Shown: positions 1-64,000 of the stretch, one piece after another
Position numbering within the stretch: position 1 is the stretch's first letter
Layout of the letters: each line of letters starts with the position of its first letter
Assembly: GCA_026397405.1 (NCBI GenBank)
Contig: JAPLUW010000001.1
Location: 239,825 to 303,824, forward strand
DNA: 64,000 nucleotides
Direction of reading: 5' to 3'
DNA from: Candidatus Adlerbacteria bacterium
GTDB lineage: Bacteria; Patescibacteriota; Minisyncoccia; Phycocordibacterales; SBAW01
The notes under the pieces: generated by a model
Database searches by the model: none
Seen by the model: the letters and a program-made list of their open reading frames with translations, nothing else
What the model was told of the DNA's origin: nothing
Program-made: the position numbers and the translations under genes

Positions 1-1
1 A

Positions 2-187
2 CCAAAACCAGAAGGAGGGATTCCTTCAACTGTAGTATTTATTGTAGGACTGTTAGCTGTTCTCGGGGCACTCTGGTGGGTGCAAGGCGGCCCAAACCGG
101 CCACAGCCAGGGGCAGACACTACAAACACACCACCATCCGACTACACTAATGTCGACGCAAACGCACAAGTAGACTCGCAGTACTAG
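2..187 (+). CDS. C-terminal fragment of a membrane protein; the ORF runs off the window start
   Basis: Frame 2 is open from the window edge to TAG at 184-186. It contains one hydrophobic helix (IPSTVVFIVGLLAVLGALWWV). Confidence 0.3.
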   Translation, partial: PKPEGGIPSTVVFIVGLLAVLGALWWVQGGPNRPQPGADTTNTPPSDYTNVDANAQVDSQY

Positions 188-188
188 T

Positions 189-590
189 ATGCTCAACCCT
201 TTCCCTCAACTACTGTTCCTTGGGTTTTTTGTACCTACATTGTTGCGCCTTGCTGTTGCTATTGCACTTGGCTACAGCGCGTACCAGATTTTGAAACATC
301 GGGACGTTATTTCAAACATGTCACTTCCCATACTCGGCAAGCCACATGTGGCACTCGTATGGGTTTCGACATCAGCCACAGCACTTGTCGCGGCTGCATT
401 ACTTTTTGGATACGGTACACAATATGCGGCAGTCCTTGGTGCTGTTATCTCACTCAAATATTCGTTCATCCCAAGTCGCTTGCACGCTTTGTCCCCTCTC
501 TCACGCTCTGCATACCTACTTATGTTTGTAATATCTCTTTCCCTTTTGATAAGTGGGGCTGGTGCGTTTGCGATGGACTTGCCGCTATAG
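189..590 (+). CDS. DoxX-family small integral membrane protein
   Basis: 133 aa with about 4 predicted TM helices. The N-terminal LLRLAVAIALGYSAYQILKH pattern is typical of DoxX. Confidence 0.5.
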   Translation: MLNPFPQLLFLGFFVPTLLRLAVAIALGYSAYQILKHRDVISNMSLPILGKPHVALVWVSTSATALVAAALLFGYGTQYAAVLGAVISLKYSFIPSRLHALSPLSRSAYLLMFVISLSLLISGAGAFAMDLPL

Positions 591-591
591 G

Positions 592-1140
592 ATGGCGGGT
601 ACAAAAAAGCTCCACCTCGAAAAGGTCCTCGGATCTCCTGCCCCCGGCAGGCCAGACCATTTTCTCACTGGCCTTTTTTGTACCCTAGTGCTTCACAACA
701 TCCGGAGCGTGCATAACGTTGGTTCTATATTTCGCACGGCGGATGCCGCCGGCGTTACAAAAATTATCTTGGTCGGATACACCCCTACTCCTCTCGACCG
801 TTTTGGCCGAGCGCGTAAAGACTTTGCAAAAGTGTCGCTTGGAGCAGAAAACACTGTAGTCTGGGAGCAGGTAGAGACATTTGCAGAGGCGGTAACAAAA
901 GTAAAAGAAGCAGGTTGTACAGTTGTTGCCCTAGAGCAAGACGCAGCCTCTGTCCCCCTGTTTGAATATAAAACACCCACAAAAAATATTGCTTTGGTAT
1001 TGGGGAGTGAAGTAGAGGGTATTTTAAAAAGCGAACTGGCTCTGTGCGATGCAGTGGTCGAGATCCCCATGCACGGTACAAAAGAGTCGTTAAATGTCTC
1101 TGTTGCTGCGGGTATTGCGCTGTTTTCACTACTAAAATAA
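592..1140 (+). CDS. SpoU/TrmH-family RNA 2'-O-methyltransferase
   Basis: SPOUT-fold motifs are present (LVLGSEVEGI...VEIPMHG...SLNVSVAAGIALF). The ORF-track start at 553 is probably extended; Met at 592 follows the upstream stop. Confidence 0.75.
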   Translation: MAGTKKLHLEKVLGSPAPGRPDHFLTGLFCTLVLHNIRSVHNVGSIFRTADAAGVTKIILVGYTPTPLDRFGRARKDFAKVSLGAENTVVWEQVETFAEAVTKVKEAGCTVVALEQDAASVPLFEYKTPTKNIALVLGSEVEGILKSELALCDAVVEIPMHGTKESLNVSVAAGIALFSLLK

Positions 1141-1282
1141 AAATACGCCGGAGAGGCCATCTCTAACTTAATAGAAGACGACCTCTCCGGCTTATGACAT
1201 CTTCGACATAGAAGAATTTGTTTATGTGTACACTTTTTGTAACTCTACAAGTATAGAAAAGTCACCGTGAAGAAACGTTGAA

Positions 1283-1313
1283 GGGCGGCGTTGGTTTTCA
1301 CCAAACGCCGCCC
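1283..1313. terminator. Stem-loop, probable terminator of the minus-strand small membrane gene
   Basis: GGGCGGCGTTGG-TTTTCA-CCAAACGCCGCCC forms a perfect 12-bp stem directly 3' of the minus-strand gene that ends at 1321. Confidence 0.45.
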
Positions 1314-1320
1314 TTGTGAA

Positions 1321-1518
1321 CTACTTGTGACTCCTCCTGAGGATAAAGCCCAAGGTCGCGAGAATCACCGCGACACAGAGGAAGGCAGTGCCTCCAACTG
1401 CCCCGAAGACAACCCCCACGAAGATCACGATGATCTTCGCTTGCCAGGGCAACCCGCCGAACCAGCGGATGAAGCCCTTCATCATGCTGAGGCAGAGTAA
1501 CTCAAAAGCCTTTTTCAT
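1321..1518 (-). CDS. small membrane protein (hypothetical)
   Basis: 65 aa with one long hydrophobic helix, followed by a stem-loop. Confidence 0.45.
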   Translation of the reverse strand: MKKAFELLCLSMMKGFIRWFGGLPWQAKIIVIFVGVVFGAVGGTAFLCVAVILATLGFILRRSHK

Positions 1519-1639
1519 CTTTTTTCCCCAAGAAAATATATGGTGTACGTTCTCTTATATTATATACTATTTGGGAGTGTTTGTCAAGGGATTAAAAAGG
1601 TTGAGAAATAAAGAGACTTTATGCTACAGTGCGTGCAAT

Positions 1640-1712
1640 GCGCCCATAGCTCAGTTGGTAGAGCGGCTCCCTTTTAAGGAGATGGTCCTTGGTTCGAATC
1701 CAAGTGGGCGCA
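1640..1712 (+). tRNA. tRNA-Lys (anticodon UUU)
   Basis: Cloverleaf by hand: acceptor GCGCCCA/TGGGCGC, D-arm GCTC..GAGC, anticodon loop CTTTTAA, T-arm CCTTG-GTTCGAATC-CAAGG, discriminator A. No CCA is encoded. Confidence 0.9.
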
Positions 1713-1713
1713 C

Positions 1714-1757
1714 AAAAGACAGAAACACCTCCCCTACGGGAGGTTTTTCTGTCTTTT
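1714..1757. terminator. Bidirectional rho-independent terminator after tRNA-Lys
   Basis: AAAAGACAGAAACACCTCCC-CTAC-GGGAGGTTTTTCTGTCTTTT is a stem of about 16 bp with one mismatch. It is flanked by an A-run and a T-run. Confidence 0.6.
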
Positions 1758-1853
1758 GTGCGAGGCAGAGCGTTGCTGTGCAATTGCACAGCCGCGAGCT
1801 GGGGTCGAGAAAATTCTGAGCGACGGCGAAGAATTATTCGTGACCACAAAAAT

Positions 1854-2417
1854 CTATAGCGTGAGCACAAACTGCTCGAGCAGCAGTTCCAAGTCCCCTG
1901 CTCCGCGGTGCGAGTCGTGGTACAAAGTTACGATTTCGCGAGAAAGCGCCGCATCTTTCATGTTCCGCGCTTTCCATGCCAAGAGGCCGGCAATTGCTTC
2001 GGGTTTTTCTCCGGCGCGGAGCGACTTTGCAACGCCGAGCCATAACTTTTTTTTATCGCGGTTCCCGAGCGCTGCAGCAACTCCAAACTGGTCAAACTTC
2101 CATTCAGCTGCTTTCTTTTTTTCTTGGACTTCGGCTTTCACTCCAGCTTTTGCCAGTGCATCGCTTGGTTTTTTAAGCAGTTTCTCTTCTTCAAAAATAA
2201 ATGTATGTGGCGAAAGGACAAGACCCTTTGCGAGCGAAATAAATTCATCTCCCCGCTCGCCACTAAGCGCGCCGGTTAGTACGAATGTTTGCGTGTCACC
2301 AAGGAGTGACGCAGTCGAGGCAAGCGTGCCAAGCTCCTCTGCAGTTATGTCTTCCCACCGCAGCTCTTCTGCACCCACCCCTACTCCAGCACTTTTCCCT
2401 ACAACAACGCGCATCAT
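1854..2417 (-). CDS. hypothetical protein, operonic with polA; possibly a DNA polymerase III delta-like helical domain
   Basis: 187 aa, stop/start overlap with polA. No diagnostic motif was recognised; the HolA-like call rests on weak resemblance only. Confidence 0.4.
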   Translation of the reverse strand: MMRVVVGKSAGVGVGAEELRWEDITAEELGTLASTASLLGDTQTFVLTGALSGERGDEFISLAKGLVLSPHTFIFEEEKLLKKPSDALAKAGVKAEVQEKKKAAEWKFDQFGVAAALGNRDKKKLWLGVAKSLRAGEKPEAIAGLLAWKARNMKDAALSREIVTLYHDSHRGAGDLELLLEQFVLTL

Positions 2418-4873
2418 ATTTTTAATTCCTTCATCTCGCCCCAGTTAGTTCCCACCTTACCTTCCGCAGTAAACGGGATGCCGTGCGCGTCTTTCGCGTC
2501 TACCACCTGCTCCATTAGTTTCTTTATATGTGCGGCGGCACCTTGTACAGCGTCTTTTTTAATTTCAAACACCAACTCGTCATGCACCTGCAACAACATA
2601 TGTACGCCTTCTGCTGTTTTCCCCTCGGCGAGCCATTGCCCTATATGGACCATTGCAAGCTTGAGCATGTCGGCCGCACTACCCTGGAACGGTGCATTTA
2701 CCGCAGCACGCTCCGCTGCAGCACGCACAAAAGGAATAGACGATTTAATTCCTTCCACGTAGCGTTTGCGACCAAAAAAAGTTTCGGTGTAGCCCACTCG
2801 TGTGGCATCTCCTTTTATTTCATCTAAGTAGGCGGCCAAACGTGGGAACGCTTCAAAGTATTGGTTATAAAATTCCTGCGCTTCGCTACGTGTCGTACCC
2901 AAAGACTCGCGCAGCGCATTTACACCCATACCGTAGAGGATGCCGAAGTTAATAACCTTCGCACGGCGACGCTGCTCGTATGAAACATCTTCCGGCTGCA
3001 CGTGGAACACGCGTGTCGCAACTTCTGTATGGACATCGCGACCATTTTTAAAAATATCTATAAGCGACTCGTCTTTTGAAAGGAGCGCCGCAATGCGCAG
3101 TTCAATTTGCGAATAGTCGAACGACACCAACTCCATCCCCTCGCTTGCAACAAACGCGTGGCGTATTGCCCGGCCAAGTTCTGTTTTAATAGGAATGTTT
3201 TGGAGGTTCGGGTTTTTAGACGCCATGCGCCCGGTTGATGCACCAATTTGTACATACGACGTATGCAAACGGTCGCCACTGTCGAGCAGTTGCGGAATGG
3301 TGTCTATGTAGGTCGAAAGCAGTTTTTGCAATTCGCGATGATGCAAAATGTCGCCGACAATCGGGTGCAGGTCGCGCATTTTCTCCAACTCCGACTCACG
3401 TGTGGAACGCTGTCCCCCTGCTGTCTTTTTTTGGTTTTTTACCGCAAGCCCAAGCGTGTCAAACAATATGTCGCCCAACTGTTTGGGCGAATTGATATTA
3501 AACTCCTGCCCTGCTGCTGCGAAAATGCGCTTTGCAATTAAGTTAAGTTCGGTGTGATATTTCTTTGAAAGATCTTGTAGAAACTTCCTGTCTACCAACA
3601 CGCCGCGCGCTTCCATCGTGCGTAGCACGGGCGAAAGCGGGAGTTCCATTTTTTCGTATATAAACTCTAACTTTTCTTTTTTGATTTCTGCCAAAATATT
3701 GGCTCCGGCTTCAGCAAATTTCTCTGCCCGTCCCACACGATACATGTCGTCTAAAGTTGGCTCTGTAATTGTTGGGTCAAGTACCGACACTGCCAATGCT
3801 ATTTTTGCAAATTCATCTTTTGGCACATCTTCGACAGGAGCCATATCTGCAAACATATCAACCTGCCCAGAAACGGAGAGTAAATTGTCCTGAGAAAAAG
3901 TCTGGCCGTGCGTAGCAAGGAGATCCGAGGACTTTTTCGAAGGAGCTATTTGCTCGGAGCCCCCAGCATTAAATAGCTTATTCACTCGCGGCAACAACGA
4001 GCGGAAATCAAACTCTGCAAACATTGCCAGTACTTTTTCGCGTGAGATACTCTCCTGCCATTCGTGTTCGGGCATTACAAAATTGATAGGCGCATCGAGG
4101 CGAATTTGCGCCAACCCTTTTGAAAATAGCGCGTCTTCCTCCCCTCCCTTCAACTTCTCCATCATGCCATCTTTTATCCCCGCTTCTACCAGTTTCTCTG
4201 GATTCTTTTTTAGCGTCTTATATATGTTCTCGACACTACCAAATTGCGAAATTAAAATGCCTGCAGTTTTTTCGCCAATGCCTTTAACACCTGGAATGTT
4301 GTCCGACGGGTCGCCACGCAAACCTTTGTAGTCAGGGATTAATTCCGGCCCAAATTGGAACCTCTCAAACACTGCTGCTTCGTTATACAAAATTGTATCG
4401 GCTATGCCCTTTTTAAACGTAAACACACGCACGCGGTCGTCATCAACTAATTGCAGCATGTCCATGTCACCCGAGGCAATAACCAGGTCGACCTTGGTCT
4501 TTTTCATCTCTTCTGCAACCGTACCTATAACATCATCGGCTTCGAAGCCTTCACACTCATACAAAGGGATCCCAAAAGCCGCCAACACATCGCGGCTACG
4601 TATTATTTGCGCTACCAGCGCGTCGTCGGTTTCTTTCCGCTGTGCTTTATATTTTTCATACGCCAAGTGGCGGTGTGTGGGGCCCGGCAGGTCGAAGGCT
4701 GCAACGACATAGTCGGGCTTTAAATCTGTAGCAATTTTTAAGAGCATCGACACCAACCCATACAGAGCGCCTGTAGGCTCGCCTTTTTTGGATACAAAGT
4801 CGGGCAGCGCGTGGTACCCGCGATGCAAGATCGCATGGGTGTCGAGTATAACAAGCCGCTTTTTTTCCTTCAT
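2414..4873 (-). CDS. polA: DNA polymerase I
   Basis: 5'-nuclease N-domain and polymerase motifs A (DYSQIELR), B (RRRAKVINFGILYGMG) and C (QVHDELVFE) are present. At 819 aa the 3'-5' exonuclease domain is probably reduced. Confidence 0.95.
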   Translation of the reverse strand: MKEKKRLVILDTHAILHRGYHALPDFVSKKGEPTGALYGLVSMLLKIATDLKPDYVVAAFDLPGPTHRHLAYEKYKAQRKETDDALVAQIIRSRDVLAAFGIPLYECEGFEADDVIGTVAEEMKKTKVDLVIASGDMDMLQLVDDDRVRVFTFKKGIADTILYNEAAVFERFQFGPELIPDYKGLRGDPSDNIPGVKGIGEKTAGILISQFGSVENIYKTLKKNPEKLVEAGIKDGMMEKLKGGEEDALFSKGLAQIRLDAPINFVMPEHEWQESISREKVLAMFAEFDFRSLLPRVNKLFNAGGSEQIAPSKKSSDLLATHGQTFSQDNLLSVSGQVDMFADMAPVEDVPKDEFAKIALAVSVLDPTITEPTLDDMYRVGRAEKFAEAGANILAEIKKEKLEFIYEKMELPLSPVLRTMEARGVLVDRKFLQDLSKKYHTELNLIAKRIFAAAGQEFNINSPKQLGDILFDTLGLAVKNQKKTAGGQRSTRESELEKMRDLHPIVGDILHHRELQKLLSTYIDTIPQLLDSGDRLHTSYVQIGASTGRMASKNPNLQNIPIKTELGRAIRHAFVASEGMELVSFDYSQIELRIAALLSKDESLIDIFKNGRDVHTEVATRVFHVQPEDVSYEQRRRAKVINFGILYGMGVNALRESLGTTRSEAQEFYNQYFEAFPRLAAYLDEIKGDATRVGYTETFFGRKRYVEGIKSSIPFVRAAAERAAVNAPFQGSAADMLKLAMVHIGQWLAEGKTAEGVHMLLQVHDELVFEIKKDAVQGAAAHIKKLMEQVVDAKDAHGIPFTAEGKVGTNWGEMKELKI

Positions 4874-5301
4874 GCTACTTCAATATACCGCTCTTCCTCA
4901 CTTGCGCCATCAGCGGAAAAATTTAACACAATGTCGGGCATGGGGAGCTGCCCTTCGACACGCTCGGGCCATTCAATAACGACCAGTGCTTCTTTGTCGG
5001 AAAGAAACTGCTCGGGCAGGAGTGCACTAAATTGCTCGGGCGCATCCAGCCGGTATGCGTCTATGTGCACTAATTTTTTAAAACGACCGAATGAGATTGG
5101 ATACGACTTCATTAACACATACGTTGGGCTCTGCACTACTTCCACGACGCCTACTGCACAAGCAAGTTCTTGCGTAAATGTTGTCTTGCCTGCACCCAAG
5201 TTCCCGCGCAGTGCAATAACAGCCGCACGCTCCCCCACCACGGGGATGCGTTGCAACACTTCCTGCACAAAGTTGGGCAATTCTTCTTTCTGTACTTTCA
5301 T
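4870..5301 (-). CDS. tsaE: tRNA threonylcarbamoyladenosine biosynthesis ATPase TsaE
   Basis: P-loop GNLGAGKTTFTQ and a size of 143 aa fit the YjeE/TsaE family. Confidence 0.9.
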   Translation of the reverse strand: MKVQKEELPNFVQEVLQRIPVVGERAAVIALRGNLGAGKTTFTQELACAVGVVEVVQSPTYVLMKSYPISFGRFKKLVHIDAYRLDAPEQFSALLPEQFLSDKEALVVIEWPERVEGQLPMPDIVLNFSADGASEEERYIEVA

Positions 5302-5334
5302 ACGGGCAGTCTAGCAAATTTCTAGAGAAATGCG

Positions 5335-7035
5335 TTGTATGATGTATATATGACTGTAGTCTTTGGAGATGATGAACAAGAAAAGCACGTCGACTTCCTC
5401 AAACGCCGCGAGGAAGAAGAGTTGTCGCAAATGTTGTCACACAAATATGGCGTCGACTATATCGACCTTTCACTTGTTGCAGTTAACAGCGATGCACTGC
5501 GCCTAATACCCGACGCTGTAGCGCGCGCTGCAGAAATGGCAGCGTTCGGGCTTGTCGGCAAGCGCATAAGTCTTGCCGTGCGCGCCCCGCTTAACCCAAA
5601 AGTGCAGGAAGAAGTTAAGCGGCTTACAGAAGCTGGTTACACACCAGTACTTTTTATGGCATCGAAGGAAAGTTTAAAGCGTGCTTACGACCACTACTCG
5701 GAACTCTCCTACGCAACCGAGTCAAAAGCTGGTGTGTTTAATCTTTCCAATACTGAACTTGAAGAAATTCTTGTAAAAGTAAAAAGCCTCGCAGACATCG
5801 GTGCACTTATAGACGAAGCAGTTAAGTCCATGAAGCACACATACCGCATTACCCGCATATTGGAAGTTATTTTGGCAGGAGGCCTTTCAACTGGTGCGTC
5901 CGACATCCACTTTGAGCCAGAAGAAGCTGCTGTGCGCTTGCGCTACCGCCTAGACGGTGTGCTTATCGACGTACTGACGTTTGACCACGAAACATATCGC
6001 TTGGTGTTGTCTCGCCTCAAACTCCTTTCGGGTTTGAAATTAAATATTGTTGCCGACGCGCAAGACGGGCGTTTTAGTATCAAAGTAAAAGGCGACGAAA
6101 TAGAATTGCGCACCTCTATTTTGCCTGGCAACTATGCCGAGACGATGGTCTTGCGTATTTTGAACCCAAAGTCTATTGCCGTACCCCTGGAAGAACTCGG
6201 TATCGAACCAAAGCTGCTCGAGAAAATTGCAAAAGAAATTGCAAAACCAAACGGTATGATTTTGACAACCGGCCCCACCGGTAGCGGTAAGACAACAACG
6301 CTCTACGCGTTTATGCGTAAGGTCAACAGCACCGAAACAAAAATAATTACTATTGAAGACCCAGTCGAATATCACCTAAACGGCATCGTGCAAACGCAGG
6401 TCGACAAAAAAAACTACACCTTTGCTGCGGGTTTGCGTTCTGCTTTGCGGCAGGACCCTGACATTATTATGGTCGGCGAAATCCGCGACGCTGAAGTGGC
6501 AGAAGTTGCGATTAACGCAGCGCTCACGGGCCACTTGGTGTTTTCAACTCTGCACACCAACGACGCAGCGGGTTCGTTCCCCCGCCTTATAGACCTCGGC
6601 GTCAGCGAAAAAGTCTTGAGCTCTGCGGTGAGTGTTGCGATGGCACAGCGCTTGTTGCGCAAACTCTGTACTGCGTGCAAAACAACCCGCCCAGCAAATA
6701 CTGAAGAGGCCGCGACGTTAAAAAAATATCTAGATAGTATTGTCGACAAGTCACTGGTGCCCGAAAATACGTCGCAAATATCTGTGGCAAACGAAGCAGG
6801 GTGCGAACAATGTCACGGCCGTGGATACAAAGGCCGCATTGGCATTTATGAAGCTATTTTTATGGACCGCGCTGTTGAAGAAATTTTACGCAGTAAACCG
6901 AGTGAGCGCGAGATAGCAACCACCTCTCGCTCGCAAGGTGTCCCAACAATGCAAGAAGACGGTATTTTAAAATGTTTGCGTGGTATCACTAGTTTGGAAG
7001 AGCTGCGACGCGTCGTTGATTTGGACGCTGTATAA
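5335..7035 (+). CDS. GspE/PilB-family secretion/type IV pilus assembly ATPase
   Basis: Walker A GPTGSGKTTT, Walker B IMVGEIRD, a tetracysteine CTAC...CEQCHG and an N-terminal GspII_E_N-like domain are all present. Confidence 0.9.
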   Translation: MYDVYMTVVFGDDEQEKHVDFLKRREEEELSQMLSHKYGVDYIDLSLVAVNSDALRLIPDAVARAAEMAAFGLVGKRISLAVRAPLNPKVQEEVKRLTEAGYTPVLFMASKESLKRAYDHYSELSYATESKAGVFNLSNTELEEILVKVKSLADIGALIDEAVKSMKHTYRITRILEVILAGGLSTGASDIHFEPEEAAVRLRYRLDGVLIDVLTFDHETYRLVLSRLKLLSGLKLNIVADAQDGRFSIKVKGDEIELRTSILPGNYAETMVLRILNPKSIAVPLEELGIEPKLLEKIAKEIAKPNGMILTTGPTGSGKTTTLYAFMRKVNSTETKIITIEDPVEYHLNGIVQTQVDKKNYTFAAGLRSALRQDPDIIMVGEIRDAEVAEVAINAALTGHLVFSTLHTNDAAGSFPRLIDLGVSEKVLSSAVSVAMAQRLLRKLCTACKTTRPANTEEAATLKKYLDSIVDKSLVPENTSQISVANEAGCEQCHGRGYKGRIGIYEAIFMDRAVEEILRSKPSEREIATTSRSQGVPTMQEDGILKCLRGITSLEELRRVVDLDAV

Positions 7036-7374
7036 AAAGCACAAAAAACCGCACGGTCAACGTTGCGGGAACTCGGGGTAGGAGTACAGTAGAGACAGGC
7101 CCGCCTGCCGGCGGGCAGGTTCTCGAAGTGTGTCGAGAGCGCGTACCTCTAAGCAATAATCTTTTTTGACCAGCAAAAAAGCGGAGGACCAGTTCTGAGG
7201 ATAATCCCCGCATTCCACCGTTAAGTGGGTGCCGAAACGTCCTTGTAATGGCTCCAAAACCCTTGCAGGCTCATTGCTTAGAGATATGCACGCTCGAAAG
7301 TCGTTTTCCGAATGAGGTAATAAAAAACTCGCGCCATGCGAGATCTGAAACAAGGTTAGCATAGTATCGATTTT

Positions 7375-8397
7375 ATGTCAAGTACCTCTGAGGAAGAAAA
7401 ATTTATACCAAGGAACGATACCTTTCTTGACCAAACCTTGCGGCCATCGTCGTTTGACGAATATATTGGGCAAGACACTGTTAAAAGCAATTTACATATT
7501 TTACTTTCTGCAGCAAAAGAGCGCGGCAACCCTCCCGAACACATTCTTTTTTATGGGCCGCCGGGTTTAGGTAAAACAACACTCGCCCACTTAATTGCAA
7601 AAGAACTGGGCGGCAACTTACGCTCTACGTCCGGCCCCGCAATTGAACGTGTCGGCGACTTGGCCGCATTGCTCACTAACCTTGTCCCTGGCGACGTGCT
7701 GTTTATCGACGAAATCCATCGTCTCTCGCGCACTATCGAGGAAGTACTCTACCCTGCTATGGAGTCGGGTGCACTTAATATAATCATCGGCAAAGGCCCC
7801 TCTGCTCGTACGCTTGAGTTGCCGCTACCGCCGTTTACACTTATCGCTGCCACAACCCGCGTTGCCGACCTTTCGGCCCCACTGCGTTCGCGTTTTTCTG
7901 GGGGCGTATTTCGACTCGAATTTTATTCGGAAGACAATATTGCCGACATCGTACGGCGCTCGGCGGGCATTTTAGGTGTTGATATTGAAGAAGGGGGCGT
8001 GCGTGAAATCGCCAAACGCAGCCGCGCGACACCACGCACTGCAAACTACCTGCTTAAACGCGCGCGCGACTTTGCACAACTTAAACGCCTTCCCCTTTCA
8101 GAAACCATAGTTGCCGACGCGCTAGGTCTTTTGGAAGTAGACGCGCTAGGTCTCACACCTATAGACCGCAAACTTCTTATTGCATTAATTGAGCGTTTTA
8201 ACGGCGGCCCTGCAGGCGTTGCAGCACTTGGCGCGGCGCTGTCAGAAGAGCCTACGACAATTTCTGAAGTACACGAACCGTTTCTTTTACAACTTGGGCT
8301 TATTGAACGCACACCACGCGGCCGCGTTGCAACTGCCGCTGCCTATGCACACGTGGGCCGTACACCACCTGCAAACTTGAACGAGAAATTATTGTAA
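7375..8397 (+). CDS. ruvB: Holliday junction branch migration helicase RuvB
   Basis: [11 protein letters not shown] and [15 protein letters not shown] match RuvB. The C-terminal winged-helix region also matches. Confidence 0.95.
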
Positions 8398-8409
8398 TAT
8401 TGTCTGCAT

Positions 8410-8934
8410 ATGTCAGGACACAGCAAGTGGGCGAAATTAAAACACACCAAAGGAAAAACCGATACACAAAAATCGAAGCTTTTTAGTAAGTTGGTTAAAA
8501 TTATTGGAGGCGAACTTAAAAAAGCGAAAGGCGACAAAACAGCTCCAGGTGTACGCCAAGCAGTCGAAAAAGCAAAAGCTGCAAACATGCCTGCGAACAA
8601 CATCGAGCGCGCACTAAGTAAATCGGACGGAAAAGAACTTGAACAGGTTGTATACGAAGCCTATGGTCCAGGCGGCTGTGCACTTATTATCGAAGGCTAC
8701 ACTGACTCGCGTAACCGCACCTCGCAGGAATTGAAACATCTCCTGAGCCTGCATGGCGGAAGTATCGCGACACCCGGTGCCGCACTATGGGCTTTCCAAA
8801 AAAATGCTGCGGGCAACCTTGAACCTCTTTCTGCTATCGAACTTTCGGACGAGGACTCACAAAAAATGGCCGACCTCTCCGACGCACTTGAAGAACACGA
8901 CGACGTGAGTGAGGTTTACTCAAATGCAGCCTAA
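8410..8934 (+). CDS. YebC/PmpR-family transcriptional regulator, shortened form
   Basis: The N-terminus MSGHSKWAKLKH and the C-terminus LEEHDDVSEVYSNAA match YebC. It is only 174 aa against about 245 aa for typical YebC. Confidence 0.75.
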   Translation: MSGHSKWAKLKHTKGKTDTQKSKLFSKLVKIIGGELKKAKGDKTAPGVRQAVEKAKAANMPANNIERALSKSDGKELEQVVYEAYGPGGCALIIEGYTDSRNRTSQELKHLLSLHGGSIATPGAALWAFQKNAAGNLEPLSAIELSDEDSQKMADLSDALEEHDDVSEVYSNAA

Positions 8935-9418
8935 TAAAAATCGAGTGCTTGCGTTTGACCCCGGCTTTGAGAGGCTCGGGGTTGCCGTAGTTGAAAAAGT
9001 CCAAGGTAAAGAACAGCTGATACATTCCGACTGCATACGTACCTCTGCTTCCCTGCCGTTTGCAGAACGTCTATTGATACTAGGCCGCGCAGTAGAAGAA
9101 CTCATCGCACAGTGGGGTCCGAGTTGCGCCGCACTTGAGAATGTTTTTTTTGAAAAGAACGCAAAAACCGCGATGGACGTTGCGGCTGTGCGCGGCATGC
9201 TGCTCTACCTTGCTGCCGAGGCCGGGCTTGTGGTGTACGAATACACGCCACTACAAGTAAAGGTTGCAATTACCGGCTACGGCCAGAGCAACAAGTCGGC
9301 TGTGGGCATGATGGTGCCACGACTTGTATCGATCCCTGCCAAAAAACGTCTTGACGACGAAATAGACGCAATTGCCGTAGGTCTTACGTGTTTGGCGTCT
9401 GTCCGGAGTACCCTGTAG
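8924..9418 (+). CDS. ruvC: crossover junction endodeoxyribonuclease RuvC
   Basis: RVLAFDPGFERLGVAVVE matches the RuvC N-terminal catalytic Asp region. The start was chosen at the internal Met of the ORF-track ORF 8909..9418. Confidence 0.8.
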   Translation: MQPNKNRVLAFDPGFERLGVAVVEKVQGKEQLIHSDCIRTSASLPFAERLLILGRAVEELIAQWGPSCAALENVFFEKNAKTAMDVAAVRGMLLYLAAEAGLVVYEYTPLQVKVAITGYGQSNKSAVGMMVPRLVSIPAKKRLDDEIDAIAVGLTCLASVRSTL

Positions 9419-9520
9419 CTGTTTATCCACAGAGTTTTTTTAGTGGACTTGCAAAGAATACTGGTTTTGGTACAACTCTAGGATATTGCTGTGTAAATTA
9501 TTAAGTTAGCAACGCATATA

Positions 9521-9667
9521 TGCCAGAAGAATTTAAGTTAGATGAGTTTTTGCTCGATGGAGATGAGGAAGAAGTAGATACTGACGACTCCGAACTCGAT
9601 GACGATGGAGAAAAGGAAGATGACGTAGATCCTACTGACCCTAATGGGCTTAGAGACCCCGAATAAT
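9521..9667 (+). CDS. possible 48-aa highly acidic peptide (low confidence)
   Basis: ATG...TAA ORF MPEEFKLDEFLLDGDEEEVDTDDSELDDDGEKEDDVDPTDPNGLRDPE. It ends right at a strong terminator and I see no convincing RBS. Confidence 0.25.
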
Positions 9668-9696
9668 AAAAAAACCGCCACATGGCGGTTTTTTTA
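9668..9696. terminator. Bidirectional rho-independent terminator (tyrS 3' end)
   Basis: AAAAAAACCGCC-ACAT-GGCGGTTTTTTT. Confidence 0.7.
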
Positions 9697-10896
9697 TTTG
9701 ATCTTTATAAACCGGTGCTTGCCGATACGTATCACCTCTTCGCCTTGAGCTTGGTACCCTGAGTCTGTAATTTTTTCGCCACTGGCCACAGAAGAAATTG
9801 CGCCGTTTGCCAGAAGCTGACGGAATTCGTTATTGGACTTTACAACACCCGCAGAAACAACCGACACCATCAACCCTTCAGGCTTTTTTTCTACAACTAA
9901 GACCTCTTCGGGCACCTCACCTTTTGAAAAAGTTTTTTCCCACTCTTGTTCTGCTTTTTCTGCCAACTCCTTACTGTGGTACATCGTCACAATTTCTCGC
10001 GCCAAACACATCTTTGCTTCTTTGGGGTGACCTGCCAAAATTTCTTTTACTTCGAGTAAGGGTACGCTGGTTGTACATTCAAAATAGGTCTCTACCAGCT
10101 CGTCTTTGACCGCCATCAGTTTGCCGTACATATCGCTCGGCGCATCGTCTAAGTAAATGCAATTGTTAAATGACTTGCTCATTTTGCGGCCATCGATGCC
10201 TTCAATAAGCTTAGTTGTGAGCACAAACTTGTCGCGTTTGCCGAGCGCCTGTTGCAGGTGTCGGCCGGCAAGCATGTTAAATTCTTGGTCGCTGCCACCA
10301 AGTTCGCAGTCTACGTCGAGCACAGCCGAATCGTAGCCAACCATAAGCGGATACAAAAATTCGTGAAGTGAAATAGGCTTATCTTCCTCTATACGGCGCT
10401 GGAACATGTCGCGTTTGAGCATCTGCCCTACCGTAAAGTTGCTGGCGAGTTTTACAATGTCGGAAAAATTTAGTGGTGCGAGCCATTCGCCGTTTTTGCG
10501 CACTTCTATCTTCGAGAAGTCGAGTATTTTTTGTGCCTGACGTTTATAGTCTTTAAAGTTTGCTTCTACTTGTTCCTTAGTGAGCGGTGCGCGTGCAGCG
10601 TCACGGCCGGTTGGGTCGCCTATCATGGCAGTAAAACTACCGATCACTAAAATAACTTCGTGCCCCAAGTCACAAAAAGCTTTTAATTTACGGAGCGACA
10701 GTGTGTGTCCAAGGTGGATCTGTGCACCTGTCGGGTCTATACCCCAATACACACGCAAACGTTCGCCCGAACGCAATTTTTTTACTGCCAATTCACGAGG
10801 GATAACAGTAGCGACACCTCGAGTAAGCAACTCGTCTACCGCTTTTTCATCAGTTGAAACTGCCGGAGTGCGTGAAAAAAGTGACATACAAAACAC
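9694..10896 (-). CDS. tyrS: tyrosine--tRNA ligase
   Basis: The class I HIGH-like motif (IHLGHTLSL) and KMSKS are present, together with a C-terminal S4-like domain. Confidence 0.95.
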   Translation of the reverse strand: MFCMSLFSRTPAVSTDEKAVDELLTRGVATVIPRELAVKKLRSGERLRVYWGIDPTGAQIHLGHTLSLRKLKAFCDLGHEVILVIGSFTAMIGDPTGRDAARAPLTKEQVEANFKDYKRQAQKILDFSKIEVRKNGEWLAPLNFSDIVKLASNFTVGQMLKRDMFQRRIEEDKPISLHEFLYPLMVGYDSAVLDVDCELGGSDQEFNMLAGRHLQQALGKRDKFVLTTKLIEGIDGRKMSKSFNNCIYLDDAPSDMYGKLMAVKDELVETYFECTTSVPLLEVKEILAGHPKEAKMCLAREIVTMYHSKELAEKAEQEWEKTFSKGEVPEEVLVVEKKPEGLMVSVVSAGVVKSNNEFRQLLANGAISSVASGEKITDSGYQAQGEEVIRIGKHRFIKIK

Positions 10897-10914
10897 TGTA
10901 ACACGGGCGGTCGC

Positions 10915-13095
10915 GTGTTAGAATGGGGGCTCATGAGGCAACTCCTGAAATGGGTGCGTATACATATTCGGCGACTACGCCGTTTTATACGTCGACATTG
11001 GCGAGCGGTCATTATATGGGGCCTGTGTTTGGGCTTTGTAACAGCAGGGGTACTACTTGTATGGGCTGCGACGCTACGTATCCCCGACTTGGCATCTATC
11101 CAAACACGCAAAGTCCAACAGTCGACAAAAATATATGACCGCACCGGCACCGTATTGTTGTACAACCTCAACAGCGACGCACAACGGACGGTTGTGCCTC
11201 TCACCCAGATCTCTCAAAATATTCAAAACGCAACTATCGCAATAGAAGACCCAGGCTTTTACCAACATGGCGGTATACAGGTCACTGCCATTGCCCGCGC
11301 TATTTTTATCGACATCACTACCCTCTCTGCGTCGCAAGGAGGCTCAACCATTACCCAGCAGGTGGTTAAAAACACACTTCTCACAAGTACTAAAAGTATC
11401 GCCCGTAAGTTTGAAGAATGGATTTTATCACTCAAACTTGAACGCGTACTCACAAAGTCGCAAATTCTTGAACTGTATTTAAACCAGTCACCGTACGGGG
11501 GTAGTATCTACGGGGTCGAGCAAGCGTCCGAAACATTTTTTGGCAAACATGCGTCGGACGTGGACGTTGCAGAAGCGGCGTACCTTGCCGCTGTACTCCC
11601 CGCCCCAAGCCGCTATTCCCCCTACGGTTACCACAAAGCAGAACTTGATGCCCGCAAAAACCTTGTCATTCGGGAAATGCAGCAACACGGCTACCTAACA
11701 GCGGAAGAAGCTACGAAGGCAAAAGCCGAACAGGTGACCTTTGTGCCACAACGCACAAGCTCCATCACCGCGCCGCACTTTGTATTTTATGTCCAGCAAT
11801 ATTTGGAAAATAAATATGGAGAAGATGCACTACAACACGGAGGCTGGACAATAACTTCCTCGCTAGATGCAGACTTGCAAGCAAAAGCCGAAGAAGTTGT
11901 CCAAGGGCACGCCGCAAGCAACGAAAAAAATTTTAATGCATCGAACACCGGGATGATAGCCCTCGACCCCACCAATGGCCAAATTTTGGTAATGGTAGGC
12001 TCCCGGAACTACTTCGACACAAAAATTGGTGGAAATTTCAACGTCACACTAGCAGAACGCCAGCCAGGTTCTGCATTTAAACCGTTCGTCTATGCTGAAG
12101 CGTTTGAAAAAGGCTACACTCCCGACACTGTTGTGTTTGACGTGCGAACGCAATTTTCTACCTCGTGCTCTGCCGGGGACACCACCAACAGCACTTCACC
12201 ATGTTATTCGCCGGTTAACTACGACGGGCTCTTCCGCGGCCCTATGACTCTCCGCGATGCGCTAGCGCAGTCTATAAACGTGCCCGCTATTAAAGCTCTG
12301 TACTTGGCAGGTATCGCCAACTCGCTTGAATTGGCAAAGTCTATGGGTATTTCAACCTTAGGTAAGGCGGGCCAGTACGGCTTAACGTTGGTGCTTGGTG
12401 GTGGCGAAGTAACTCTGCTCGACATGTCGAGCGCGTACGGCGTATTTGCGCAAGACGGCATGAAGTATCAACCTCAGGCAATATTAAAAATTCAAGACGC
12501 GAGCGGAAGTATCATTGAAGACAATACACAAACTGCAGGCACACAGGTGTTGCAGCCAGACATTGCACAAAAAATAAATGACATTCTCTCCGACCCGGTT
12601 GCCCGCGCACCGCTTGGCGAAAACGACCTGCTGCAGTTCCCTGGCCACGACGTAGCGGTTAAAACCGGTACAACAAACGACTATAAAGACGCGTGGACTA
12701 TCGGGTACACCCCTAACCTGGTTGTAGGTATTTGGGCTGGGAACAACGACAACACCCCCATGGTTAAAAAGGTCTCAGGCTTTATTGTGGGCCCTATGTG
12801 GCACGAATTTATGGCCTATGCGTTAGGTAAAATACCGAACCAAGCCTTTACACGCAGCGAGCCAGACTACAGCACTACCAAACCTGCCCTGCGAGGGGCA
12901 TGGCAAGTGCCAGGGAGCGACGGGCAGTATCACGAAATACTGTACTGGGTAGATACCGACAACCCGACCGGCCCCCCACCAAGCAACCCAGGTGCCGACC
13001 CGCAGTTTGCCCGTTGGGATATCCCTGTGCAAAACTGGCTCGCACAAAATAGCGCACCTGCACAACCAACAGCTCATGCTGCTCCCATTCAATAA
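10915..13095 (+). CDS. class A penicillin-binding protein (glycosyltransferase + transpeptidase)
   Basis: GT51 motif IAIEDPGFYQHGG, transpeptidase motifs SAFKP, SIN and KTGTTND, and an N-terminal TM anchor are present. Confidence 0.9.
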   Translation: MLEWGLMRQLLKWVRIHIRRLRRFIRRHWRAVIIWGLCLGFVTAGVLLVWAATLRIPDLASIQTRKVQQSTKIYDRTGTVLLYNLNSDAQRTVVPLTQISQNIQNATIAIEDPGFYQHGGIQVTAIARAIFIDITTLSASQGGSTITQQVVKNTLLTSTKSIARKFEEWILSLKLERVLTKSQILELYLNQSPYGGSIYGVEQASETFFGKHASDVDVAEAAYLAAVLPAPSRYSPYGYHKAELDARKNLVIREMQQHGYLTAEEATKAKAEQVTFVPQRTSSITAPHFVFYVQQYLENKYGEDALQHGGWTITSSLDADLQAKAEEVVQGHAASNEKNFNASNTGMIALDPTNGQILVMVGSRNYFDTKIGGNFNVTLAERQPGSAFKPFVYAEAFEKGYTPDTVVFDVRTQFSTSCSAGDTTNSTSPCYSPVNYDGLFRGPMTLRDALAQSINVPAIKALYLAGIANSLELAKSMGISTLGKAGQYGLTLVLGGGEVTLLDMSSAYGVFAQDGMKYQPQAILKIQDASGSIIEDNTQTAGTQVLQPDIAQKINDILSDPVARAPLGENDLLQFPGHDVAVKTGTTNDYKDAWTIGYTPNLVVGIWAGNNDNTPMVKKVSGFIVGPMWHEFMAYALGKIPNQAFTRSEPDYSTTKPALRGAWQVPGSDGQYHEILYWVDTDNPTGPPPSNPGADPQFARWDIPVQNWLAQNSAPAQPTAHAAPIQ

Positions 13096-13124
13096 AACGT
13101 ATACCTTCTAGAAAACAACAGAGG

Positions 13125-14222
13125 CTACCTGTTCATCGGCATTGCGAGGTAGAAGAATGACTCGTCTCCTGCATCTTTAATAAGCATAGGCTTCCCTGGG
13201 CCGTTGGCGTGCAGGCGCACACTGTCACCCGAAATAGACTGCAGGCTATCTGCTAGGTAGCGGCCATTAAACGACATAGTTAGTTCGTCGCCAGAAATTG
13301 TTGCGCGCACGGTTGATGTTTGCTCGCCCACGTCGGGGTTGCGGGACGAAAGCAGTACTGACTTTTTTGCCGGCTCTATCGCAAGCGACACCTGAGAAAA
13401 TTTGTCCGCAAAAATAGAAAGAGACTTCAAGGCAGTTGAGACATCTTCACGCAGTACAACTGCCTCGGTTGAAAATGTCTTTGGAACAATTTGTCTATAG
13501 TTTGGAAACGCCGCGTCTATGATGCGGCTCGTGTAGTACACATTGCCCACATGGGTCGAGAGCTGGTTTTCATTAAAATATACTTCTGCCTCCCCACCCA
13601 CACTGTCGAGGATGCGCATCAACTCTGCTGCGTTGCGTGCAGGTACAAGCAACTGCGGTGTACTCCCCCCACCCCGCAGTGGTACGGTTTTTTCCGCAAG
13701 GCGGAACGAGTCTGTAGCAACTGCTGTAAGCTTTCCGCCTTCGCCAAACAACAAAACACTCTGTAATTCCGGTTTTACAGCTGAAAGTGACGCGCAGTAC
13801 GCAACACTGCGAATAGCCTTAGAAAGGTCGCTGCTTTTTGCAGTAAACGACTTCTCTGCCGAAACGCGTGGCAGTACAGGAAAGTCGTCATGCGGAATTG
13901 TTTTTATCGCAGCCGACGCACGCTCAGTTTCAACCTTAAACAATTCACCGACCAGAGACCCCGACACTACTTTGCCGCGCGCATTGTTTAAAAAGCCCGC
14001 AAAAATCGTTGCAGGAAGTGCCGCGATACCGTCTGCACTCACTTTTGCAGGCACGGTTATCTCAACTCCACATTCGAGGTTTGTTGCACGTAATGTAAGA
14101 CGGCCGTTTTCTGCAGCGAGTAGTATTGCAGAAAGTGCCGGTAGGTTTGCGCGGCGTTCAACAAAACGTGCAGCTGTTGCAACTGCCTGGGACAACTCGT
14201 CGGTATTAGTTTCAAATTTCAT
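13125..14222 (-). CDS. dnaN: DNA polymerase III beta sliding clamp
   Basis: 365 aa with a three-domain clamp-like sequence. It sits immediately downstream of dnaA. Confidence 0.9.
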   Translation of the reverse strand: MKFETNTDELSQAVATAARFVERRANLPALSAILLAAENGRLTLRATNLECGVEITVPAKVSADGIAALPATIFAGFLNNARGKVVSGSLVGELFKVETERASAAIKTIPHDDFPVLPRVSAEKSFTAKSSDLSKAIRSVAYCASLSAVKPELQSVLLFGEGGKLTAVATDSFRLAEKTVPLRGGGSTPQLLVPARNAAELMRILDSVGGEAEVYFNENQLSTHVGNVYYTSRIIDAAFPNYRQIVPKTFSTEAVVLREDVSTALKSLSIFADKFSQVSLAIEPAKKSVLLSSRNPDVGEQTSTVRATISGDELTMSFNGRYLADSLQSISGDSVRLHANGPGKPMLIKDAGDESFFYLAMPMNR

Positions 14223-14420
14223 ATATTTAAATAAAAGTTTTACCTACTACTAAGGGTGTGTATAGGTCGAACAAGTCTAATACATGTTGTCCTGCAAAGG
14301 TAGAAGTAGAATTTAAAAAACGAAATACGTGTTGGTATGTGGTAACAACTTCTGTTGATAACTTTATTTGTGCGTAGTTGTTCATGGTGTTTTCAGGTGT
14401 TGTTAGGTGTGTTATCCACA
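14223..14420. other. candidate oriC (dnaA-dnaN spacer)
   Basis: An AT-rich tract ATATATTTAAATAAAAG at the dnaN-proximal end and a perfect DnaA box TTATCCACA at 14412-14420. Weaker box-like 9-mers are also present. Confidence 0.55.
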
Positions 14421-15764
14421 TCATTTCAACATAAGGCGAATCTGGTTTAACTCGCTTGTGAGCACGCTGTCGCTACGTAGGTCGTTTTTTATTTTTTCGC
14501 ACGAGTGGATAACTGTTGTATGGTCGCGGCCGCCAAGCTTCTCCCCTATTGTGGGGAATGATATCTTAAAATCTTCGCGTAACAAAAACATAATCATCTG
14601 GCGAGGGCGCACCACTTCTTTACGGCGTGTTTTTTCGTAAATACTGTGTTCTTCGACCCCGTAGAAGGCAGAAATTGTGCGCACTACCTCCTGCACAGAG
14701 ACCGCCTTTTTTGTAGCGTTAGATGCGCCACGCAACAACATTTTTGCGTCGTTTATTGTTAGCGGCTCGCTGCCGCGTAGCTCGAATTGTATAAGGAGTA
14801 GATTTAATGCACCCTCCAGTTCACGGACGTTACCCTCAACCGCAGTTGCTAAGTATTCGAGCACTTCGTCGGGCAAAATAACGTTGTGTGCAGAGGCTTT
14901 TGTGCGGACAATAGCCAGACGTGACTCATGGTCGGGCGGGGTTACGGAAAGTATCATCCCCGCGCTAAAGCGCGACTTTAAGCGGTCTTCCAAGTTTTGT
15001 ATAACGTTTGGATGTTGGTCGGAAGAAAAAATCAGCTGTTTGTTACTGTCATGGAGGAAGTTAAACAAATGGAAAAATTCTTCTTTTGTTTTTTCCATCT
15101 TCGCCAAAAATTGCACGTCGTCCATGATAAGCAAGTCGTACTGGCGGTACTTTTCTTTAAACGACTGCACCTTCCCTGCTTGTAGTGATGACACATAGTC
15201 CATGGAAAACTTTTCCGAGGTTACGTACTGTACTTTTCGCTCAGGTGCGTTAACGCGGAAGTGGTTCCCTATCGCCTGTATAAGGTGTGTTTTACCCAAA
15301 CCGGTGGGGCCGTAGATAAGTAATGGGTTGTACGCGCTACCTGGCTTGCGTATAACGGCTTGTGCGGCTGCGTGCGCAAGTTCGTTAAAGGGCCCTACAA
15401 CAAACGACTGTAGGGTAAAACGCGGGTTCAGGTTTGTTTTTGCATGAACGTTTTCAAGCGGCAACTCCGACGGTGCTGCTGGTACGGTACGTGCATCTTC
15501 TACATTTTTTTTAGGTCCGCGTGAGATTATATATTCGACTGTGCGTACCGTGTCGGAAAGTCCGCGCAGTGAGCGTAAGATATCTTTATGAAATTTAGTC
15601 GAAAGCCAGTCGCGAGCAAATTGTGATGGTACACCAAGGTAGACTGTCCCCTCTTCGACTCGTACTACGTGTGTGTCTTTAAACCAGGTATTAAAATTTG
15701 GCTTGGAGATAGTAAGTTCAAGCTCAACAAGTGCGTTTTCCCAAAGTTCTTTCGTGGTGGTCAT
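14421..15764 (-). CDS. dnaA: chromosomal replication initiator DnaA
   Basis: AAA+ GPTGLGKTHL and the C-terminal DnaA signature (GGRDHTTVIHS) are present. The start was trimmed to MTTTKELWENA; the ORF-track start at 15911 would overlap rpmH. Confidence 0.95.
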   Translation of the reverse strand: MTTTKELWENALVELELTISKPNFNTWFKDTHVVRVEEGTVYLGVPSQFARDWLSTKFHKDILRSLRGLSDTVRTVEYIISRGPKKNVEDARTVPAAPSELPLENVHAKTNLNPRFTLQSFVVGPFNELAHAAAQAVIRKPGSAYNPLLIYGPTGLGKTHLIQAIGNHFRVNAPERKVQYVTSEKFSMDYVSSLQAGKVQSFKEKYRQYDLLIMDDVQFLAKMEKTKEEFFHLFNFLHDSNKQLIFSSDQHPNVIQNLEDRLKSRFSAGMILSVTPPDHESRLAIVRTKASAHNVILPDEVLEYLATAVEGNVRELEGALNLLLIQFELRGSEPLTINDAKMLLRGASNATKKAVSVQEVVRTISAFYGVEEHSIYEKTRRKEVVRPRQMIMFLLREDFKISFPTIGEKLGGRDHTTVIHSCEKIKNDLRSDSVLTSELNQIRLMLK

Positions 15765-15865
15765 GGAGGAGGTGGCCTTAAGGATACGCGGGATAGTCTG
15801 GCCCGTCAAAAAACGCGCTTTGTGCACAAGTTGTGGAGAAACTGGGTATAGAGTATATTTGACAC

Positions 15866-16000
15866 ATGTCGCAAACCTACCAGCCAAAAAAGCGTAAGCG
15901 CGCACGTGCACACGGGTTCCTTAAGCGTGCCCGCACCCCAGGGGGTCAGAAAACCGTTGCCCGCAGACGCCACAAAGGCCGCGCTCGTGTAACAGTCTAA
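15866..16000 (+). CDS. rpmH: 50S ribosomal protein L34
   Basis: A 44-aa [47 protein letters not shown], found by reading the sequence. It is below the ORF-track size cutoff. Confidence 0.85.
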
Positions 16001-16008
16001 TACCAGCC

Positions 16009-16323
16009 ATGCTTCCAAAACGGAGGCGGCTTAGCGCTGCAGAAGTGAGGAATATCATTACGGCAGGCCGCTCTGGCCGGGCCGGATTCCTTTCTGTAAA
16101 ACATATACCTAGCACCCAGCAACTCCGTGCTGCGGTAGTAGTGTCTAAAAAGGTGGCAAGGGGTGCTGTCGAGCGCAACCGCCTGCGCCGGGCAGTGTAC
16201 CGGGCGCTTGTACCCTTTTTGAGTACAGGAGACGTGGTTATATTCGTGCAAAAAGTTCCAACCGCCCCCTTGGCTCCGATCTTTCGAGAAGAATTAATGG
16301 TATTGTTGAAGAAGAACGGCTAA
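16009..16323 (+). CDS. rnpA: RNase P protein component
   Basis: 104 aa and basic. It occupies the rpmH-rnpA-yidC-jag synteny position. Confidence 0.85.
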   Translation: MLPKRRRLSAAEVRNIITAGRSGRAGFLSVKHIPSTQQLRAAVVVSKKVARGAVERNRLRRAVYRALVPFLSTGDVVIFVQKVPTAPLAPIFREELMVLLKKNG

Positions 16324-16325
16324 TT

Positions 16326-17042
16326 ATGTTTCATACTTTTCTTATAAACCCCATATACAACGCGTTTATTTACCTTATTGGTGTTATGCCAGGAGGAGAC
16401 GTGGGTCTGGCAATTATCGCGATGACGCTGCTTATACGTATAGTGTTTTACCCGCTGTTTGCATCCAACATCCGTACCCAGATGGGCATGCAGGCAGCGC
16501 AGGTGGAGTTGAACGAGATAAATAAAAAATACAAAGACAACGCAGACGAACGTGCAAAGCGCACGATGGAGTTATTTAAGCAACATAAAGTGCGGCCACT
16601 CAGCGCTTTTTTCGCACTACTTGTGCAGATACCAGTATTTTTAGCCCTCTACTACGCGTTCTTCCGCGAAGATCTGCCTAAAATAGCTACAGAACTGCTC
16701 TATTCGTTTGTGTCGGTACCCACGGTAGTAAGTACCAACTTTTTTGGTTTAATCGACCTGTTACTCAAACACAATATTTTCCTTGCTGTGGTGGTTGCCT
16801 TGCTGCAGTACGCAGTTATTAAACTTTCTTTGTTTCGCACAACCGCTGTTGCGACTGGCGTAGACCCAGAAAAAGAAATGAGCCAAAAGCTCCAGCAGGG
16901 CATGATGCTGTACTTCCTGCCCGGGCTTATGGGCGTTGTATCTTACACGCTCCCTGCGGCAGTTGGCATATACTTTGCCGCAGGTAGCGTAATTTCATTA
17001 GGGCAAGAATGGATAATCCAGCGCCAGATGCAGAAAAAATAG
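16326..17042 (+). CDS. yidC: membrane protein insertase YidC (short form)
   Basis: 238 aa with 5 TM and the conserved YidC/Oxa1 core. Confidence 0.9.
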   Translation: MFHTFLINPIYNAFIYLIGVMPGGDVGLAIIAMTLLIRIVFYPLFASNIRTQMGMQAAQVELNEINKKYKDNADERAKRTMELFKQHKVRPLSAFFALLVQIPVFLALYYAFFREDLPKIATELLYSFVSVPTVVSTNFFGLIDLLLKHNIFLAVVVALLQYAVIKLSLFRTTAVATGVDPEKEMSQKLQQGMMLYFLPGLMGVVSYTLPAAVGIYFAAGSVISLGQEWIIQRQMQKK

Positions 17043-17105
17043 CAACCTAGCCTGTCCGCCGCCGCCGGGTTGCGCGGCACGGGGCACCTAGAGTATTGTG
17101 GCTCT

Positions 17106-17573
17106 ATGACTCCCGAGCTTCTCCAAAATACAGTTTCTACACTGGTTGGGTTGCTCGGCCTTTCGGTTACAAATGTTGCAGTTTCTTCAGGCCACCGCAC
17201 TGTTGTTGCTGTCACCTCCCCCGATGCAGAGCTGCTTATAGGCCAGGATGGCGAACATCTGCGTGCATTAAATGCAGTTGCGCGGAGGTTAGTTGAAAAA
17301 AAGTATGGTGTAGAGGCTGCGAGCTTTCTTATTGATGTAAACGGCTACCACGAACAGCAGATGGAAACAGTTCGCGCAAACGCACGCTTGTTGGCCCAGA
17401 GGGTGCGACTTTTTAAACACGACGTAGAGATGCCACCGCTCAGTTCGTACGAACGCTTAGTGGTGCACGAGTTATTTGCTAACGATGCAGAAGTCGGAAC
17501 CCGCTCCGAAGGCGAAGGTAAATTCCGCCATATTGTGCTTGCAGCCCGTGGTACCGACAAAGCCTCTTTATAA
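17106..17573 (+). CDS. Jag/KhpB-family RNA-binding protein (KH + R3H)
   Basis: C-terminal R3H-like motif (ERLVVHELF). Start chosen at the internal Met. Confidence 0.8.
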   Translation: MTPELLQNTVSTLVGLLGLSVTNVAVSSGHRTVVAVTSPDAELLIGQDGEHLRALNAVARRLVEKKYGVEAASFLIDVNGYHEQQMETVRANARLLAQRVRLFKHDVEMPPLSSYERLVVHELFANDAEVGTRSEGEGKFRHIVLAARGTDKASL

Positions 17574-17581
17574 TTTTTATA

Positions 17582-18790
17582 CTAGAGTCGCACACCCCAG
17601 AGCGAATGGTCTCCGCGAGTGATAAATAGTAGATACTTTCCGTCTGGCGACACCCCAAGTTGGTCAATGGGCGCGCTTGGTCCCCCATTGCCCGGCAACG
17701 TTACCACAACTCCTCCTCCACTATTTGCATCAAATTCTACAATACTGTCCGCCGTTTGTACGAGCCCTTGGTGCCACAAGTCTATGTAGTTTTGGGGTTG
17801 GGTATCGAGCGGCAGTGCGCAGTACAACGTATCGGCTGCAGTGCTGGCCCAAACACATTTTTCGGGCAGTGGTGTTTTTAAAATGTTAGCGTCTCTGCCT
17901 GCTTCAATGTCGTGTATATAGGTGTGCGGTGCGCTGCCGCTACCTGCGTTTGTTTGGTACACAACTTTTGTAAAGGTATTGTTTGCAATCGCCGACAACC
18001 CCGGGGTGTAGAGCAGTGGTGAAAGCCCGCCAGTTTTTGCGTTTATAGAAAATGCGATACCTGGCACCCCTGCGGCACTCTTTGTTTGTGCAATAAGTGC
18101 ATTTTGTGCAGGCCAGGAGAGTAACATTTGTGAAAGCGGCAGAGAAAATAGTTTTTTGCTACCTGTGCCGTCTATGTTTGCTGTAAATGCATTTGCACCA
18201 GTGGCAGTCGTAACTAGATACGCAAGGCTATGTTTGTCAGGCGACACCGTAAGTGACTCCATGCCGTTTGGCAAAAATTGCATACGGGGAGGTATGGCGG
18301 CGTTGGTTGAGGTTGCGGGCGTAAACGTTACGTACACACTTTTTATTACACCCAGCTCCACATACTGGAGTATCGTAGAAGTGCCGTGGTTACCCCACAA
18401 CACTTCGGTAAGGCCCGGTATGGTTACGTTAGAAATAGGGCGCACTGCGGCACCAGGCACGTCGACTGCGAGGTCGGATATATGCCCCGTATCCTGCATA
18501 ACGTAGCGGGCAATGGTTGTTGTTGGGTTAGATGTTTGTACAAACGTGGCACCAGCAACTGGCCCGTCGGCAATTTTAAACACACGCTGGAGAACCTGGT
18601 TCCCTACTTGTCCCGGAGTCGTCGAGTCCCCGACATTTGTTTGTGTTGTTGATACATTACCCCCAATGCCAAAAAAACCAGTCGACGGCGTTCCTGTGCT
18701 TGTGTTTGAGTGGAAAAAGAAAAACAGTAACAATAAAATTATTGCTAGAAAAACGAGCCCTCCTACTATGTAAATGGTTTTATTTTTCAT
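17582..18790 (-). CDS. membrane-anchored extracytoplasmic protein, last gene of the T4SS-like operon
   Basis: N-terminal TM (IYIVGGLVFLAIILLLLFFFF) and a Thr/Gly-rich ectodomain. A beta-propeller-like fold is only guessed. Confidence 0.45.
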   Translation of the reverse strand: MKNKTIYIVGGLVFLAIILLLLFFFFHSNTSTGTPSTGFFGIGGNVSTTQTNVGDSTTPGQVGNQVLQRVFKIADGPVAGATFVQTSNPTTTIARYVMQDTGHISDLAVDVPGAAVRPISNVTIPGLTEVLWGNHGTSTILQYVELGVIKSVYVTFTPATSTNAAIPPRMQFLPNGMESLTVSPDKHSLAYLVTTATGANAFTANIDGTGSKKLFSLPLSQMLLSWPAQNALIAQTKSAAGVPGIAFSINAKTGGLSPLLYTPGLSAIANNTFTKVVYQTNAGSGSAPHTYIHDIEAGRDANILKTPLPEKCVWASTAADTLYCALPLDTQPQNYIDLWHQGLVQTADSIVEFDANSGGGVVVTLPGNGGPSAPIDQLGVSPDGKYLLFITRGDHSLWGVRL

Positions 18791-19845
18791 TCAGTTTGTC
18801 CTAATACAGGCACTCCCCACACAGGATTATTTATAGGAAGCAAACATAATTCTCCTGGCGCGATATCCTTACAAGTATAGGCCCCTGAGTTTGCAAGATA
18901 ACTGCCTGCACACGTTGCTGGTACATTATCGAGCGGGTTAACACTTGTCAAAATGTCTTTGCCAAGTAGTTTGAGAGTAGCTGCGTACAACGGGCCAATT
19001 GGTGAAACTAGAAGACTAAGGCCCAGAACCCCAGTGCCAACTTGTATGTTGGTGCCAGTTTCGTACACCACTCCGTTTTTTCCATTTGCTGTTTGGCAGG
19101 CATTTCGCAGTGCTGCGGTTTGATCTTGTGCTGGGGCTGTCGCTATTCCTACCGCTGTTGAAGGATTTAATATGTTGCATGCAGTCACCAACTGGGGGTT
19201 GATGGTATTTAAAATAATATATGAACTTAACAACAGCAACAGCCCCCACACAGCCGCTTGTATACGTCGGCGAGCAAAGTCTTTTTTGTTTACCACCTCC
19301 GAAATCATGTAGGTAATACCTCCAAGTACTAAAAACAGCACTGCAACCATACCACCTAGGTAGATAAGTAGCTTAAAAATCAAATTTATCAGCTGGCAAA
19401 AATTTGTTTGCCCGTTGGTATTTTGGCCAGGGAGTGGTTCAAGCGGAACGTACGTTAAGTTTGGAGAAGAAGCTGAGCAAGCTCTTCCGCCTACAACACA
19501 ACTTGAACCCTCTGGGCATTTGCCTGCAGAATCAGGCATCCCAACAGGAGTTGCTTTTTCGTCGCTAACACACGTAGGTGTTGAAGCGGATATTGTTGAC
19601 TGTGTAGGTGCGGCTGGTTGATTTGTTGCTGCGGGCGCAGGGTTCGCTGGCGGTGTTGTATTTATTTTTGAGACACACTTTCCTGCGCAATCTGCAGCCG
19701 AATTAAATAAAGATGATACACCTGAACGACAACTAGTTACACATGCATTGTATGCCCCGATATCCACACCAGATTGTGAGTCAGCGAACGTGACGTAAGG
19801 TGTCAGTAATGCAAAAAATAGGAAAAAAATTATTGTTTTTTTCAT
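18787..19845 (-). CDS. secreted Cys-rich protein with a central two-helix pilin-like hairpin (TrbC/VirB2-like?)
   Basis: Signal peptide, many Cys. The central LINLIFKLLIYLGGMVAVLFLVLGGITYMI-basic loop-AAVWGLLLLLSSYIIL resembles T4SS pilin topology. Confidence 0.45.
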   Translation of the reverse strand: MKKTIIFFLFFALLTPYVTFADSQSGVDIGAYNACVTSCRSGVSSLFNSAADCAGKCVSKINTTPPANPAPAATNQPAAPTQSTISASTPTCVSDEKATPVGMPDSAGKCPEGSSCVVGGRACSASSPNLTYVPLEPLPGQNTNGQTNFCQLINLIFKLLIYLGGMVAVLFLVLGGITYMISEVVNKKDFARRRIQAAVWGLLLLLSSYIILNTINPQLVTACNILNPSTAVGIATAPAQDQTAALRNACQTANGKNGVVYETGTNIQVGTGVLGLSLLVSPIGPLYAATLKLLGKDILTSVNPLDNVPATCAGSYLANSGAYTCKDIAPGELCLLPINNPVWGVPVLGQTE

Positions 19846-20927
19846 AAGCCAAAGAATGATGAAATTGCCGAACCTGCACTTTGTCCAAATACAAGCTGCA
19901 GCCGTGTGTCTGCAGCTTGTATAAGTTGGGTGGTGTTGGTATTTTGCACAGTCACACCAATGTCAGCCGCGCCACTCCCACTCCCCGTCTGGCGCAGTGT
20001 AAGCATACCCTGTGCCGCTGCAGGGCCGGTAGTTTCTTGGTCGTTTAACTGCCATGTATAGACAAGCGTTTTATTTTTTACACTGTTAGTTGCAAAAAAA
20101 TACGGCTCTGCTTGCAGCGTAATTTCTTTTTGTGCAAGTGATGCCTTGTCCCTCAACCCTTCTTCCAACAACTCTCCGCGCAGAGGGTCGCGTGCGTACA
20201 GCACCACCTGTGGCGCACTTGCAGGTATGACAATGTCCCCTCTTCCGACCGCCGAGTTGCCCGAGTATATAGTTACCGAAATATCCTCCTCTGTTTGTAG
20301 TTGGTCACCTTGGAAGGAAAATGCCGTTTTTCCCAACCCCGACGCGCTTGTGTCCGGGGTGTCGTTTCGCTTCCATTGGAAGGAAAGCTTGGCAGGGTCT
20401 ACCAGTTTGCCTCCGAGCATTACTGTAGGGAACGCTACAACGCGTAGGTTGGAACCTGCGCTGTAGAGTGGTTTGCCTACGTACAAAAGGGGTGTGTAGG
20501 TGTCTGCTTCCCATACTAGGTTGACAACCGACGGGTTAAACACAAAGTCGCGTGTCATCACCCCAAGTGTCGGCGAGTTAATGACAAGGTGGATGTACGT
20601 TACAGCACCCACCCCGCCTGTCGTAAACGTAAACGACTGTTGCCCTGCGAATGCCTCAACCACCTTGCCGTTTTCCTGCCAGGTAAGGCTGGAGTTGCCC
20701 AAAAATTGCCCAACGCCGTTTACTTCTATATTTACTAATTGGTTTGGTCCTGGGTTTTCGGGCGAGATAATAAACTGCAACGGGTCAGGCACCGCCGACT
20801 GCGCATGTGCAAGTGACGTAGTTACAAAAAAAAGTGCGAATATGCCAATGAGTAATTTATGCCGCATGTGGAATTGGAGTAGCCTCAGTAGTGTTGAAAG
20901 ATTGTCTAGGATGTCGGATACCATCAA
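19842..20927 (-). CDS. secreted protein, unknown function (T4SS-like operon)
   Basis: The signal peptide begins at the internal Met (MRHKLLIGIFALFFVTTSLAHA), so the true start is probably 20867. Overlapping start/stop with neighbours. Confidence 0.45.
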   Translation of the reverse strand: MMVSDILDNLSTLLRLLQFHMRHKLLIGIFALFFVTTSLAHAQSAVPDPLQFIISPENPGPNQLVNIEVNGVGQFLGNSSLTWQENGKVVEAFAGQQSFTFTTGGVGAVTYIHLVINSPTLGVMTRDFVFNPSVVNLVWEADTYTPLLYVGKPLYSAGSNLRVVAFPTVMLGGKLVDPAKLSFQWKRNDTPDTSASGLGKTAFSFQGDQLQTEEDISVTIYSGNSAVGRGDIVIPASAPQVVLYARDPLRGELLEEGLRDKASLAQKEITLQAEPYFFATNSVKNKTLVYTWQLNDQETTGPAAAQGMLTLRQTGSGSGAADIGVTVQNTNTTQLIQAADTRLQLVFGQSAGSAISSFFGL

Positions 20928-21564
20928 TATTTTTTAATTCGGCAGAGACCGCAGACCCTTGTCTGTCGCTTGCTGCGTTTTGTTGTACTTGCGTAGACGC
21001 ACCCTTGTCTCGCGCCATCTGCGCGGTCGCTTGGTTTATGCCCACAATGCCAAGCGCTGTGGCACCAAACACAGTTCCTGGTGCTAGTATTTTTGTAAAC
21101 GCCCCTTGTGCACCCCCTTCCAATTTTCTTTGTTCGGCTTTTTTGCGGACAACAGACATCACTGTCATCAAAGTCCACCCAGGTGCGTTGTTGAGGCCAG
21201 GTACAAGTTCCATAATTGCGCCAAAACCTGCATACCGCCCGTAAAACATGCCGCACAAACGGAGCAGTGCAACAAGGAGCAACCCTAGCGTAACGTCAAT
21301 GCACAGGTTTACGGCAATCCCAAGCCCTACACCAATAGGAATTGTATAGACTGCAAGTGCGTCAGCTGGGGTCGCCACTAACGCACCAGCAGCACCTCCT
21401 ATAAAACAACCAACCCGGTCTGCAATAGCTGCACCTAATGCGCACCCCGCAGCACCTCCTGCAAATGTCCCCGGGAATGCGCCAAATAGGAAAAAAGCAA
21501 ACGCCATAAATGCCTGTGCGCCGTCTATAAGAAGTGCAAAAGCTATAAGTGCCGCTCCCTTCAT
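20857..21564 (-). CDS. Gly/Ala-rich polytopic membrane protein (T4SS-like operon)
   Basis: Multiple TM segments and GxxxG-rich. Confidence 0.45.
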   Translation of the reverse strand: MKGAALIAFALLIDGAQAFMAFAFFLFGAFPGTFAGGAAGCALGAAIADRVGCFIGGAAGALVATPADALAVYTIPIGVGLGIAVNLCIDVTLGLLLVALLRLCGMFYGRYAGFGAIMELVPGLNNAPGWTLMTVMSVVRKKAEQRKLEGGAQGAFTKILAPGTVFGATALGIVGINQATAQMARDKGASTQVQQNAASDRQGSAVSAELKNIDGIRHPRQSFNTTEATPIPHAA

Positions 21565-21598
21565 ACGTTCTATTGTACCGCGTTTATTTTTCTACTCG

Positions 21599-23419
21599 CT
21601 ATGCTTGTGCAGCAGCATCGGCTTTTTGTTTGCGAATAGCCAGCACTTGCGAAGGGTCGGAGGTAATTATTTGGTCTTCAGTGTATGAGGCTATCACTTT
21701 TATAGCTACGTGTTTTAAGCCCGCAAAAAATATTCCCTCCCCCACGTCCGACTCGAGCAACAAGTATTTTTCTTCGTCCGAGAGGTTAAACGTTTTTTGT
21801 AAATTGTCTATGGTTGTAGGCGACTGCTTAAGAAGCAACTGTATAGACGAGTTGGTTATCATGGGTAGCCCGTAGGGTGACTTTAAAAAGTCGTCCACGT
21901 CTTGAGTAATGGTTGCAAGCCCCAAGTAATATTTGCGGCCGCGCTTTGCCATACTGTACAAAAACGAGGCGGTGTCTTCCGACTTCATCATCCACCAGGC
22001 TTCGTCTATAACCAACAAGCGTTTTTTGAGGTTTTTGCGTACCGTGTTCCATATATAGTGGGTAATAAGGTACATGGCGACGGGCTTTAGGTCGTCTTCC
22101 ATGTCGCGGACAGAAAATACAACAAACTTTTTGTTGATGTCGACGTTGGTTGGCTGGTTTATAAACCCCGACCATGTTCCTTTGGTGTACTTTGACAAGC
22201 GCTGTCCCAAAGACTCGCTGCCGTCCATGCCGGCCAACACTGTTTCAAAGTCGGAAAGCAACGGAGGTTCTATTTCTGCGAAATTTGAGTCTATAGTGAT
22301 GTCTTTAAGTGCATACGTTTCAGTAATTGCCTTGTCGATAATAGCGTCTTCTTCGGGCGAAAGGCCTCCAAGCATAATGCGGAAGAGCCCTACCAAGGCA
22401 ACAATGTTGGAGCGCAAAATGTCTGCAGGGTTTTCGTCTTCGCGGGGTATCGGCAGGTCAAAGGGGTTGATATGGTGCTCGGACGAAAGGGAGATATTAA
22501 AGTACCGCCCGCCCACTGTCTGGCTCAAAAATTCGTACTCGCGTTCGGGGTCTATGACGATAACTTCGGTGTCAAACATGAGTGTGCGTAAAATTTCGAG
22601 CTTGGTGGTGTAGCTCTTGCCCGAACCCGACTTGGCAAAAATAACTGAGTTGTAGTTTTCGAGGCTAAAGCGGTCAAAGAGCACAAGCGATGCGTTGTGG
22701 CGGTTAACGCCATACAAAATACCTTTGTCGGAGGTAAGGTCGAACGAAACAAAGGGGAAAATTGATGAAAGCGGGGACGAATTGAGTTTGGAATGTACCT
22801 GCAACTCGTCGCGACCAATAGGCAGGGTGCTTTTAAAGCCCTGCTCTTGCTGGAAGAGCGCGGGTTTTACATATATAAGGCGCGACTCGAGCATTGACTT
22901 AATCTCCGACTCGGTTTTGTCGAGCTCTTCGACTGTTTTGCCGTAGACCGTAATGTACACACCCACGTCAAATATCTTTTCCTCTGCTTGCTGCAGTTGG
23001 TCGCGCAGGTCTTCTAGGTCTTTATATGCAGTGTCTAAAATAGGGTCACGCACCAAGCCTTTTTCTTCCCGCGACATAATTTGGCTCTGTACCTCGGCCA
23101 CCTTTTTTTGGAATTTTTTCAAAATGTCTGCGGAGTCTATAGGGTGCACAAAAATAGATATGTCTAAAACGCGGTCGAGGTTAATGACCGGCGCAAACCA
23201 CGAGTCTGTTAGTGTGCGCGGGTACGACATGACAAAAAATGTGCGGGCAATTTTGTCGCCTAAGTTAATTTCCCGCGGGGTGATTTTTAAAGCACTCGGT
23301 GCAATGACATCTTGCAGTTCAAGCACGCCCTGCTTGTAAATTTGCTCGGGCATAATAGGTGCCAGAGACGATGTGCGAGGGTCGTCAGTTTTTGTTTTTA
23401 AAAAATCAAGGAGTGCCAT
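21599..23419 (-). CDS. VirB4/TrbE/CagE-family T4SS ATPase (major fragment)
   Basis: Walker A FAKSGSGKS and Walker B LLVIDEAWWMM. N-terminal FFVMSYPRTLTDSWF motif region. Confidence 0.85.
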   Translation of the reverse strand: MALLDFLKTKTDDPRTSSLAPIMPEQIYKQGVLELQDVIAPSALKITPREINLGDKIARTFFVMSYPRTLTDSWFAPVINLDRVLDISIFVHPIDSADILKKFQKKVAEVQSQIMSREEKGLVRDPILDTAYKDLEDLRDQLQQAEEKIFDVGVYITVYGKTVEELDKTESEIKSMLESRLIYVKPALFQQEQGFKSTLPIGRDELQVHSKLNSSPLSSIFPFVSFDLTSDKGILYGVNRHNASLVLFDRFSLENYNSVIFAKSGSGKSYTTKLEILRTLMFDTEVIVIDPEREYEFLSQTVGGRYFNISLSSEHHINPFDLPIPREDENPADILRSNIVALVGLFRIMLGGLSPEEDAIIDKAITETYALKDITIDSNFAEIEPPLLSDFETVLAGMDGSESLGQRLSKYTKGTWSGFINQPTNVDINKKFVVFSVRDMEDDLKPVAMYLITHYIWNTVRKNLKKRLLVIDEAWWMMKSEDTASFLYSMAKRGRKYYLGLATITQDVDDFLKSPYGLPMITNSSIQLLLKQSPTTIDNLQKTFNLSDEEKYLLLESDVGEGIFFAGLKHVAIKVIASYTEDQIITSDPSQVLAIRKQKADAAAQA

Positions 23420-23438
23420 AAGAAGTTTCTCTATACTA

Positions 23439-24107
23439 TCATTTTGCTACTTGTGTTACCTGCAGGGGTTTTTCAAGTTCGCCTGGGTTAAAGAGTTTGT
23501 AGAAGAGTTCAATAATTTCCTCTGTCCCCAACCCCACCACACGCACCCCGGTACGTATCAACCCTTGTTCTATAACCGAGACGCGTTGTTCAAGCTGGAC
23601 ACGATACTCTTCAAACTGCTCGTCTGTCAGTGCCCCACCCCCGCTCGTACCCTTTGATGGCAACAGCGCGTTTACTATGCCGGTAATACCACTGCCGCGT
23701 GCAACAAGTGCTGGGTCGTAGGGCACTACTATAAAAAAGTTTTTGGTCATAATGTTTGACCGTGCCGTAAAGTCTTTAATGAAGGCAATGTATTCTTGTA
23801 TTTGGATCTTCATCAGGTCGTCCAGTTCAGCCTTGTAACGAGCCTCCAATAAACCAATATATGGCCGGATATCGAGGTCTCGTGACTGTATAAAAAATTG
23901 TGCGCTAAATTCGAGTGAGTTAAGGAAGTTTTGGAACTGCCCAATTATCGCCGCCTGCTCATCCTGCGACTTTAAGGCTAGGTTGATAGACGATGCCATA
24001 AGCAACGACCGTAAACTGCCATCTTTTAAAATAATAATGCCGCCACGTACCTCTTGTATGGGTACAAATTCTTGTGTTGCCTGCGCTTTTACTGTGTTGT
24101 CAGCCAT
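23439..24107 (-). CDS. possible N-terminal segment of a Gram-positive-type VirB4 encoded as a separate ORF
   Basis: VPIQEVRGGIIILKDGSLRSLLMASSINLALKSQDEQAAI resembles the extreme N-terminus of PrgJ/TcpF-type VirB4, from my memory of the family. It is 19 nt and one frame away from the 606-aa ORF. Confidence 0.45.
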   Translation of the reverse strand: MADNTVKAQATQEFVPIQEVRGGIIILKDGSLRSLLMASSINLALKSQDEQAAIIGQFQNFLNSLEFSAQFFIQSRDLDIRPYIGLLEARYKAELDDLMKIQIQEYIAFIKDFTARSNIMTKNFFIVVPYDPALVARGSGITGIVNALLPSKGTSGGGALTDEQFEEYRVQLEQRVSVIEQGLIRTGVRVVGLGTEEIIELFYKLFNPGELEKPLQVTQVAK

Positions 24108-24109
24108 AA

Positions 24110-24541
24110 TTATACGTTATTTGTCTCCTTTAGAGCGGCGTGTTCTTTAATATTGAGCGACCAGGCAAGGTCTTTAAGGCGACTATCGGAAAGTTTAGGT
24201 ACGATGATAGCTGCAGGGGTACTACTTGCCGGAGTTACTACCTGCCCTTCCCCAGCAGAAGGGAGGCGTTGTTTCCACAAATACAATTTGCTGCCGACAA
24301 AATACCCAAACGCATGTTCTATGGCGTGCACAAACGGGCGGCCGTTCACTTCATAAAATGCGAGCGCCAAAGAAAAACCAACCACAGGCAATGAGAGCGT
24401 GATAGTTATATACAGTGGCAATAGGCTAAAAAAAACAAGGCAGAGTCCCCCGCCCCCGGCCAAGTAGATAAATTGCTTCAGCGTAAGAGGGCCGAATATT
24501 TTATCTTCAACTTCGATAAATTGAGGAACTTGGTAGCGCAT
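24110..24541 (-). CDS. PrgI/VirB3-like small T4SS membrane protein
   Basis: MRYQVPQFIEVEDKIFGPLTLKQFIYL is followed by two TM helices. It sits between the VirB6-like gene and VirB4, as prgI does. Confidence 0.5.
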   Translation of the reverse strand: MRYQVPQFIEVEDKIFGPLTLKQFIYLAGGGGLCLVFFSLLPLYITITLSLPVVGFSLALAFYEVNGRPFVHAIEHAFGYFVGSKLYLWKQRLPSAGEGQVVTPASSTPAAIIVPKLSDSRLKDLAWSLNIKEHAALKETNNV

Positions 24542-24584
24542 TCCCCATTAGTATATATCAGTTTCCGCATGCAGTGCGGAGTAA

Positions 24585-25157
24585 TTACTCAACCGGTTCG
24601 CGATACGGGTCGGTTTTGTATATAGGACGAGGTGCGGCAGTCGCAACTGTTTTTTCTGTGAGCATTTTTTCTGCTGTAGGCATAGAAATTGCGGGTATGA
24701 CAGGGGTAGGTGTCGGAGCACTAGGTCCATCCAGGGGAGCGGCTGTTGCAGGAATGATAGTAGGAAGTGCTGGAGCTGTGGTGACCATAGGTAAGGAAGT
24801 ACGGGGCTCTTCGGGTATGGCTTGAATTTTTTTTGTATCGGTAAAGTGTTTGAGAGCTTCACGTATAGGGGCAAACACTTCAGCACTTATCTCGCCGGCA
24901 ATTACTGCAGCATCTGCGGCTGGTATGGCAAGCTGCTCGGCAATTTGTTGGTTAAATGTGTCGGGGTCAAAAAAACCAAGCATGACAAGCATTGTTTCGT
25001 CTTCCAATTTTCCTACCTGGTCGATATGCAGGCCATGCTTTTGCCCAATAGCGCGAATATGTGTACCCATGTCAGCCGAAAGCACTGCGTCACGCACCTC
25101 TTGCGGTAATTCCGCGAGCCTTTCCTCTATTTGTGTTTTTGTTGAATTCTCTTCCAT
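24585..25157 (-). CDS. hypothetical protein with a Pro/Thr-rich C-terminus (T4SS-like operon)
   Basis: 190 aa, sits in the operon gap. Confidence 0.4.
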   Translation of the reverse strand: MEENSTKTQIEERLAELPQEVRDAVLSADMGTHIRAIGQKHGLHIDQVGKLEDETMLVMLGFFDPDTFNQQIAEQLAIPAADAAVIAGEISAEVFAPIREALKHFTDTKKIQAIPEEPRTSLPMVTTAPALPTIIPATAAPLDGPSAPTPTPVIPAISMPTAEKMLTEKTVATAAPRPIYKTDPYREPVE

Positions 25158-25180
25158 ACTGTGTCCAGATAATTTAATAA

Positions 25181-27652
25181 TTATGCCTTAGGAATATCTT
25201 TTGGCGTTGGGGGTTTTGTTGGTCCGGTCCGGCGTATTCTCTCAAGAGTGCTTCTCATTGCGGGGACATCAGCTCGATTAATTGTAGGTCTTTCATTTTG
25301 CACAGGTGCTAGGCCATTGGAATTGGTGACGAACCCTGTTCCAGCCCGGCTCTTGTCTACCGGAGTCTGGGGCCTCGTTGGATTTTTTTGTGGTTCTACT
25401 ATGGTTTGTTGCTGGGTAGACTCTCTAGATTTTTGAGTTTGTATTGAAGAGAGAGTCTTTTTCCCTTCTCTTGCCAGCCGGGTCTGTTCCTGTTCTTCAG
25501 TGAGTTGAGCTTTTTCAAGCCTGTTGGTTTCTCGCAACCTCGATGCTATTTCTCTAAAGATTGGGCTGTCTGTTATTTCAGTATTTGCTGCTGTCCCAAG
25601 GCCTCCTGGTCTTTGTGCATCTTGCCGAATAGCAGCTTTGGTTAGAGGGCTGCCTACAATTGGAGGAGTAACTACAGGAGGAGGGGTAGGGATTAATTTT
25701 TTCATGGCATCAATGGCTTCTTCTACGTCACTTTTGCCCTTTGCCATCTTGCGGACCTTTAAGGCTCCTTCAATACTACCCAGTGACGGCCCTACTGCCC
25801 TGCCCAGAATAGGGATATCTCTCGCGAAGCCCAGGTTGCCAAGGCTGTCTTCACCTATTCTCTTCTCATATCGTCCCAATCGCGCATTATCAAGTCGTTC
25901 TATTTTCTTCTTTCCGCCTTCTAAATATGGTCCCAATTGAATTTGTATGGCTTTCAGATCCGCTGCCGCTTTGTTTTTTTCCTCCGGACTAGAGGCTTGT
26001 TTAAAGAGTTCTTTGTTCATAAGTTCTGCAAGCTCCAGAGATTTCTTTTGAGTCTCAAACCCAGCTTCTCCGCCTTTGTGATTTTTCTTTAATTTCGCAA
26101 ATTCTCTCTCCGCTTTTTCTTTTTCAGCCGCAGTACTGTTCATATCCTTTGCGTTAGCCTCAACGGTTTTGGCACGGTCTGCAAATTGTTTTGCAATACC
26201 TCCCTTTCCACCGGCCTTGCCAGCATCAATGCCAACTTTGCCTAGTACTGATTTTAGGCCGGACACTCCTCGCACATCCATGCTTGCACCCGCAACCCCT
26301 TTCAGTGCTGCCATGGTCGGTCGCCCAAACACACTATTTGCCGCAAAGTCGCGCATAGTCTGGCTCCGTGCAAGAGCATTTGCGGCACGTCCCGCGGTGT
26401 TGCGTGCAGCCCAGGCCGACGTGCCCGCGCCCATTTGCGCCGCTTTGCCACCTGCCCAGCTGGCGATATTTTGCCCAGCAAGGCTGGTATGTGAGCTAAA
26501 CGAGTTCGAAAATTTAAGCGCAGCAAACATCATAATAGTAATCAACCCCACGCGCACGCCAACGCCCGCAATTATCAAGATAATAGCCTCAAAACCTTTT
26601 CCTCCTAATGCAGTATAAAAAATAGACGGTATAACCCCACCTGTTCCCGCAAGTTCTTTTAGGAACAAGGTAATTATCAAGAACATAAACAGGAATATTG
26701 CCGGGTAAAATGTTGACTCTATAAGGTGCTTTTGCCAAATCACGTACCCTTCCTTTGCGTACTTAACATGCGGCAATGCTTTTGCTGCAAACGCCAGCGG
26801 TGCAAAAATAATTACAAACCATAGCGTGATAATGCGTATCAAAAACTGTATACCAACAGAGAAAAAGACAAATGCTATCAACGCAAACATAATAGCCACA
26901 GCCGTGTATACAAGTATTTGTATACCTACAGTAGCCAAGAAACCACTAAATCCTGTTTGCTGGTTGGTAAAATTTTGAAACGATTTGTCACTGAGGAGAT
27001 TTTGTACCTGTACTGCGTTCATAATCCCAGCGCTCAAGTCTTTTATAAGTGGGTTGCCGCCCGCAAGTGGCGAGGCTCTGGTTGCGGCAATCTTTGGGTT
27101 GTTTGGGTCGCGTACATCTATAGCGTTATAAAACTGTATGGCTAAAATGTTGCCTGCGTCTATGACAATACGCGTTATAAAAAAGCTAAAGTTAATAAGC
27201 AGCGCCATAGTTACCACCATAGCCAGGGTCTTCATGGTGCCAGAGGTTTCTGCTTCGACAATTATTGTATAGGCAATGTATATAAGGATAAACACAAAGA
27301 CCAAGTTGGCTATGTCACGGACCATTGCCCACCCCTGGGAAAGGAAGTCGAGTGCATACGAGGTGCTGTTGAGCCCCAGCTGCACACCAAAATTAAATAC
27401 ATACGCACCGACATACACGAGGCCGCTTGTCCACGACACCGTAAAGATATACACAATAGATCCGATACATGTATCAACGGAGTTGCAAAAACTAGTACTG
27501 GCAGGAGGTGCACCAGCGCCTTGTGCATGCGCCACTGCCGGTGTCCCAAGCACGGCCAGTGCAGGCGAAAACACAACCACAAGCAACACAAAAGCGGTTG
27601 CAATACGTAATGCAATTTTTAGCTTTGATGAATGTAGAAATTTAGAAAGCAT
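25181..27652 (-). CDS. VirB6/TrbL/PrgH-like polytopic T4SS membrane protein with a long charged C-terminal tail
   Basis: Signal peptide, at least 6 TM in the first 400 aa, then an approx. 420-aa hydrophilic Lys/Ala/Gly-rich region. Confidence 0.55.
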   Translation of the reverse strand: MLSKFLHSSKLKIALRIATAFVLLVVVFSPALAVLGTPAVAHAQGAGAPPASTSFCNSVDTCIGSIVYIFTVSWTSGLVYVGAYVFNFGVQLGLNSTSYALDFLSQGWAMVRDIANLVFVFILIYIAYTIIVEAETSGTMKTLAMVVTMALLINFSFFITRIVIDAGNILAIQFYNAIDVRDPNNPKIAATRASPLAGGNPLIKDLSAGIMNAVQVQNLLSDKSFQNFTNQQTGFSGFLATVGIQILVYTAVAIMFALIAFVFFSVGIQFLIRIITLWFVIIFAPLAFAAKALPHVKYAKEGYVIWQKHLIESTFYPAIFLFMFLIITLFLKELAGTGGVIPSIFYTALGGKGFEAIILIIAGVGVRVGLITIMMFAALKFSNSFSSHTSLAGQNIASWAGGKAAQMGAGTSAWAARNTAGRAANALARSQTMRDFAANSVFGRPTMAALKGVAGASMDVRGVSGLKSVLGKVGIDAGKAGGKGGIAKQFADRAKTVEANAKDMNSTAAEKEKAEREFAKLKKNHKGGEAGFETQKKSLELAELMNKELFKQASSPEEKNKAAADLKAIQIQLGPYLEGGKKKIERLDNARLGRYEKRIGEDSLGNLGFARDIPILGRAVGPSLGSIEGALKVRKMAKGKSDVEEAIDAMKKLIPTPPPVVTPPIVGSPLTKAAIRQDAQRPGGLGTAANTEITDSPIFREIASRLRETNRLEKAQLTEEQEQTRLAREGKKTLSSIQTQKSRESTQQQTIVEPQKNPTRPQTPVDKSRAGTGFVTNSNGLAPVQNERPTINRADVPAMRSTLERIRRTGPTKPPTPKDIPKA

Positions 27653-29747
27653 TACATTGTTGGAGCTTTACGGCAGTTTGCTGGTTTAAGGCGTTCATTT
27701 GGCTCTGGAGTGTTGTGCGGTTTTGCTGTGCGTTGACCACGTCATTTTGTGTCGGGATTTTGCCAGAATTCCGCGTCGTGTTGTAGGTAGCCGTTACTGA
27801 ATTTACGTCTGCTGTAGAGCCTGCCGAAAGCGCCTGGCTCTGGAGTTGTTGCATAACAATAATACTATTGTTTGCTGCGGTTATGCGGTCGTTGTAGGCG
27901 TTAATTGTAACGTTCAGCGCATCAATGGTGCTCGACGCTTGTGCGGCGTTTGACTGTGCCAGGCCATATTTTGGTGATGTGCTTGCAACATTGTTCCAAC
28001 AATCAACAAGGTTGTGGAGCTGCTGTTGTGAATTTTCAATATCGCTAATGCTCCCCTGTTGTATTGATGCGTACTGTTGTATGTATGACACATCGCCTTG
28101 CATTTGTGTTAGGAGTGCCTGCCCCAGGTCTTGGGCTTGCAGTTGGTCGGGGCTGTAGAAGTTGCTGCTGTAGCCGCCTGCGCCGCTCAAGTTTGAAAGG
28201 CCCGACTGCAATGTGCGTGTAAGGAGTTGGGTAATGAGCGCACCAAGGATTTCGTCGAAGCTTTTTGCCAAGTTAAGTCCGTCGAGAGAACCATCTAAAG
28301 TTTTTGACAGAGAACTCTCGATTATCTTGCCCGGGGTTGTAGTTTTAAGGTCACAGACTCTATAGTGAGTACCTGCAGGCACTTCTATTGGTTTAACAGA
28401 TTTACCTGGTGAAGTTGCAGGTGCAGAAGTACCCACGTCTTTACAGTTGCTTTCTTCTTTAAAGTCTAAGAACCCCCCGGCTTGTAATAGGTTTGTTTGT
28501 GTTTGGCCTTTTGCCTGCGAGGTTGCCGCATTGAGGCTGACTGACGCAAACATAAATGCGCCGTAGGGGTTGTTGGTCGGCATGGTGGTAAAAGCAATCA
28601 TCCCCGCCCAGTTGCCTGAAAGGAAGTTCCCGGCCATAAAGTTGTTTATGTTTTTTATAATGCCCGTTAAGGTACAAGAGTTGGCATTACGTTGGGCGTA
28701 ACTGCTGGCTATGGCTATTTTTATCTGCAACTGGAAGGGGCTGCACAAAAACGACAATGCACTGCTTTGTATAAATGTGCCCGCTGCGTTGTCGGCAACG
28801 TTAGTAAGGAATTTGCTTGGGTCCTGTACAAACGATGGCGAGCCCTTGAAACCGGAGTTGATCCAGTTCACCACGCTGTTGGTTATTTGCTGGATAGCTA
28901 TTTTTGCAATAGTGCGGGCAATACAACCAAGAAAAGTGTTAACAGAAAATGCTCCGTTTTCGGCACCTACTCCTGCGCCTGCCGTTCCTGCAAGGGCAGT
29001 TGTTCCAGCTACTTCCGCAATCACTTGGCCAACATTTACTTCCATAACGCTAAAGGGCATAAGCGTCGCCATAGTAACTACTCCTGGAGCTTGTGCGGCA
29101 GCTGCGGTTCCGGCTGCAGTTGTAAGGCCGAGCGCTTGCATTGCAAGACTAATACCAGTCGAGGCACCGCAGACAAGTGCGCCGGCGCCAACTGCTATGG
29201 CTGCAGTGCCCGCAAGCCCAAGCCCCCCGCCACCTCCAGCCCCTTGTTGCCCATTGCCGCTGATGCCAATGTCGGGGATAACGCCCCCACCCGTTGGGTT
29301 TGAGTCGAGAATGTTGTTTATTCCTATAGGGTTAAAGACAGTGCCAGGGAAGCCACTGTTTGTAGGAGTAGCTGTTCCTGGGGCAACACCAGAAAGCCAG
29401 ATAACACCCGGCACACCGTTTACACCACCAACCACCCCACCGCCGCCGGTTGCAGTGCCAACGTTCCCAAGTTGTACGTTGGTTTGAGTTTCGGTACCTC
29501 CGTTTTGAGGAAGCGTAGTGCCTACATTGTTTGCCCCGGTAGCCCTGGTACCATTTGTACTACCTGAGTTTGCTGCCGTACCGAAGGTTCCATTTGTGGG
29601 TATTTGTGTGGGTGCCTGGCGGAAAAACCACCACCACGCAAGTAGTACGAGTGCTAGTACTGCGAGTGCGGTGAGGATGATATAAATTACTTTTCGCATG
29701 TGGTTTCTTCCCGCAGTATTTATTGTGGGGTTCCAAACAAAGCCCAC
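27642..29747 (-). CDS. large secreted Gly/Thr/Ala-rich protein with a C-terminal Gln/Asn-rich coiled region
   Basis: TM/signal at MRKVIYIILTALAVLALVLLAWWWF, so the likely start is 29699. Long low-complexity Gly tracts. Confidence 0.5.
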   Translation of the reverse strand: MGFVWNPTINTAGRNHMRKVIYIILTALAVLALVLLAWWWFFRQAPTQIPTNGTFGTAANSGSTNGTRATGANNVGTTLPQNGGTETQTNVQLGNVGTATGGGGVVGGVNGVPGVIWLSGVAPGTATPTNSGFPGTVFNPIGINNILDSNPTGGGVIPDIGISGNGQQGAGGGGGLGLAGTAAIAVGAGALVCGASTGISLAMQALGLTTAAGTAAAAQAPGVVTMATLMPFSVMEVNVGQVIAEVAGTTALAGTAGAGVGAENGAFSVNTFLGCIARTIAKIAIQQITNSVVNWINSGFKGSPSFVQDPSKFLTNVADNAAGTFIQSSALSFLCSPFQLQIKIAIASSYAQRNANSCTLTGIIKNINNFMAGNFLSGNWAGMIAFTTMPTNNPYGAFMFASVSLNAATSQAKGQTQTNLLQAGGFLDFKEESNCKDVGTSAPATSPGKSVKPIEVPAGTHYRVCDLKTTTPGKIIESSLSKTLDGSLDGLNLAKSFDEILGALITQLLTRTLQSGLSNLSGAGGYSSNFYSPDQLQAQDLGQALLTQMQGDVSYIQQYASIQQGSISDIENSQQQLHNLVDCWNNVASTSPKYGLAQSNAAQASSTIDALNVTINAYNDRITAANNSIIVMQQLQSQALSAGSTADVNSVTATYNTTRNSGKIPTQNDVVNAQQNRTTLQSQMNALNQQTAVKLQQCNAF

Positions 29748-30613
29748 GACGCTCCCGGCTCGTCCTTAGTAAAAAGTATACCGTTTTTCCCAAGTGCTTG
29801 CGCGATATTTATAAACATTTTGCCACCATCTTGGGCGAATGAGTTGTATTGCTGGATACCCGAGAGGCCGCGCAGTGGGTCCGACAGCACAGTTTGCATG
29901 TCTGCATATGTTGCAATCATTTTTGCAAAGTCGTTCAACAGCCCTAAGTGAAAAGGAAGAAGTGTTTTCGGTACGTCTATAGCAAGCATGCCCTTTATAA
30001 ACACAGCATACTTTTTTTGGATGGCCGGGAACTCTTTAAATTGGATTGGGTCGTTGGTTGCGGTAACAGTGTCAATAATCGCCAGCGTTTTAAGGAATTC
30101 TCCGTTTGCATTTTTCTTAAAAACAGTCATCAACGCATTGCCATAGTCGTGCAAACTCGTGGGTGAATTGTCAGTAGCCGTAATATCAGCCTCACTATAT
30201 TGTTTTGTAGGCTGCGTCGTTCCAATTTGGGCAAGTGCGCCATTAATAAGTTCGTTTTGTGTTGGGATGTCGTCTCCGAGGCCTTGGGTTTTTGCATTGC
30301 TTAAGTTAACAAGCAAGGTACGTGAAAGGCGGTCGGTAATATTTGAGCTTTGCGCCGCTTGTAAAAGGTTGTTGACATCATTTTGGTCGGCCGGGGTTGG
30401 GAGGTTGGTTCCCGACTCTGCCTGTACCGTGTCGAGCGTCGTTTGCCAATTTGGGTCGGTAGTACCTGCATGCGGTGTCTGCGCAACTGTAATAGTGGGC
30501 GCCGGAGCATGTGTTGTAAATGCATTCGCTGCAAATACGAGCCCTACTGAAAGTAATATAGAGCCAAAAATAACGGAAAATTGCGTACTGGGGAAATATT
30601 TTGGTACCTTCAT
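29720..30613 (-). CDS. secreted protein, first gene of the T4SS-like operon
   Basis: Signal peptide MKVPKYFPSTQFSVIFGSILLSVGLVFAANA, 297 aa. Confidence 0.5.
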   Translation of the reverse strand: MKVPKYFPSTQFSVIFGSILLSVGLVFAANAFTTHAPAPTITVAQTPHAGTTDPNWQTTLDTVQAESGTNLPTPADQNDVNNLLQAAQSSNITDRLSRTLLVNLSNAKTQGLGDDIPTQNELINGALAQIGTTQPTKQYSEADITATDNSPTSLHDYGNALMTVFKKNANGEFLKTLAIIDTVTATNDPIQFKEFPAIQKKYAVFIKGMLAIDVPKTLLPFHLGLLNDFAKMIATYADMQTVLSDPLRGLSGIQQYNSFAQDGGKMFINIAQALGKNGILFTKDEPGASWALFGTPQ

Positions 30614-30620
30614 TTACCTA

Positions 30621-30651
30621 TAAGTATACCGTTGTTTTTGGAGTATACTTA
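30621..30651. promoter_or_regulatory. Inverted repeat TAAGTATAC-N13-GTATACTTA in the divergent promoter region upstream of the T4SS-like operon
   Basis: Perfect 9-bp arms, read directly from the sequence. Confidence 0.35.
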
Positions 30652-30659
30652 TTTTATAT

Positions 30660-31097
30660 ATGAAAGGCATAGTGCGTTTTACAGCCGGTATTGTCCTCGC
30701 CGCAACATTGCTCGCACCTTTTTCCGCTTCTGCGCAGGCTCAGGCGGGGCTTTCCTTTGGTGGGAGGATTACTTTTGTACTTCCTTGTCTTAGTTTGCTT
30801 GGTCCTTCTGTATGGACTGTTATTGTGCCTGCCCCATTTACTAAATTTCCTGCCTATGTGTGGACTGTGGCAACGCTGCGCGGAGGGCCCCCGTCTTTTA
30901 TAATGCCTGACCTTCCCCCACCTTTTCATCCTGGACAAGAAATTGCAGGCATTGCAGACATCCCTTTCTGGTGCTGTGCTCCCGGGTCAGTTCCAACTCC
31001 AGTACCATTTAGTTGCATCTCCAGTACCTTCCCATTTGTGGTATGGCCTCCACTTCCGGGGCAGCGTATGCAATGGGCAAACCAGAGCGTAATATAA
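30660..31097 (+). CDS. small secreted Pro/Cys-rich protein
   Basis: Signal peptide MKGIVRFTAGIVLAATLLAPFSASAQA. It diverges from the T4SS-like operon. Confidence 0.4.
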   Translation: MKGIVRFTAGIVLAATLLAPFSASAQAQAGLSFGGRITFVLPCLSLLGPSVWTVIVPAPFTKFPAYVWTVATLRGGPPSFIMPDLPPPFHPGQEIAGIADIPFWCCAPGSVPTPVPFSCISSTFPFVVWPPLPGQRMQWANQSVI

Positions 31098-31130
31098 GGT
31101 TAAATCTATCGATAGCGTCTCGGCACTCAT

Positions 31131-31916
31131 TTAGTGTGAAGAGAGTTCTAGCCACTTCTCTAGCGCTATATCTTCTGCGCGACTGTTTTCTGCAATACTC
31201 GCATTCTGCATAGCAGCTTCAGTTCCGTTTCCAAAAATTCCTGTAATATTTTTCTTTAGCATTTTTCGTTTTTGTGCGAAGCCGCTCTTTAGTACAGCAA
31301 AAAACTTTTTTTCATGCGCTGCGTCCTTAAAATTATTCCGCGAGATATTTGTTACTGCTAAAATTGCAGAGTCGACATCTGGCGGCGGGGAAAATGCTCC
31401 GCGTGGAACAGTCTTTATATATTTCACCTCGCCGTATACTTTGATCGAAAGTGAGAGAATACTTTCCTTTGTGCTTTTTGCAACTCGCTCGGCAACTTCT
31501 TTTTGTACTAAAAATACAAGCGTGCTTGGTTGTTTTTTTTCCTCAGACAAAAATTTTCGTAGCAGTGCGCCCGTGATGTAATACGGAATATTTGCAACAA
31601 GTTTAAAATCTTTCTTCCCTACTATTTCTCCGGCATCAATTTCTAGCGCATCACCTTCGTGTATAAAAAGTTTTTTACTTTGTATCTCGTCCGCAAACGT
31701 TTCTTCCAACACTGAAATTAAGCGGTGGTCTTTTTCAACGGCAACTACTGTCGCTCCGCGCACGAGCAGCTCTCTTGTGAGCGCGCCTTCGCCGGGCCCA
31801 ATTTCTAGCACACACTCCCCTTTTTGTATGCCAGCCGCATCCGCCATCGCACGCAAATATACGGGTGCGTTCAAAAAATGTTGCCCGAGTGATTTCTTTT
31901 TTATAATTTTCTCCAT
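31131..31916 (-). CDS. rsmA: 16S rRNA (adenine1518/1519-N6)-dimethyltransferase
   Basis: LGQHFL and EIGPGEGALT motifs match KsgA. Confidence 0.9.
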   Translation of the reverse strand: MEKIIKKKSLGQHFLNAPVYLRAMADAAGIQKGECVLEIGPGEGALTRELLVRGATVVAVEKDHRLISVLEETFADEIQSKKLFIHEGDALEIDAGEIVGKKDFKLVANIPYYITGALLRKFLSEEKKQPSTLVFLVQKEVAERVAKSTKESILSLSIKVYGEVKYIKTVPRGAFSPPPDVDSAILAVTNISRNNFKDAAHEKKFFAVLKSGFAQKRKMLKKNITGIFGNGTEAAMQNASIAENSRAEDIALEKWLELSSH

Positions 31917-31919
31917 ACG

Positions 31920-33869
31920 CTAGTCCAAATATATCGTTCTTCCAATCCGCTCAGGTGTTTCCCAATTCAACAAATGGTCAGAAATGTCAGAGAGAAATTG
32001 CGAAGGAATGGTCGCGTTTTTAGAACCAAAGACTGTCCGGTACGACGCAAAGGTGAGAAATAATTTTTTTTCAGCACGCGTAATTGCTACGTACATCAAA
32101 CGGCGCTCTTCTTCTTTGTCGGAGTTTTCTTCGCCCATACGCTCATATGGGAAGAGTCCTTCTTCAAGCCCGGTGATAAACACAAACGGGAATTCAAGAC
32201 CTTTTGATGCATGTACGGTCATAAGACGCACGGCGTTTGCGTTTTCTTTCAGCTCGTCTTGGTCGCTCTGCAACGCTGCGTTTTCAAGTAGTTGGTCCAG
32301 TCCTTCGCCCGGGCCAAGTGGGTCGTAGCGTACCGCGAGCGAAACAAGTTCGCGCAAGTTCTCTAACCGTTCAGGTCCTTCTATTTTATCTTCGCGGAAC
32401 ATACGTTCGAGCCCTGACTCGACAATGACAAATTTCAAAAATTCAGACGGTATCATCTGTGTTGCTTGCAGATGTATTTTTGAAAGTAGGAGGCGTAAGT
32501 TTTTTACTTTGTCTCCTACGGCGCCGCCGAGCGCATCTTCTTGTCCGCTTAATATTTTAAGCAATGTAACTTTGCCGATGCCGCGCGGTGGCACGTTTGC
32601 AATGCGGGCCAAGTCCCCCGGTGTTCCGTGTATCGCTGCTTTTATAAACGAAAGTACGTCTTTTATTTCTTTGCGTTCATAAAATTTTGTTCCAAGCAGC
32701 TGGTAGTCGAGCCCGGAATTGAGGAGCTGTTCTTCAATAGCGCGCGACTGAAAGTTTGCCCGGTAGAGTACACAAAAATCTCTTGGCTGTTTCCCGTCAC
32801 GCACCTGCTCTTTTATTTTTCGTACGATAAAGCCAGCCTCGTCAGTTTCGTCAAACGCTTGGTACAGGCCAAGCTGCTCGCCGTCATTATTTTTTGTGTA
32901 CAGGTTTTTTTCGCGGCGGTTGGTGTTTTTTGCAATAACTTCGTTGGCCGCTGCCAAAATATTTTTGGTCGAGCGGTAGTTTTCTTCCAACAAAATAATT
33001 TTTGCCCCGGGGTACTTTTTTTCGAACGAAAGTATGTTGGCAATTTCAGCGCCACGCCACCCATAAATTGTTTGGTCGATGTCGCCCACGGCGCAAATAT
33101 TTTTCTCTGGTCCTACGAGCAGCTCGGCCATTTTTGCTTGCACCGAGTTGGTGTCTTGATATTCGTCTATATGTATATAGCGCCAGCGCTTTTGGTAGGA
33201 AAGGCGCACCGCTTCGTTGTTTTGCAGCAGGCGCATCGCTTTAACGAGTAGGTCGTCAAAGTCCACGGCGCCGTCTTTTTTAAGTGCTGCGTCGTAGGCA
33301 AGCCATACTTGTCCGACCACGCGGTCGACGGGCATCTCGGCTTTTTCTACAAACGAAGTTGCCTCGCGCCCCTGCCCTTTTTGTTTGGAAATTATTCCCA
33401 AGGCCGTACGAGGTTCGATTTCTTCGTTACCTAATGCCTTCAACGCCGCTTTTACTTCGCGCATAGAGTCGGCGCGGTCGTATATGGTTGGGGTGCGCTT
33501 GTACCCCAGCAAGACATGATTTTCTTTAATTATCTGCAGGCCAAGCGAATGGAAGGTAGAAACAAAGGGTACGCCAGAGATGTGTGGGCCGGAGCGGGAC
33601 CCGGTTGCGGAGCCGGAGATCGACGCAGAGGGTCCCGCGGAGGCTTTTAGTAATTGGGTAACCCGCTCCCGCATCTCGGCCGCCGCTTTGTTGGTAAACG
33701 TAATAGCCAGAATTTGCTCGGGGGCTACTCCTCCCCGCACAATTTCCAAAATCCGGTGGGCAATAACTCGTGTTTTGCCCGCGCCAGCACCCGCAATAAC
33801 CAAAAGCGGCCCCTCAGTCGAGAGCACCGCTTCCTTCTGCGCGTCGTTCAACCCTGCATCTGCGGTCAT
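31920..33869 (-). CDS. uvrD: UvrD/PcrA-family ATP-dependent DNA helicase
   Basis: Walker A AGAGAGKTRV and the SF1 helicase motifs are present. 649 aa. Confidence 0.9.
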   Translation of the reverse strand: MTADAGLNDAQKEAVLSTEGPLLVIAGAGAGKTRVIAHRILEIVRGGVAPEQILAITFTNKAAAEMRERVTQLLKASAGPSASISGSATGSRSGPHISGVPFVSTFHSLGLQIIKENHVLLGYKRTPTIYDRADSMREVKAALKALGNEEIEPRTALGIISKQKGQGREATSFVEKAEMPVDRVVGQVWLAYDAALKKDGAVDFDDLLVKAMRLLQNNEAVRLSYQKRWRYIHIDEYQDTNSVQAKMAELLVGPEKNICAVGDIDQTIYGWRGAEIANILSFEKKYPGAKIILLEENYRSTKNILAAANEVIAKNTNRREKNLYTKNNDGEQLGLYQAFDETDEAGFIVRKIKEQVRDGKQPRDFCVLYRANFQSRAIEEQLLNSGLDYQLLGTKFYERKEIKDVLSFIKAAIHGTPGDLARIANVPPRGIGKVTLLKILSGQEDALGGAVGDKVKNLRLLLSKIHLQATQMIPSEFLKFVIVESGLERMFREDKIEGPERLENLRELVSLAVRYDPLGPGEGLDQLLENAALQSDQDELKENANAVRLMTVHASKGLEFPFVFITGLEEGLFPYERMGEENSDKEEERRLMYVAITRAEKKLFLTFASYRTVFGSKNATIPSQFLSDISDHLLNWETPERIGRTIYLD

Positions 33870-34143
33870 CTATATAAAGTAGCGCACAATGGTATATTTA
33901 CATAATTAGATATAACTCAATGTGTATTTAATTCCGTCAATATCTCCTCCTTCATCTTATATACACCTAGAAATAAGGCTATTTTGGGGCCAAAATATAG
34001 TTGTCCACAGTTCCCCGCTCGTCAAGTTGACCACCCGGGCTCATTTACTATAGTTAAGGTACGGGGTGAAGAATATATGAAATGGCTCTGTTGAGCCGTT
34101 TTATTGCAGAAATAGCTAAGCGAGCGCTTAAAATAGGCTTATT

Positions 34144-35310
34144 TTGTTTCACAATACAGACCCTGCCCAGACGGAACGTGCGTATTCCTCAGGGCGGGCA
34201 AAAAAATCGCTGGTACTTGCTCTTGTGTTAGGAGGAGCGTCTTTTGTATTTTCTATACCACTGCTTGCATCTGCAAGTATTTTTGCGTCTTTGCTACAAA
34301 CAACCGCTGCACAGACCAGCGCAGCGGGCTCTACTTCGAACTCGCAGACCATGGTGCTTTTGGCACCAGCAGTAAACCTCGACCCCCACCCTGCTGTGGG
34401 TGGCGGCGACATTAGTTTGGTGGACGGCTCTGCACTGTTGGCACAAGAAGGTCCGTCGGGTACCGCTGCCGATATTGAAAGTAAGCCGACCAACCCGCAG
34501 GTAAGTGTCTACACTGTCCACGAAGGTGACACACTGTCGGGTATCGCAAAAATGTTCGATGTGACGGCAGGGACCATCCTTGGTGCAAACGACATCAAGG
34601 GTGGCATAGTGCACCCGGGCCAGACACTTATTATTTTGCCAATCCCTGGTATTCAACACACGGTGCTTAAAGGCGAGACACTCGCGTCGTTGGCAAAGAA
34701 ATATAATTCCGACGCAGGCGACATTGCTAAATACAATGCACTCGCACTAGGTGACTCGCTTGTTATTGGTGACACTATTCTTATCCCAGGAGGAGAAGTT
34801 TCTGCACCGGTACAAACTCCTGCTAAGACTCCTACCAAAACAAAGACGCCGACAAATTCGCACTCAAAACTTATCGCGAATATTAAAAACGGTTCAAAGA
34901 CCGAACCATACTTGGGCGGCTCGGGCCCTTCACTTGGCTCGTACTTTACCTGGCCAGTTGCGGGCGGCATCATCACGCAAGGTCTCCACGGATGGAACGG
35001 TGTCGACATTGGCGCAGCAAAAGGTACTGCAATTTATGCAGCTGCAGGAGGCACGGTGATTGTTGCACAGGCGGGCGGCGGGTGGAACGGTGGCTACGGA
35101 AGTTATGTCGTCGTACAACATGGCAACGGCACACAAACTTTGTATGCGCACATGAGCAAAGTGTTGGTTTCTGCCGGTGACAGTGTTGACCAAGGTGACA
35201 CACTCGGCAAAGTTGGTGCCACTGGCGAAGCTACCGGCCCGCACTTGCACTTCGAAGTTCGCGGTGCCGAAAACCCATTTGCCGACATGCCGCTCGGGAG
35301 CAGTAATTAA
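34144..35310 (+). CDS. LysM-domain M23 family peptidoglycan metalloendopeptidase
   Basis: Two LysM repeats (VHEGDTLSGIA, VLKGETLASLA) and M23 motifs HxxxD and HLHFEV. Confidence 0.85.
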   Translation: MFHNTDPAQTERAYSSGRAKKSLVLALVLGGASFVFSIPLLASASIFASLLQTTAAQTSAAGSTSNSQTMVLLAPAVNLDPHPAVGGGDISLVDGSALLAQEGPSGTAADIESKPTNPQVSVYTVHEGDTLSGIAKMFDVTAGTILGANDIKGGIVHPGQTLIILPIPGIQHTVLKGETLASLAKKYNSDAGDIAKYNALALGDSLVIGDTILIPGGEVSAPVQTPAKTPTKTKTPTNSHSKLIANIKNGSKTEPYLGGSGPSLGSYFTWPVAGGIITQGLHGWNGVDIGAAKGTAIYAAAGGTVIVAQAGGGWNGGYGSYVVVQHGNGTQTLYAHMSKVLVSAGDSVDQGDTLGKVGATGEATGPHLHFEVRGAENPFADMPLGSSN

Positions 35311-36875
35311 TTTTTTCGTTGACGGTATTGGAGCGCTTCCAAAACGTGCGACTCATTGATGTCGGGAGCACCGTCCAGGTCGGCGACGGTGCGTGCAACT
35401 TTTATCACACGATGAAATGCACGTGGAGAAAGCGAAAGTCGCTGCCCTGCTTTTTCGAGTGTGGTGCGAACTTTCTCGCTGAGTGGCACGAGGTCTTCTA
35501 GTTCGCGCGGCGAAAGGTCGCTGTTTGTTTTTGTAAAATTCTTCCCCTCTTTTTCTTTTTTAAAACGTGCAAACCGCGCTTGCTGCATGGCGCGTGCATC
35601 TAAAACTTTTTTGCGTGCAACCGTAGTCTCACTTCCACGGACTGTTTTTTTACCGAGCTCGGGCAGGTCGACCGGCCCCATCACCATCCACAGGTCAATG
35701 CGGTCAGCAATGGGCCCGGAAATTTTTCTGCGGTATCGCTCGAGTGTCACGGGGCTGCAGGTGCACGCGACAGTTGGGTGGCCCCAGTTGCCGCAGGGGC
35801 ACGGGTTCATTGCCGCAACGAGTGTGAAACGCGCGGGGAAAAGTGCCGTACCTTTTGCGCGTGCAACAGCAATAACGCGGTCTTCCAAAGGTTGGCGCAG
35901 TGCTTCTATCACACGACGTTCAAATTCGGGGAACTCATCTAAAAATAAAACACCGCGGTGTGCGAGCGTTGCTTCGCCCGGCCGTGGTGTTGCACCACCT
36001 CCAACTATAGAAACATAGGAAGACGTGTGATGCGGCGCGCGGAACGGCGGCATCGTAATTAGTTCGCTCCGCAATACTCCCGCGACAGAATGTATGCCGT
36101 TTACTTCAAGCACTTCGTCAAACAACAGTGGCGGCAAAATTGACGCAAGTGCGCGTGCCAACATTGTCTTGCCAGTGCCGGGTGGGCCGCTTAAACCTAA
36201 ATTGTGTCCACCCGCGGCTGCAATTATTGCGGCGCGTTTTGCACTTTCTTGCCCGCGAATATCTTCAAATGCAAACTGAGTTTCTGCGAGCGACGGTTCG
36301 AGTTTGGTTTGCGGCGCAGCTACTAACTTCTGTGTTTCTTTTTTGGTCGCGTTTCTCTTTTCATTTAAATGGTCAATAACTTCTCCCAAACTTGTTGCTC
36401 CGTAAATTTCTATACCGCCTACAAGTGCGGCTTCCACTTCGTTTGCTTTGGGGACAAACACAGCACGCTTCCCTTTTCGTTTTGCTTCGGCAACAAGTGG
36501 CAAAATTCCGCGTACTGGTTGCAGCATGCCGTCGAGCGAAAGTTCTCCTACAAACAACAAATGCTCTGGGTCAAAACGAATGTCGTCTGCAGCAAGTAAA
36601 TATGAAAGTGCGATGGGTAGGTCAAACATCGGACCTTCCTTTTTTAAATCGGCCGGTGCGAGCGAGATGACAATTTTTTGGTTCCGACTTTTTGGCGACT
36701 CAAACCCCGAATGTTTTATCGCGGCAGCAACACGGTCGCGACTTTCTTCCACTGCTTTGTCGGGGAGGCCGACAACCGTAAAAGAATGTAACCCTCGCGA
36801 GAGGTCAGTTTCAATAGAAACAATATGTGGAGTTAGAAGAGAAGTTTGCGCACCGTACACACGAGCGTACTGCAT
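35307..36875 (-). CDS. comM: YifB/ComM-family Mg-chelatase-like AAA+ ATPase
   Basis: GPPGTGKTMLARALASILPPL together with Lon-like N-terminal and C-terminal ComM domains. Confidence 0.9.
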   Translation of the reverse strand: MQYARVYGAQTSLLTPHIVSIETDLSRGLHSFTVVGLPDKAVEESRDRVAAAIKHSGFESPKSRNQKIVISLAPADLKKEGPMFDLPIALSYLLAADDIRFDPEHLLFVGELSLDGMLQPVRGILPLVAEAKRKGKRAVFVPKANEVEAALVGGIEIYGATSLGEVIDHLNEKRNATKKETQKLVAAPQTKLEPSLAETQFAFEDIRGQESAKRAAIIAAAGGHNLGLSGPPGTGKTMLARALASILPPLLFDEVLEVNGIHSVAGVLRSELITMPPFRAPHHTSSYVSIVGGGATPRPGEATLAHRGVLFLDEFPEFERRVIEALRQPLEDRVIAVARAKGTALFPARFTLVAAMNPCPCGNWGHPTVACTCSPVTLERYRRKISGPIADRIDLWMVMGPVDLPELGKKTVRGSETTVARKKVLDARAMQQARFARFKKEKEGKNFTKTNSDLSPRELEDLVPLSEKVRTTLEKAGQRLSLSPRAFHRVIKVARTVADLDGAPDINESHVLEALQYRQRKN

Positions 36876-36899
36876 ACATATATTGTATAGCAGAATTTT

Positions 36900-37271
36900 T
36901 TACGACAAGTTTTTTTCTTCGTCGATATGGGTTTTGCAGGTACGTGCTGAAGGGTTTGCTTCGAGACGATCTTCTTCAATTGCTTCTCCACAAATTTCGC
37001 ACAAGCCGTAGGTACCTTCTTCTATTTTTGCTAGTGCGCGTTTGATGTCGTGCCAATGCACTTGTATCTCGGCAATTTCTGTTTGGTTTTCTTCAAACTC
37101 TTCAATGCGGTCGGCAACTTCGTCTGCTTCTGTCGCGCTTTGGTCAATATCTTTTACTGCAGCGTCCCACTCCCCTGCATCGTTCTTCCACCCCAAGTTT
37201 TTCAACTCTTCTTCAACTGTGTGCAACTGCTCGGTCAGTACTTTTTTAAAGTGTGTAGTTTCGTGTATCAT
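36900..37271 (-). CDS. DksA/TraR-family C4-type zinc-finger protein
   Basis: An acidic coiled-coil plus CEICGEAIEE...RTCKTH. Confidence 0.7.
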   Translation of the reverse strand: MIHETTHFKKVLTEQLHTVEEELKNLGWKNDAGEWDAAVKDIDQSATEADEVADRIEEFEENQTEIAEIQVHWHDIKRALAKIEEGTYGLCEICGEAIEEDRLEANPSARTCKTHIDEEKNLS

Positions 37272-37313
37272 GCCTGCATCATACCAGCCTAAAAAATGTA
37301 CGGCAACGCAGGG

Positions 37314-38489
37314 CTACTTGCCCGGCAGCGGCAGTATAGGTGCTTGCAACAAGCGAGAAATAATTTCACGCAATGTGCCAGCGTTGGTTGTTATAACAAT
37401 TGTCTGTCGGTCTAGAAAGGTCCAGAGGAAATTAAGCGACCCGTCCGCGCTTGTAAGTATCCGTGCGTTGTGGTTTTCGACAATTACGTCAAAAAAGTTA
37501 GTCTGCAAAAATTGTGCCGACCCAGCACTTTGCTGCGCGCGCACACCAGGGGCTGGAGTGTACGCAAACAAAGGCGAGAGGTCGGCCTTCATGCTTGTTT
37601 CCCACGCTAACATTCCTGCATACGCTTGTTCGTATGAGTCGACTTTAATAATCAAAAACGGCTGGTTCAGTCCAAACGAATGTACACCAAGCAAGTACAC
37701 CGGCTGCACCGCACGCAATAAATTACCCGGGATGTCGGGTGCAAGCGCCGCAAGTAATGTGGGTGCATCGACATACTGCGTTACAGAGTCGCTGCTTGTG
37801 GCAGGAGTTTGTATATACAATTGCGCAATCAACCCAAGAGAGAGGTTTACAGATTTTTTTGCCTGCACGAGCTGGTTCATCACCGCGCTTGGTGTTGTGT
37901 TTTGAGACATCGACACGAGGGTTGTGCCGTCGACGGCAATAAACGGCGCAGCATTTGGTGACCCTGCCGGGAGCGGTGCGTTAAATACATACACGTAGTG
38001 CACCAGTACCCCTGCGGCAATAACCAGCAACACACTCGCTGCAATAAGTACGACAGTACGGAGTGTGTGTTTTGGCTGGGTGGCCTCTATGAGTTCGTGT
38101 ATTTCGAGGCTCTTCTTGCTGCGCCTCTCTGCCTCTGCTGCGGCGATGGAAACAACTGAAACATGCTTTCCTTGGACGACACGTTCCACATCGCCTTGGT
38201 ATGTCTGTAAATTACGCACATCAGACGACTCCGCTTCTACAAGAGGTTCTGGTGTCAGAGCAGAAGCTAATACAGGGACCACCTCTGGTTTTGGTTCTGC
38301 AAGCGTTGCCCCCAGTTCTTGCGCCAAAAGTGCGCCCGCGTTTATGCGCTGCGCAGAGTCGACGGACGGGCCGTCTTTTTTTGGTAGGAGGATTTTACCT
38401 AGGTCTATCTCCCCCGCCCCCGAGTGTTGGTCCTGTGGTTCTGGTGGCATTGTTTTGTGTAGACGGCGCGAGACCCTTACGTGCAGCAA
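37314..38489 (-). CDS. membrane-anchored hypothetical protein
   Basis: One central TM (LRTVVLIAASVLLVIAAGVLV) with no recognised domain. Confidence 0.45.
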   Translation of the reverse strand: MLHVRVSRRLHKTMPPEPQDQHSGAGEIDLGKILLPKKDGPSVDSAQRINAGALLAQELGATLAEPKPEVVPVLASALTPEPLVEAESSDVRNLQTYQGDVERVVQGKHVSVVSIAAAEAERRSKKSLEIHELIEATQPKHTLRTVVLIAASVLLVIAAGVLVHYVYVFNAPLPAGSPNAAPFIAVDGTTLVSMSQNTTPSAVMNQLVQAKKSVNLSLGLIAQLYIQTPATSSDSVTQYVDAPTLLAALAPDIPGNLLRAVQPVYLLGVHSFGLNQPFLIIKVDSYEQAYAGMLAWETSMKADLSPLFAYTPAPGVRAQQSAGSAQFLQTNFFDVIVENHNARILTSADGSLNFLWTFLDRQTIVITTNAGTLREIISRLLQAPILPLPGK

Positions 38490-40650
38490 ACTCTGGGTCA
38501 GCTCCTTTTATAGAGAGGTTGATGCGGCCTTTTTCGTCTATCTCTTTAATCATAACCCGTACTTTCTCTCCAACAGTTACGACACCTGCAATTTTCTCAA
38601 TTCTGAACGGCGCAATTTCAGACACGTGCACCAACCCTTCGGCATCTTTGCCGGGGCCAATACGCACGAATGCACCGAAGTCCATCAAACGAGTTACTTC
38701 ACCTTCGTATACTTCGCCCGGTTTATATTCTTTGACGAGCGCCTCGATCATGCCTTTTGCTTTTTCGGCGCTTCCGTTTTTGCCGGTGATAAAGATAGAG
38801 CCATCGTCTTCTATAGTAATATCTGAAACAGCAGTGACATCTTTAATGCCGTTGATAGTCTTTCCTCCCCCGCCAATGACCAAACCAATTTGGTCGGGGC
38901 GTACGTGCATCGTAATAATTTCCGGTGCGCGCGGGTTTATGTGTGCACGTGGTGCGGCAATTTCTTTTTCAATGACATCAAGGATATGCATGCGCGCTGC
39001 TTTTGCGCCGGCCAGTGCTTCAACCAAAATAGGTACCGGCACGCCGTCGAGTTTAATGTCCATCTGTATCGCAGTCACACCAGTGCGCGTACCTGCAACT
39101 TTAAAGTCCATGTCGCCGAACTCGTCTTCAGGACCTTGGATGTCGGTCAATACTTTGTAGCGTCCGTCGCCATTCATCGAAAGCATCAACCCCATGGCGA
39201 TACCTGCAACCGGTGCCTTCAGCGGCACGCCGCCGTCCATCAGTGCAAGAGTTGATGCACAGACTGAACCCATCGATGTCGAGCCGTTGCTTGCCAAACA
39301 TTCCGACACTAGGCGAATGGTGTAGGGAAATTCTGCAACAGACGGTATCACTGCTTCGAGCGCTTTTTCTGCAAGTGCACCGTGCCCTGTTGCGCGGCGG
39401 TTAATGCCGCCAACACGACCTGTCTCCCCTGCCGAGTACGGCGGGAAGTTGTAATGATGCATGAAACGTTTTTTAACGTCGTGCTCTTCCATCGAGTCAA
39501 TAACCTGTGAATCACCGGGCCCACCGAGTGTGAGTGCAGAAAAGACGTGTGTACCGCCACGGTAAAAAATACCCGAGCCGTGCAAGATGTCCGACACCCC
39601 ACCTGCTTTTGCAAACAGTGGGCGCACCTCTGTGAAACTGCGGTTGTCTGCACGCATGTCGCGTTCAACTGCGCCGTGGTGGATTTCTTCATCTACTTTG
39701 TCTTCCAAGAAACGTTTTGCTATGGCTAATGGAACCGAATATTCCTGAAGAAAAGTCTGGCCGTGCGAAGCAAGGGAGTCCGAGGACTTTTCGGAAGGAA
39801 CATTCGGTGTAGTGAGACGCTTCATCCATTCATGTTGTACTTCGTGGATAGCGTCTTTGCTTGGGACTCCACAGAAAACTGCATCACTTAATTTTTGTTT
39901 AAATTCTGTTTCAAAAAGTTCTGTGAGCGCTGCAGGAACTTCCGGTTTCGGTGCTTCGCGTTTTACTTTGCCGACTTCTGCAATTATTTTTTTCTGCCAT
40001 TCTAAAATTTTATCGTGCTCGGCTGTTGCGCGTACAAAGCCGGCAGCAACATCGTCTTCACTCGCCTGTTTGGCAGCAACTTCAATCATGTTTATTGTGC
40101 CGTCTTTACCGCACGCCAAAATGTCGAGCACTGTCTCTGCACGCTGTGCGTATGTTGGGTTTACTATAAAATCTCCCGTTGCATTTTTCCCAATGCGCAC
40201 CGCAGCAACTGGCCCACCCCATGGGATGTCCGATGTTGCCAATGCAAGTGACGCTGCGTTTACGGCAATAGAGGCAGGGTCCTCTTCATCAAGCGCAAGC
40301 ATAGTGATGATCACCTGCATCTCGTTCCGCATATGGTGCGAAAACAACGGGCGTATGGTGCGGTCAACAACGCGGCCTGTCAGTATTGCTTGCTCGCTTG
40401 GTCTGCCTTCGCGACGTACAAAACGGCTGCCGCCAATGGTGCCGGCTGCATAAAAACGTTCTTCGTATTCGACAGAGAGCGGAAAGTAGTCGATATCGTC
40501 ACGTGTGCGGTGCGACATCACAGCTGTAGCCAACAGTGCCGTGTTGCCGTAGCGGACAATAACCGACCCGTTTGCCTGCTCGGCTAGGTCGGTAAATTCG
40601 GCCGAAAGTACCTTCCCGCCTATGGTTGTTTCAAATTTTTTCGATTTCAT
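38395..40650 (-). CDS. pnp: polyribonucleotide nucleotidyltransferase (PNPase)
   Basis: Two RNase PH domains followed by KH and S1. Start chosen at MKSKKFETTIGG. Confidence 0.95.
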   Translation of the reverse strand: MKSKKFETTIGGKVLSAEFTDLAEQANGSVIVRYGNTALLATAVMSHRTRDDIDYFPLSVEYEERFYAAGTIGGSRFVRREGRPSEQAILTGRVVDRTIRPLFSHHMRNEMQVIITMLALDEEDPASIAVNAASLALATSDIPWGGPVAAVRIGKNATGDFIVNPTYAQRAETVLDILACGKDGTINMIEVAAKQASEDDVAAGFVRATAEHDKILEWQKKIIAEVGKVKREAPKPEVPAALTELFETEFKQKLSDAVFCGVPSKDAIHEVQHEWMKRLTTPNVPSEKSSDSLASHGQTFLQEYSVPLAIAKRFLEDKVDEEIHHGAVERDMRADNRSFTEVRPLFAKAGGVSDILHGSGIFYRGGTHVFSALTLGGPGDSQVIDSMEEHDVKKRFMHHYNFPPYSAGETGRVGGINRRATGHGALAEKALEAVIPSVAEFPYTIRLVSECLASNGSTSMGSVCASTLALMDGGVPLKAPVAGIAMGLMLSMNGDGRYKVLTDIQGPEDEFGDMDFKVAGTRTGVTAIQMDIKLDGVPVPILVEALAGAKAARMHILDVIEKEIAAPRAHINPRAPEIITMHVRPDQIGLVIGGGGKTINGIKDVTAVSDITIEDDGSIFITGKNGSAEKAKGMIEALVKEYKPGEVYEGEVTRLMDFGAFVRIGPGKDAEGLVHVSEIAPFRIEKIAGVVTVGEKVRVMIKEIDEKGRINLSIKGADPEFAARKGLAPSTQNNATRTTGPTLGGGGDRPR

Positions 40651-40689
40651 GCATACACTGTAAGCCAAAAACACCCTCCCGCCTATTAC

Positions 40690-40718
40690 TTGACAAATAT
40701 GCCGATATGCGGTATAAT
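40690..40718 (+). promoter_or_regulatory. Consensus sigma70-type promoter TTGACA-N17-TATAAT
   Basis: TTGACA at 40690-40695 and TATAAT at 40713-40718 with exactly 17 nt between them. It lies 60 nt upstream of a TTG-start ORF with an AAGGGGA Shine-Dalgarno. Confidence 0.6.
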
Positions 40719-40777
40719 AGAGGGTAGGAGTCAGCTTAGGGGAATTAGCCCCAAAAGCCTTTGAAAAGGGGAAAAAG

Positions 40778-41272
40778 TTGAAGATTAAGCGCCTACCGCT
40801 CTATAAGTACGAGCTAACCAAGCTCGTACTTTACTGGTCTCTCCTGCCGCTGTCCTTCTGGGCATTCAGCATGATGGTCCAGTACTGCCCCCAAGCTGTG
40901 CTGGCGGTGACGAGCGTCGTCAAGCCGGTCTTGGCTTGGCTGAGCCACTACTTCTTGGACTTGCTTTGGAACCTCACCGTTCCCGAGCCTGTCCGACAGC
41001 AGGTGAACCAGCTAGGTGGGTTCCTGGCTCCGCTGGCCAAGCCCCTCGCTAAGGGCATTGCCTGGGGCAGCCAGAAAGTGGCGGAGGTAATGGATGACCG
41101 AGCTAAGGCTGCTCTAAGCCTTGCGTTCGGCGGGTTCATCCTGATCTCGCTGCTCCCCAGGCTGCTGCGCTTGGCAGTAATGCCCTGGGTCTATGCCAGG
41201 CTGGTGAAGGACATTCTCTCCAACACCAGCCAAGAAGAGCTCCTCGCGGAGCTCGAACGCAGGAAGAGCTAA
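40778..41272 (+). CDS. GC-rich small membrane protein, unknown function (TTG start)
   Basis: 164 aa with 3 predicted TM. Codon third positions are visibly GC-rich compared with neighbours. It has its own promoter and terminator. Confidence 0.5.
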   Translation: MKIKRLPLYKYELTKLVLYWSLLPLSFWAFSMMVQYCPQAVLAVTSVVKPVLAWLSHYFLDLLWNLTVPEPVRQQVNQLGGFLAPLAKPLAKGIAWGSQKVAEVMDDRAKAALSLAFGGFILISLLPRLLRLAVMPWVYARLVKDILSNTSQEELLAELERRKS

Positions 41273-41301
41273 CCCCTCTCCTCCGTTCACAACATCGCGA
41301 C

Positions 41302-41337
41302 CGCCGTCCCTTAAACAAGGACGGCGTTTCTATTTCT
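41302..41337 (+). terminator. rho-independent terminator
   Basis: CGCCGTCC-CTTAAACAA-GGACGGCG followed by TTTCTATTTCT. Confidence 0.6.
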
Positions 41338-41347
41338 ACTAATTTCC

Positions 41348-41376
41348 ATTGACGCACATCTATTTCAAATATATGG
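41348..41376 (+). promoter_or_regulatory. promoter-like element TTGACG-N17-TATGGT
   Basis: Good -35 and a weaker -10 upstream of a GTG-start mini-ORF that carries the same leader module. Confidence 0.4.
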
Positions 41377-41433
41377 TTATGGTGAAATTGTTACCCAAGG
41401 GATTTTCCGAGGGTGGTTGAAAAGGGAGGAAAA

Positions 41434-41571
41434 AGTGAAGTTTATTCTCTCGTGGGTTAAGAGCCTCTGGTCCCGTTACCAGATTTTTAGACTCCAAAGA
41501 GAAGCTTCTGGGTTCGGCTCGGCTGCCGAGCCTTGGGCAGATCCGCCGCCTCAAATTCTGAGGCCTGAATA
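41434..41571 (+). CDS. 45-aa peptide ORF (GTG start) with an amphipathic N-terminus and a Pro-rich C-terminus
   Basis: VKFILSWVKSLWSRYQIFRLQREASGFGSAAEPWADPPPQILRPE. It is preceded by the AGGGAGG Shine-Dalgarno and followed by a strong terminator. Confidence 0.35.
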
Positions 41572-41596
41572 GACTTTGCCCCCCCCCAATAGCAAA

Positions 41597-41634
41597 ACCG
41601 CCGACCTTTCGGGGCCGGCGGTTTTTTCTTTTTG
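41597..41634. terminator. strong rho-independent terminator (convergent with the NYN gene 3' end)
   Basis: AACCGCCGACC-TTTC-GGGGCCGGCGGTT followed by TTTTTTCTTTTT. Confidence 0.7.
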
Positions 41635-41637
41635 TAA

Positions 41638-42285
41638 TTAGATATTTTCTGAATCGCTGTCGTCGTAGACTTCTTGGCCGACATCGACTCCTTCGTCTTC
41701 GATGGGAGTGGGGCCTGGTTTTGCTCCGCCGCCAAAGCCAGGGATTGAAAATCCGCGGCCTGCTCCCCCGCCACCTTTGTAGTTAATAAGGTAGTTGCGT
41801 GGGTTGTCGCACATGTCTATAAAGTCGTCGGTCACTTCGCGCAGTTGGCTCGACGACGACTTACCAAAGGAAATAACTTCCACTTGGCAGCCGCGTGCGT
41901 AGCGCAAATATTCAACAAGCGGGACAAAGTCGCCGTCGCCGGTACCAAGGACTATGGTGTCGAGCTTTTCGGCCATTGCAATGGCGTCAATTGCCATGCC
42001 CATGTCCCAGTCGGCTTTTTTAGCGCCGCCGGCAAAGATTTTAATATCCTTTACTTTTGTCTCGATGCCGAGCTTGTTTAATGCATCAAAAAAGCTCTTT
42101 TCTTCTTCGCTTTCGGTGCGGATAACATATGCCACTGCGCGTACAAGTACGCGGCCTGCAAGAGCTTCCTTAACGACGTTACCGAAGTTAACTTTAGCTT
42201 TGTAAAGGTTTTTTGCGCTGTGGTAGAGGTTTTGCGTGTCTATAAAAATGCCGACGCGCTGGCTTTTGTGTTTAATGATTGCCAT
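41638..42285 (-). CDS. NYN/LabA-like PIN-fold domain protein with a Gly-rich acidic tail
   Basis: RVGIFIDTQNLYHSA and GDGDFVPLVEYLR match the NYN domain. Confidence 0.8.
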   Translation of the reverse strand: MAIIKHKSQRVGIFIDTQNLYHSAKNLYKAKVNFGNVVKEALAGRVLVRAVAYVIRTESEEEKSFFDALNKLGIETKVKDIKIFAGGAKKADWDMGMAIDAIAMAEKLDTIVLGTGDGDFVPLVEYLRYARGCQVEVISFGKSSSSQLREVTDDFIDMCDNPRNYLINYKGGGGAGRGFSIPGFGGGAKPGPTPIEDEGVDVGQEVYDDSDSENI

Positions 42286-42413
42286 ATAAATATGAACTGC
42301 TTAAAAAATGAACGGTTATTAAAATACGAACTGACTAAATAAAAGGCCTTACTCTATTGTATACGAACAAAAAAGAAGCACTGGTGCCCTACTGCGTAAA
42401 AAAATGAAGAAGA

Positions 42414-42680
42414 TTATTTCTTCAAACCCAACTTTTTAACAATAGCGGTGTGGCGCTTTTTGTCACTGTTTTCCAAATACTTCAAATGTGTGCGGCGGTC
42501 TGCAACCATCTGCAAAAGGCCACGGCGTGAGTGCTTGTCCTTCAAGTGTTTTTTCAAATGGTTGGCGAGTTCTTCAATGCGTTCGCTCAACACGGCAATT
42601 TGCACCTCGGCAGAGCCGGTGTCGGTGGCATGGATGCCTGTTTCTTTGATTATTTTGGCCTTTTTCTTCGTAGTCAGCAT
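42414..42680 (-). CDS. rpsO: 30S ribosomal protein S15
   Basis: 88 aa; HSRRGLLQMV and a C-terminal LGLKK. Start chosen at the internal Met. Confidence 0.9.
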   Translation of the reverse strand: MLTTKKKAKIIKETGIHATDTGSAEVQIAVLSERIEELANHLKKHLKDKHSRRGLLQMVADRRTHLKYLENSDKKRHTAIVKKLGLKK

Positions 42681-42733
42681 GGCCCATATGGTAGCACAGG
42701 CTCGTGTTTTTTGCAAGAGGGTCTATATAAAGT

Positions 42734-42785
42734 AGAAAACCCGGCAGCTTCCCTTCCCTGGTTGAATAGGGAGAGGAAAGCTACC
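42734..42785. other. long imperfect hairpin upstream of rpsO and downstream of the GC-rich minus-strand ORF
   Basis: CCCGGCAGCTTCCCTTCCC-loop-GGGAGAGGAAAGCTACCGGG. Confidence 0.4.
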
Positions 42786-42815
42786 GGGTCGCCTGCGCTA
42801 ACCACAGACAGGCTG

Positions 42816-43226
42816 CTAGAACCGTACGACGAAAGTGAGGGGTGGATTGCGCCGACGCCGCCACCATCGCCGCCACCCGATCCTTCCTGGAGGAGGGTGA
42901 GAGCCCACTATTTCCGCGTCCTCTCTGTTCAGAAAGGGTCGCAGCACCCAGCTCCAAATCACTTTGTAGGCCACGAAGATCGTGGCAGTGATCGCGGAAC
43001 CGGCGATGGCGGATGTTGCCAGCTCATTGGACCCCATCCAGAGAGGGAGTCCGAGCGTCCTCATGTAGATGTACATAAGCACGTTAACGACAGCCAAGAG
43101 GGCTGTCCAATGGAGTAATTTTCGCACGAGAGGGTACTCCTTATTGGCTTGGCAGCAACGCTTAATGCGCGCCATTTGAGGTGAACAAGCCGGTATAAAT
43201 CTATACATCTTTTGTATTTTTGTCAA
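42816..43226 (-). CDS. GC-rich small membrane protein (hypothetical)
   Basis: Two TM helices and an Arg/Trp-rich C-terminus. Codon usage is atypical. Confidence 0.4.
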   Translation of the reverse strand: MTKIQKMYRFIPACSPQMARIKRCCQANKEYPLVRKLLHWTALLAVVNVLMYIYMRTLGLPLWMGSNELATSAIAGSAITATIFVAYKVIWSWVLRPFLNREDAEIVGSHPPPGRIGWRRWWRRRRNPPLTFVVRF

Positions 43227-43259
43227 GTACGTCTAAGCCCCATAATATAAAGGTACAAT

Positions 43260-44174
43260 GTGTTTATGGCAGCAGACTTAAAAGACCTCAAAACTCAGTT
43301 TTTAGAATATTTGGAAATTGAAAAAGGCCGCTCTATTAAAACGGTCGAAAACTACGACCGCTACCTTTCGCGTTTTTTGGCATATAGCAAAATTACCTCC
43401 CCTGCCAATTTGACCGAAAGCGCCGTGCGCGAGTTCCGCTTGCACTTAAACCGCCAGGCAGGTACTGCGGGTACGATGAAGCACAAAACACAGAACTACT
43501 ACATGATCTCGCTACGGGCGTTTTTAAAGTTTTTGCGCAAACGCGACATAGAGTCGTTAAATCCAGAACGGATTGAACTTGCCAAAGTGGGTGCGCGCGA
43601 CTTGGATCTTATTACCTCCGCCGAACTAGAGCGGTTAATGGCGGGACCCAAAGGTTCGGGGCTTTCAGAATTACGCGACCGGGCAATTTTAGAATTATTT
43701 TTCTCCACCGGGCTGCGCGTGTCGGAACTGTGTTCGCTTAACCGCGACTTGGACTTAACGCGCGACGAATTTTCTATCCGCGGCAAAGGCGAAAAAATTC
43801 GCGTTGTCTTTCTCTCCCCTGCTGCCAAACGCGTTATAAAGGAATATCTAGACAAACGCGGCGATGTAGACGAGGCGTTGTTTATACAAATGGGTAAAGG
43901 TTCAAAAAATGCTAAAGAGCTGCGGCTCACTCCCCGCTCGGTCGAGAGGTTGGTTAAAAAGTACGCTATTAAAGCGGGTATTACGCGCAAAGTAACGCCG
44001 CACGTTATCCGCCACTCCTTTGCGACCGACCTTTTACAAAACGGCGCCGACCTGCGCAGTGTGCAGGCTTTGCTTGGGCACGCAAACATCGCAACCACGC
44101 AGGTCTACACCCACGTCACCGATAAACACCTGCACGAAGTCCACAAAAAATTCCACGGAACGGGCAGGAAATAA
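43260..44174 (+). CDS. tyrosine recombinase XerC/XerD family
   Basis: RHSFAT and LLGH...TTQVYTHV with the catalytic Tyr. The N-terminal core-binding domain and host-like composition fit a chromosomal Xer. Confidence 0.85.
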   Translation: MFMAADLKDLKTQFLEYLEIEKGRSIKTVENYDRYLSRFLAYSKITSPANLTESAVREFRLHLNRQAGTAGTMKHKTQNYYMISLRAFLKFLRKRDIESLNPERIELAKVGARDLDLITSAELERLMAGPKGSGLSELRDRAILELFFSTGLRVSELCSLNRDLDLTRDEFSIRGKGEKIRVVFLSPAAKRVIKEYLDKRGDVDEALFIQMGKGSKNAKELRLTPRSVERLVKKYAIKAGITRKVTPHVIRHSFATDLLQNGADLRSVQALLGHANIATTQVYTHVTDKHLHEVHKKFHGTGRK

Positions 44175-44179
44175 ACCTT

Positions 44180-44862
44180 TTATTTTTTACTGCCAAAAAT
44201 TGCAACAAAAAGCCGTGTATTTGGGTCGCGGGATATTTTCCCTAAGGTTTCTATTTTCTCAACTTCCAAACCTGCGTGTTGCAATGCTTCCACCATTTCT
44301 TTCTGTGAATGTTGATACATGGTGTTTCGAGAAAGAGGATTAACTGGAATTTTTACTTTTCCGATAAGCAGCTTTCCTACCCTTTCAGTATCTGAGTACA
44401 TACTTTCCCATGCATCGTAGGCTTCTGGATTTGTGGTAATAATAAGAAATTTTCCGTCCGATTTAAGCACTCTATATAGTTCTTGAGAAGCGATACCCAA
44501 ATTTCTAAGTGGAACCATACAGTTATCGAAAAACAGCCGGCCATCGAATTACTCTCAATTGGCAGTTGATAAGCATTCCCTGTTAAGAATTTCCTATCAG
44601 AACGTGAGTAACGTTCTATTGCACGTTCAGTAAGCACCACTGAAGGTTCTATTCCAACGTAGTTTGTGTCTTTCTGATATGAAATTTGTTCTGACGCTAC
44701 TCCTTGTCCGGAGCCAATATCAAGAATTGTTCCGTTTATTCCTTCGCTCCATCTTTTTAGTAGTGGATAAATTTCATTATCGCGGATAAGTCCTTTCTCT
44801 CCTTCTACACTTCTAATCCATTCTCGGGCTACCTTTTCATCTTCAAAGGGATTCTCTTCCAT
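44180..44862 (-). pseudogene. class I SAM-dependent methyltransferase disrupted by a frameshift (two overlapping ORFs)
   Basis: ORF 44377..44862 carries motif I ILDIGSGQG and ends in out-of-frame junk. ORF 44180..44518 carries the C-terminal half. The region is AT-rich. Confidence 0.5.
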
Positions 44863-44942
44863 GCGTGAAGTTTACATTATTTAAAAAATTCTTCGACATG
44901 CTCTGGAACATGGCGGAATAACCCAGCAGGCGATTCTGCTGA

Positions 44943-44974
44943 ATTGAAAAGAAAAACGCTCCAGTTACGGAGCG
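44943..44974 (-). terminator. rho-independent terminator of the 191-aa gene
   Basis: CGCTCC-AGTTAC-GGAGCG followed on the minus strand by a TTTTTCTTTT run. Confidence 0.55.
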
Positions 44975-44983
44975 CTTCGGTTT

Positions 44984-45559
44984 CTATTGCCAGACCCCTT
45001 CGGGCGAGGGCAGGTTTACTGCTTCGGCAAGTGCGAGCAGCGCGGCGTTGAACCTACTCTTCCATTCGTTATGCTCGTCTTTGTATCCGTTTCTTCTGTT
45101 GAACGGCAAGGAGAGCGCTGTGGTTCCGCCACCACCGAGAAGTTTTACTAACTCGTTGTTTTTGTGGTCGGCGTAGACCGGCAGAGAAATACCTTCGTTT
45201 GGGTACTCTGTCCGTACAGCCAGCAGTGAATCCCTTTCGCTGTCTATTCCGTGCGTATAGGTGTAGACGATGCCGTCGGCCACCAGACGAATGTCGAAAC
45301 GAAGTAGCTCATGCTTTTTCCGGCGGTCGTTCCACGGGGCCACCTTCCAGACGCCGAGAACTATCCCACTCTTTTGTTTAATTTCGTGCAGTGTCGCCTT
45401 CTCGAAGAGTTCCTGTACCCACGCTGTGGGCAGCGCATCTACCTGGGGTGCCTGGTCAACGAACACAGGTGTGTTTGTCGGAACAAAGTACGTTATAGAA
45501 AGGAATGCTCCAACCAGGGTGGCAATTCCCACAGCAAGACGTTTTCCGTAACGTGACAT
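44984..45559 (-). CDS. GC-rich membrane-anchored hypothetical protein
   Basis: N-terminal TM (LAVGIATLVGAFLSITYFV) with no recognised domain. Confidence 0.45.
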   Translation of the reverse strand: MSRYGKRLAVGIATLVGAFLSITYFVPTNTPVFVDQAPQVDALPTAWVQELFEKATLHEIKQKSGIVLGVWKVAPWNDRRKKHELLRFDIRLVADGIVYTYTHGIDSERDSLLAVRTEYPNEGISLPVYADHKNNELVKLLGGGGTTALSLPFNRRNGYKDEHNEWKSRFNAALLALAEAVNLPSPEGVWQ

Positions 45560-45692
45560 CGATACCTCCTGGGTCTATCCGCTCTTTTTATACTTGGTTT
45601 TGTACATCTCCACAAGGAAGATATTGCCCAGGGTGTCTACATTGACTTGTGGGCAGTAAAAAATTAGTGTTACGCGCAGAAGTCCACCAACA

Positions 45693-46445
45693 TTGGGGAG
45701 TCCCATGCAAAAAGTTTGTCTAGTAACGGGCGGTTCGCGGGGTATTGGCGCAGCGACTGCGCTACTCTTGGCAGGCAAGGGCTACAATATCTGCGTCAAT
45801 TATCGAACCAACAAAACAAAGGCGCAGGTCCTTGTTGAGAAGATTAGAAATAAGGGGGTAAAAGCCATTGCGGCGAAGGCGGATGTTTCCGACCCACGCC
45901 AGGTCGATAGACTTTTCCGTACCATAGACGATAATCTCGGCAGGCTAACGGCTTTGGTCAATAACGCGGGGGTTGCAGGGAGCCGCAAAAAATTTCTCGA
46001 GGTTTCCGACGCTGACTTTGATGCGGTGCTGGACGTGAATTTTAAAGGTACTGTCCACTGCACGCGACATGCATTGCAGAGAATGGCTCTGTCTCGCGGA
46101 GGTTCGGGCGGGGCTATCGTCAACATATCATCTACGGTAACGACGACGGGTGGCATCGATCTCGTTGCCTACGTTGCGAGCAAGGGGGCAGTAGAGGCCT
46201 TCAGCTTGGCTGTTGCAAAAGATTATGCCAAGGAAGGAGTTCGCATAAACGTGGTGCGACCGAGCATCGTTGCAACTGAACAGCAGCCCCTCGAAGACCT
46301 GGCTTGGTTGGAGAGAACAAAGGCTTCCATTCCTGTGCGCCGATTAGGAGAACCTGAAGATATTGCGAAGGTTATAGCGATGCTTCTCTCCGACGAAGCC
46401 GCGTTCATGGTTGGTTCGGTTGTCGATGTAACAGGCGGCCGATAA
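45693..46445 (+). CDS. short-chain dehydrogenase/reductase (SDR), 3-oxoacyl-ACP reductase-like
   Basis: TGGSRGIG, NNAG and YVASKGAV are present. Fairly GC-rich. Confidence 0.85.
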   Translation: MGSPMQKVCLVTGGSRGIGAATALLLAGKGYNICVNYRTNKTKAQVLVEKIRNKGVKAIAAKADVSDPRQVDRLFRTIDDNLGRLTALVNNAGVAGSRKKFLEVSDADFDAVLDVNFKGTVHCTRHALQRMALSRGGSGGAIVNISSTVTTTGGIDLVAYVASKGAVEAFSLAVAKDYAKEGVRINVVRPSIVATEQQPLEDLAWLERTKASIPVRRLGEPEDIAKVIAMLLSDEAAFMVGSVVDVTGGR

Positions 46446-46455
46446 CTACTCTACG

Positions 46456-46489
46456 CAGCCACCTCACACGGGTGGCTGTTTTTCTTTTC
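46456..46489 (+). terminator. rho-independent terminator after the SDR gene
   Basis: CAGCCACC-TCACACG-GGTGGCTG followed by TTTTTCTTTT. Confidence 0.7.
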
Positions 46490-46512
46490 ATTCAGCAGAA
46501 TCGCCTACGGGG

Positions 46513-47025
46513 TTAAAATTCTACTTCTGTATATTCAAACTTCTCAACCGCAAAAGGTTTTTCGATGCCGCTAAAGTAACACGTGCCCTCTATTGTTTTG
46601 CCTTGCTGCAACACCAGCGGCACCCAGTGCGTGTCCGATGGCCACATGTCGTCTATGGGTAAATTTTTTAATTCATGCCACGCCGGCAGCGACATCTCGC
46701 GTGTTTCAATAGGCTCGCCAGAGAATTTGTTTGCAATAAATACGTGCACGTCGTGGTCGTACGCTGGAACATCTTTAAAACGGAAGAGTACATGTGCGAC
46801 TTTTTTCAAATCTTCCTGCCGTACGTCTAAACCGCATTCTTCTTTTGCTTCGCGACACGCACTTGCTTCAACGGTTTCCCCTTCTTCTACTCCTCCGCCA
46901 AACCCGTTCCAATATCCCGCTCCAAATGTTTTGCCGGGCCGTTCCTTCTTTTTTCCAAGCAACACTTTACTTCCTTTGTGGATATATAAGAGATTCACGA
47001 GCCTCATATATAAAGTGTACTCCAA
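46513..47025 (-). CDS. NUDIX hydrolase
   Basis: Nudix box GGGVEEGETVEASACREAKEECGL. Confidence 0.8.
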   Translation of the reverse strand: MEYTLYMRLVNLLYIHKGSKVLLGKKKERPGKTFGAGYWNGFGGGVEEGETVEASACREAKEECGLDVRQEDLKKVAHVLFRFKDVPAYDHDVHVFIANKFSGEPIETREMSLPAWHELKNLPIDDMWPSDTHWVPLVLQQGKTIEGTCYFSGIEKPFAVEKFEYTEVEF

Positions 47026-47048
47026 AAAGAAAAGCCCCTTCCTTTCAG

Positions 47049-47384
47049 TTAGGGCTTCTGCTGCGCGGCGAACCAGGTGTCGAGCACGGTCTGGGCCTGT
47101 TCCAGAGTGTCGTAGTAGCCGGTGGGGCTACCATCGACGACTGCACTTTCGTGCAAGGTGCCGTCCGAGTGGAGATACTGGGACTTCCCCCGCTCGGGTT
47201 TTTCAGGCGCCGCTACTAAGCGGTGGATGAAAAACTTGTCGAAGTATGGGGAATCCCTCCCCGTCCCTTGTGTACCGACCCTGAAAGGGCTTGGAAGTTT
47301 TGATTTCGTCTCGAGCATACTTCCCTCCCGTGAAGACCAAATTGGTATCAAGGGCAATTCTAGACGTCGCGGTCTATTTGTCAA
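47049..47384 (-). CDS. GC-rich hypothetical protein
   Basis: 111 aa with no recognised domain. It overlaps the ORF-track extension of xth only. Confidence 0.35.
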   Translation of the reverse strand: MTNRPRRLELPLIPIWSSREGSMLETKSKLPSPFRVGTQGTGRDSPYFDKFFIHRLVAAPEKPERGKSQYLHSDGTLHESAVVDGSPTGYYDTLEQAQTVLDTWFAAQQKP

Positions 47385-47413
47385 AGCATGTGCTCACGGC
47401 ATACTATTGGGAC

Positions 47414-48241
47414 ATGAAGTTAATTTCTTGGAACGTAAACGGCATCCGCGCAGTACATAATAAAAATTTGTTTGTGCCGTTTATCGAAGAGTACAAACCC
47501 GACATTTTGTGCCTGCAAGAAACAAAGGCGCAGCAAGCACAGAGCGAAGTTGATCTGCCTGACTATGAAGAATATTGGAACTCAGCGGTAAAAAAGGGCT
47601 ACAGCGGCACGGCCATCTTTGTGCGAACAAAGATAAATAAAGAGATTACCAAACACAAACCACTTGCGGTGTTGCTGGGTCTGCCAGAAGATATTGCAAA
47701 AAAATATAAGCTCGACGGTGATGAATATGGCGACCCAAATGCCGAAGGCCGCGTGCTTGCCGCAGAGTTTGAAAAATATTATGTAGTAACTGTATACACG
47801 CCAAATTCCAAAGAAGATCTTTCGCGCCTCTCATTGCGCCACACACAATGGGACCCAGCCTTTTTGGAATATATGAAACGTCTCGAAGAAAAAAAGCCTG
47901 TAATGTTTTGCGGCGACTTAAATGTTGCCCACCAGGAAATCGACTTGGCCAACCCAAAAGCAAATGTTGGCAAGCATGGTTTCACAGCAGAAGAGCGCGA
48001 AGGAATAGACAAAGTAGTTGCGGCCGGGTTTGTAGATACTTTTCGCCATCTGCACCCCACTACTGAGAAGGCCTACAGCTGGTGGAGCCACTTTGCTAAC
48101 TCGCGTGCACGTAACGTTGGCTGGCGTATCGACTACTGGTTTGCCTCAAAGTCCCTCACGAAACACCTGAAAAACGCTGAAGTCCTGCCTGCCGTGATGG
48201 GTTCCGACCACTGTCCTGTCTTATTGGAGGTTGATATATAA
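47414..48241 (+). CDS. xth: exodeoxyribonuclease III (AP endonuclease)
   Basis: MKLISWNVNG, CLQETK and C-terminal SDHCPV match ExoIII. Start trimmed to the internal Met. Confidence 0.9.
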   Translation: MKLISWNVNGIRAVHNKNLFVPFIEEYKPDILCLQETKAQQAQSEVDLPDYEEYWNSAVKKGYSGTAIFVRTKINKEITKHKPLAVLLGLPEDIAKKYKLDGDEYGDPNAEGRVLAAEFEKYYVVTVYTPNSKEDLSRLSLRHTQWDPAFLEYMKRLEEKKPVMFCGDLNVAHQEIDLANPKANVGKHGFTAEEREGIDKVVAAGFVDTFRHLHPTTEKAYSWWSHFANSRARNVGWRIDYWFASKSLTKHLKNAEVLPAVMGSDHCPVLLEVDI

Positions 48242-48253
48242 CTTAAACCTCGC

Positions 48254-48964
48254 CTACTTATTTAGAGCAAAAGGATTGAAGTTGGTTCCGTGGTCGTACG
48301 TATCGAGCCCTTCTTTGTGTTTAATAATACGTATAACTTTTCGTGTTACGGGAAGCGCGAGTATTTCCCACAGAGTACAAAAGACAACGGTTGTTGTGAT
48401 AAGTGGCACAAGTTCGCTAAAGGTAAACCATCCGGCAAAATAAAACGCGATAAAGAATGCCAGCCCATTGTCGACTATCTGTCCAAAGAACGTCGATATA
48501 GTGAGTCGCGCACTAATATATCTGCCTTCGTTCCAGAGTTTCATCTTGGCAACAATATACGAATTTGTAAGTTCTCCACAGAAAAACGCAAAAATAAAAC
48601 CGATGGCGACGACGGGTGCAGACCTGAAGATTAAATTATACGAGTCGTTATATTCGAACGAGGGGTTTGGGATATAGGTATAGATAGATGCAAGCGTGCC
48701 TGCGAGCAACATGCAGCTAAATCCGGTCCACACAATTTTCCGAGTGACTCGGTAGCCATACACTTCAGTGTAAATATCCGCGAAGATGTAGACCAATGGG
48801 TATGCAAGTGCCCCGACCGAAAAGACAAGATGGCCTACGTAGAATGTTTTGAGTGCTGTAAACATGCCCACCACTAAAATGGTGACCCAGACCATGCCGA
48901 ATATTCCCAAGTATTTATGGGGCTGGATTGCCGAAACAACGGGTTCGGTGATTAAATTTTTCAT
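48254..48964 (-). CDS. YhhQ/VUT-family queuosine-precursor transporter
   Basis: 236 aa with 6 TM. AYPLVYIFADIYTEVYGY matches DUF165/YhhQ. Confidence 0.8.
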   Translation of the reverse strand: MKNLITEPVVSAIQPHKYLGIFGMVWVTILVVGMFTALKTFYVGHLVFSVGALAYPLVYIFADIYTEVYGYRVTRKIVWTGFSCMLLAGTLASIYTYIPNPSFEYNDSYNLIFRSAPVVAIGFIFAFFCGELTNSYIVAKMKLWNEGRYISARLTISTFFGQIVDNGLAFFIAFYFAGWFTFSELVPLITTTVVFCTLWEILALPVTRKVIRIIKHKEGLDTYDHGTNFNPFALNK

Positions 48965-49125
48965 GGCCTCAGTAATTTCAAGTGTAGAGGAATTCCAAGA
49001 TTCCGCTGTTTTTATTTAAATTTCTCACCAGTTCTAATTTTGCTTTTATTTCCAATAGTATTTACACGCCCATATGTCCAAAAAATGGACACAAGAGCGG
49101 AAGTTTTGTATTATGTACGGTACGT

Positions 49126-49887
49126 ATGTTGTGGAATGAAGAACAGCGGCAGGCACTTGGGTTGAAGAAAAAAGAGCAGCGGTTGTTGGACGCGCTGCAT
49201 AAAAAAGGAGTACTCAACACTATGGAGTTGGCGTTTGAAGCTAAGCTCCCTCGTGTTACGGCCATGCGGTTGCTCAAAATTTTGCGCGAGCGTGGATTTG
49301 TTGCCCGGCAAACATTGTTAAACGAAGTGCGTTGGTCGCTGGTGCGGCCGGAGCTCCACATAAAACGTTTGCAAAAAATTTTTGCCGACATGCCCGGGAG
49401 TTCTGGAAAGACCACACTCCCCCTCTCTGACGTTGCACAGGTCACTGTGTTTCGTGGAGCAGACGAGATGTACCAAACTAACGTGAAATTTCTTGCGGCT
49501 CACGCAGGCGAGCGTTTGTATGCAATAGAGCCCAGCGGTATGTGGCGACACATAGTGCAGGTGCCTGTCGAAAAGTGGTTGCATGTAAACCATCTTATCG
49601 GGCAAAAGAAAATTGTTGTGGAGGCTATTGTGGAAGAAGATTTTGAAATACAGATATACAAATACGCGAATAAATATCTTTTAGAAAGTCTGACCGGGCT
49701 TACAAGCGAACTCCATAGTATTCCCAAGGGATATTTAAAATCTTCAACCGAAGTGCTTATATTCCGTGACCAAGCACTCTTCCTCGACTGGGAACAATTG
49801 GTTGGTGTTGAAATAAAAAACTCAAGCACCGTGCATTTGCTTAAAGGGATGTTTACACTTTTAAAATCACAGAGTCGACGAATTTAG
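49126..49887 (+). CDS. TrmB-like winged-helix transcriptional regulator
   Basis: N-terminal wHTH (LLDALHKKGVLNTMELAFEAKLPRVTAMRLLKILRERGFV). Confidence 0.5.
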   Translation: MLWNEEQRQALGLKKKEQRLLDALHKKGVLNTMELAFEAKLPRVTAMRLLKILRERGFVARQTLLNEVRWSLVRPELHIKRLQKIFADMPGSSGKTTLPLSDVAQVTVFRGADEMYQTNVKFLAAHAGERLYAIEPSGMWRHIVQVPVEKWLHVNHLIGQKKIVVEAIVEEDFEIQIYKYANKYLLESLTGLTSELHSIPKGYLKSSTEVLIFRDQALFLDWEQLVGVEIKNSSTVHLLKGMFTLLKSQSRRI

Positions 49888-50126
49888 AAATTTTTATAGG
49901 TGTCCTCATTTCGGCGACTTATTTCTATTATCTGAATAGTGTCCGCACGTTTCTGGTAGATAATTCGTATACTCTGCACGCGCACGCGGAAGATATCATC
50001 AAAACCTTTCAATTTTTTAATATCAAGGTCCTGGGTATTTCCTGAAAGTACTATTTGAATCGTTTCCCGGACAGTTCCCCGCTCTTTTGGCGAGAGTCTC
50101 GCTAGAAATTTTTGAATTTTATCCAT
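49884..50126 (-). CDS. type II toxin, RelE/ParE family
   Basis: 80 aa; KKLKGFDDIFRVRVQSIRIIYQ. It overlaps the antitoxin gene by 8 nt. Confidence 0.7.
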   Translation of the reverse strand: MDKIQKFLARLSPKERGTVRETIQIVLSGNTQDLDIKKLKGFDDIFRVRVQSIRIIYQKRADTIQIIEISRRNEDTYKNF

Positions 50127-50370
50127 CCAATTTCTTCAGGGCAGCAAGAACATCCCTTCCAGAGACGCCGTTTTTGTTGATTTCTGTAAAGTCTATGACT
50201 GTTTCCCAGCCCATCTCTTCACTGTCTACAGGCATAAGACGGAAGATTGGTGTCGAGCGGCGAAAGACAGTTATAGAGTCGCCTTTGTCTACAGCATCAA
50301 TATACTTCTCCATATTTTCACGGAGTTCTTTCAAACCAACCGTAGTTTGTTTTGTAGACTTGGTATTCAT
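50119..50370 (-). CDS. type II antitoxin, Phd/YefM-like
   Basis: 83 aa, placed directly upstream of the toxin. Central VFRRSTPIFRLMPVDSEE motif. Confidence 0.65.
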   Translation of the reverse strand: MNTKSTKQTTVGLKELRENMEKYIDAVDKGDSITVFRRSTPIFRLMPVDSEEMGWETVIDFTEINKNGVSGRDVLAALKKLDG

Positions 50371-50376
50371 AGATAT

Positions 50377-50398
50377 AAGTTTATCTTAAGGTAAACTT
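50377..50398. promoter_or_regulatory. Palindrome AAGTTTA-N8-TAAACTT directly upstream of the antitoxin start, a candidate TA operator
   Basis: Perfect 7-bp inverted repeat, 7-28 nt upstream of the start codon. Confidence 0.4.
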
Positions 50399-50418
50399 TG
50401 TGTCAATTAGGTGAATAG

Positions 50419-50454
50419 ATAAAAAGAAAAACGCCGAGACAAGAAGTCCGGCGT
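50419..50454 (-). terminator. rho-independent terminator of the small membrane gene
   Basis: ACGCCG-N12-CGGCGT followed on the minus strand by TTTTCTTTTT. Confidence 0.5.
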
Positions 50455-50479
50455 TTGGAGTGAAAACTGAGAGGTTATT

Positions 50480-50743
50480 TTAATTCCAGTACTTCTCATT
50501 CATATAGCCCCACAGATATAAGTTCAAAAGGGGCACAATAATGGCAAGCACCAGACCAACGAGGAGGAAAATCGACCTTCTCCTTCCACCGTTTGCCGTG
50601 GTGCCTCTCATGACCCATGGAATAAGAGGATTCATAAGAAGGGTACTGATGAACGCTGGTAGAATAATTAGCTTAAGCAGCAACATAGCGCACTCCTCTG
50701 CCTTGCTGGGCGATTGTTTCGACGAACTCGGTACTGCATACAT
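50480..50743 (-). CDS. small membrane protein (hypothetical)
   Basis: Two TM helices. Confidence 0.4.
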   Translation of the reverse strand: MYAVPSSSKQSPSKAEECAMLLLKLIILPAFISTLLMNPLIPWVMRGTTANGGRRRSIFLLVGLVLAIIVPLLNLYLWGYMNEKYWN

Positions 50744-50830
50744 AATAGCACTTTAAAACCTTGATGTCAATAAATACTGATGATAAAAAATTGACACAAA
50801 AGCATTATAAATGCTAGAGTTTTAAGGAAG

Positions 50831-51595
50831 ATGTCAAAAAATATTGATGAAAATACAAATAAGGAGCTTTTAAGCAATTTGGAGGCTCTGGGCCTGTCCG
50901 ACAAGGAAGCTCGGGTGTATTTGGCCTTACTTCCCCGCCAAGATACGGGTACTTCCAACTTAATTAGGGCAACGGGGCTGCACGGGCAGTTTGTATACCA
51001 AGCCTTGGAGCGGCTGGAAGAGTTGGGGCTGGCCAAGCATGTCGTGCAAAGCGGCCGCAAGAAATTTAGCGCTGGCTCGCCCGAGCGAATACTCTCACTT
51101 GTTGAAGAAAAAAAGTTGGCGGCCCAGGCAGTGGTGCGGCAGCTCAAAGAGCAGTTTGCCGGCAAGCACGAACAGAGCTTCGAGGTCTTTCAAGGTGACT
51201 CGGCGTTTGTCGCCCACGAGTTTGCGTTGCTTGAAGCAATGCCTGAGGGGGGCGTTATTGATGTGCTCGGGGGCGGAGGTGACAAATATGTGGGGTTGAT
51301 GGGTCACGAGATGAACGAGTACGAAAAACTGCGTGTAAGCAAAAAAGTAGCTGTGCGGTACATCAGCACAGCTGGGAACCATAATTATTTGAAGATAATG
51401 GCTCAAACACGTGAGTTTTTTGACTACCGTGTTCTGCCCGACGCCGCGTCAGGCGTAGACACTGACATTTTGATGGATAAAATAATCTTCCATCTCTTTG
51501 GAGAGCCGGTTGTCTCTTTTACCTTTACAAACAAAGTGATATCGGACGGATACCGGAGGTTTTTTGAGGTGTTGTGGAACCTTTCGAGTAAGTAA
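50831..51595 (+). CDS. TrmB-family transcriptional regulator
   Basis: LGLSDKEARVYLALL N-terminal TrmB signature. Confidence 0.75.
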   Translation: MSKNIDENTNKELLSNLEALGLSDKEARVYLALLPRQDTGTSNLIRATGLHGQFVYQALERLEELGLAKHVVQSGRKKFSAGSPERILSLVEEKKLAAQAVVRQLKEQFAGKHEQSFEVFQGDSAFVAHEFALLEAMPEGGVIDVLGGGGDKYVGLMGHEMNEYEKLRVSKKVAVRYISTAGNHNYLKIMAQTREFFDYRVLPDAASGVDTDILMDKIIFHLFGEPVVSFTFTNKVISDGYRRFFEVLWNLSSK

Positions 51596-51997
51596 ATTTG
51601 GGCACAATTAAACCCGCAACGCCGGAGTAGGTGGTTGCGGGCTCTGTGCCTGCTTCTGAAGTGACTTCTTCAAAAAGAACTAAAGAACTAACTTATTGGG
51701 TCGAAAAACGTAATACCTCGTAATCCAAAATTATTTAAGAATTTGTGAATATACGTACTCGGCTCAACATCAGCTACGAACACTGCTGAAGTTTCTTCGG
51801 AAACGGGAACACATTTGTGCGCTGCAGCGCAAGATTATGTATCGAAAGAACTTGTGCTCAAAAATTTAATCTAGTACAACCGCAGGGCAGTGGTTGCAAA
51901 ACATTTCCTTAATAAGCTCTGAGACAACTGTATGTTTTATAAAGGACAGTGTAAAGGACATATAAAAGACAAACTGGGGATAACCCAGTTTCTAGCC

Positions 51998-53473
51998 TTA
52001 ATTAACAAAGTATTTCTTCTGAATTTCTTTAATACTCTCTTCCTCTAACTCCTCTTTTTTCTCTTTTCCTGCGTCCCCTATTGCACGTAAATCTTTATCT
52101 GAAAGTTTAACGAGTTCCAGTATTTTTGCTTCTAAATATTCTTTTGTATTTAACTTCGGGTCTTCCAACACCTCTTCAAGCAGTGCATGCAGGAGCCAAC
52201 CAATACGCGGGCCGGCTTTCTCCCCCGTTACCTCCATAATCCTCTTCCCGTCTATAGCGAGCATACCAACAGAAATTGGGTCACGCAGAGCCTCTTCTAT
52301 CATTGCCTGGTATTTGCGCAGACGGAAGGGCTGTTCTTTAGGCCTGCCAGTGCCTATACGGTCGCATATGCGTAGTTCGATGAGCTTTTCGATGTTATCC
52401 CTACCTACGTTGGTTATGATGCGTCTGACGGCAGATAACGTGATTTTATCGGGGTCAGAAAAGAACATGTGCCACCGGACCATCCGTTCGGCATTTTCTA
52501 TAGTTTCACGTGAAAATTTAAGCGCTTCCAAGGCCTTTTTTGTGATGCGCGCACCTACGACGTCGTGGCCGTGGAAGGTCCAGTCGTGCTTTTCGTCTGA
52601 CCAACGACGGCTCGCAGGCTTGCCTATGTCATGAAACAAGGCGGCTAGGCGTACTTCGAAGCTCCAGTTTTTGTCAGCTGCGTGCTGCAGAGCGCGTATG
52701 TTGTGTTCAAACACGTCAAAGCTGTGGGCCTGGTTTTGCTCTACCCCTATCCCCTTTTCCAAGTCTGGAGCGATATATCCTAAAATTCCTATACTTTGAG
52801 CCAAAATAATAGCGTTCATCGGCTTGGCTGAGTTTAAAATACGCACAAATTCGTCGCGGATACGTTCTTTTGAAATTTTGCCCAGCTGGGAGGCACATTT
52901 TTGCATTGCGGCCTTTGTTTCAGCCTCAATTGTAAAGCCTAACTCTGCCGAAATACGTATTGCACGCATAATACGCAACGCATCTTCGGCAAAACGCTCC
53001 TCTGGCTCCCCTACGGCGCGCACCACGCCTGCGGCTGTGTCCTTTATGCCGCCATAAAGGTCAAGAAGCTTTTTTTTAGCTGGGTCGTACGCCATCGCAT
53101 TGATGGTAAAGTCGCGGCGCTTAAGGTCATCTTCGATATGTTTGCTAAAAATAACGTTGTCAGGCCTGCGAGCGTCGCTATACTTCCCTTCTAGGCGGTA
53201 CGGCGTTGCTTCGACAATCTTTACATTTTCGTTTGTAGCGTCGTCATTTACGATACCGACAGTGCCAAATTCGTTGGTATAGAAGGTGTTTTCGAACAAA
53301 CTCTGGATTTCTTCCGGGTTGGCGTTGGTAGTTATGTCCCAGTCTTTAGGCGTGCGGCCAAGCAACAGGTCGCGCACGCACCCTCCTACTATCCAGACCT
53401 CGAAGCCGGCCTTGGTAAACGTTTCGGTTATTCGTGAAACCTCCGCGGGTATTTGGTCTTCGAGGAGTTGCAT
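51998..53473 (-). CDS. cca: CCA tRNA nucleotidyltransferase with HD domain
   Basis: GGCVRDLLLG, DxD and the HD motif FHDIGK. Confidence 0.9.
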   Translation of the reverse strand: MQLLEDQIPAEVSRITETFTKAGFEVWIVGGCVRDLLLGRTPKDWDITTNANPEEIQSLFENTFYTNEFGTVGIVNDDATNENVKIVEATPYRLEGKYSDARRPDNVIFSKHIEDDLKRRDFTINAMAYDPAKKKLLDLYGGIKDTAAGVVRAVGEPEERFAEDALRIMRAIRISAELGFTIEAETKAAMQKCASQLGKISKERIRDEFVRILNSAKPMNAIILAQSIGILGYIAPDLEKGIGVEQNQAHSFDVFEHNIRALQHAADKNWSFEVRLAALFHDIGKPASRRWSDEKHDWTFHGHDVVGARITKKALEALKFSRETIENAERMVRWHMFFSDPDKITLSAVRRIITNVGRDNIEKLIELRICDRIGTGRPKEQPFRLRKYQAMIEEALRDPISVGMLAIDGKRIMEVTGEKAGPRIGWLLHALLEEVLEDPKLNTKEYLEAKILELVKLSDKDLRAIGDAGKEKKEELEEESIKEIQKKYFVN

Positions 53474-53499
53474 GGCAGAATTCTAACACGCCAGTAGGA

Positions 53500-53571
53500 G
53501 CTCCCGTGGTGAAATGGATATCATGTCTGCCTTCGAAGCAGCTGTTCCAGGTTCGAATCCTGGCGGGAGCA
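53500..53571 (+). tRNA. tRNA-Arg (anticodon TCG)
   Basis: Acceptor GCTCCCG/CGGGAGC, T-arm CCAGG-TTCGAAT-CCTGG, anticodon loop CTTCGAA, 4-nt variable loop. Confidence 0.85.
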
Positions 53572-53626
53572 CACGCGACGTGTGCCTAGACAAAAGTTTG
53601 TGATATAGTCTTCAGTGTTTGCGGAT

Positions 53627-53697
53627 GCGGATATGGTTTAGTGGTAGAACACATCCTTGCCAAGGATGAGACGGGAGTTCGATTCTCCCTATCCGCA
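53627..53697 (+). tRNA. tRNA-Gly (anticodon GCC)
   Basis: Acceptor GCGGATA/TATCCGC, anticodon stem CATCC/GGATG, loop TTGCCAA, T-arm GGGAG-TTCGATT-CTCCC. Confidence 0.9.
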
Positions 53698-53974
53698 CTA
53701 GGAACGACCAAAATGAAAGATTTCTTTCATTTTTAAGAGACGACGTGCGAAACAAGCTCTGCTTATCCGCACTAAGTACGATATAAGATAAAAGACGTCT
53801 ATGGTGTGGACAATAGATCTCTTGAAAAATAAAGACATATCCACTTTTCTGGGGATAACTATGGGGACAGGTGTATTAAAGACGTGTCTTTAAGTGGGTT
53901 TTATGGCTTATAATGGCATGTAGTGTTTCTAAGATGACACTTTATAGGTTATTTGGTTCACATGAAACAGTTTC

Positions 53975-54388
53975 ATGGAAAAGACTAAAAAGAGAGAAAT
54001 AGGCGACTTAGGCGAGGATATAGCCTCGAAATATCTTGAAAAGAGGGGATATATTGTCTTGGATAGGAACTACCTCAAACCCTGGGGCGAATTGGACATT
54101 GTTGCTCGTAAGGACAAAAAGCTCCATTTTATTGAGGTTAAGACCGTCCGCCGTGAGTCGGGACAGGTTTCACGTGAAGCAGGTGGGGATGTTACACGTG
54201 GCACAGTTAGGCCGGAAGAGAATATGCACAAAAAGAAAGTTATGAGGTTACACAGGGCCTTGCAGACGTATATGATGGAAAAGAAGGTGGGCGGGGAAGT
54301 AGAGTGGCAAATAGACCTTGCCTGCGTTTACTTGGATTTTTCGTCCAGGCGCGCTACAGTGGAGCTGTTCGAGAATATTATTCTATAA
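53975..54388 (+). CDS. YraN-family (UPF0102) putative endonuclease
   Basis: GDLGEDIASKYLEKRGYIVLDRNY...GELDIVARKD...HFIEVKT. Confidence 0.8.
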   Translation: MEKTKKREIGDLGEDIASKYLEKRGYIVLDRNYLKPWGELDIVARKDKKLHFIEVKTVRRESGQVSREAGGDVTRGTVRPEENMHKKKVMRLHRALQTYMMEKKVGGEVEWQIDLACVYLDFSSRRATVELFENIIL

Positions 54389-54439
54389 GTAGGGAAGCGG
54401 GGTATCGTATATCGGTAGTACGCTTGCTTTGGGAGCAAG

Positions 54440-55348
54440 ATGGCTCAGTTCGATTCTGAGTACCCCGACAAAATTAATCGTATGGAACGGCTAACTCTTG
54501 TAACAAAACCGTCCGACGGGTATGAACTACTCGACTCGGGTGGGGAAGAGAAGCTTGAGCGATTTGGCGATGTTGTGCTTCGCAGACCGGACCCGCAGGC
54601 GTTGTGGCCTAAAAAGTTAGGAGAGAGCGAATGGAATAAAGCCACAGGCACGTATGTGCGTGAGGGTGGGGAAGGTGGCAAATGGGTGGGGAAGCTGCCT
54701 ACAGAGTGGAAAATAAGTTTTGGAGGATTGCAATTTCTGGTCAAACCAACCTCGTTTAAGCACACAGGGTTGTTTCCTGAGCAGGAGTCAAATTGGGTTT
54801 GGACTGCTGAACAAATTTCTAAAGTTGGTAGGGAAGTCTCCGTTCTCAATCTCTTTGGTTACACAGGTGGTGCAACGCTTGCTGCGGCAAAAGCTGGAGC
54901 GCAGGTGACGCATGTAGATGCATCAAAGACAGCAGTTGCGTGGGCACGCGAAAATGCACAAGCGTCGGGGTTGGAAGAAGCACCTATACGGTGGATTACT
55001 GAAGACGTGCTGTTGTTTGTCCGCCGCGAAATTGCACGTGGGAAGAAGTATGACGGCATTATCATGGACCCGCCAGCATTTGGGCACGGGCCAAAAAACG
55101 AAATTTGGAAGATAGAAGAGAATTTGATTGAACTTATAGACCTCTGCGGCCAACTTTTGTCGGACCAACCACTCTTCTTTTTGGTAAACGGCTACGCGGC
55201 AGGATATTCGCCTTTGGCGTTTGCATACAACTTGGAGCAATTTGAAAAAAAGTACGGCGGGGCACTAGAATATGGCGATTTAGGGATTGAGGAGCAGGGA
55301 AGTGGCCGCATACTTCCTGCTGGTATTTTTGCTCGGTGGAAAAAGTAG
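54440..55348 (+). CDS. class I SAM-dependent RNA methyltransferase (RlmI/RlmK-like)
   Basis: LNLFGYTGGATLAAAKAGA and DPPAFG motifs. Confidence 0.75.
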   Translation: MAQFDSEYPDKINRMERLTLVTKPSDGYELLDSGGEEKLERFGDVVLRRPDPQALWPKKLGESEWNKATGTYVREGGEGGKWVGKLPTEWKISFGGLQFLVKPTSFKHTGLFPEQESNWVWTAEQISKVGREVSVLNLFGYTGGATLAAAKAGAQVTHVDASKTAVAWARENAQASGLEEAPIRWITEDVLLFVRREIARGKKYDGIIMDPPAFGHGPKNEIWKIEENLIELIDLCGQLLSDQPLFFLVNGYAAGYSPLAFAYNLEQFEKKYGGALEYGDLGIEEQGSGRILPAGIFARWKK

Positions 55349-55481
55349 CTTGACAGGTTTTACACTCGGCAGTACGGTGGACATATGGAACGTTCGCAAG
55401 CCCTCTTCGTCTGGATGATTTACCTTCTTACACGAGGGGTTTTTGCAACGCGGTAATCCAACTAAGATACCAAAAAAGATG

Positions 55482-55515
55482 CAAGGACCTCCACAAGGGG
55501 TCCTTGTTTCGTTTC
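55482..55515 (+). terminator. rho-independent terminator after the methyltransferase gene
   Basis: CAAGGACC-N9-GGTCCTTG followed by TTTCGTTTC. Confidence 0.5.
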
Positions 55516-55558
55516 GGGAGACTATTTTAGAGTTCGTTCAAACGCGCTAAGGCGCACA

Positions 55559-56932
55559 ATGGGAGAGAAGATAATGGCTGAATTGGAACAGTTGGCAAAA
55601 GGCCAAGAGACATCGTTCGATGTGCTCGATGCCCACCTTGGGCAGCCGACGCCCGTCTCGTTCGGACCGATGGTGGTCAATGACACCATTCGGTCCGATA
55701 TGGGGCCGTTCAAGAGCTTGCCCGAATACCGGGTGGTCTATCCGCAAACGGTCGTTCAAGCTCTGGCTGTGCTGGTTGCGGAATACAACGCGGCATTCGC
55801 GCCACTTGTGGCTGCTAACCAGGAAACGGACGCCGACTACAGGCACTGCTTCGTCAATGGGGCGCCGATCAACTTCGGCGTTCAGATCGACATGCCGGCC
55901 TTGCCCGAGGCGTTTCTCGCGCTTGCCGTTAGTATGTCGGTGGAACAGGTTGTCGAGATCTTACGGAGACGAATCTTCGAGATCGAAAACTCGCTGGCGA
56001 TGTACCAGCTGCTTAGGAGGCAATTTGCCAGGGGAGGAATTTCCTTCTTTGAAAGTCGCTTCGCCGACTTCATGGACACTCTTCGGCGACATACCGGCAA
56101 GCCAGTTGCTCTGCTGGCTGTCACCGACCAGAAGTACGAGGCGATGCGTAGCTCGGAATTCGGGAAGTCTCTACACGACAAGCTTCCCAAGGAAGAGTTG
56201 CTCGATATATCAGGGTTTGACGCGATGTTCAGCCCTGACGGCTTTTCCCGGCATCTTAGGCAAAACGGCGGGGAAAGTGCATACGCGCTGTATGCACGTA
56301 CGTCCGACCCTGTTGCGGTCTTGAGGGATCCCACGGTTCGTGTGGGACATGAACTTCTTGGCAACAATGAGGTTCGGCACAAGGTGCGGCGGGATGCACT
56401 GACCTTCAATGTTGATACGCCGACTGCAGAACCCTGGCATCGGCTGAATGACACCAAGATGTACATGCCCGCTATGGGTATGGGCGTCTTGCTCCCAGGT
56501 CACGTCGACCTTACAACGTTCCTGAAACGCAGCGCGACGAAGGAGTATTTCGAAGCGTGTGGGGTCGACCCTGAGGCCGTAATCGGAGGGCAAGCTGCTC
56601 TGCGAGCAAAGCCCGCACTCGGAACGTATGGCTGCTATGGCCATATCCACGGCCGTATCGGTGTGAACAAATTTGAGGGCAACCTTAATCGCGAACGGCA
56701 GCGCAGGGGCTCCTACATCCTGCAACCCGAACTGCCTCTTCTCAAGTTGGTCAATGAGCTCGACGAAGAGGACTCCTACATTGCTATCGACCGGAACTTC
56801 CTCGGTTGGAACGGCAATGGATACGACTTCCTTGGTGGATTCCGGTCACTTATGCCGGACAAAACCATGGAAGCGCGTAAGGGTCGAAATCACGGCAGCA
56901 AAGAGACCCTCTGGGCCGAAGTGGTGACCTAA
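55559..56932 (+). CDS. GC-rich 457-aa hypothetical protein, possibly a ligase-like enzyme
   Basis: A long ORF with clearly higher GC than its neighbours. I could not assign a family by eye. Confidence 0.55.
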   Translation: MGEKIMAELEQLAKGQETSFDVLDAHLGQPTPVSFGPMVVNDTIRSDMGPFKSLPEYRVVYPQTVVQALAVLVAEYNAAFAPLVAANQETDADYRHCFVNGAPINFGVQIDMPALPEAFLALAVSMSVEQVVEILRRRIFEIENSLAMYQLLRRQFARGGISFFESRFADFMDTLRRHTGKPVALLAVTDQKYEAMRSSEFGKSLHDKLPKEELLDISGFDAMFSPDGFSRHLRQNGGESAYALYARTSDPVAVLRDPTVRVGHELLGNNEVRHKVRRDALTFNVDTPTAEPWHRLNDTKMYMPAMGMGVLLPGHVDLTTFLKRSATKEYFEACGVDPEAVIGGQAALRAKPALGTYGCYGHIHGRIGVNKFEGNLNRERQRRGSYILQPELPLLKLVNELDEEDSYIAIDRNFLGWNGNGYDFLGGFRSLMPDKTMEARKGRNHGSKETLWAEVVT

Positions 56933-57027
56933 AACCCATTTCGATCGTTTGTACCGGACATTGGTTAGAAGAGGAAACTCTTTCTGCCAATGTCCGGTAT
57001 TTTTTTACCCGCATAGGCAAACATGGT

Positions 57028-58137
57028 ATGAATAGAGACATGAAAGAAGATATTTTAAATTTGGCACAAGAATTTGTGTCTATTCCATCTAACCCGGACA
57101 ATACAGAGGCACTCGCTACTATTTTAAATCTTGCCCTTTCAAAACTTTCTAATTTCACTATTGAGCGTTTTGAACGAAACGGTGCTACAAGCGCACTAGT
57201 ATATGTAGGTCCTGTACGGCCAAAAAAGTTTAAAGTATTGCTTAACGGCCATTTGGACATAATCCCGGGTAAGCCGGAGCAGTACACCCCAGTGGTAAAA
57301 GGTAAACGGTTGTACGGCGTTGGAGTTATGGATATGAAGGCAAACCTCGCCAGTATGTTGTATGCCTTTGCGGAAACTGCACATAAAGTCTCGTACCCAC
57401 TAGGGCTTCAACTCGTTACAGACGAGGAGCTCGGTGGTTTTGACGGAACAAAATATCAAGTCGAACAAGGCGTGAGAGCGGATTTTGTTTTAACCAGCGA
57501 ACCAACTAACTTTGATATTGTGTACAAAGCACGTGGAATTATATGGTTAAAAATCTCCTCTCGTGGCAAAACAGCACACGGGGCATACCCATGGCGCGGA
57601 GAAAATGCCATTTGGACGATGCACGAGTTTCTTGCTGCGTTGAAAAAACAATATCCTATTCCTACTAAAGAAAAATGGGTAACGACGGTCAACGTTGCAA
57701 AAATTGAAACGAACAATCAGTCGCTTAATAAAATTCCTGACGATTGTACTGTTTCTTTAGATATTCGATACATCCCGGAAGATACAAACGTACTACAAAA
57801 AATCAAAAAGCTTTTACCAAAAGGTTTTTCTATGGAAGTACTTACGGACGAGCCAGCGCTTGATACTGATTCCAATAATTCCTACATACAAGCGCTTCAA
57901 GGCGTAAGTTCGAAAATTCTTAAGAAAAAAATTACCAAACGAGGTGCGTTCGGGTCGTCAGACGCAAGACATTTTGGACGATACAAATGTCCTGGTATCG
58001 AATTTGGCCCAATAGGGGAGGGTATCGGTAGCGACAATGAGTGGGTAGATATCCCAAGTTTAGAAAAATTTAATACTATACTCACAACGTTCCTTTTGGA
58101 ATTAGATATATCATCTGTTCCAGTAAAAAAGCGCTAA
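57028..58137 (+). CDS. M20-family metallopeptidase (ArgE/DapE-like)
   Basis: LLNGHLDIIPG, GVGVMDMKANLAS, and a stop/start overlap with the downstream gene. AT-rich codon usage. Confidence 0.85.
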   Translation: MNRDMKEDILNLAQEFVSIPSNPDNTEALATILNLALSKLSNFTIERFERNGATSALVYVGPVRPKKFKVLLNGHLDIIPGKPEQYTPVVKGKRLYGVGVMDMKANLASMLYAFAETAHKVSYPLGLQLVTDEELGGFDGTKYQVEQGVRADFVLTSEPTNFDIVYKARGIIWLKISSRGKTAHGAYPWRGENAIWTMHEFLAALKKQYPIPTKEKWVTTVNVAKIETNNQSLNKIPDDCTVSLDIRYIPEDTNVLQKIKKLLPKGFSMEVLTDEPALDTDSNNSYIQALQGVSSKILKKKITKRGAFGSSDARHFGRYKCPGIEFGPIGEGIGSDNEWVDIPSLEKFNTILTTFLLELDISSVPVKKR

Positions 58138-59282
58138 TGTGCCAGGGCGTTAACTAATTTTTGGCGCAAAATGGGGGCGATGGTGCTGGCAAAGTGGTCG
58201 GCTTTTTGTTGCATGTTGCCTGTAAGGAGCGCGACAACTCCTCCCATGCCTGCTGTGGCAAGGCTCTGGTTAATGTGGCTCAGGGTTATGCCACGCAGGT
58301 CGCGTGTGGCAGTAGTGTCGCCAAGTGTTGCCGTCGCCACTATTGCCTGCAGTGCGCCGTCGTGTGTGCGGACAATAGCCCCGCCAGAGGAGCCCGCCTG
58401 TGCAACAACACTGCCGCCGACAGACACAACGTCGGGGAGCCCGCGGCTGTCGAAGGCAAAAATATCTTGCACGGTAGTAAAGGCGCTCGACGCATACAAA
58501 TTCATTTCAATAGTAATGCCTTCCAAAAAACCAGCGGGGTAGGCGGCAAGTAGCACTGGCTCTTGCCTCTGCGGTTCGTCGAGCGTGACAGGGATGGTGG
58601 GGAAGTGTGCGGGGAGTGTGGCAGCCGGGTCGGTGCGCGAGGTTATGAGTAAAAATGCGTAGTCGTTTTCGCCCGTGCCAACAGCTTCGTCTGACGTTAT
58701 TTGCTTTGCGTTTGCATCGACCCACGCAGGCGGTAGGTACAGCAGTGTCGCCTGATATTTACGCGCGGCAGGGCTGCCAGTGCGCACGACGCAGTCGATA
58801 TTGCCCGGTACTATGTAGTCGCGGAGCAAAAAGTATTGGCCCACGTGTGCGTTGGTTACAATAACGCCGCTGTCGCTGACAATAACCCCGCTACCAGAAA
58901 TCGGGTGGAAGTAGCCGCCGCTTTTTGTTGTGCAGAGGATGTTAACAAGCGCAGCACGCGTCCCGTCATTTACAACGCCTGGGGGCACTGTTGGTGCAGG
59001 AGGAGGTGGTGGAGTAGGCAAAGACACTGTCTCTGCGTCGATCTTCGGCTCCGCAACCGACAGTGTCTTTGCCTTAGTAGTTTTTACTGGCAGCAGTTTT
59101 TGAGCAGTGGTGCTTGTCGCAACTGGTTTGCTTTGTGTGGCTACTACTGCCCCTGTAGATGTTGCTACAGGTAGCGGGGAAGCCGTTACGGGCGCGTGTG
59201 CAGTGACAGCCCCAAAAAGTGAGTGGAAGGTGATAAATACACTTGCAATAATGTTAGAGAAAAAGGAAAGAAGCGCAGACAT
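58134..59282 (-). CDS. secreted trypsin-like (S1) serine protease with a Pro/Thr-rich linker
   Basis: Signal peptide, catalytic His in TNAHV and Ser in GSSGGAIV. Confidence 0.75.
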   Translation of the reverse strand: MSALLSFFSNIIASVFITFHSLFGAVTAHAPVTASPLPVATSTGAVVATQSKPVATSTTAQKLLPVKTTKAKTLSVAEPKIDAETVSLPTPPPPPAPTVPPGVVNDGTRAALVNILCTTKSGGYFHPISGSGVIVSDSGVIVTNAHVGQYFLLRDYIVPGNIDCVVRTGSPAARKYQATLLYLPPAWVDANAKQITSDEAVGTGENDYAFLLITSRTDPAATLPAHFPTIPVTLDEPQRQEPVLLAAYPAGFLEGITIEMNLYASSAFTTVQDIFAFDSRGLPDVVSVGGSVVAQAGSSGGAIVRTHDGALQAIVATATLGDTTATRDLRGITLSHINQSLATAGMGGVVALLTGNMQQKADHFASTIAPILRQKLVNALAH

Positions 59283-59311
59283 GTACTAAAGTATACCAAT
59301 TTGGACTTTTG

Positions 59312-59382
59312 TGCGGGATGGGAGAATCGAACTCCCGCCATCAGTTTGGAAAACTGATGTTCTACCATTAAACTAATCCCGC
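59312..59382 (-). tRNA. tRNA-Gly (anticodon TCC)
   Basis: Reverse complement GCGGGAT..TCAGT-TTTCCAA-ACTGA..GGGAG-TTCGATT-CTCCC-ATCCCGC-A. Confidence 0.9.
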
Positions 59383-59467
59383 TTTTCTATATAAATCTTA
59401 TCCTACAACGCCTTTTGCTTTTCAGCTAGCAATTTGTTCGAGCTATGTTTAGCGCATTGATATGGTC

Positions 59468-59531
59468 AAAACCGTGAAAATGTAAGAAAAAAAGACATTT
59501 TTCACGATTATAGTTGATAAAACCGTGAAAA
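59468..59531. repeat. Repeat array: AAAACCGTGAAAA twice in direct orientation, plus an 11-bp palindrome CGTGAAAATGT / ACATTTTTCACG
   Basis: Read directly from the sequence: copies at 59468-59480 and 59519-59531, inverted copy at 59495-59506. Confidence 0.5.
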
Positions 59532-59672
59532 AAGCATCTGCTGGTGTAGCTGGCAATTCTCCCATCCCGCATATGAATGATTTCACTTGACCTTCACTTG
59601 GTTGGGTATATACTATATCTACATTCGGCATTTGGCCGCGACCCCCGCCCGCAAGGGCGGGGGAACATGTTT

Positions 59673-60059
59673 TTATAGGTACAATTTCTGAAATCCTTCT
59701 TTTACTTTTGCAAAATTATCGGTATCGATCTGTCCCAACTTTGAATGTAGGCGCCGGTAGTCGATAGTACGTATCTGATTAAGACAGATGTATTCATCTT
59801 GTTCGCCAAATTGGACATGTACGTACCAGCTCCCGTCTCGTTTTTGAGTAGTAGTTGGAGCGATAAGATAAAATCCGTGTGCTAACTTTTTGATAATTAA
59901 TACAGGTCGTGAAAAACGTTCGCTTTTCCCGTTCATTTCCGAACCCACATTTTCGCCAAGGCTTGCCCACCACAAATCTCTTTCTGAAACAAACGGAGCG
60001 CGATGTTCATTATTGTGGAGTTTTTCTTTGAGCCCTATCCACTCAAAAAACCGTTTCAT
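59673..60059 (-). CDS. MazF/PemK-family endoribonuclease toxin with no adjacent antitoxin
   Basis: RDLWWASLGENVGSEMNGK..RPVLII...APTTT...YICLNQIRTIDYRRL matches the MazF fold motifs. Confidence 0.7.
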   Translation of the reverse strand: MKRFFEWIGLKEKLHNNEHRAPFVSERDLWWASLGENVGSEMNGKSERFSRPVLIIKKLAHGFYLIAPTTTQKRDGSWYVHVQFGEQDEYICLNQIRTIDYRRLHSKLGQIDTDNFAKVKEGFQKLYL

Positions 60060-60099
60060 ATAAAATTATTGTAGCACCCTGCTAATCCGCACCAGAGTT

Positions 60100-61533
60100 T
60101 TAAAATGTTGGATAGAGAACAAACGAAGGCTGGTAGTTAATTGCCTGAATATACGGCTTGCCTGTGTAGACGGCATGAACTTTTGCCATTGCAAATGTTT
60201 CTTTATACAAAAGATTGGAATGTAGCCACCCGTGCGACGCAACGTTGATAAGAATTGTGACACCTGCGTTAGACGCTTCTTTATATCCAAAAGGAGCAAA
60301 AACTTCTGAACACGCAAAAACAGCAAGGTTGGCAGATTTCCACGTAAATGTGCGAGAAGAAAAAGACTCCTCCGAAGGGACATATTCTTTATTCGCGACA
60401 ATGTCACGGATCTCTTTTCCAAATCCAAGAGATTTCAGAATAAAAATAAGTGATTGAGGGAGATATTCGCCAAATGGCATAAGGTAGTGTTTCTCCTGGC
60501 GAGCAACCACAGTGCCACTTGTTCCGTCAAAAAATACTATAGTTCCTTGTCCGCCTGGTGTTGCTTCAGAGTCGACAAGAAGAGTATTAGTTTTTTTCAA
60601 CCCTTCTAACAATGTAGTACGGAGAGCGGGTGGAAGTAACATCTGGTTTCTAAGGAAGTGGAAATATTCTGGGAGGATAATAATATCGGGTTTTTGCTCT
60701 AAAGCTGTATTTATTTTACTTGCGAGAGATTTTTCACTGGCGAGAAGTTGTGCCTGAGTGTAATAAAGACTTGGATCGAGATGTGTAGAAATAGGCACAA
60801 TCCGGAGCCCATCAACCACTACCACCTTCGGATCGATCTCGACTTTTAAGGGGTTTGGGAGCCCAAACCCTACGGCAAATATGCATATGTATATGCCAAC
60901 AAAACTGTACGAGCGGGCTCTAGAAGATATTTTTGTGTGAGTTGCGGCTATATATAGGAAAGTGCCCAAAGTTGCCGCAAGCCAGCTCAAGGCATATACA
61001 CCACCTACCTGTGCAAACCACAAAAGGCCTGGCGACGCTGCAAAGGTGTAGCCAATAAAACCAAAAGAGAAGTCAGTTCCAAATGTAGACCCCGACCCCC
61101 ACATAACAAGAGAAAAGAGTGCGGCTCGCATAAGTTCGCCGGCTATCCACAAAAAAGGGGCGATACACAAAATCCAAAAAGTTTTTATGTAGGTGCGAAC
61201 CTGCAGCGCAAAAAGGCCGACCGTGGCTGCGAGTACGAGTGCGGACAAAAACCATACTCCAAATACAGCACAAACAGAAAATACTTGGTTATATATACCC
61301 ATTCGATCGAGAGGAAGCAGGGTTAGCACCCAACCTAAGGAAGAACCAATTATACAAAACCCAAAAATTGTCCCTAGGGTAAATGACTCACGTGCAGTGG
61401 AACGAGAGAGTATATATAAAAATAACGCAAACGCCGCTGGTACCACTGGCCACCCATAGGGAAAGTAAAAACTTAATCCAATGAAGGAGCCTGCAATTGC
61501 AGCAAGAAGAAGACGAAGTAGAAAAGTTTTCAT
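60100..61533 (-). CDS. lnt: apolipoprotein N-acyltransferase-like (polytopic N-domain + C-N hydrolase domain)
   Basis: C-terminal nitrilase-fold with Glu (IILPE) and Cys (FACSE) triad residues. Start trimmed to MKTFLLRLLLAAIAG; the upstream ORF extension is implausible. Confidence 0.75.
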   Translation of the reverse strand: MKTFLLRLLLAAIAGSFIGLSFYFPYGWPVVPAAFALFLYILSRSTARESFTLGTIFGFCIIGSSLGWVLTLLPLDRMGIYNQVFSVCAVFGVWFLSALVLAATVGLFALQVRTYIKTFWILCIAPFLWIAGELMRAALFSLVMWGSGSTFGTDFSFGFIGYTFAASPGLLWFAQVGGVYALSWLAATLGTFLYIAATHTKISSRARSYSFVGIYICIFAVGFGLPNPLKVEIDPKVVVVDGLRIVPISTHLDPSLYYTQAQLLASEKSLASKINTALEQKPDIIILPEYFHFLRNQMLLPPALRTTLLEGLKKTNTLLVDSEATPGGQGTIVFFDGTSGTVVARQEKHYLMPFGEYLPQSLIFILKSLGFGKEIRDIVANKEYVPSEESFSSRTFTWKSANLAVFACSEVFAPFGYKEASNAGVTILINVASHGWLHSNLLYKETFAMAKVHAVYTGKPYIQAINYQPSFVLYPTF

Positions 61534-61720
61534 CTGATAGTTTGTATGGAATACGATAGCAGATAATTCTAGGGCGAGAGAAAATTCAAAATATTTTTTA
61601 TTTTCGAAGCCTTCGAGGGCTGTCAACAGCAGTATATTGACAAAAATGCTAAAAACTGAATAATGATAGGTACTGTCCGGGATGTCCCTGGGCTTCGGAT
61701 ACTCCGAAAGGGAGAAGATC

Positions 61721-62239
61721 ATGTACCTCAAGAACCGCCTTTGTGTCCTTCTGGCCCTCGTGAGTGCGTTCCTCGTGAGCCCGATCATTGCGCAGGCGCA
61801 GCCCCCCGTGCAACAGGCTGCTGTCCCCGACAGCGCGCCGGCATCGATACTTCCAGCGGCTCCTGGCCTTGCTCTGGCACAGGTCCAGCAGCAGTGCCTG
61901 GCGTTCTTTGGCAAGAAGGTCACCTACACTGGCAGGACCCCCGAAGACGGCAAGGACTATACGCTCGTTCTCAGTTCCGAAGGGGAGATGCTCGTGCGAT
62001 ACGACCGTCCTGTGTGCAAGGTCGCATACGAATGGCGGAACGCTAGGCAAGAAGGTCGAAATGTCACCGTCGTCTTCGACGGGCGGGCTATCCTGGATGT
62101 CTGGCCCAAGGAGCCTGCTCTGGGCATGACGATGGTCATGAGCAACGACGGGAGCAGCCTGGTCTTTCTCAGGCGATTCGCCGACTACTACGGCAACAAG
62201 AAGATAGGCACTCAGTCGGGGACCTTCCTGCGGAAGTAG
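61721..62239 (+). CDS. GC-rich secreted hypothetical protein
   Basis: RBS AAGGGAGAAG, signal peptide MYLKNRLCVLLALVSAFLVSPIIAQA, and a strong terminator downstream. Confidence 0.5.
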   Translation: MYLKNRLCVLLALVSAFLVSPIIAQAQPPVQQAAVPDSAPASILPAAPGLALAQVQQQCLAFFGKKVTYTGRTPEDGKDYTLVLSSEGEMLVRYDRPVCKVAYEWRNARQEGRNVTVVFDGRAILDVWPKEPALGMTMVMSNDGSSLVFLRRFADYYGNKKIGTQSGTFLRK

Positions 62240-62271
62240 TCCTCGAAACGAGAAGTCAGCAACGTTCAGAG

Positions 62272-62303
62272 GGGTCGCATTACGCGACCCTTTTTCTTTT
62301 TTT
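62272..62303 (+). terminator. rho-independent terminator
   Basis: GGGTCGC-ATTAC-GCGACCC followed by TTTTTCTTTTTTT. Confidence 0.7.
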
Positions 62304-63588
62304 ACCAACCGAGGATTGTGAGTAATCCTGAAGCGGATTTACTTTCTTTAGCAGTAAGGTTTTTTAGAGCAGCGACTTCTTGCGCAGAGCGAATATTTTT
62401 ATATGCACGCAGGAAGCTAAAGAATCTATTTTGAGGCTCTTCTGCGTATAGTTTTACTATTGGCGCAAACAAGTCTTTAACAAGAATCGTTGCAGCTGCT
62501 TCAGACACGTGAGGATCTTTTTTACTTACAGCAAACGCAGTTGTCAGGGCAAGAGAAACACGTAAGCCGTTCGCGTTAAAAGACCCTAGTTCAGATGTTG
62601 TACTTGCGTTTGCATATAGCTTTTCAATATAGGTAATGGCATTAAGGGTTGTATTGCGTACAAGGTCGAAAGGGACAGTATCTTGTACTGCAAAGTCTTT
62701 TCCCGCGATATGATTTTGTTGCCAAAAATATATTAAACCGAAGTTCCATGACTTTTTGACCGAATATATACTTGTGAAGTACCTACTTTTTATAAGTAAC
62801 TTATATTCCGGGATTATATCGAGACCGTCGGGTGAGCTTGTGCGGAAGAGCTCGGTTACTTTATTTTTGTATGTCCTAAAAGCAGGATCATTGTTTAAAG
62901 TGCCTGAATTGAGAAATGAGAACAGTGCCATGGTTTGGGTCATGTCTTGCTTAAGTCCGTCAGAATACGATGGGTTACGGGCAATTATTGTGTAGAGCTC
63001 TTCTAGTTGCCTACCAACAAAATACAGTATTACATCTTGTTTTGTTGATGCAGAATTTGTGTCAAGACCATATTCCGCAAGTGTCTTTTGGTATGAAGTT
63101 GCAAGAGCTGCAATTGCAGAATTATTTGGCAGTACATAGGTAGTAAATGCATCTGTTCCAACACCGACGCGGCGTAGTTTTTCGGCCAAGACAACCCACG
63201 CAAGTACATCAGCCACGCTCGGGTTTTTGTTGTCTAGGGTGAGTACCTTAGCGATGTTTACAAGCCCTGCAGCGTCGGAGGCATTAACTTCTTGGAGTGT
63301 GCGTGTGTCTTTGTTTGGATCAATTGAAGGGCTTAAAAATGGCTCGTCTGCAACAAACAAGTTCGCTAACACCCAGTTGTCGCGCCCTACTATTGCTGGG
63401 TCGCTGCTCGCGATTGCATGTAACTGCACACTTTGATTAGTTGCTATGAGTTTTTGTATGTCGGCCGCACCAAGTTTAGATGAAGGGAGTAAAACATGTG
63501 CATAGTAGTATCCTCCTATGGCAGCAACAATAATCAGTAAAGTGCTAATAATGAAGAAAATTTTCTTTTTTGAAGTAGTGTTAGGCAT
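62302..63588 (-). CDS. membrane-anchored extracytoplasmic hypothetical protein
   Basis: N-terminal TM KKIFFIISTLLIIVAAIGGYYYA. 428 aa. Confidence 0.45.
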   Translation of the reverse strand: MPNTTSKKKIFFIISTLLIIVAAIGGYYYAHVLLPSSKLGAADIQKLIATNQSVQLHAIASSDPAIVGRDNWVLANLFVADEPFLSPSIDPNKDTRTLQEVNASDAAGLVNIAKVLTLDNKNPSVADVLAWVVLAEKLRRVGVGTDAFTTYVLPNNSAIAALATSYQKTLAEYGLDTNSASTKQDVILYFVGRQLEELYTIIARNPSYSDGLKQDMTQTMALFSFLNSGTLNNDPAFRTYKNKVTELFRTSSPDGLDIIPEYKLLIKSRYFTSIYSVKKSWNFGLIYFWQQNHIAGKDFAVQDTVPFDLVRNTTLNAITYIEKLYANASTTSELGSFNANGLRVSLALTTAFAVSKKDPHVSEAAATILVKDLFAPIVKLYAEEPQNRFFSFLRAYKNIRSAQEVAALKNLTAKESKSASGLLTILGW

Positions 63589-63596
63589 GATTTATA

Positions 63597-63986
63597 TCAT
63601 GAACCACCAGAGCTGCCACCCCCACCACTTCCAGAGGTACCATCAGAAGAAGCATTGCCAGCGCCAGCACCAACACCCGCATCGGAAGAAGTAGAGGCGG
63701 CAGCAGCACCAGGACCGCCGTCAGTACCTTCACCGTTACCACAAGAACCACATGCCGTACCGCCGCCAGCAGAGCCTGAAGAACCGTTCTGCGCTGGGTC
63801 AGAAGGGCTTCCTCCGCCAGCTCCACCTGCAGGAGCATCTGCACTCGCTATAGGAGTTGAAAAAATTTCAATAAGCGAACCTTGTTTTGTGTGGACCGCG
63901 AAACCTAAGAAGAGAGCAAGTTGTGTAAGAAGCAACATGCTTTTTCCAAAAAGATGTGCTGTTTTTCTGCGAGCTTTTTGTACCAT
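63597..63986 (-). CDS. small secreted Gly/Ser-rich protein
   Basis: Signal-like MLLLTQLALFLGFAV followed by a long Gly/Ser/Ala low-complexity tail. Confidence 0.4.
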   Translation of the reverse strand: MVQKARRKTAHLFGKSMLLLTQLALFLGFAVHTKQGSLIEIFSTPIASADAPAGGAGGGSPSDPAQNGSSGSAGGGTACGSCGNGEGTDGGPGAAAASTSSDAGVGAGAGNASSDGTSGSGGGGSSGGS

Positions 63987-64000
63987 GTATCCATTGTAAC

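Follow-up and report, generated by a model that had tools for sequence, protein, structure and literature searches.

A gene of no named family (gene X below) and the M20-family metallohydrolase gene that follows it form a conserved two-enzyme module, present in dozens of small-genome members of the CPR/Patescibacteria. The pair came to attention in a 64,000-nucleotide stretch of Candidatus Adlerbacteria DNA (the window, in what follows). Its predicted structure places X in the ATP-grasp superfamily, and it is probable, though well short of certain, that X is a carboxylate-amine ligase working together with the adjacent M20 enzyme on the same amide.

In the ORF list the longest version of X encodes 457 amino acids (55559 to 56932, forward strand), the length given in the initial annotation, and residues are numbered on that version throughout. 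The Gly/His-containing motif that had been singled out, GTYGCYGHIHGRIG, is indeed there, at residues 356-369. The ATG at 55559 is not kept in a 96%-identical relative, where ATGGGAGAG has become CAGGAGAG; the ATG at 55574 is kept, and 6 nt 5' of it lies a Shine-Dalgarno-like GGAGAG (55562 to 55567, forward strand; retained in the same-species locus L009). The product is therefore probably the 452-amino acid protein translated from this second ATG (55574 to 56932, forward strand). Upstream lies an RlmI/RlmK-like methyltransferase gene (longest ORF 54440-55348), the first 30 nt of which are overlapped by a tRNA-Pro(tgg) at 54398-54469, so that an in-frame ATG near 54482 is probably where its translation really begins. 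Two more tRNA genes, for tRNA-Arg(tcg) and tRNA-Gly(gcc), are situated just 5' of this region, at 53500-53698.

A terminator separating the methyltransferase gene from X had been proposed, and a terminator scan finds a hairpin with a T-rich tail in that position (55481 to 55517, forward strand; kept in L009). The hairpin itself (55481-55507) has an 11 bp stem with 6 GC, and it is likely to terminate transcription of the methyltransferase gene. A second terminator element, downstream of X, is the stronger of the two: an intrinsic-terminator-like hairpin at about 56952 to 57006 (forward strand), recognized from sequence and folding, with the stem CCGGACATTGG/CCAATGTCCGG followed by T7, in a spacer with a dG of -35.7 kcal/mol. 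Terminator-like matches upstream of X are mildly enriched (9, against 4.6 ± 2.5 in shuffles). The promoter that had been suggested for X fares less well: the TTGACA hexamer exists (55350 to 55355, forward strand, two bases 3' of the methyltransferase stop), but it sits 5' of the hairpin and is paired with a poor -10 (TACGGT). Because, in addition, a consensus scan of the 210-nt region upstream of X calls no promoter at the hexamer and promoter-like matches in the region are at the level of shuffles (5, against 5.1 ± 2.1), an own promoter for X is not established. A riboswitch or leader 5' of X was considered as well and rejected as unsupported, Rfam giving no match at the gathering threshold and chance-level matches in E-value mode, and the leader folding no better than shuffled sequence (z-score -1.7).

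X had been called an orphan, which is accurate as regards named families: no Pfam or NCBIfam family matches it, a Pfam scan of all 59 aligned members of its family yields nothing, and neither phmmer with X nor a family-profile search finds anything among PDB sequences, even at E<10. It is not accurate as regards homologues, at least 195 of which turned up when 5.8 billion proteins were searched by word index. The best of these (P0001, from a Candidatus Adlerbacteria MAG) is 96% identical and the next 62%, with the others, all unnamed, at 42-50%. HMMER, run exhaustively over 1.84 billion representatives, gave only 191 family matches, 156 of them at E<1e-30, and by such searches the family is compact and isolated. 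More than 50 positions are invariant in the 59-sequence alignment, which is marked by the blocks FEIENSLAMYQLL, LLAVTDQKY, SEFGK, SGFD, YARTSDP and INDTK, as well as LRxKPxxGTYGCYGH, QPE, IDRNF, GGFRSLMP and GRNHG; the pattern of conservation is that to be expected of an enzyme. About 15 representatives (P0121, P0125, P0129, P0130, P0170 and others, at loci L065 and L066) have lengths of 880-1190 amino acids: X forms their C-terminal domain, and the ~500 amino acids at the N-terminal side have no Pfam match. A Pfam scan for Rosetta-stone fusions found no known domain in the extensions of 20 long family members.

The AF2 model of X has a multi-domain alpha/beta fold that can be superimposed on known ATP-grasp proteins of the GspS/eukaryotic-GS branch. 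Foldseek with this model returned 3n6x (E 2.8e-6) and human GS (hGS; E 1e-5), bearing out the earlier guess of an ATP-grasp-like enzyme, and structural alignments with GspS-family relatives have ~10% identity. On the strength of the model, X is taken to be an ATP-grasp superfamily member of that branch. Sequence comparison by Pfam, NCBIfam, PDB profile search, hhalign and global alignment has not shown homology of X to any ATP-grasp family. None of the hhalign comparisons is significant: E is 0.58 for A1 (X family) against YgiC and 0.7 for A1 against a YgiC/YjfC/Gss profile, 0.38 for the X family against human GS and 0.52 against a vertebrate GS profile of 16 sequences. (The searches that fed the GS and YgiC/YjfC/Gss profiles returned close orthologues only, and the human GS query is 100% identical to 2hgs_A.) Global alignment with shuffled controls gives z=1.9 for hGS and z=-0.2 for YgiC, and a register of motifs that had been set by eye was not recovered by it.

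One stretch nevertheless keeps returning in the hhalign output, at non-significant scores: N87..D93-Y94..Q109-I-D111 of X is placed against N124-R125..D127-Y128..E144-I-N146 of hGS, a segment that carries two of the hGS Mg2+ ligands. Within it, the invariant Q109-I-D111, on model strand 107-113 (codons 55883 to 55891, forward strand), is the only region repeatedly aligned, again non-significantly, with 'QIEIN' of hGS; it may be the counterpart of the Mg2+-binding E-x-N motif in glutathione synthetase, its mapping onto the hGS Mg2+ stretch being a lead only. The likewise invariant E141-I-E143-N144-S145, which is the family signature FEIENSLAMYQLL (codons 55979 to 55993, forward strand), is an alternative candidate for a metal- or substrate-binding motif. 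Three invariant acidic/amide candidates, Q109-x-D111, E141-x-E143-N144 and D411-R412-N413, compete for a putative role in binding Mg2+. For ATP the candidates are K351-P352 and the loop that runs through G-T-Y-G-C-Y-G-H362 (codons 56609 to 56644, forward strand), picked out by invariance and position in the model: K351, P352, G358, Y360 and G361 do not vary in the 59 family sequences, K351-P352 ends the model strand 348-352, and the Gly-rich loop A-L-G-T-Y-G-C-Y-G-H comes next, before strand 363-365. Their position is the one at which ATP-grasp enzymes bind the phosphates of ATP, by a conserved Lys on a beta-strand and a flexible Gly-rich loop that closes over them. K351 may accordingly be placed as phosphate-binding Lys, with the loop as the putative flexible P-loop of the ATP-grasp site. 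That X should have the ATP-grasp fold and be no ligase, acting instead as a kinase-type enzyme (like inositol-phosphate kinases and synapsin) or as a non-catalytic binding protein, is very unlikely in our estimate.

The partner gene (57028 to 58137, forward strand; an alternative start at 57040 is possible) encodes a 369-amino acid M20 protein, assigned to the ArgE/DapE-family deacylases by TIGR01910, PDB matches and synteny. Its TIGR01910 score is 166.8 bits (E 7.9e-49), which is below the 217.6 cutoff; its closest PDB match is 2rb7, followed by DapE, with carboxypeptidase G2 (CPG2) also among the matches; and precomputed Pfam assignments place Peptidase_M20 (PF01546) and M20_dimer (PF07687) domains on its orthologues. 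It cannot be given the name of an equivalog, the NCBIfam scores for DapE, ArgE, LysK and CPG2 all being far below their curated cutoffs (148 bits against 381 for DapE, for example, and 94 against 298 for ArgE). The DapE motifs H-x-D, DMK, DEE and E-x-T are kept, together with the dimer-domain His. Four of the five metal ligands of HiDapE (H67, D100, E135, E163) are conserved, but the fifth, H349, is not: at its position, around residue 334 of the window protein, 'TIHKVNE' of DapE is replaced by 'GIGSDNE'. Gly occupies this place in at least 90% of 46 M20 orthologues, with a conserved Asp two residues on. The substitution implies an altered second metal site and, the last Zn ligand having gone from His to Gly, the chemistry may differ from that of DapE; judged by these features, the protein represents a distinct ArgE/DapE subfamily. 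Enzymes of the ArgE/DapE/LysK group of M20 are amidohydrolases, their substrates being amides formed on the alpha-amino group of an amino or diamino acid.

The association of the two genes is seen far beyond the window. Scanning one genome per GTDB species with the FEIENSLAMYQLL signature pattern produced 55 X loci, patchily distributed across CPR lineages, and at 47-48 of them an M20 orthologue follows on the same strand, usually 0-270 nt away and 47-66% identical to the window M20 (93% at L009). Two loci without a downstream M20 are contigs that end at X; X copies that lack an adjacent M20 occur at L038, L044, L046 and L054. M20 still follows X in three relatives that are just 45-47% identical to X, in the long fusion variants and on further contigs, and in a close relative the synteny around X is identical to that of the window. 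All-versus-all clustering of ORFs of at least 60 amino acids within ±6 kb finds X in 54 loci and M20 in 48 and no third conserved neighbour: the other recurrent clusters are shadow ORFs overlapping X or M20, and genes other than these two each occur in at most 3 loci. No small ORF of 20-90 amino acids that could serve as carrier or precursor is conserved near X. Pairwise distances of X and M20 are correlated (r=0.56, a value reached in 2 of 2000 Mantel permutations), and the pair has largely been inherited as a unit. The lineages that have it are Adler-, Jorgensen-, Lipton-, Lloyd-, Azam-, Davies-, Levy-, Roizman-, Morani- and Peregrinibacteria, as well as Dojkabacteria and Saccharibacteria. 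A literature search found no paper describing an X-M20 cassette. Some genomes have two X copies: at L020 they stand in tandem (4027-5427 and 6001-7362) before a single M20, those of L036 and L057 occupy separate stretches of one contig, and those of L010 and L046 are on different contigs of one MAG.

Being neighbours does not make the two genes an operon everywhere. Strong hairpins, many of them with a T-run, come after X in the window and in about 20 other genomes, and elsewhere gaps of 0-9 nt separate X from M20; co-transcription is therefore variable, and the two genes need not be transcribed together. In spacers from the L010-L057 set the hairpin is near-perfect, 10-17 bp long and placed right after the X stop, in ~20 unrelated genomes. 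Several X-M20 spacers begin with TGTTACAAT or TGTTATAAT, which are extended -10-like and overlap the 5' arm of the hairpin.

The base composition of X led the initial annotation to regard it as foreign, a candidate for an acquired or defence-related gene. X is indeed GC-rich (GC 0.559, GC3 0.655, against means of 0.486, sd 0.038, and 0.480, sd 0.080, for 54 long window ORFs), about +2 sd on either measure, and M20 is AT-rich (0.408 and 0.357). The two genes differ at each of the three codon positions, and likewise in their use of Arg and Lys (7.2% and 5.0% in X; 3.7% and 10.6% in M20). What does not stand is the reading of this contrast as foreignness, since the GC excess of X over M20 recurs in 45 of 47 genomes, with means of +7.3 points for GC and +12.6 points for GC3, and L020 as the extreme (GC3 of 0.905 for X and 0.461 for M20). 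When the genes on either side are compared as well, X tops its locus in GC3 in 17 of 38 genomes and M20 comes last in 13 of 38, the mean deviations being +0.069 and -0.063. Because two adjacent, co-inherited genes deviate in opposite directions, transfer of the pair from one donor cannot explain the pattern. The case shows that a gene family may carry a local GC anomaly as a conserved trait, and that such an anomaly need not be a sign of horizontal transfer. (The window maximum for both GC, 0.584, and GC3, 0.776, belongs to another ORF, of 164 amino acids, at 40778-41272.)

The view that X is foreign and a recent arrival, serves some accessory or defence function and has nothing to do with the genes beside it could also point to the flanking hairpins of X and to the patchy distribution, star-like phylogeny and variable contexts of its family. 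Set against this are the conserved and co-varying M20 partner, the identical synteny in the close relative, the absence of mobile-element genes next to X in the window, the lack of any PADLOC or PHROGs HMM match and the absence of X relatives from IMG/VR contigs. Nothing suggests that X was recently acquired here or that it is defence-related; the proposal is hardly credible any longer, having already been largely refuted. As an observation the initial annotation is partly confirmed, and as an interpretation it was half right, about ATP-grasp and not about foreign origin or defence.

Older events are a different matter. The X-family tree has the shape of a star, in which record labels cluster little, and ancient transfer from one CPR lineage to another is neither shown nor excluded. 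Record labels themselves call for caution: MAGs labelled 'Gammaproteobacteria' group with Levyibacteriota in the X phylogeny, and that label and 'Methanocellales' look unreliable. A short ORF (MNINYSNNYWFHFYPL...) is found ~70-180 nt 5' of X at L017, L021 and L022, two of which come from MAGs labelled 'Gammaproteobacteria' and one from Levyibacteriota. This shared ORF and nearest-neighbour analysis suggest that several TPA_asm labels are wrong and that the MAGs are CPR. In the close relative of the window (L001, 15759-17362), a YcaO gene and, after it, a gene of the nitroreductase family are found at least about 6.4 kb downstream of X; these could be an azoline-type peptide-modification pair.

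How might X and M20 work together? By analogy with ATP-grasp ligases, X would use ATP/Mg2+ to phosphorylate the carboxylate of its substrate, and attack of an amine on the resulting acyl-phosphate would give an amide. The partner of the carboxylate in this amide, joined through its amino group, would be an amino acid, a diamino acid (Orn, Lys or DAP) or a polyamine derived from one, and M20 would cleave the amide or process it further, the two enzymes forming a synthetase/hydrolase couple like the bifunctional GspS or catalysing consecutive steps of a salvage route. Because the M20 family hydrolyses N-acyl amino and diamino acids, an amide shared by X and M20 is the most economical reading. 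The analysis shows the ORF, its family and fold, and the synteny and co-variation with M20; the use of ATP, the ligase chemistry, the coupling on one metabolite and the class of substrate are inferred from these. M20 might instead be a carboxypeptidase that removes a residue added by X to the C-terminus or a side-chain carboxylate of a protein or peptide, in the manner of RimK, LysX/ArgX or tubulin tyrosine ligase; this we hold to be unlikely.

Gene neighbourhoods offer two hints as to substrate, but with 2 of about 57 genomes for each the frequency is near the chance level. In a pair of related Paceibacteria genomes (L044, 5971-9935; L050, 1405-6664) X is found beside an Orn/DAP/Arg decarboxylase gene and a deoxyhypusine-synthase-like gene. 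This is one lineage only, with two different arrangements, and the L044 copy of X is without M20, a second cassette (L049) being present on the same contig. The polyamine neighbourhood fits the polyamine-ligase structural matches of X and is a lead. The other neighbourhood has to do with folate: at L006 (6604-11325) the cassette lies between glyA (SHMT) and folD, and at L067 (10001-14472; the same genome as L023) it adjoins genes for DHFR, ThyA and 5-formyl-THF cyclo-ligase. These placements, with carboxypeptidase G2 among the PDB matches of M20, would suit a folate module in which X glutamylates a pteroyl or folyl carboxylate, as a non-orthologous FPGS/DHFS, and M20 is a hydrolase of the carboxypeptidase-G or PABA-Glu type. 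In view of the near-chance frequency, of an M20 that is closer to DapE/ArgE than to CPG2 and of the fold of X, which no folate-glutamate ligase is known to have, such a module is highly improbable.

To return to the ligase-hydrolase couple that we favour, it is a tentative and rather doubtful extension that X and M20 constitute a CPR-specific pathway for a metabolite not yet described in bacteria. In that event X would be the first of a new ATP-grasp family, and M20, its second metal site remodelled, would represent a new subfamily of ArgE/DapE. The metabolite might, for instance, be an amide containing a polyamine or a diamino acid, functionally equivalent to glutathionylspermidine or peptidyl-spermidine, that would be made and recycled by reduced, host-dependent cells. 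A large part of bacterial diversity belongs to the CPR/Patescibacteria, whose metabolism is regarded as minimal and whose conserved genes are for the most part without an assigned function. Here, genes for 'hypothetical proteins' become a defined and testable module, a predicted ATP-grasp ligase with an M20 amidohydrolase, across many CPR lineages. Once its substrate is identified, the module would give a biosynthetic or salvage route to organisms that are usually said to have none, and X would add a sequence-orphan family to the GspS/glutathione-synthetase branch of ATP-grasp proteins.

Among known systems, the GspS family (PF03738: E. coli GspS, YgiC/YjfC and trypanothione synthetase) offers structural likeness to X at ~10% identity, without detectable sequence homology or a Pfam match in X or the 59 members of its family. 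YgiC and YjfC are peptide-spermidine ligases. GspS has a fused CHAP cysteine amidase where X has a separate M20 metalloenzyme, and the GspS family occurs in Proteobacteria and kinetoplastids, the X family in the CPR. To the eukaryotic-type glutathione/homoglutathione synthetases (PF03917, PF03199) and the nematode GS-like effectors X has no significant HMM or profile match; the invariant motif FEIENSLAMYQLL is specific to the X family, and a gamma-glutamylcysteine ligase is absent from the X neighbourhood. X also lacks a match to Pfam CP_ATPgrasp, the family of the circularly permuted ATP-grasp proteins (PDB 3n6x and 3k1t, of Methylobacillus flagellatus), which associate with alpha-E and transglutaminase-like genes and are not known to do so with M20. 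The fungal ligase Cp1B of E-64 biosynthesis (PDB 9cjn) condenses epoxysuccinate with an amino acid; it belongs to a eukaryotic secondary-metabolite cluster, has no M20 partner and no sequence similarity to X. Other systems to be compared are LysX/ArgX with LysK, in LysW-mediated lysine/arginine biosynthesis, and carnosine synthase with carnosinase. LysX/ArgX are of a different ATP-grasp branch, however, and neither a LysW-like carrier nor LysZ/Y/J genes are found within ±6 kb of X; M20 scores below every equivalog cutoff and is without the last His metal ligand. What is familiar here, then, is the fold and the general chemistry; what is new is that, in the CPR, an ATP-grasp family so far unclassified is firmly tied to an M20 subfamily of its own.

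Follow-up and report, generated by a model that had tools for sequence, protein, structure and literature searches.

MazF proteins are usually stable enzymes whose neutralisation must be stoichiometric. In the type II toxin-antitoxin (TA) systems MazEF, PemIK and Kis-Kid, a toxin of this fold with a catalytic Arg/Thr pair is preceded by a mazE or pemI gene. In the largest families of toxins and antitoxins, more than 50% of the genes are solo, and RNAs have been suggested as stand-in partners for them (Makarova et al. 2009, PMC2701414). One structured RNA candidate, the pemK RNA motif (RF02913), is named for its association with pemK.

Type III systems (ToxIN, CptIN, TenpIN and AbiQ/antiQ) combine an endoribonuclease of Kid/MazF-like fold with a small structured RNA and have no protein partner. 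The RNA, which is conserved in both sequence and structure, consists of tandem repeats located upstream of the toxin gene on the same strand and is processed by the toxin; what defines the type is that this RNA binds the toxin. These modules are compact and mobile, and sometimes occur in several copies.

Most known type I toxins are small peptides of the membrane. In several type I systems, including txpA/RatA and bsrG/SR4 of B. subtilis and par RNA I/RNA II of E. faecalis, the toxin (a membrane peptide of <60 aa) and its antisense RNA are encoded by convergent genes that share a hairpin where their 3' ends come together, and the antisense RNA has a strong promoter of its own.

[quoted passage not shown] CJpv3 is a 77-nt RNA, seen by dRNA-seq and detected by Northern blot, that runs toward pVir0047 and ends 5 nt past its stop codon (Dugar et al. 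2013, PMC3656092). CJpv3 has 16164 start-site reads and the toxin mRNA 28 (PMC3656092, Tables S5 and S12), a ratio of ~600:1.

The window, that is, the whole 64-kb stretch of DNA analysed here, contains a mazF-like toxin gene and a gene for a small structured RNA that converge tail to tail within a segment inserted at a tRNA gene (Table 1). We tentatively interpret this locus as a self-contained two-gene toxin/RNA-antitoxin module with type III-like direct binding, the antitoxin role and the binding being suggested by sequence and by analogy with the systems above.

Table 1. Features at the toxin locus (positions within the window)
Feature	Position	Strand	Remarks
tRNA-Gly(TCC), intact	59311-59382	-	ARAGORN; Rfam tRNA 75.6 bits
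173-nt segment, no homologue in related loci	59383-59555		From tRNA 5' end to 16-nt core
16-nt perfect tRNA-Gly(TCC) 3'-end copy ATTCTCCCATCCCGCA	59556-59571	+	attL-like left border of module
Small-RNA promoter	59587-59614	+	TTGACC, 16 nt, TATACT; sigma-70-type
Small structured RNA, ~54 nt	59621-59674	+	Convergent with mazF; covariance-model match and promoter
mazF-like toxin gene	59673-60059	-	128 aa; MazF core and family-specific N-terminal helix, residues 2-16
Extended -10 box TGCTACAAT of toxin gene	60068-60076	-	8 nt upstream of ATG; read from sequence
7-nt tRNA-Gly 3'-end remnant ATCCGCA	60085-60091	+	attR-like right border

The pair shares features with each of the described types. Toxin fold and catalytic Arg/Thr are those of type II systems, from which the locus departs in lacking an upstream mazE or pemI gene, in the extra N-terminal helix and in an apparently leaderless single-gene transcript. 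The combination of such a nuclease with a small, conserved, structured RNA instead of a protein partner recalls type III systems, as does its compact, mobile form, which can be present in several copies; the toxin, however, belongs to PF02452 itself rather than resembling ToxN or AbiQ, and the RNA gene, a lone unit that has its own promoter and terminator, lies downstream of the toxin gene on the other strand, binding of its product to the toxin being proposed from sequence. The convergent layout, with 3' ends meeting at a hairpin, and the strong RNA promoter are those of type I systems, whereas the toxin is a soluble 128-aa MazF-fold nuclease and the RNA is just ~54 nt long, carries invariant single-stranded residues and barely touches the toxin ORF.

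The toxin ORF matches PF02452 (PemK/MazF) with an E value of 6.8e-14 and a score of 52.4 bits (cut-off 23.1) over 106 of 109 profile positions, and PemK_toxin is its sole Pfam match. In this alignment, R51 and T70 correspond to R25 and T48 of B. subtilis MazF (4ME7/4MDX), which we take, from the 4MDX work, to be the catalytic residues; R51 is invariant in the family and T70 is conserved in at least 90% of its members. The AF2 model (pLDDT 87.5, pTM 0.81) has the MazF/Kid (SH3-like barrel) fold: its top Foldseek matches are the S. aureus, B. subtilis and E. coli MazF proteins (TM 0.7-0.78), and the best 50 PDB matches listed are all MazF or MoxT-type chains, with target-normalised TM values mostly of 0.65-0.78. 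By profile alignment and Foldseek alike, B. subtilis MazF is the nearest solved relative. The original prediction had assigned the ORF to the MazF/PemK family and named a lack of MazF-fold residues as one of two grounds for refutation; the Pfam match, the predicted fold and the aligned R51 and T70 uphold the assignment. On sequence and modelled structure, the ORF encodes a genuine member of the MazF endoribonuclease family, of predicted activity. Its N-terminal helix is family-specific and highly conserved, with F4, W7 and K11 invariant and L14 nearly so. The subfamily comprises 994 clusters at 50% identity (E up to 1e-10), with only five relatives found on viral contigs. It does not fall within the ToxN, AbiQ, CptN or TenpN families (Pfam, PemK_toxin only; PADLOC, none), and the anti-phage defence library of PADLOC gave no match.

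Between the ORF and the lnt stop codon lie exactly 40 nt (60060-60099), and this gap holds a promoter alone, from which a leaderless or near-leaderless toxin mRNA without a Shine-Dalgarno sequence is predicted, its transcription start being placed from the -10 box. A TAnnnT box lies ~6-9 nt upstream of the start codon in many homologous loci, as judged by eye and uncounted. The same 40 nt and -10 box leave no room upstream of the toxin for a repeat array of type III style, and this candidate was rejected. No mazE or pemI gene (AbrB- or RHH-type, co-transcribed) was found upstream of the toxin in the window or among 84 homologous loci, where the upstream genes vary. When ORFs of 35 aa or more lying up to 1.5 kb from the toxin gene were clustered across these 84 loci, no conserved neighbour emerged: outside the toxin gene, no ORF cluster is common to more than five loci, and the clusters that exist are merely shadow ORFs of the toxin gene. 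A protein antitoxin on either side was rejected. An antitoxin antisense within mazF was likewise discarded, all three antisense frames averaging 5-7 stops. The original prediction that no antitoxin-sized protein gene accompanies the toxin is supported, none being conserved beside it in the 84 loci. Its call for ORFs below 60 aa and small RNAs yielded a small RNA, whereas the small ORFs of 59383-59672 (24-60 aa) are unconserved and were rejected as antitoxins.

The RNA came to light as a conserved block 3' of the toxin stop codon, present in five distant loci and also in 70 distinct loci. It begins with a 5' tail, ACAUU, followed by stem P1 (59626-59629/59635-59638), a CGA linker (consensus CGR, conserved), stem P2 (59642-59650/59655-59663) and AACAUGUUUUU, whose U-run overlaps the mazF stop codon (59673-59675). 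P2 is the GC hairpin of the original prediction, a real 9-bp stem with a 4-nt loop, which belongs at 59642-59663 and not, as first placed, at 59643-59664. The 5' end is predicted at 7 nt past the -10 box and the 3' end is set by the U-run, which is short in many loci (GAAUAUUA). Both stems covary, with double (compensatory) changes in 11 of 12 pairs; 96% of the cells of the alignment are paired, as against 40-56% in slid controls, and the folding energy is -28.7 kcal/mol (z -3.5). A closing helix between 5' ACAU and 3' AUGU, possible in the window RNA, was dropped, as by eye its pairing is not conserved in other loci. Five single-stranded positions are invariant from Patescibacteria to Alphaproteobacteria: C, U and U of ACWUU, and CG of the linker. 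Rfam returned no family for the window RNA up to an E value of 10, barring chance CRISPR-repeat-like matches to the hairpin, and none at gathering score in 11 loci; identity with a known RNA family, the pemK motif (RF02913) included, was rejected for want of a covariance-model match.

A promoter scan found 10 of 12 consensus matches at the small-RNA promoter, which points toward the hairpin and, like the inverted tRNA 3'-end copy described below, had escaped the original prediction. TAnnnT stands exactly at -12 to -7 of the predicted RNA start in 75 of 84 loci, compared with 1-7 at shifted control positions, and TTGnnn occurs at a spacing of 16-18 nt in 76 of 84. The strand of the RNA is assigned from this promoter, from the U-run and by analogy with C. 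jejuni; wobble counts favour the plus strand by about two to one (~18 G-U versus ~9 A-C, the loop-closing pair excluded). A DnaA-box-like motif is seen at -50 of the RNA promoter in 16 of 84 loci.

Toxin and RNA are strictly linked. The covariance model built on the RNA, R1, matches 59616-59672 of the window (63 bits, E 1e-13), its sole real match in 64 kb. In 559 kb from Patescibacteria and Alphaproteobacteria it has 86 matches, one directly after each of the 86 mazF-like genes and none elsewhere, and 465 kb of syntenic relatives without mazF gave nothing significant, with one match at E 0.83. The toxin is therefore no orphan, as it had been called: its conserved partner is the RNA noted merely as a GC hairpin, and the fallback offered in the original prediction, an RNA antitoxin, fits this covarying gene. 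Both the toxin protein and the RNA appear, from their sequences, to be under strong purifying selection across phyla.

Linkage to the toxin would not by itself make the RNA an antitoxin. It could be an insulator or terminator against antisense transcription from outside, could stabilise the toxin mRNA at its 3' end, or could serve a defence system as substrate or sensor; control of the toxin would then lie elsewhere, perhaps in the N-terminal helix of the protein or in a host factor. The conserved helix might, speculatively, autoinhibit the enzyme, and the DnaA-box-like motif hints at regulated rather than constitutive RNA synthesis. A lone active MazF, however, would be hard to maintain or transfer. 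From a toxin-antidote pair one would expect the strict one-to-one co-occurrence, the joint transfer of both genes in 512 bp and the high expression seen for the counterpart in C. jejuni, so that a role of this kind seems improbable. We infer that the RNA is transcribed in the host organism, that the toxin is toxic and that the RNA acts as its antitoxin; the RNA is, from sequence conservation and analogy, probably the antidote of the MazF toxin.

The MazF-family endoribonuclease would probably be translated from a leaderless mRNA, while the ~54-nt RNA, transcribed toward the toxin gene from its strong sigma-70 promoter, would be made in excess. It is proposed to bind the MazF dimer directly, in a type III-like manner, with the conserved 5' ACAUU and the linker lying in the RNA-binding groove, where they would mimic substrate or product without being cleavable. 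Once the short-lived RNA is no longer made, whether through loss of the element or because transcription is off, free toxin would cleave cellular RNA and growth would stop. B. subtilis MazF cleaves U^ACAU, so the predicted 5' end of the RNA would look like the product left downstream of the cut. In the toxin ORFs, UACAU is weakly depleted, with 38 occurrences where 52.9 are expected (z -2.9, rank 27 of 984), these sequences being non-independent, and ACAUU is not depleted there.

A cis-antisense mechanism, as in type I systems, is another possible reading, to which we give a somewhat lower chance. The RNA would then pair with the read-through 3' region of the toxin transcript, or convergent transcription would interfere, and the toxin mRNA would be cut short or else broken down, for instance by RNase III, leaving little toxin to be made. 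The converging genes form a classic antisense layout, and the toxin strand reads CGCGG after P2, with no U-run. The toxin mRNA lacks a terminator of its own ahead of the RNA gene, and read-through transcripts would pair perfectly with the small RNA. The excess of RNA over toxin mRNA in C. jejuni also agrees with antisense control, as does the divergence in sequence between the RNAs of Patescibacteria and Campylobacterota under a retained architecture, which is expected if cis complementarity is all that matters. On the other hand, the predicted overlap between RNA and toxin ORF is 2 nt at most, so that complementarity is confined to a hypothetical read-through 3' UTR, and base-pairing in trans with the toxin mRNA start was rejected, since pairing with the 5' region equals that of shuffled controls (mean z +0.13 over 84 loci). 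The stability of MazF enzymes and the usual small-peptide nature of type I toxins sit poorly with this mode of control as well. Invariant unpaired nucleotides and stems that covary across phyla would be needless for perfect cis complementarity; direct binding is proposed from these single-stranded positions and is slightly favoured over a purely cis-antisense action.

The C. jejuni counterpart bears on the same choice. pVir0047 is 28% identical to the toxin over residues 3-103, the N-terminal extension included (pairwise E 3e-17), and CJpv3 resembles the window RNA in having its own -10 box and hairpins, the last of which is a GC terminator a few nucleotides from the toxin stop codon. It differs in its length (77 nt versus ~54 nt) and its 5' part, and the pVir0047 mRNA differs in a 26-nt leader with a Shine-Dalgarno-like AAGGA. 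R1 did not detect the Campylobacterota RNAs, so the precedent is one of shared architecture rather than of established RNA homology. The convergent layout also recurs on Nitratiruptor and Helicobacter suis plasmids and on viral contigs. CjrA and CjpT are said to have been presented in 2016, by Shen et al., as a type I TA pair of C. jejuni. In the passage of PMC10470494 that cites it, CjrA is an antisense RNA antitoxin, called type I, of strain 81-176, and the corresponding passage of PMC7826846 places cjrA on pVir. CjrA/CjpT may be the CJpv3/pVir0047 pair, the other candidate being CJpv2/pVir0034; the papers citing Shen et al. 2016 give no coordinates for cjrA or cjpT. Should the pairs be identical, the antisense mechanism would be favoured.

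A MazF subfamily without a protein antitoxin, always accompanied tail to tail by the same structured RNA gene, provides a testable case of a solo toxin. If the RNA is the antidote, the equation of MazF with type II no longer holds, TA pipelines based on protein pairs miss a widespread class, and Rfam gains a new family. It is conceivable, although doubtful, that the locus represents a new architecture, in which a PF02452 nuclease would be bound and inhibited by a convergent RNA of ~54 nt, present as a single copy and transcribed independently, whose ACAUU would mimic a cleavage product. It would act in the manner of type III, with a different toxin family and no repeat array, and would explain a large proportion of solo MazF genes. 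Such an architecture would extend to ~1000 clusters at 50% identity in Patescibacteria, Alphaproteobacteria, Campylobacterota and phage-like contigs. The 512-bp module travels across phyla and is frequent in Patescibacteria, whose regulation and defence are poorly known, while the homologous module on pVir, in a cultivable pathogen with transcript data, makes experiments feasible now.

The 512-bp module (59572-60083) is integrated in the 3' end of tRNA-Gly(TCC), because the 16-nt copy and the 7-nt remnant of the tRNA 3' end bracket it and the corresponding site is empty in the closest relative, L097. There, lnt lies directly against the tRNA gene, whose 3' end is 8 nt past the lnt stop codon, exactly where the 7-nt remnant is found in the window; the remnant is short, and its reading as attR is based on this position. 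The junction reads TAAAACTCTGG-TGCGGAT in the window and TAAAACTCAGG-TGCGGGAT in L097. The 16-nt copy, 15 nt from the -35 box of the small RNA, has its inverted partner at 59312-59327 (none of 100 shuffled sequences reached this number of matches) and keeps the tRNA orientation of L097, relative to which the tRNA gene of the window is inverted (blastn: flanks plus/minus, tRNA plus/plus). The rest of the tRNA gene (59328-59382) and the 173-nt segment form 228 bp flanked by the perfect inverted 16-mers; in L097 the segment is absent and just 41 nt lie between the tRNA and a protease gene. Copies of the tRNA 3' end on both sides of an insert, together with an empty site in a relative, are the marks of a tRNA islet and bear out the decayed mobile element that had been suspected. 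The insert, which consists of the toxin and RNA genes only and holds no integrase gene, is either a decayed remnant or mobilised in trans.

The neighbourhood of the toxin was otherwise described correctly, with tRNA-Gly(TCC) beside it, 40 nt to lnt and a spacer of 290 bp (59383-59672), but the spacer is not AT-rich, its GC content of 0.38-0.42 being the same as that of the flanking lnt gene (0.41-0.42). Two direct copies of AAAACCGTGAAAA (59468-59480 and 59519-59531), 51 nt apart, are present as predicted and have no other copy in 64 kb with up to one mismatch. The supposed perfect 11-bp palindrome is imperfect: the two arms first given are 11 and 12 nt long, an imperfect inverted copy lies at 59499-59509, and the 11-nt arms 59470-59480 and 59499-59509 are 91% complementary. 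CGTGAAAA occurs seven times in the window, against ~2 expected, four of them in 59473-59908. Neither the repeats nor the 173-nt segment has a counterpart among ~170 related loci, and the repeats lie outside the inserted module; as a conserved partner, operator or set of antitoxin-binding sites they were rejected.

Another view is that of a true orphan or degenerating toxin, an island remnant that is inactive or has a MazE-like antitoxin in trans, its hairpin a mere terminator and the repeats regulator sites. The rearranged integration site with decayed att remnants, the local over-representation of AAAACCGTGAAAA and the confinement of the inspection to 64 kb of the genome would all suit it. 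Yet the ORF is unbroken and carries every family-invariant residue, protein identities of 55-83% between related toxins accompany the selection on protein and RNA across phyla, promoter and RNA are conserved at every locus although a terminator alone would need no promoter, and the repeats are conserved in no related locus; we regard this view as very unlikely. Across the family, tRNA genes are not enriched beside the module, 13 of 60 loci having one within 3 kb, roughly the chance value for small Patescibacteria genomes. Direct repeats of 17-22 nt are found at the same tRNA in L102 and L116, and in three loci, L015, L040 and L066, the tRNA 3' end faces the module as in the window.

The MazF-like toxin originally predicted near tRNA-Gly(TCC) is a genuine member of the MazF/PemK family in every feature open to testing. 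Its ORF matches a Pfam family (Table), the toxin-family profile aligns best with MazF/EndoA of B. subtilis (4MDX, 4ME7), and in this profile R51 (invariant) and T70 (nearly invariant) correspond to R25 and T48, the catalytic residues of the B. subtilis enzyme. The AlphaFold model (pLDDT 87.5) displays the MazF barrel with an additional N-terminal helix (residues 2-16), and its top Foldseek matches are all MazF-type structures (TM 0.7-0.78). The toxin belongs to a large, tightly conserved family: close homologues from Patescibacteria and Alphaproteobacteria are 55-83% identical, and a search of 1.84 billion cluster representatives yielded 994 matches at E up to 1e-10, most of the 150 best listed covering the full toxin length including the N-terminal extension. 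As previously noted, 40 nt separate the toxin ORF from the upstream gene lnt, which ends at 60100. The toxin is apparently translated from a leaderless mRNA of its own and not from an operon, because in many homologous loci a -10 box, identified by eye, lies about 6-9 nt ahead of the start codon.

Features of the toxin-RNA module and its tRNA-Gly site (window coordinates)
Feature	Position	Strand	Remark
tRNA-Gly(TCC)	59311-59382	-	as originally listed
Inverted copy of tRNA 3' end, perfect, 16 nt	59556-59571	+	overlooked in the original prediction
Small RNA promoter, TTGACC-16-TATACT, sigma-70	59587-59614	+	points at the GC hairpin; overlooked in the original prediction
Toxin ORF, 128 aa	59673-60059	-	Pfam PemK_toxin, E 6.8e-14
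Toxin -10 box, TGCTACAAT	60068-60076	-	read before the toxin start codon

The module contains no protein antitoxin. The reported lack of an antitoxin-sized ORF beside the toxin was borne out when ORFs of at least 35 aa within 1.5 kb were clustered across 84 loci, among which no neighbour recurred except shadow frames of the toxin gene. The genes around homologous toxins are wholly different at each locus (T4SS coupling protein, integrase, laminin-G protein, phasin), and all three antisense frames within the toxin gene are closed, with 5-7 stops on average. Elsewhere in the window, at about 49884-50370(-) (L001 19690-20176), a Phd/YefM-type antitoxin gene (weak Pfam match) is followed by an overlapping 80-aa ORF, probably forming a conventional type II toxin-antitoxin (TA) pair.

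The conserved partner of the toxin is a small RNA gene. In every homologous locus examined, the block directly 3' of the toxin stop is conserved and contains, on the strand opposite the toxin, TTGAC(A), 16-18 nt, TAnnnT, 6 nt, ACAUU, the stem P1, CGR, the stem P2 and GAAUAUUUU. P1 comprises 4 bp with the loop AUUN, P2 is a GC hairpin of 7-9 bp, and the U-rich tail of the RNA reaches the toxin stop codon. The GC hairpin predicted in the window is real, with 9 bp, and its position is 59642-59663, one base off the original coordinates. TAnnnT occurs exactly at -12 to -7 of the predicted RNA start in 75/84 loci, as against 1-7 at shifted control positions; TTGnnn stands at the correct spacing in 76/84, and a TG extension is present in 37. 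The covariance model R1, built from 70 sequences, has one real match in the 64-kb window (59616-59672(+), 63 bits, E 1e-13). At E up to 1 it gives 86 matches in 85 sources (559 kb in total), all directly 3' of a mazF-like gene and on the opposite strand, and nothing significant in 465 kb from 80 toxin-less syntenic relatives of the window genome (lone match, E 0.83).

In the RNA alignment, 96% of cells pair and two-sided changes occur in 11/12 pairs, values equalled by 0/500 shuffles, while slid controls pair at 40-56%. Variants of P1 include CGGC/GCCG, CGGG/CCCG, UGGG/CCCA, CAAG/CUUG, CAGG/CCUG and CGAC/GUCG. The predicted fold of the window RNA consists of exactly the P1 and P2 hairpins (-28.7 kcal/mol, z -3.5); Rfam returned no match to it, and the pemK motif RF02913 also fails to match. 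The RNA is assigned to the + strand mainly because of its promoter and U-run, as G-U versus A-C counts favour this strand only about 2:1 with the loop-closing pair set aside. The RNA has a strong predicted promoter and a structure under selection, and its gene is very probably genuine and linked in function to the toxin.

Several variations on this arrangement were observed. Peribacteria loci L049, L053, L087, L088 and L078 encode an RNA with an additional 5' hairpin (GUACU....AGUAC) ahead of P1 and with ACUUUU replacing ACAUU. In L031, L046, L064, L074 and the second copy of L078, the toxin ORF lacks its usual stop and runs on into the RNA terminator for 39-63 nt; some database proteins have likewise been prolonged through the hairpin by gene callers (P0088 and P0109 end in ...PRGGGRG). 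A DnaA-box-like 9-mer, TTATCCACA (at most 1 mismatch), lies upstream of the -35 box of the RNA in 16/84 toxin-RNA loci versus about 1 expected (including L030, L036, L042, L044, L052, L057, L067 and L072), some 42-64 nt and mostly 50 nt ahead of the predicted start; it is absent from the window. In one clade this motif may tie synthesis of the putative antidote RNA to DnaA or to the state of replication. Tandem sets of two or three MazF-like paralogues stand at L085 2479-3880, L022 1726-2789, L078 3001-4785 and L181, with identities as low as 32-36% in L085 and L022. Each unit in L085, L022 and L181 is followed by its own hairpins and a convergent promoter, and R1 matches both units of L078; modules multiply next to one another.

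Toxin and RNA form a compact pair, inherited and transferred together. In L097, the closest relative (flank DNA identity 85% and 76%), the lnt stop is followed by 8 nt, the 3' end of a tRNA-Gly(TCC) that converges on lnt, a further 41 nt and a protease gene; toxin and RNA are both absent from L097. In the window, the 8 nt past the lnt stop lead into a remnant of the tRNA 3' end, TGCGGAT (60085-60091), and the perfect 16-nt copy in the same orientation borders the far side of the module. The 512 bp between the two copies (59572-60083) hold exactly the toxin promoter, toxin gene, RNA gene and RNA promoter. By sequence comparison, the module has inserted into tRNA-Gly. In L102 and L116, GC-rich inserts are flanked by 17-22-nt direct repeats of this tRNA end, 115-137 nt apart, and tRNA-Gly(TCC) is therefore a recurrent integration site. 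The intact tRNA-Gly of the window is inverted relative to L097, and its 16-nt 3' end has its inverted copy 228 bp away; a single inversion between the 16-mers would return the tRNA to the module, leaving it intact in either orientation. This tRNA is evidently a hot spot for both integration and rearrangement. Among the relatives L097-L116, it shares the strand of the adjacent protease gene in L100, L101, L104 and L111, and the two lie on opposite strands in eleven other relatives scanned. L002, a contig of a second sequencing run, stops at the inverted 16-mer (59312-59327 / 59556-59571), 4 nt beyond the 3' end of tRNA-Gly; either the repeat or an inversion polymorphism may have interrupted the assembly here.

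The repeats that first drew attention to the spacer are real: AAAACCGTGAAAA occurs twice in direct orientation, at 59468 and 59519. The supposedly perfect palindrome has 11-nt arms that are 91% complementary, and the AT content of the spacer is no higher than that of adjacent genes. The 173-nt segment bearing the repeats falls inside this presumably invertible piece, is absent from L097 and has a homologue in 0 fetched loci. The repeat array is a side issue, and the object of interest is the toxin and small-RNA module with its insertion at tRNA-Gly.

The RNA probably acts as an antitoxin, by one mechanism or another; it would serve as the antidote of the MazF nuclease, and the pair could operate as an addiction or abortive-infection module. 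Cis-antisense control of the type I kind is doubtful in itself and nearly as likely as direct binding. The two genes are convergent, and with no terminator on the toxin strand before the RNA gene, toxin transcripts that run through it would base-pair with the abundant RNA; however, a search for pairing with the toxin 5' region found none. Direct binding of the RNA to the toxin, as in type III systems, is tentatively and slightly favoured, because certain unpaired bases (C, U and U in the ACWUU tail, CG in the linker) do not vary between Patescibacteria and Alphaproteobacteria, which perfect cis complementarity does not require, and because conservation of the toxin, its additional N-terminal helix included, is unusually high. 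The closest solved relative, B. subtilis MazF, cleaves at U^ACAU, and the predicted RNA 5' end, ACAUU, is similar to the fragment left downstream by such cleavage, which also favours direct binding; the mild, weak depletion of UACAU in toxin ORFs was counted in the same direction.

Distant toxin homologues (28-34% identity, N-terminal extension included) are encoded on Campylobacterota plasmids. For CJJ81176_pVir0047, on plasmid pVir of C. jejuni 81-176, Dugar et al. 2013 (PMC3656092) record 16164 reads for a transcription start at 31119(-), compared with 28 for that of the toxin itself at 30608, and list the 77-nt sRNA CJpv3 (31119 to 31043), "detected on Northern blot". CJpv3 is convergent with pVir0047, ends 5 nt past the toxin stop codon at 31038, and is predicted to fold into hairpins, the last being a GC terminator. 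The same layout occurs in Nitratiruptor and Helicobacter suis plasmid homologues, in 4/5 viral-contig relatives and at the L022 and L085 paralogues (35% identical). R1 detected none of the Campylobacterota RNAs; they share architecture with the window RNA, and RNA homology is not demonstrable. Antisense control has a possible precedent in CjrA, an RNA antitoxin of C. jejuni 81-176 termed type I and cited in PMC10470494, with cjrA assigned to pVir in PMC7826846; CjrA may or may not be identical with CJpv3. Another candidate for the published CjrA/CjpT pair is CJpv2, a second Northern-validated sRNA (start 25268(+)) convergent with the small ORF pVir0034 (NC_008770, 25228-25703), which is no longer in the current RefSeq annotation.

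Lacking a protein antitoxin, the module does not qualify as a type II MazEF pair. It also lies outside the ToxIN-type type III families, given its different toxin family, missing repeat array and opposite-strand RNA, and it is atypical for type I because its toxin is a soluble 128-aa nuclease whose ORF the RNA virtually does not overlap. The nearest described pair is CJpv3/pVir0047, for which the RNA was detected but apparently neither its function nor its link to MazF has been discussed. A full-text literature search, which did not cover Shen et al. 2016, turned up no account of a convergent small RNA partnering a MazF-family toxin. From these comparisons and this search, the window module is therefore rated a so far undescribed variant among RNA-antitoxin TA modules; if cjpT is pVir0047, it would instead be a new, distant member of that C. 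jejuni system.

Two further features of the window deserve mention. A 129-aa ORF at 63597-63986(-), rich in Gly/Ser/Cys in its C-terminal half, directly follows genes for YcaO, a nitroreductase-family protein and an Asp/Arg hydroxylase (extending past the window end, L001 3039-6463), and together they resemble a RiPP precursor of the thiazole/oxazole type accompanied by its modifying enzymes. Abrupt GC swings (0.54-0.63 versus 0.38-0.45 elsewhere) at 55600-56900, 58150-59200 and 61600-62200 coincide with a few ORFs, namely an Ala/Thr/Pro-rich protease and a 185-aa ORF (61682-62239) without a family match.
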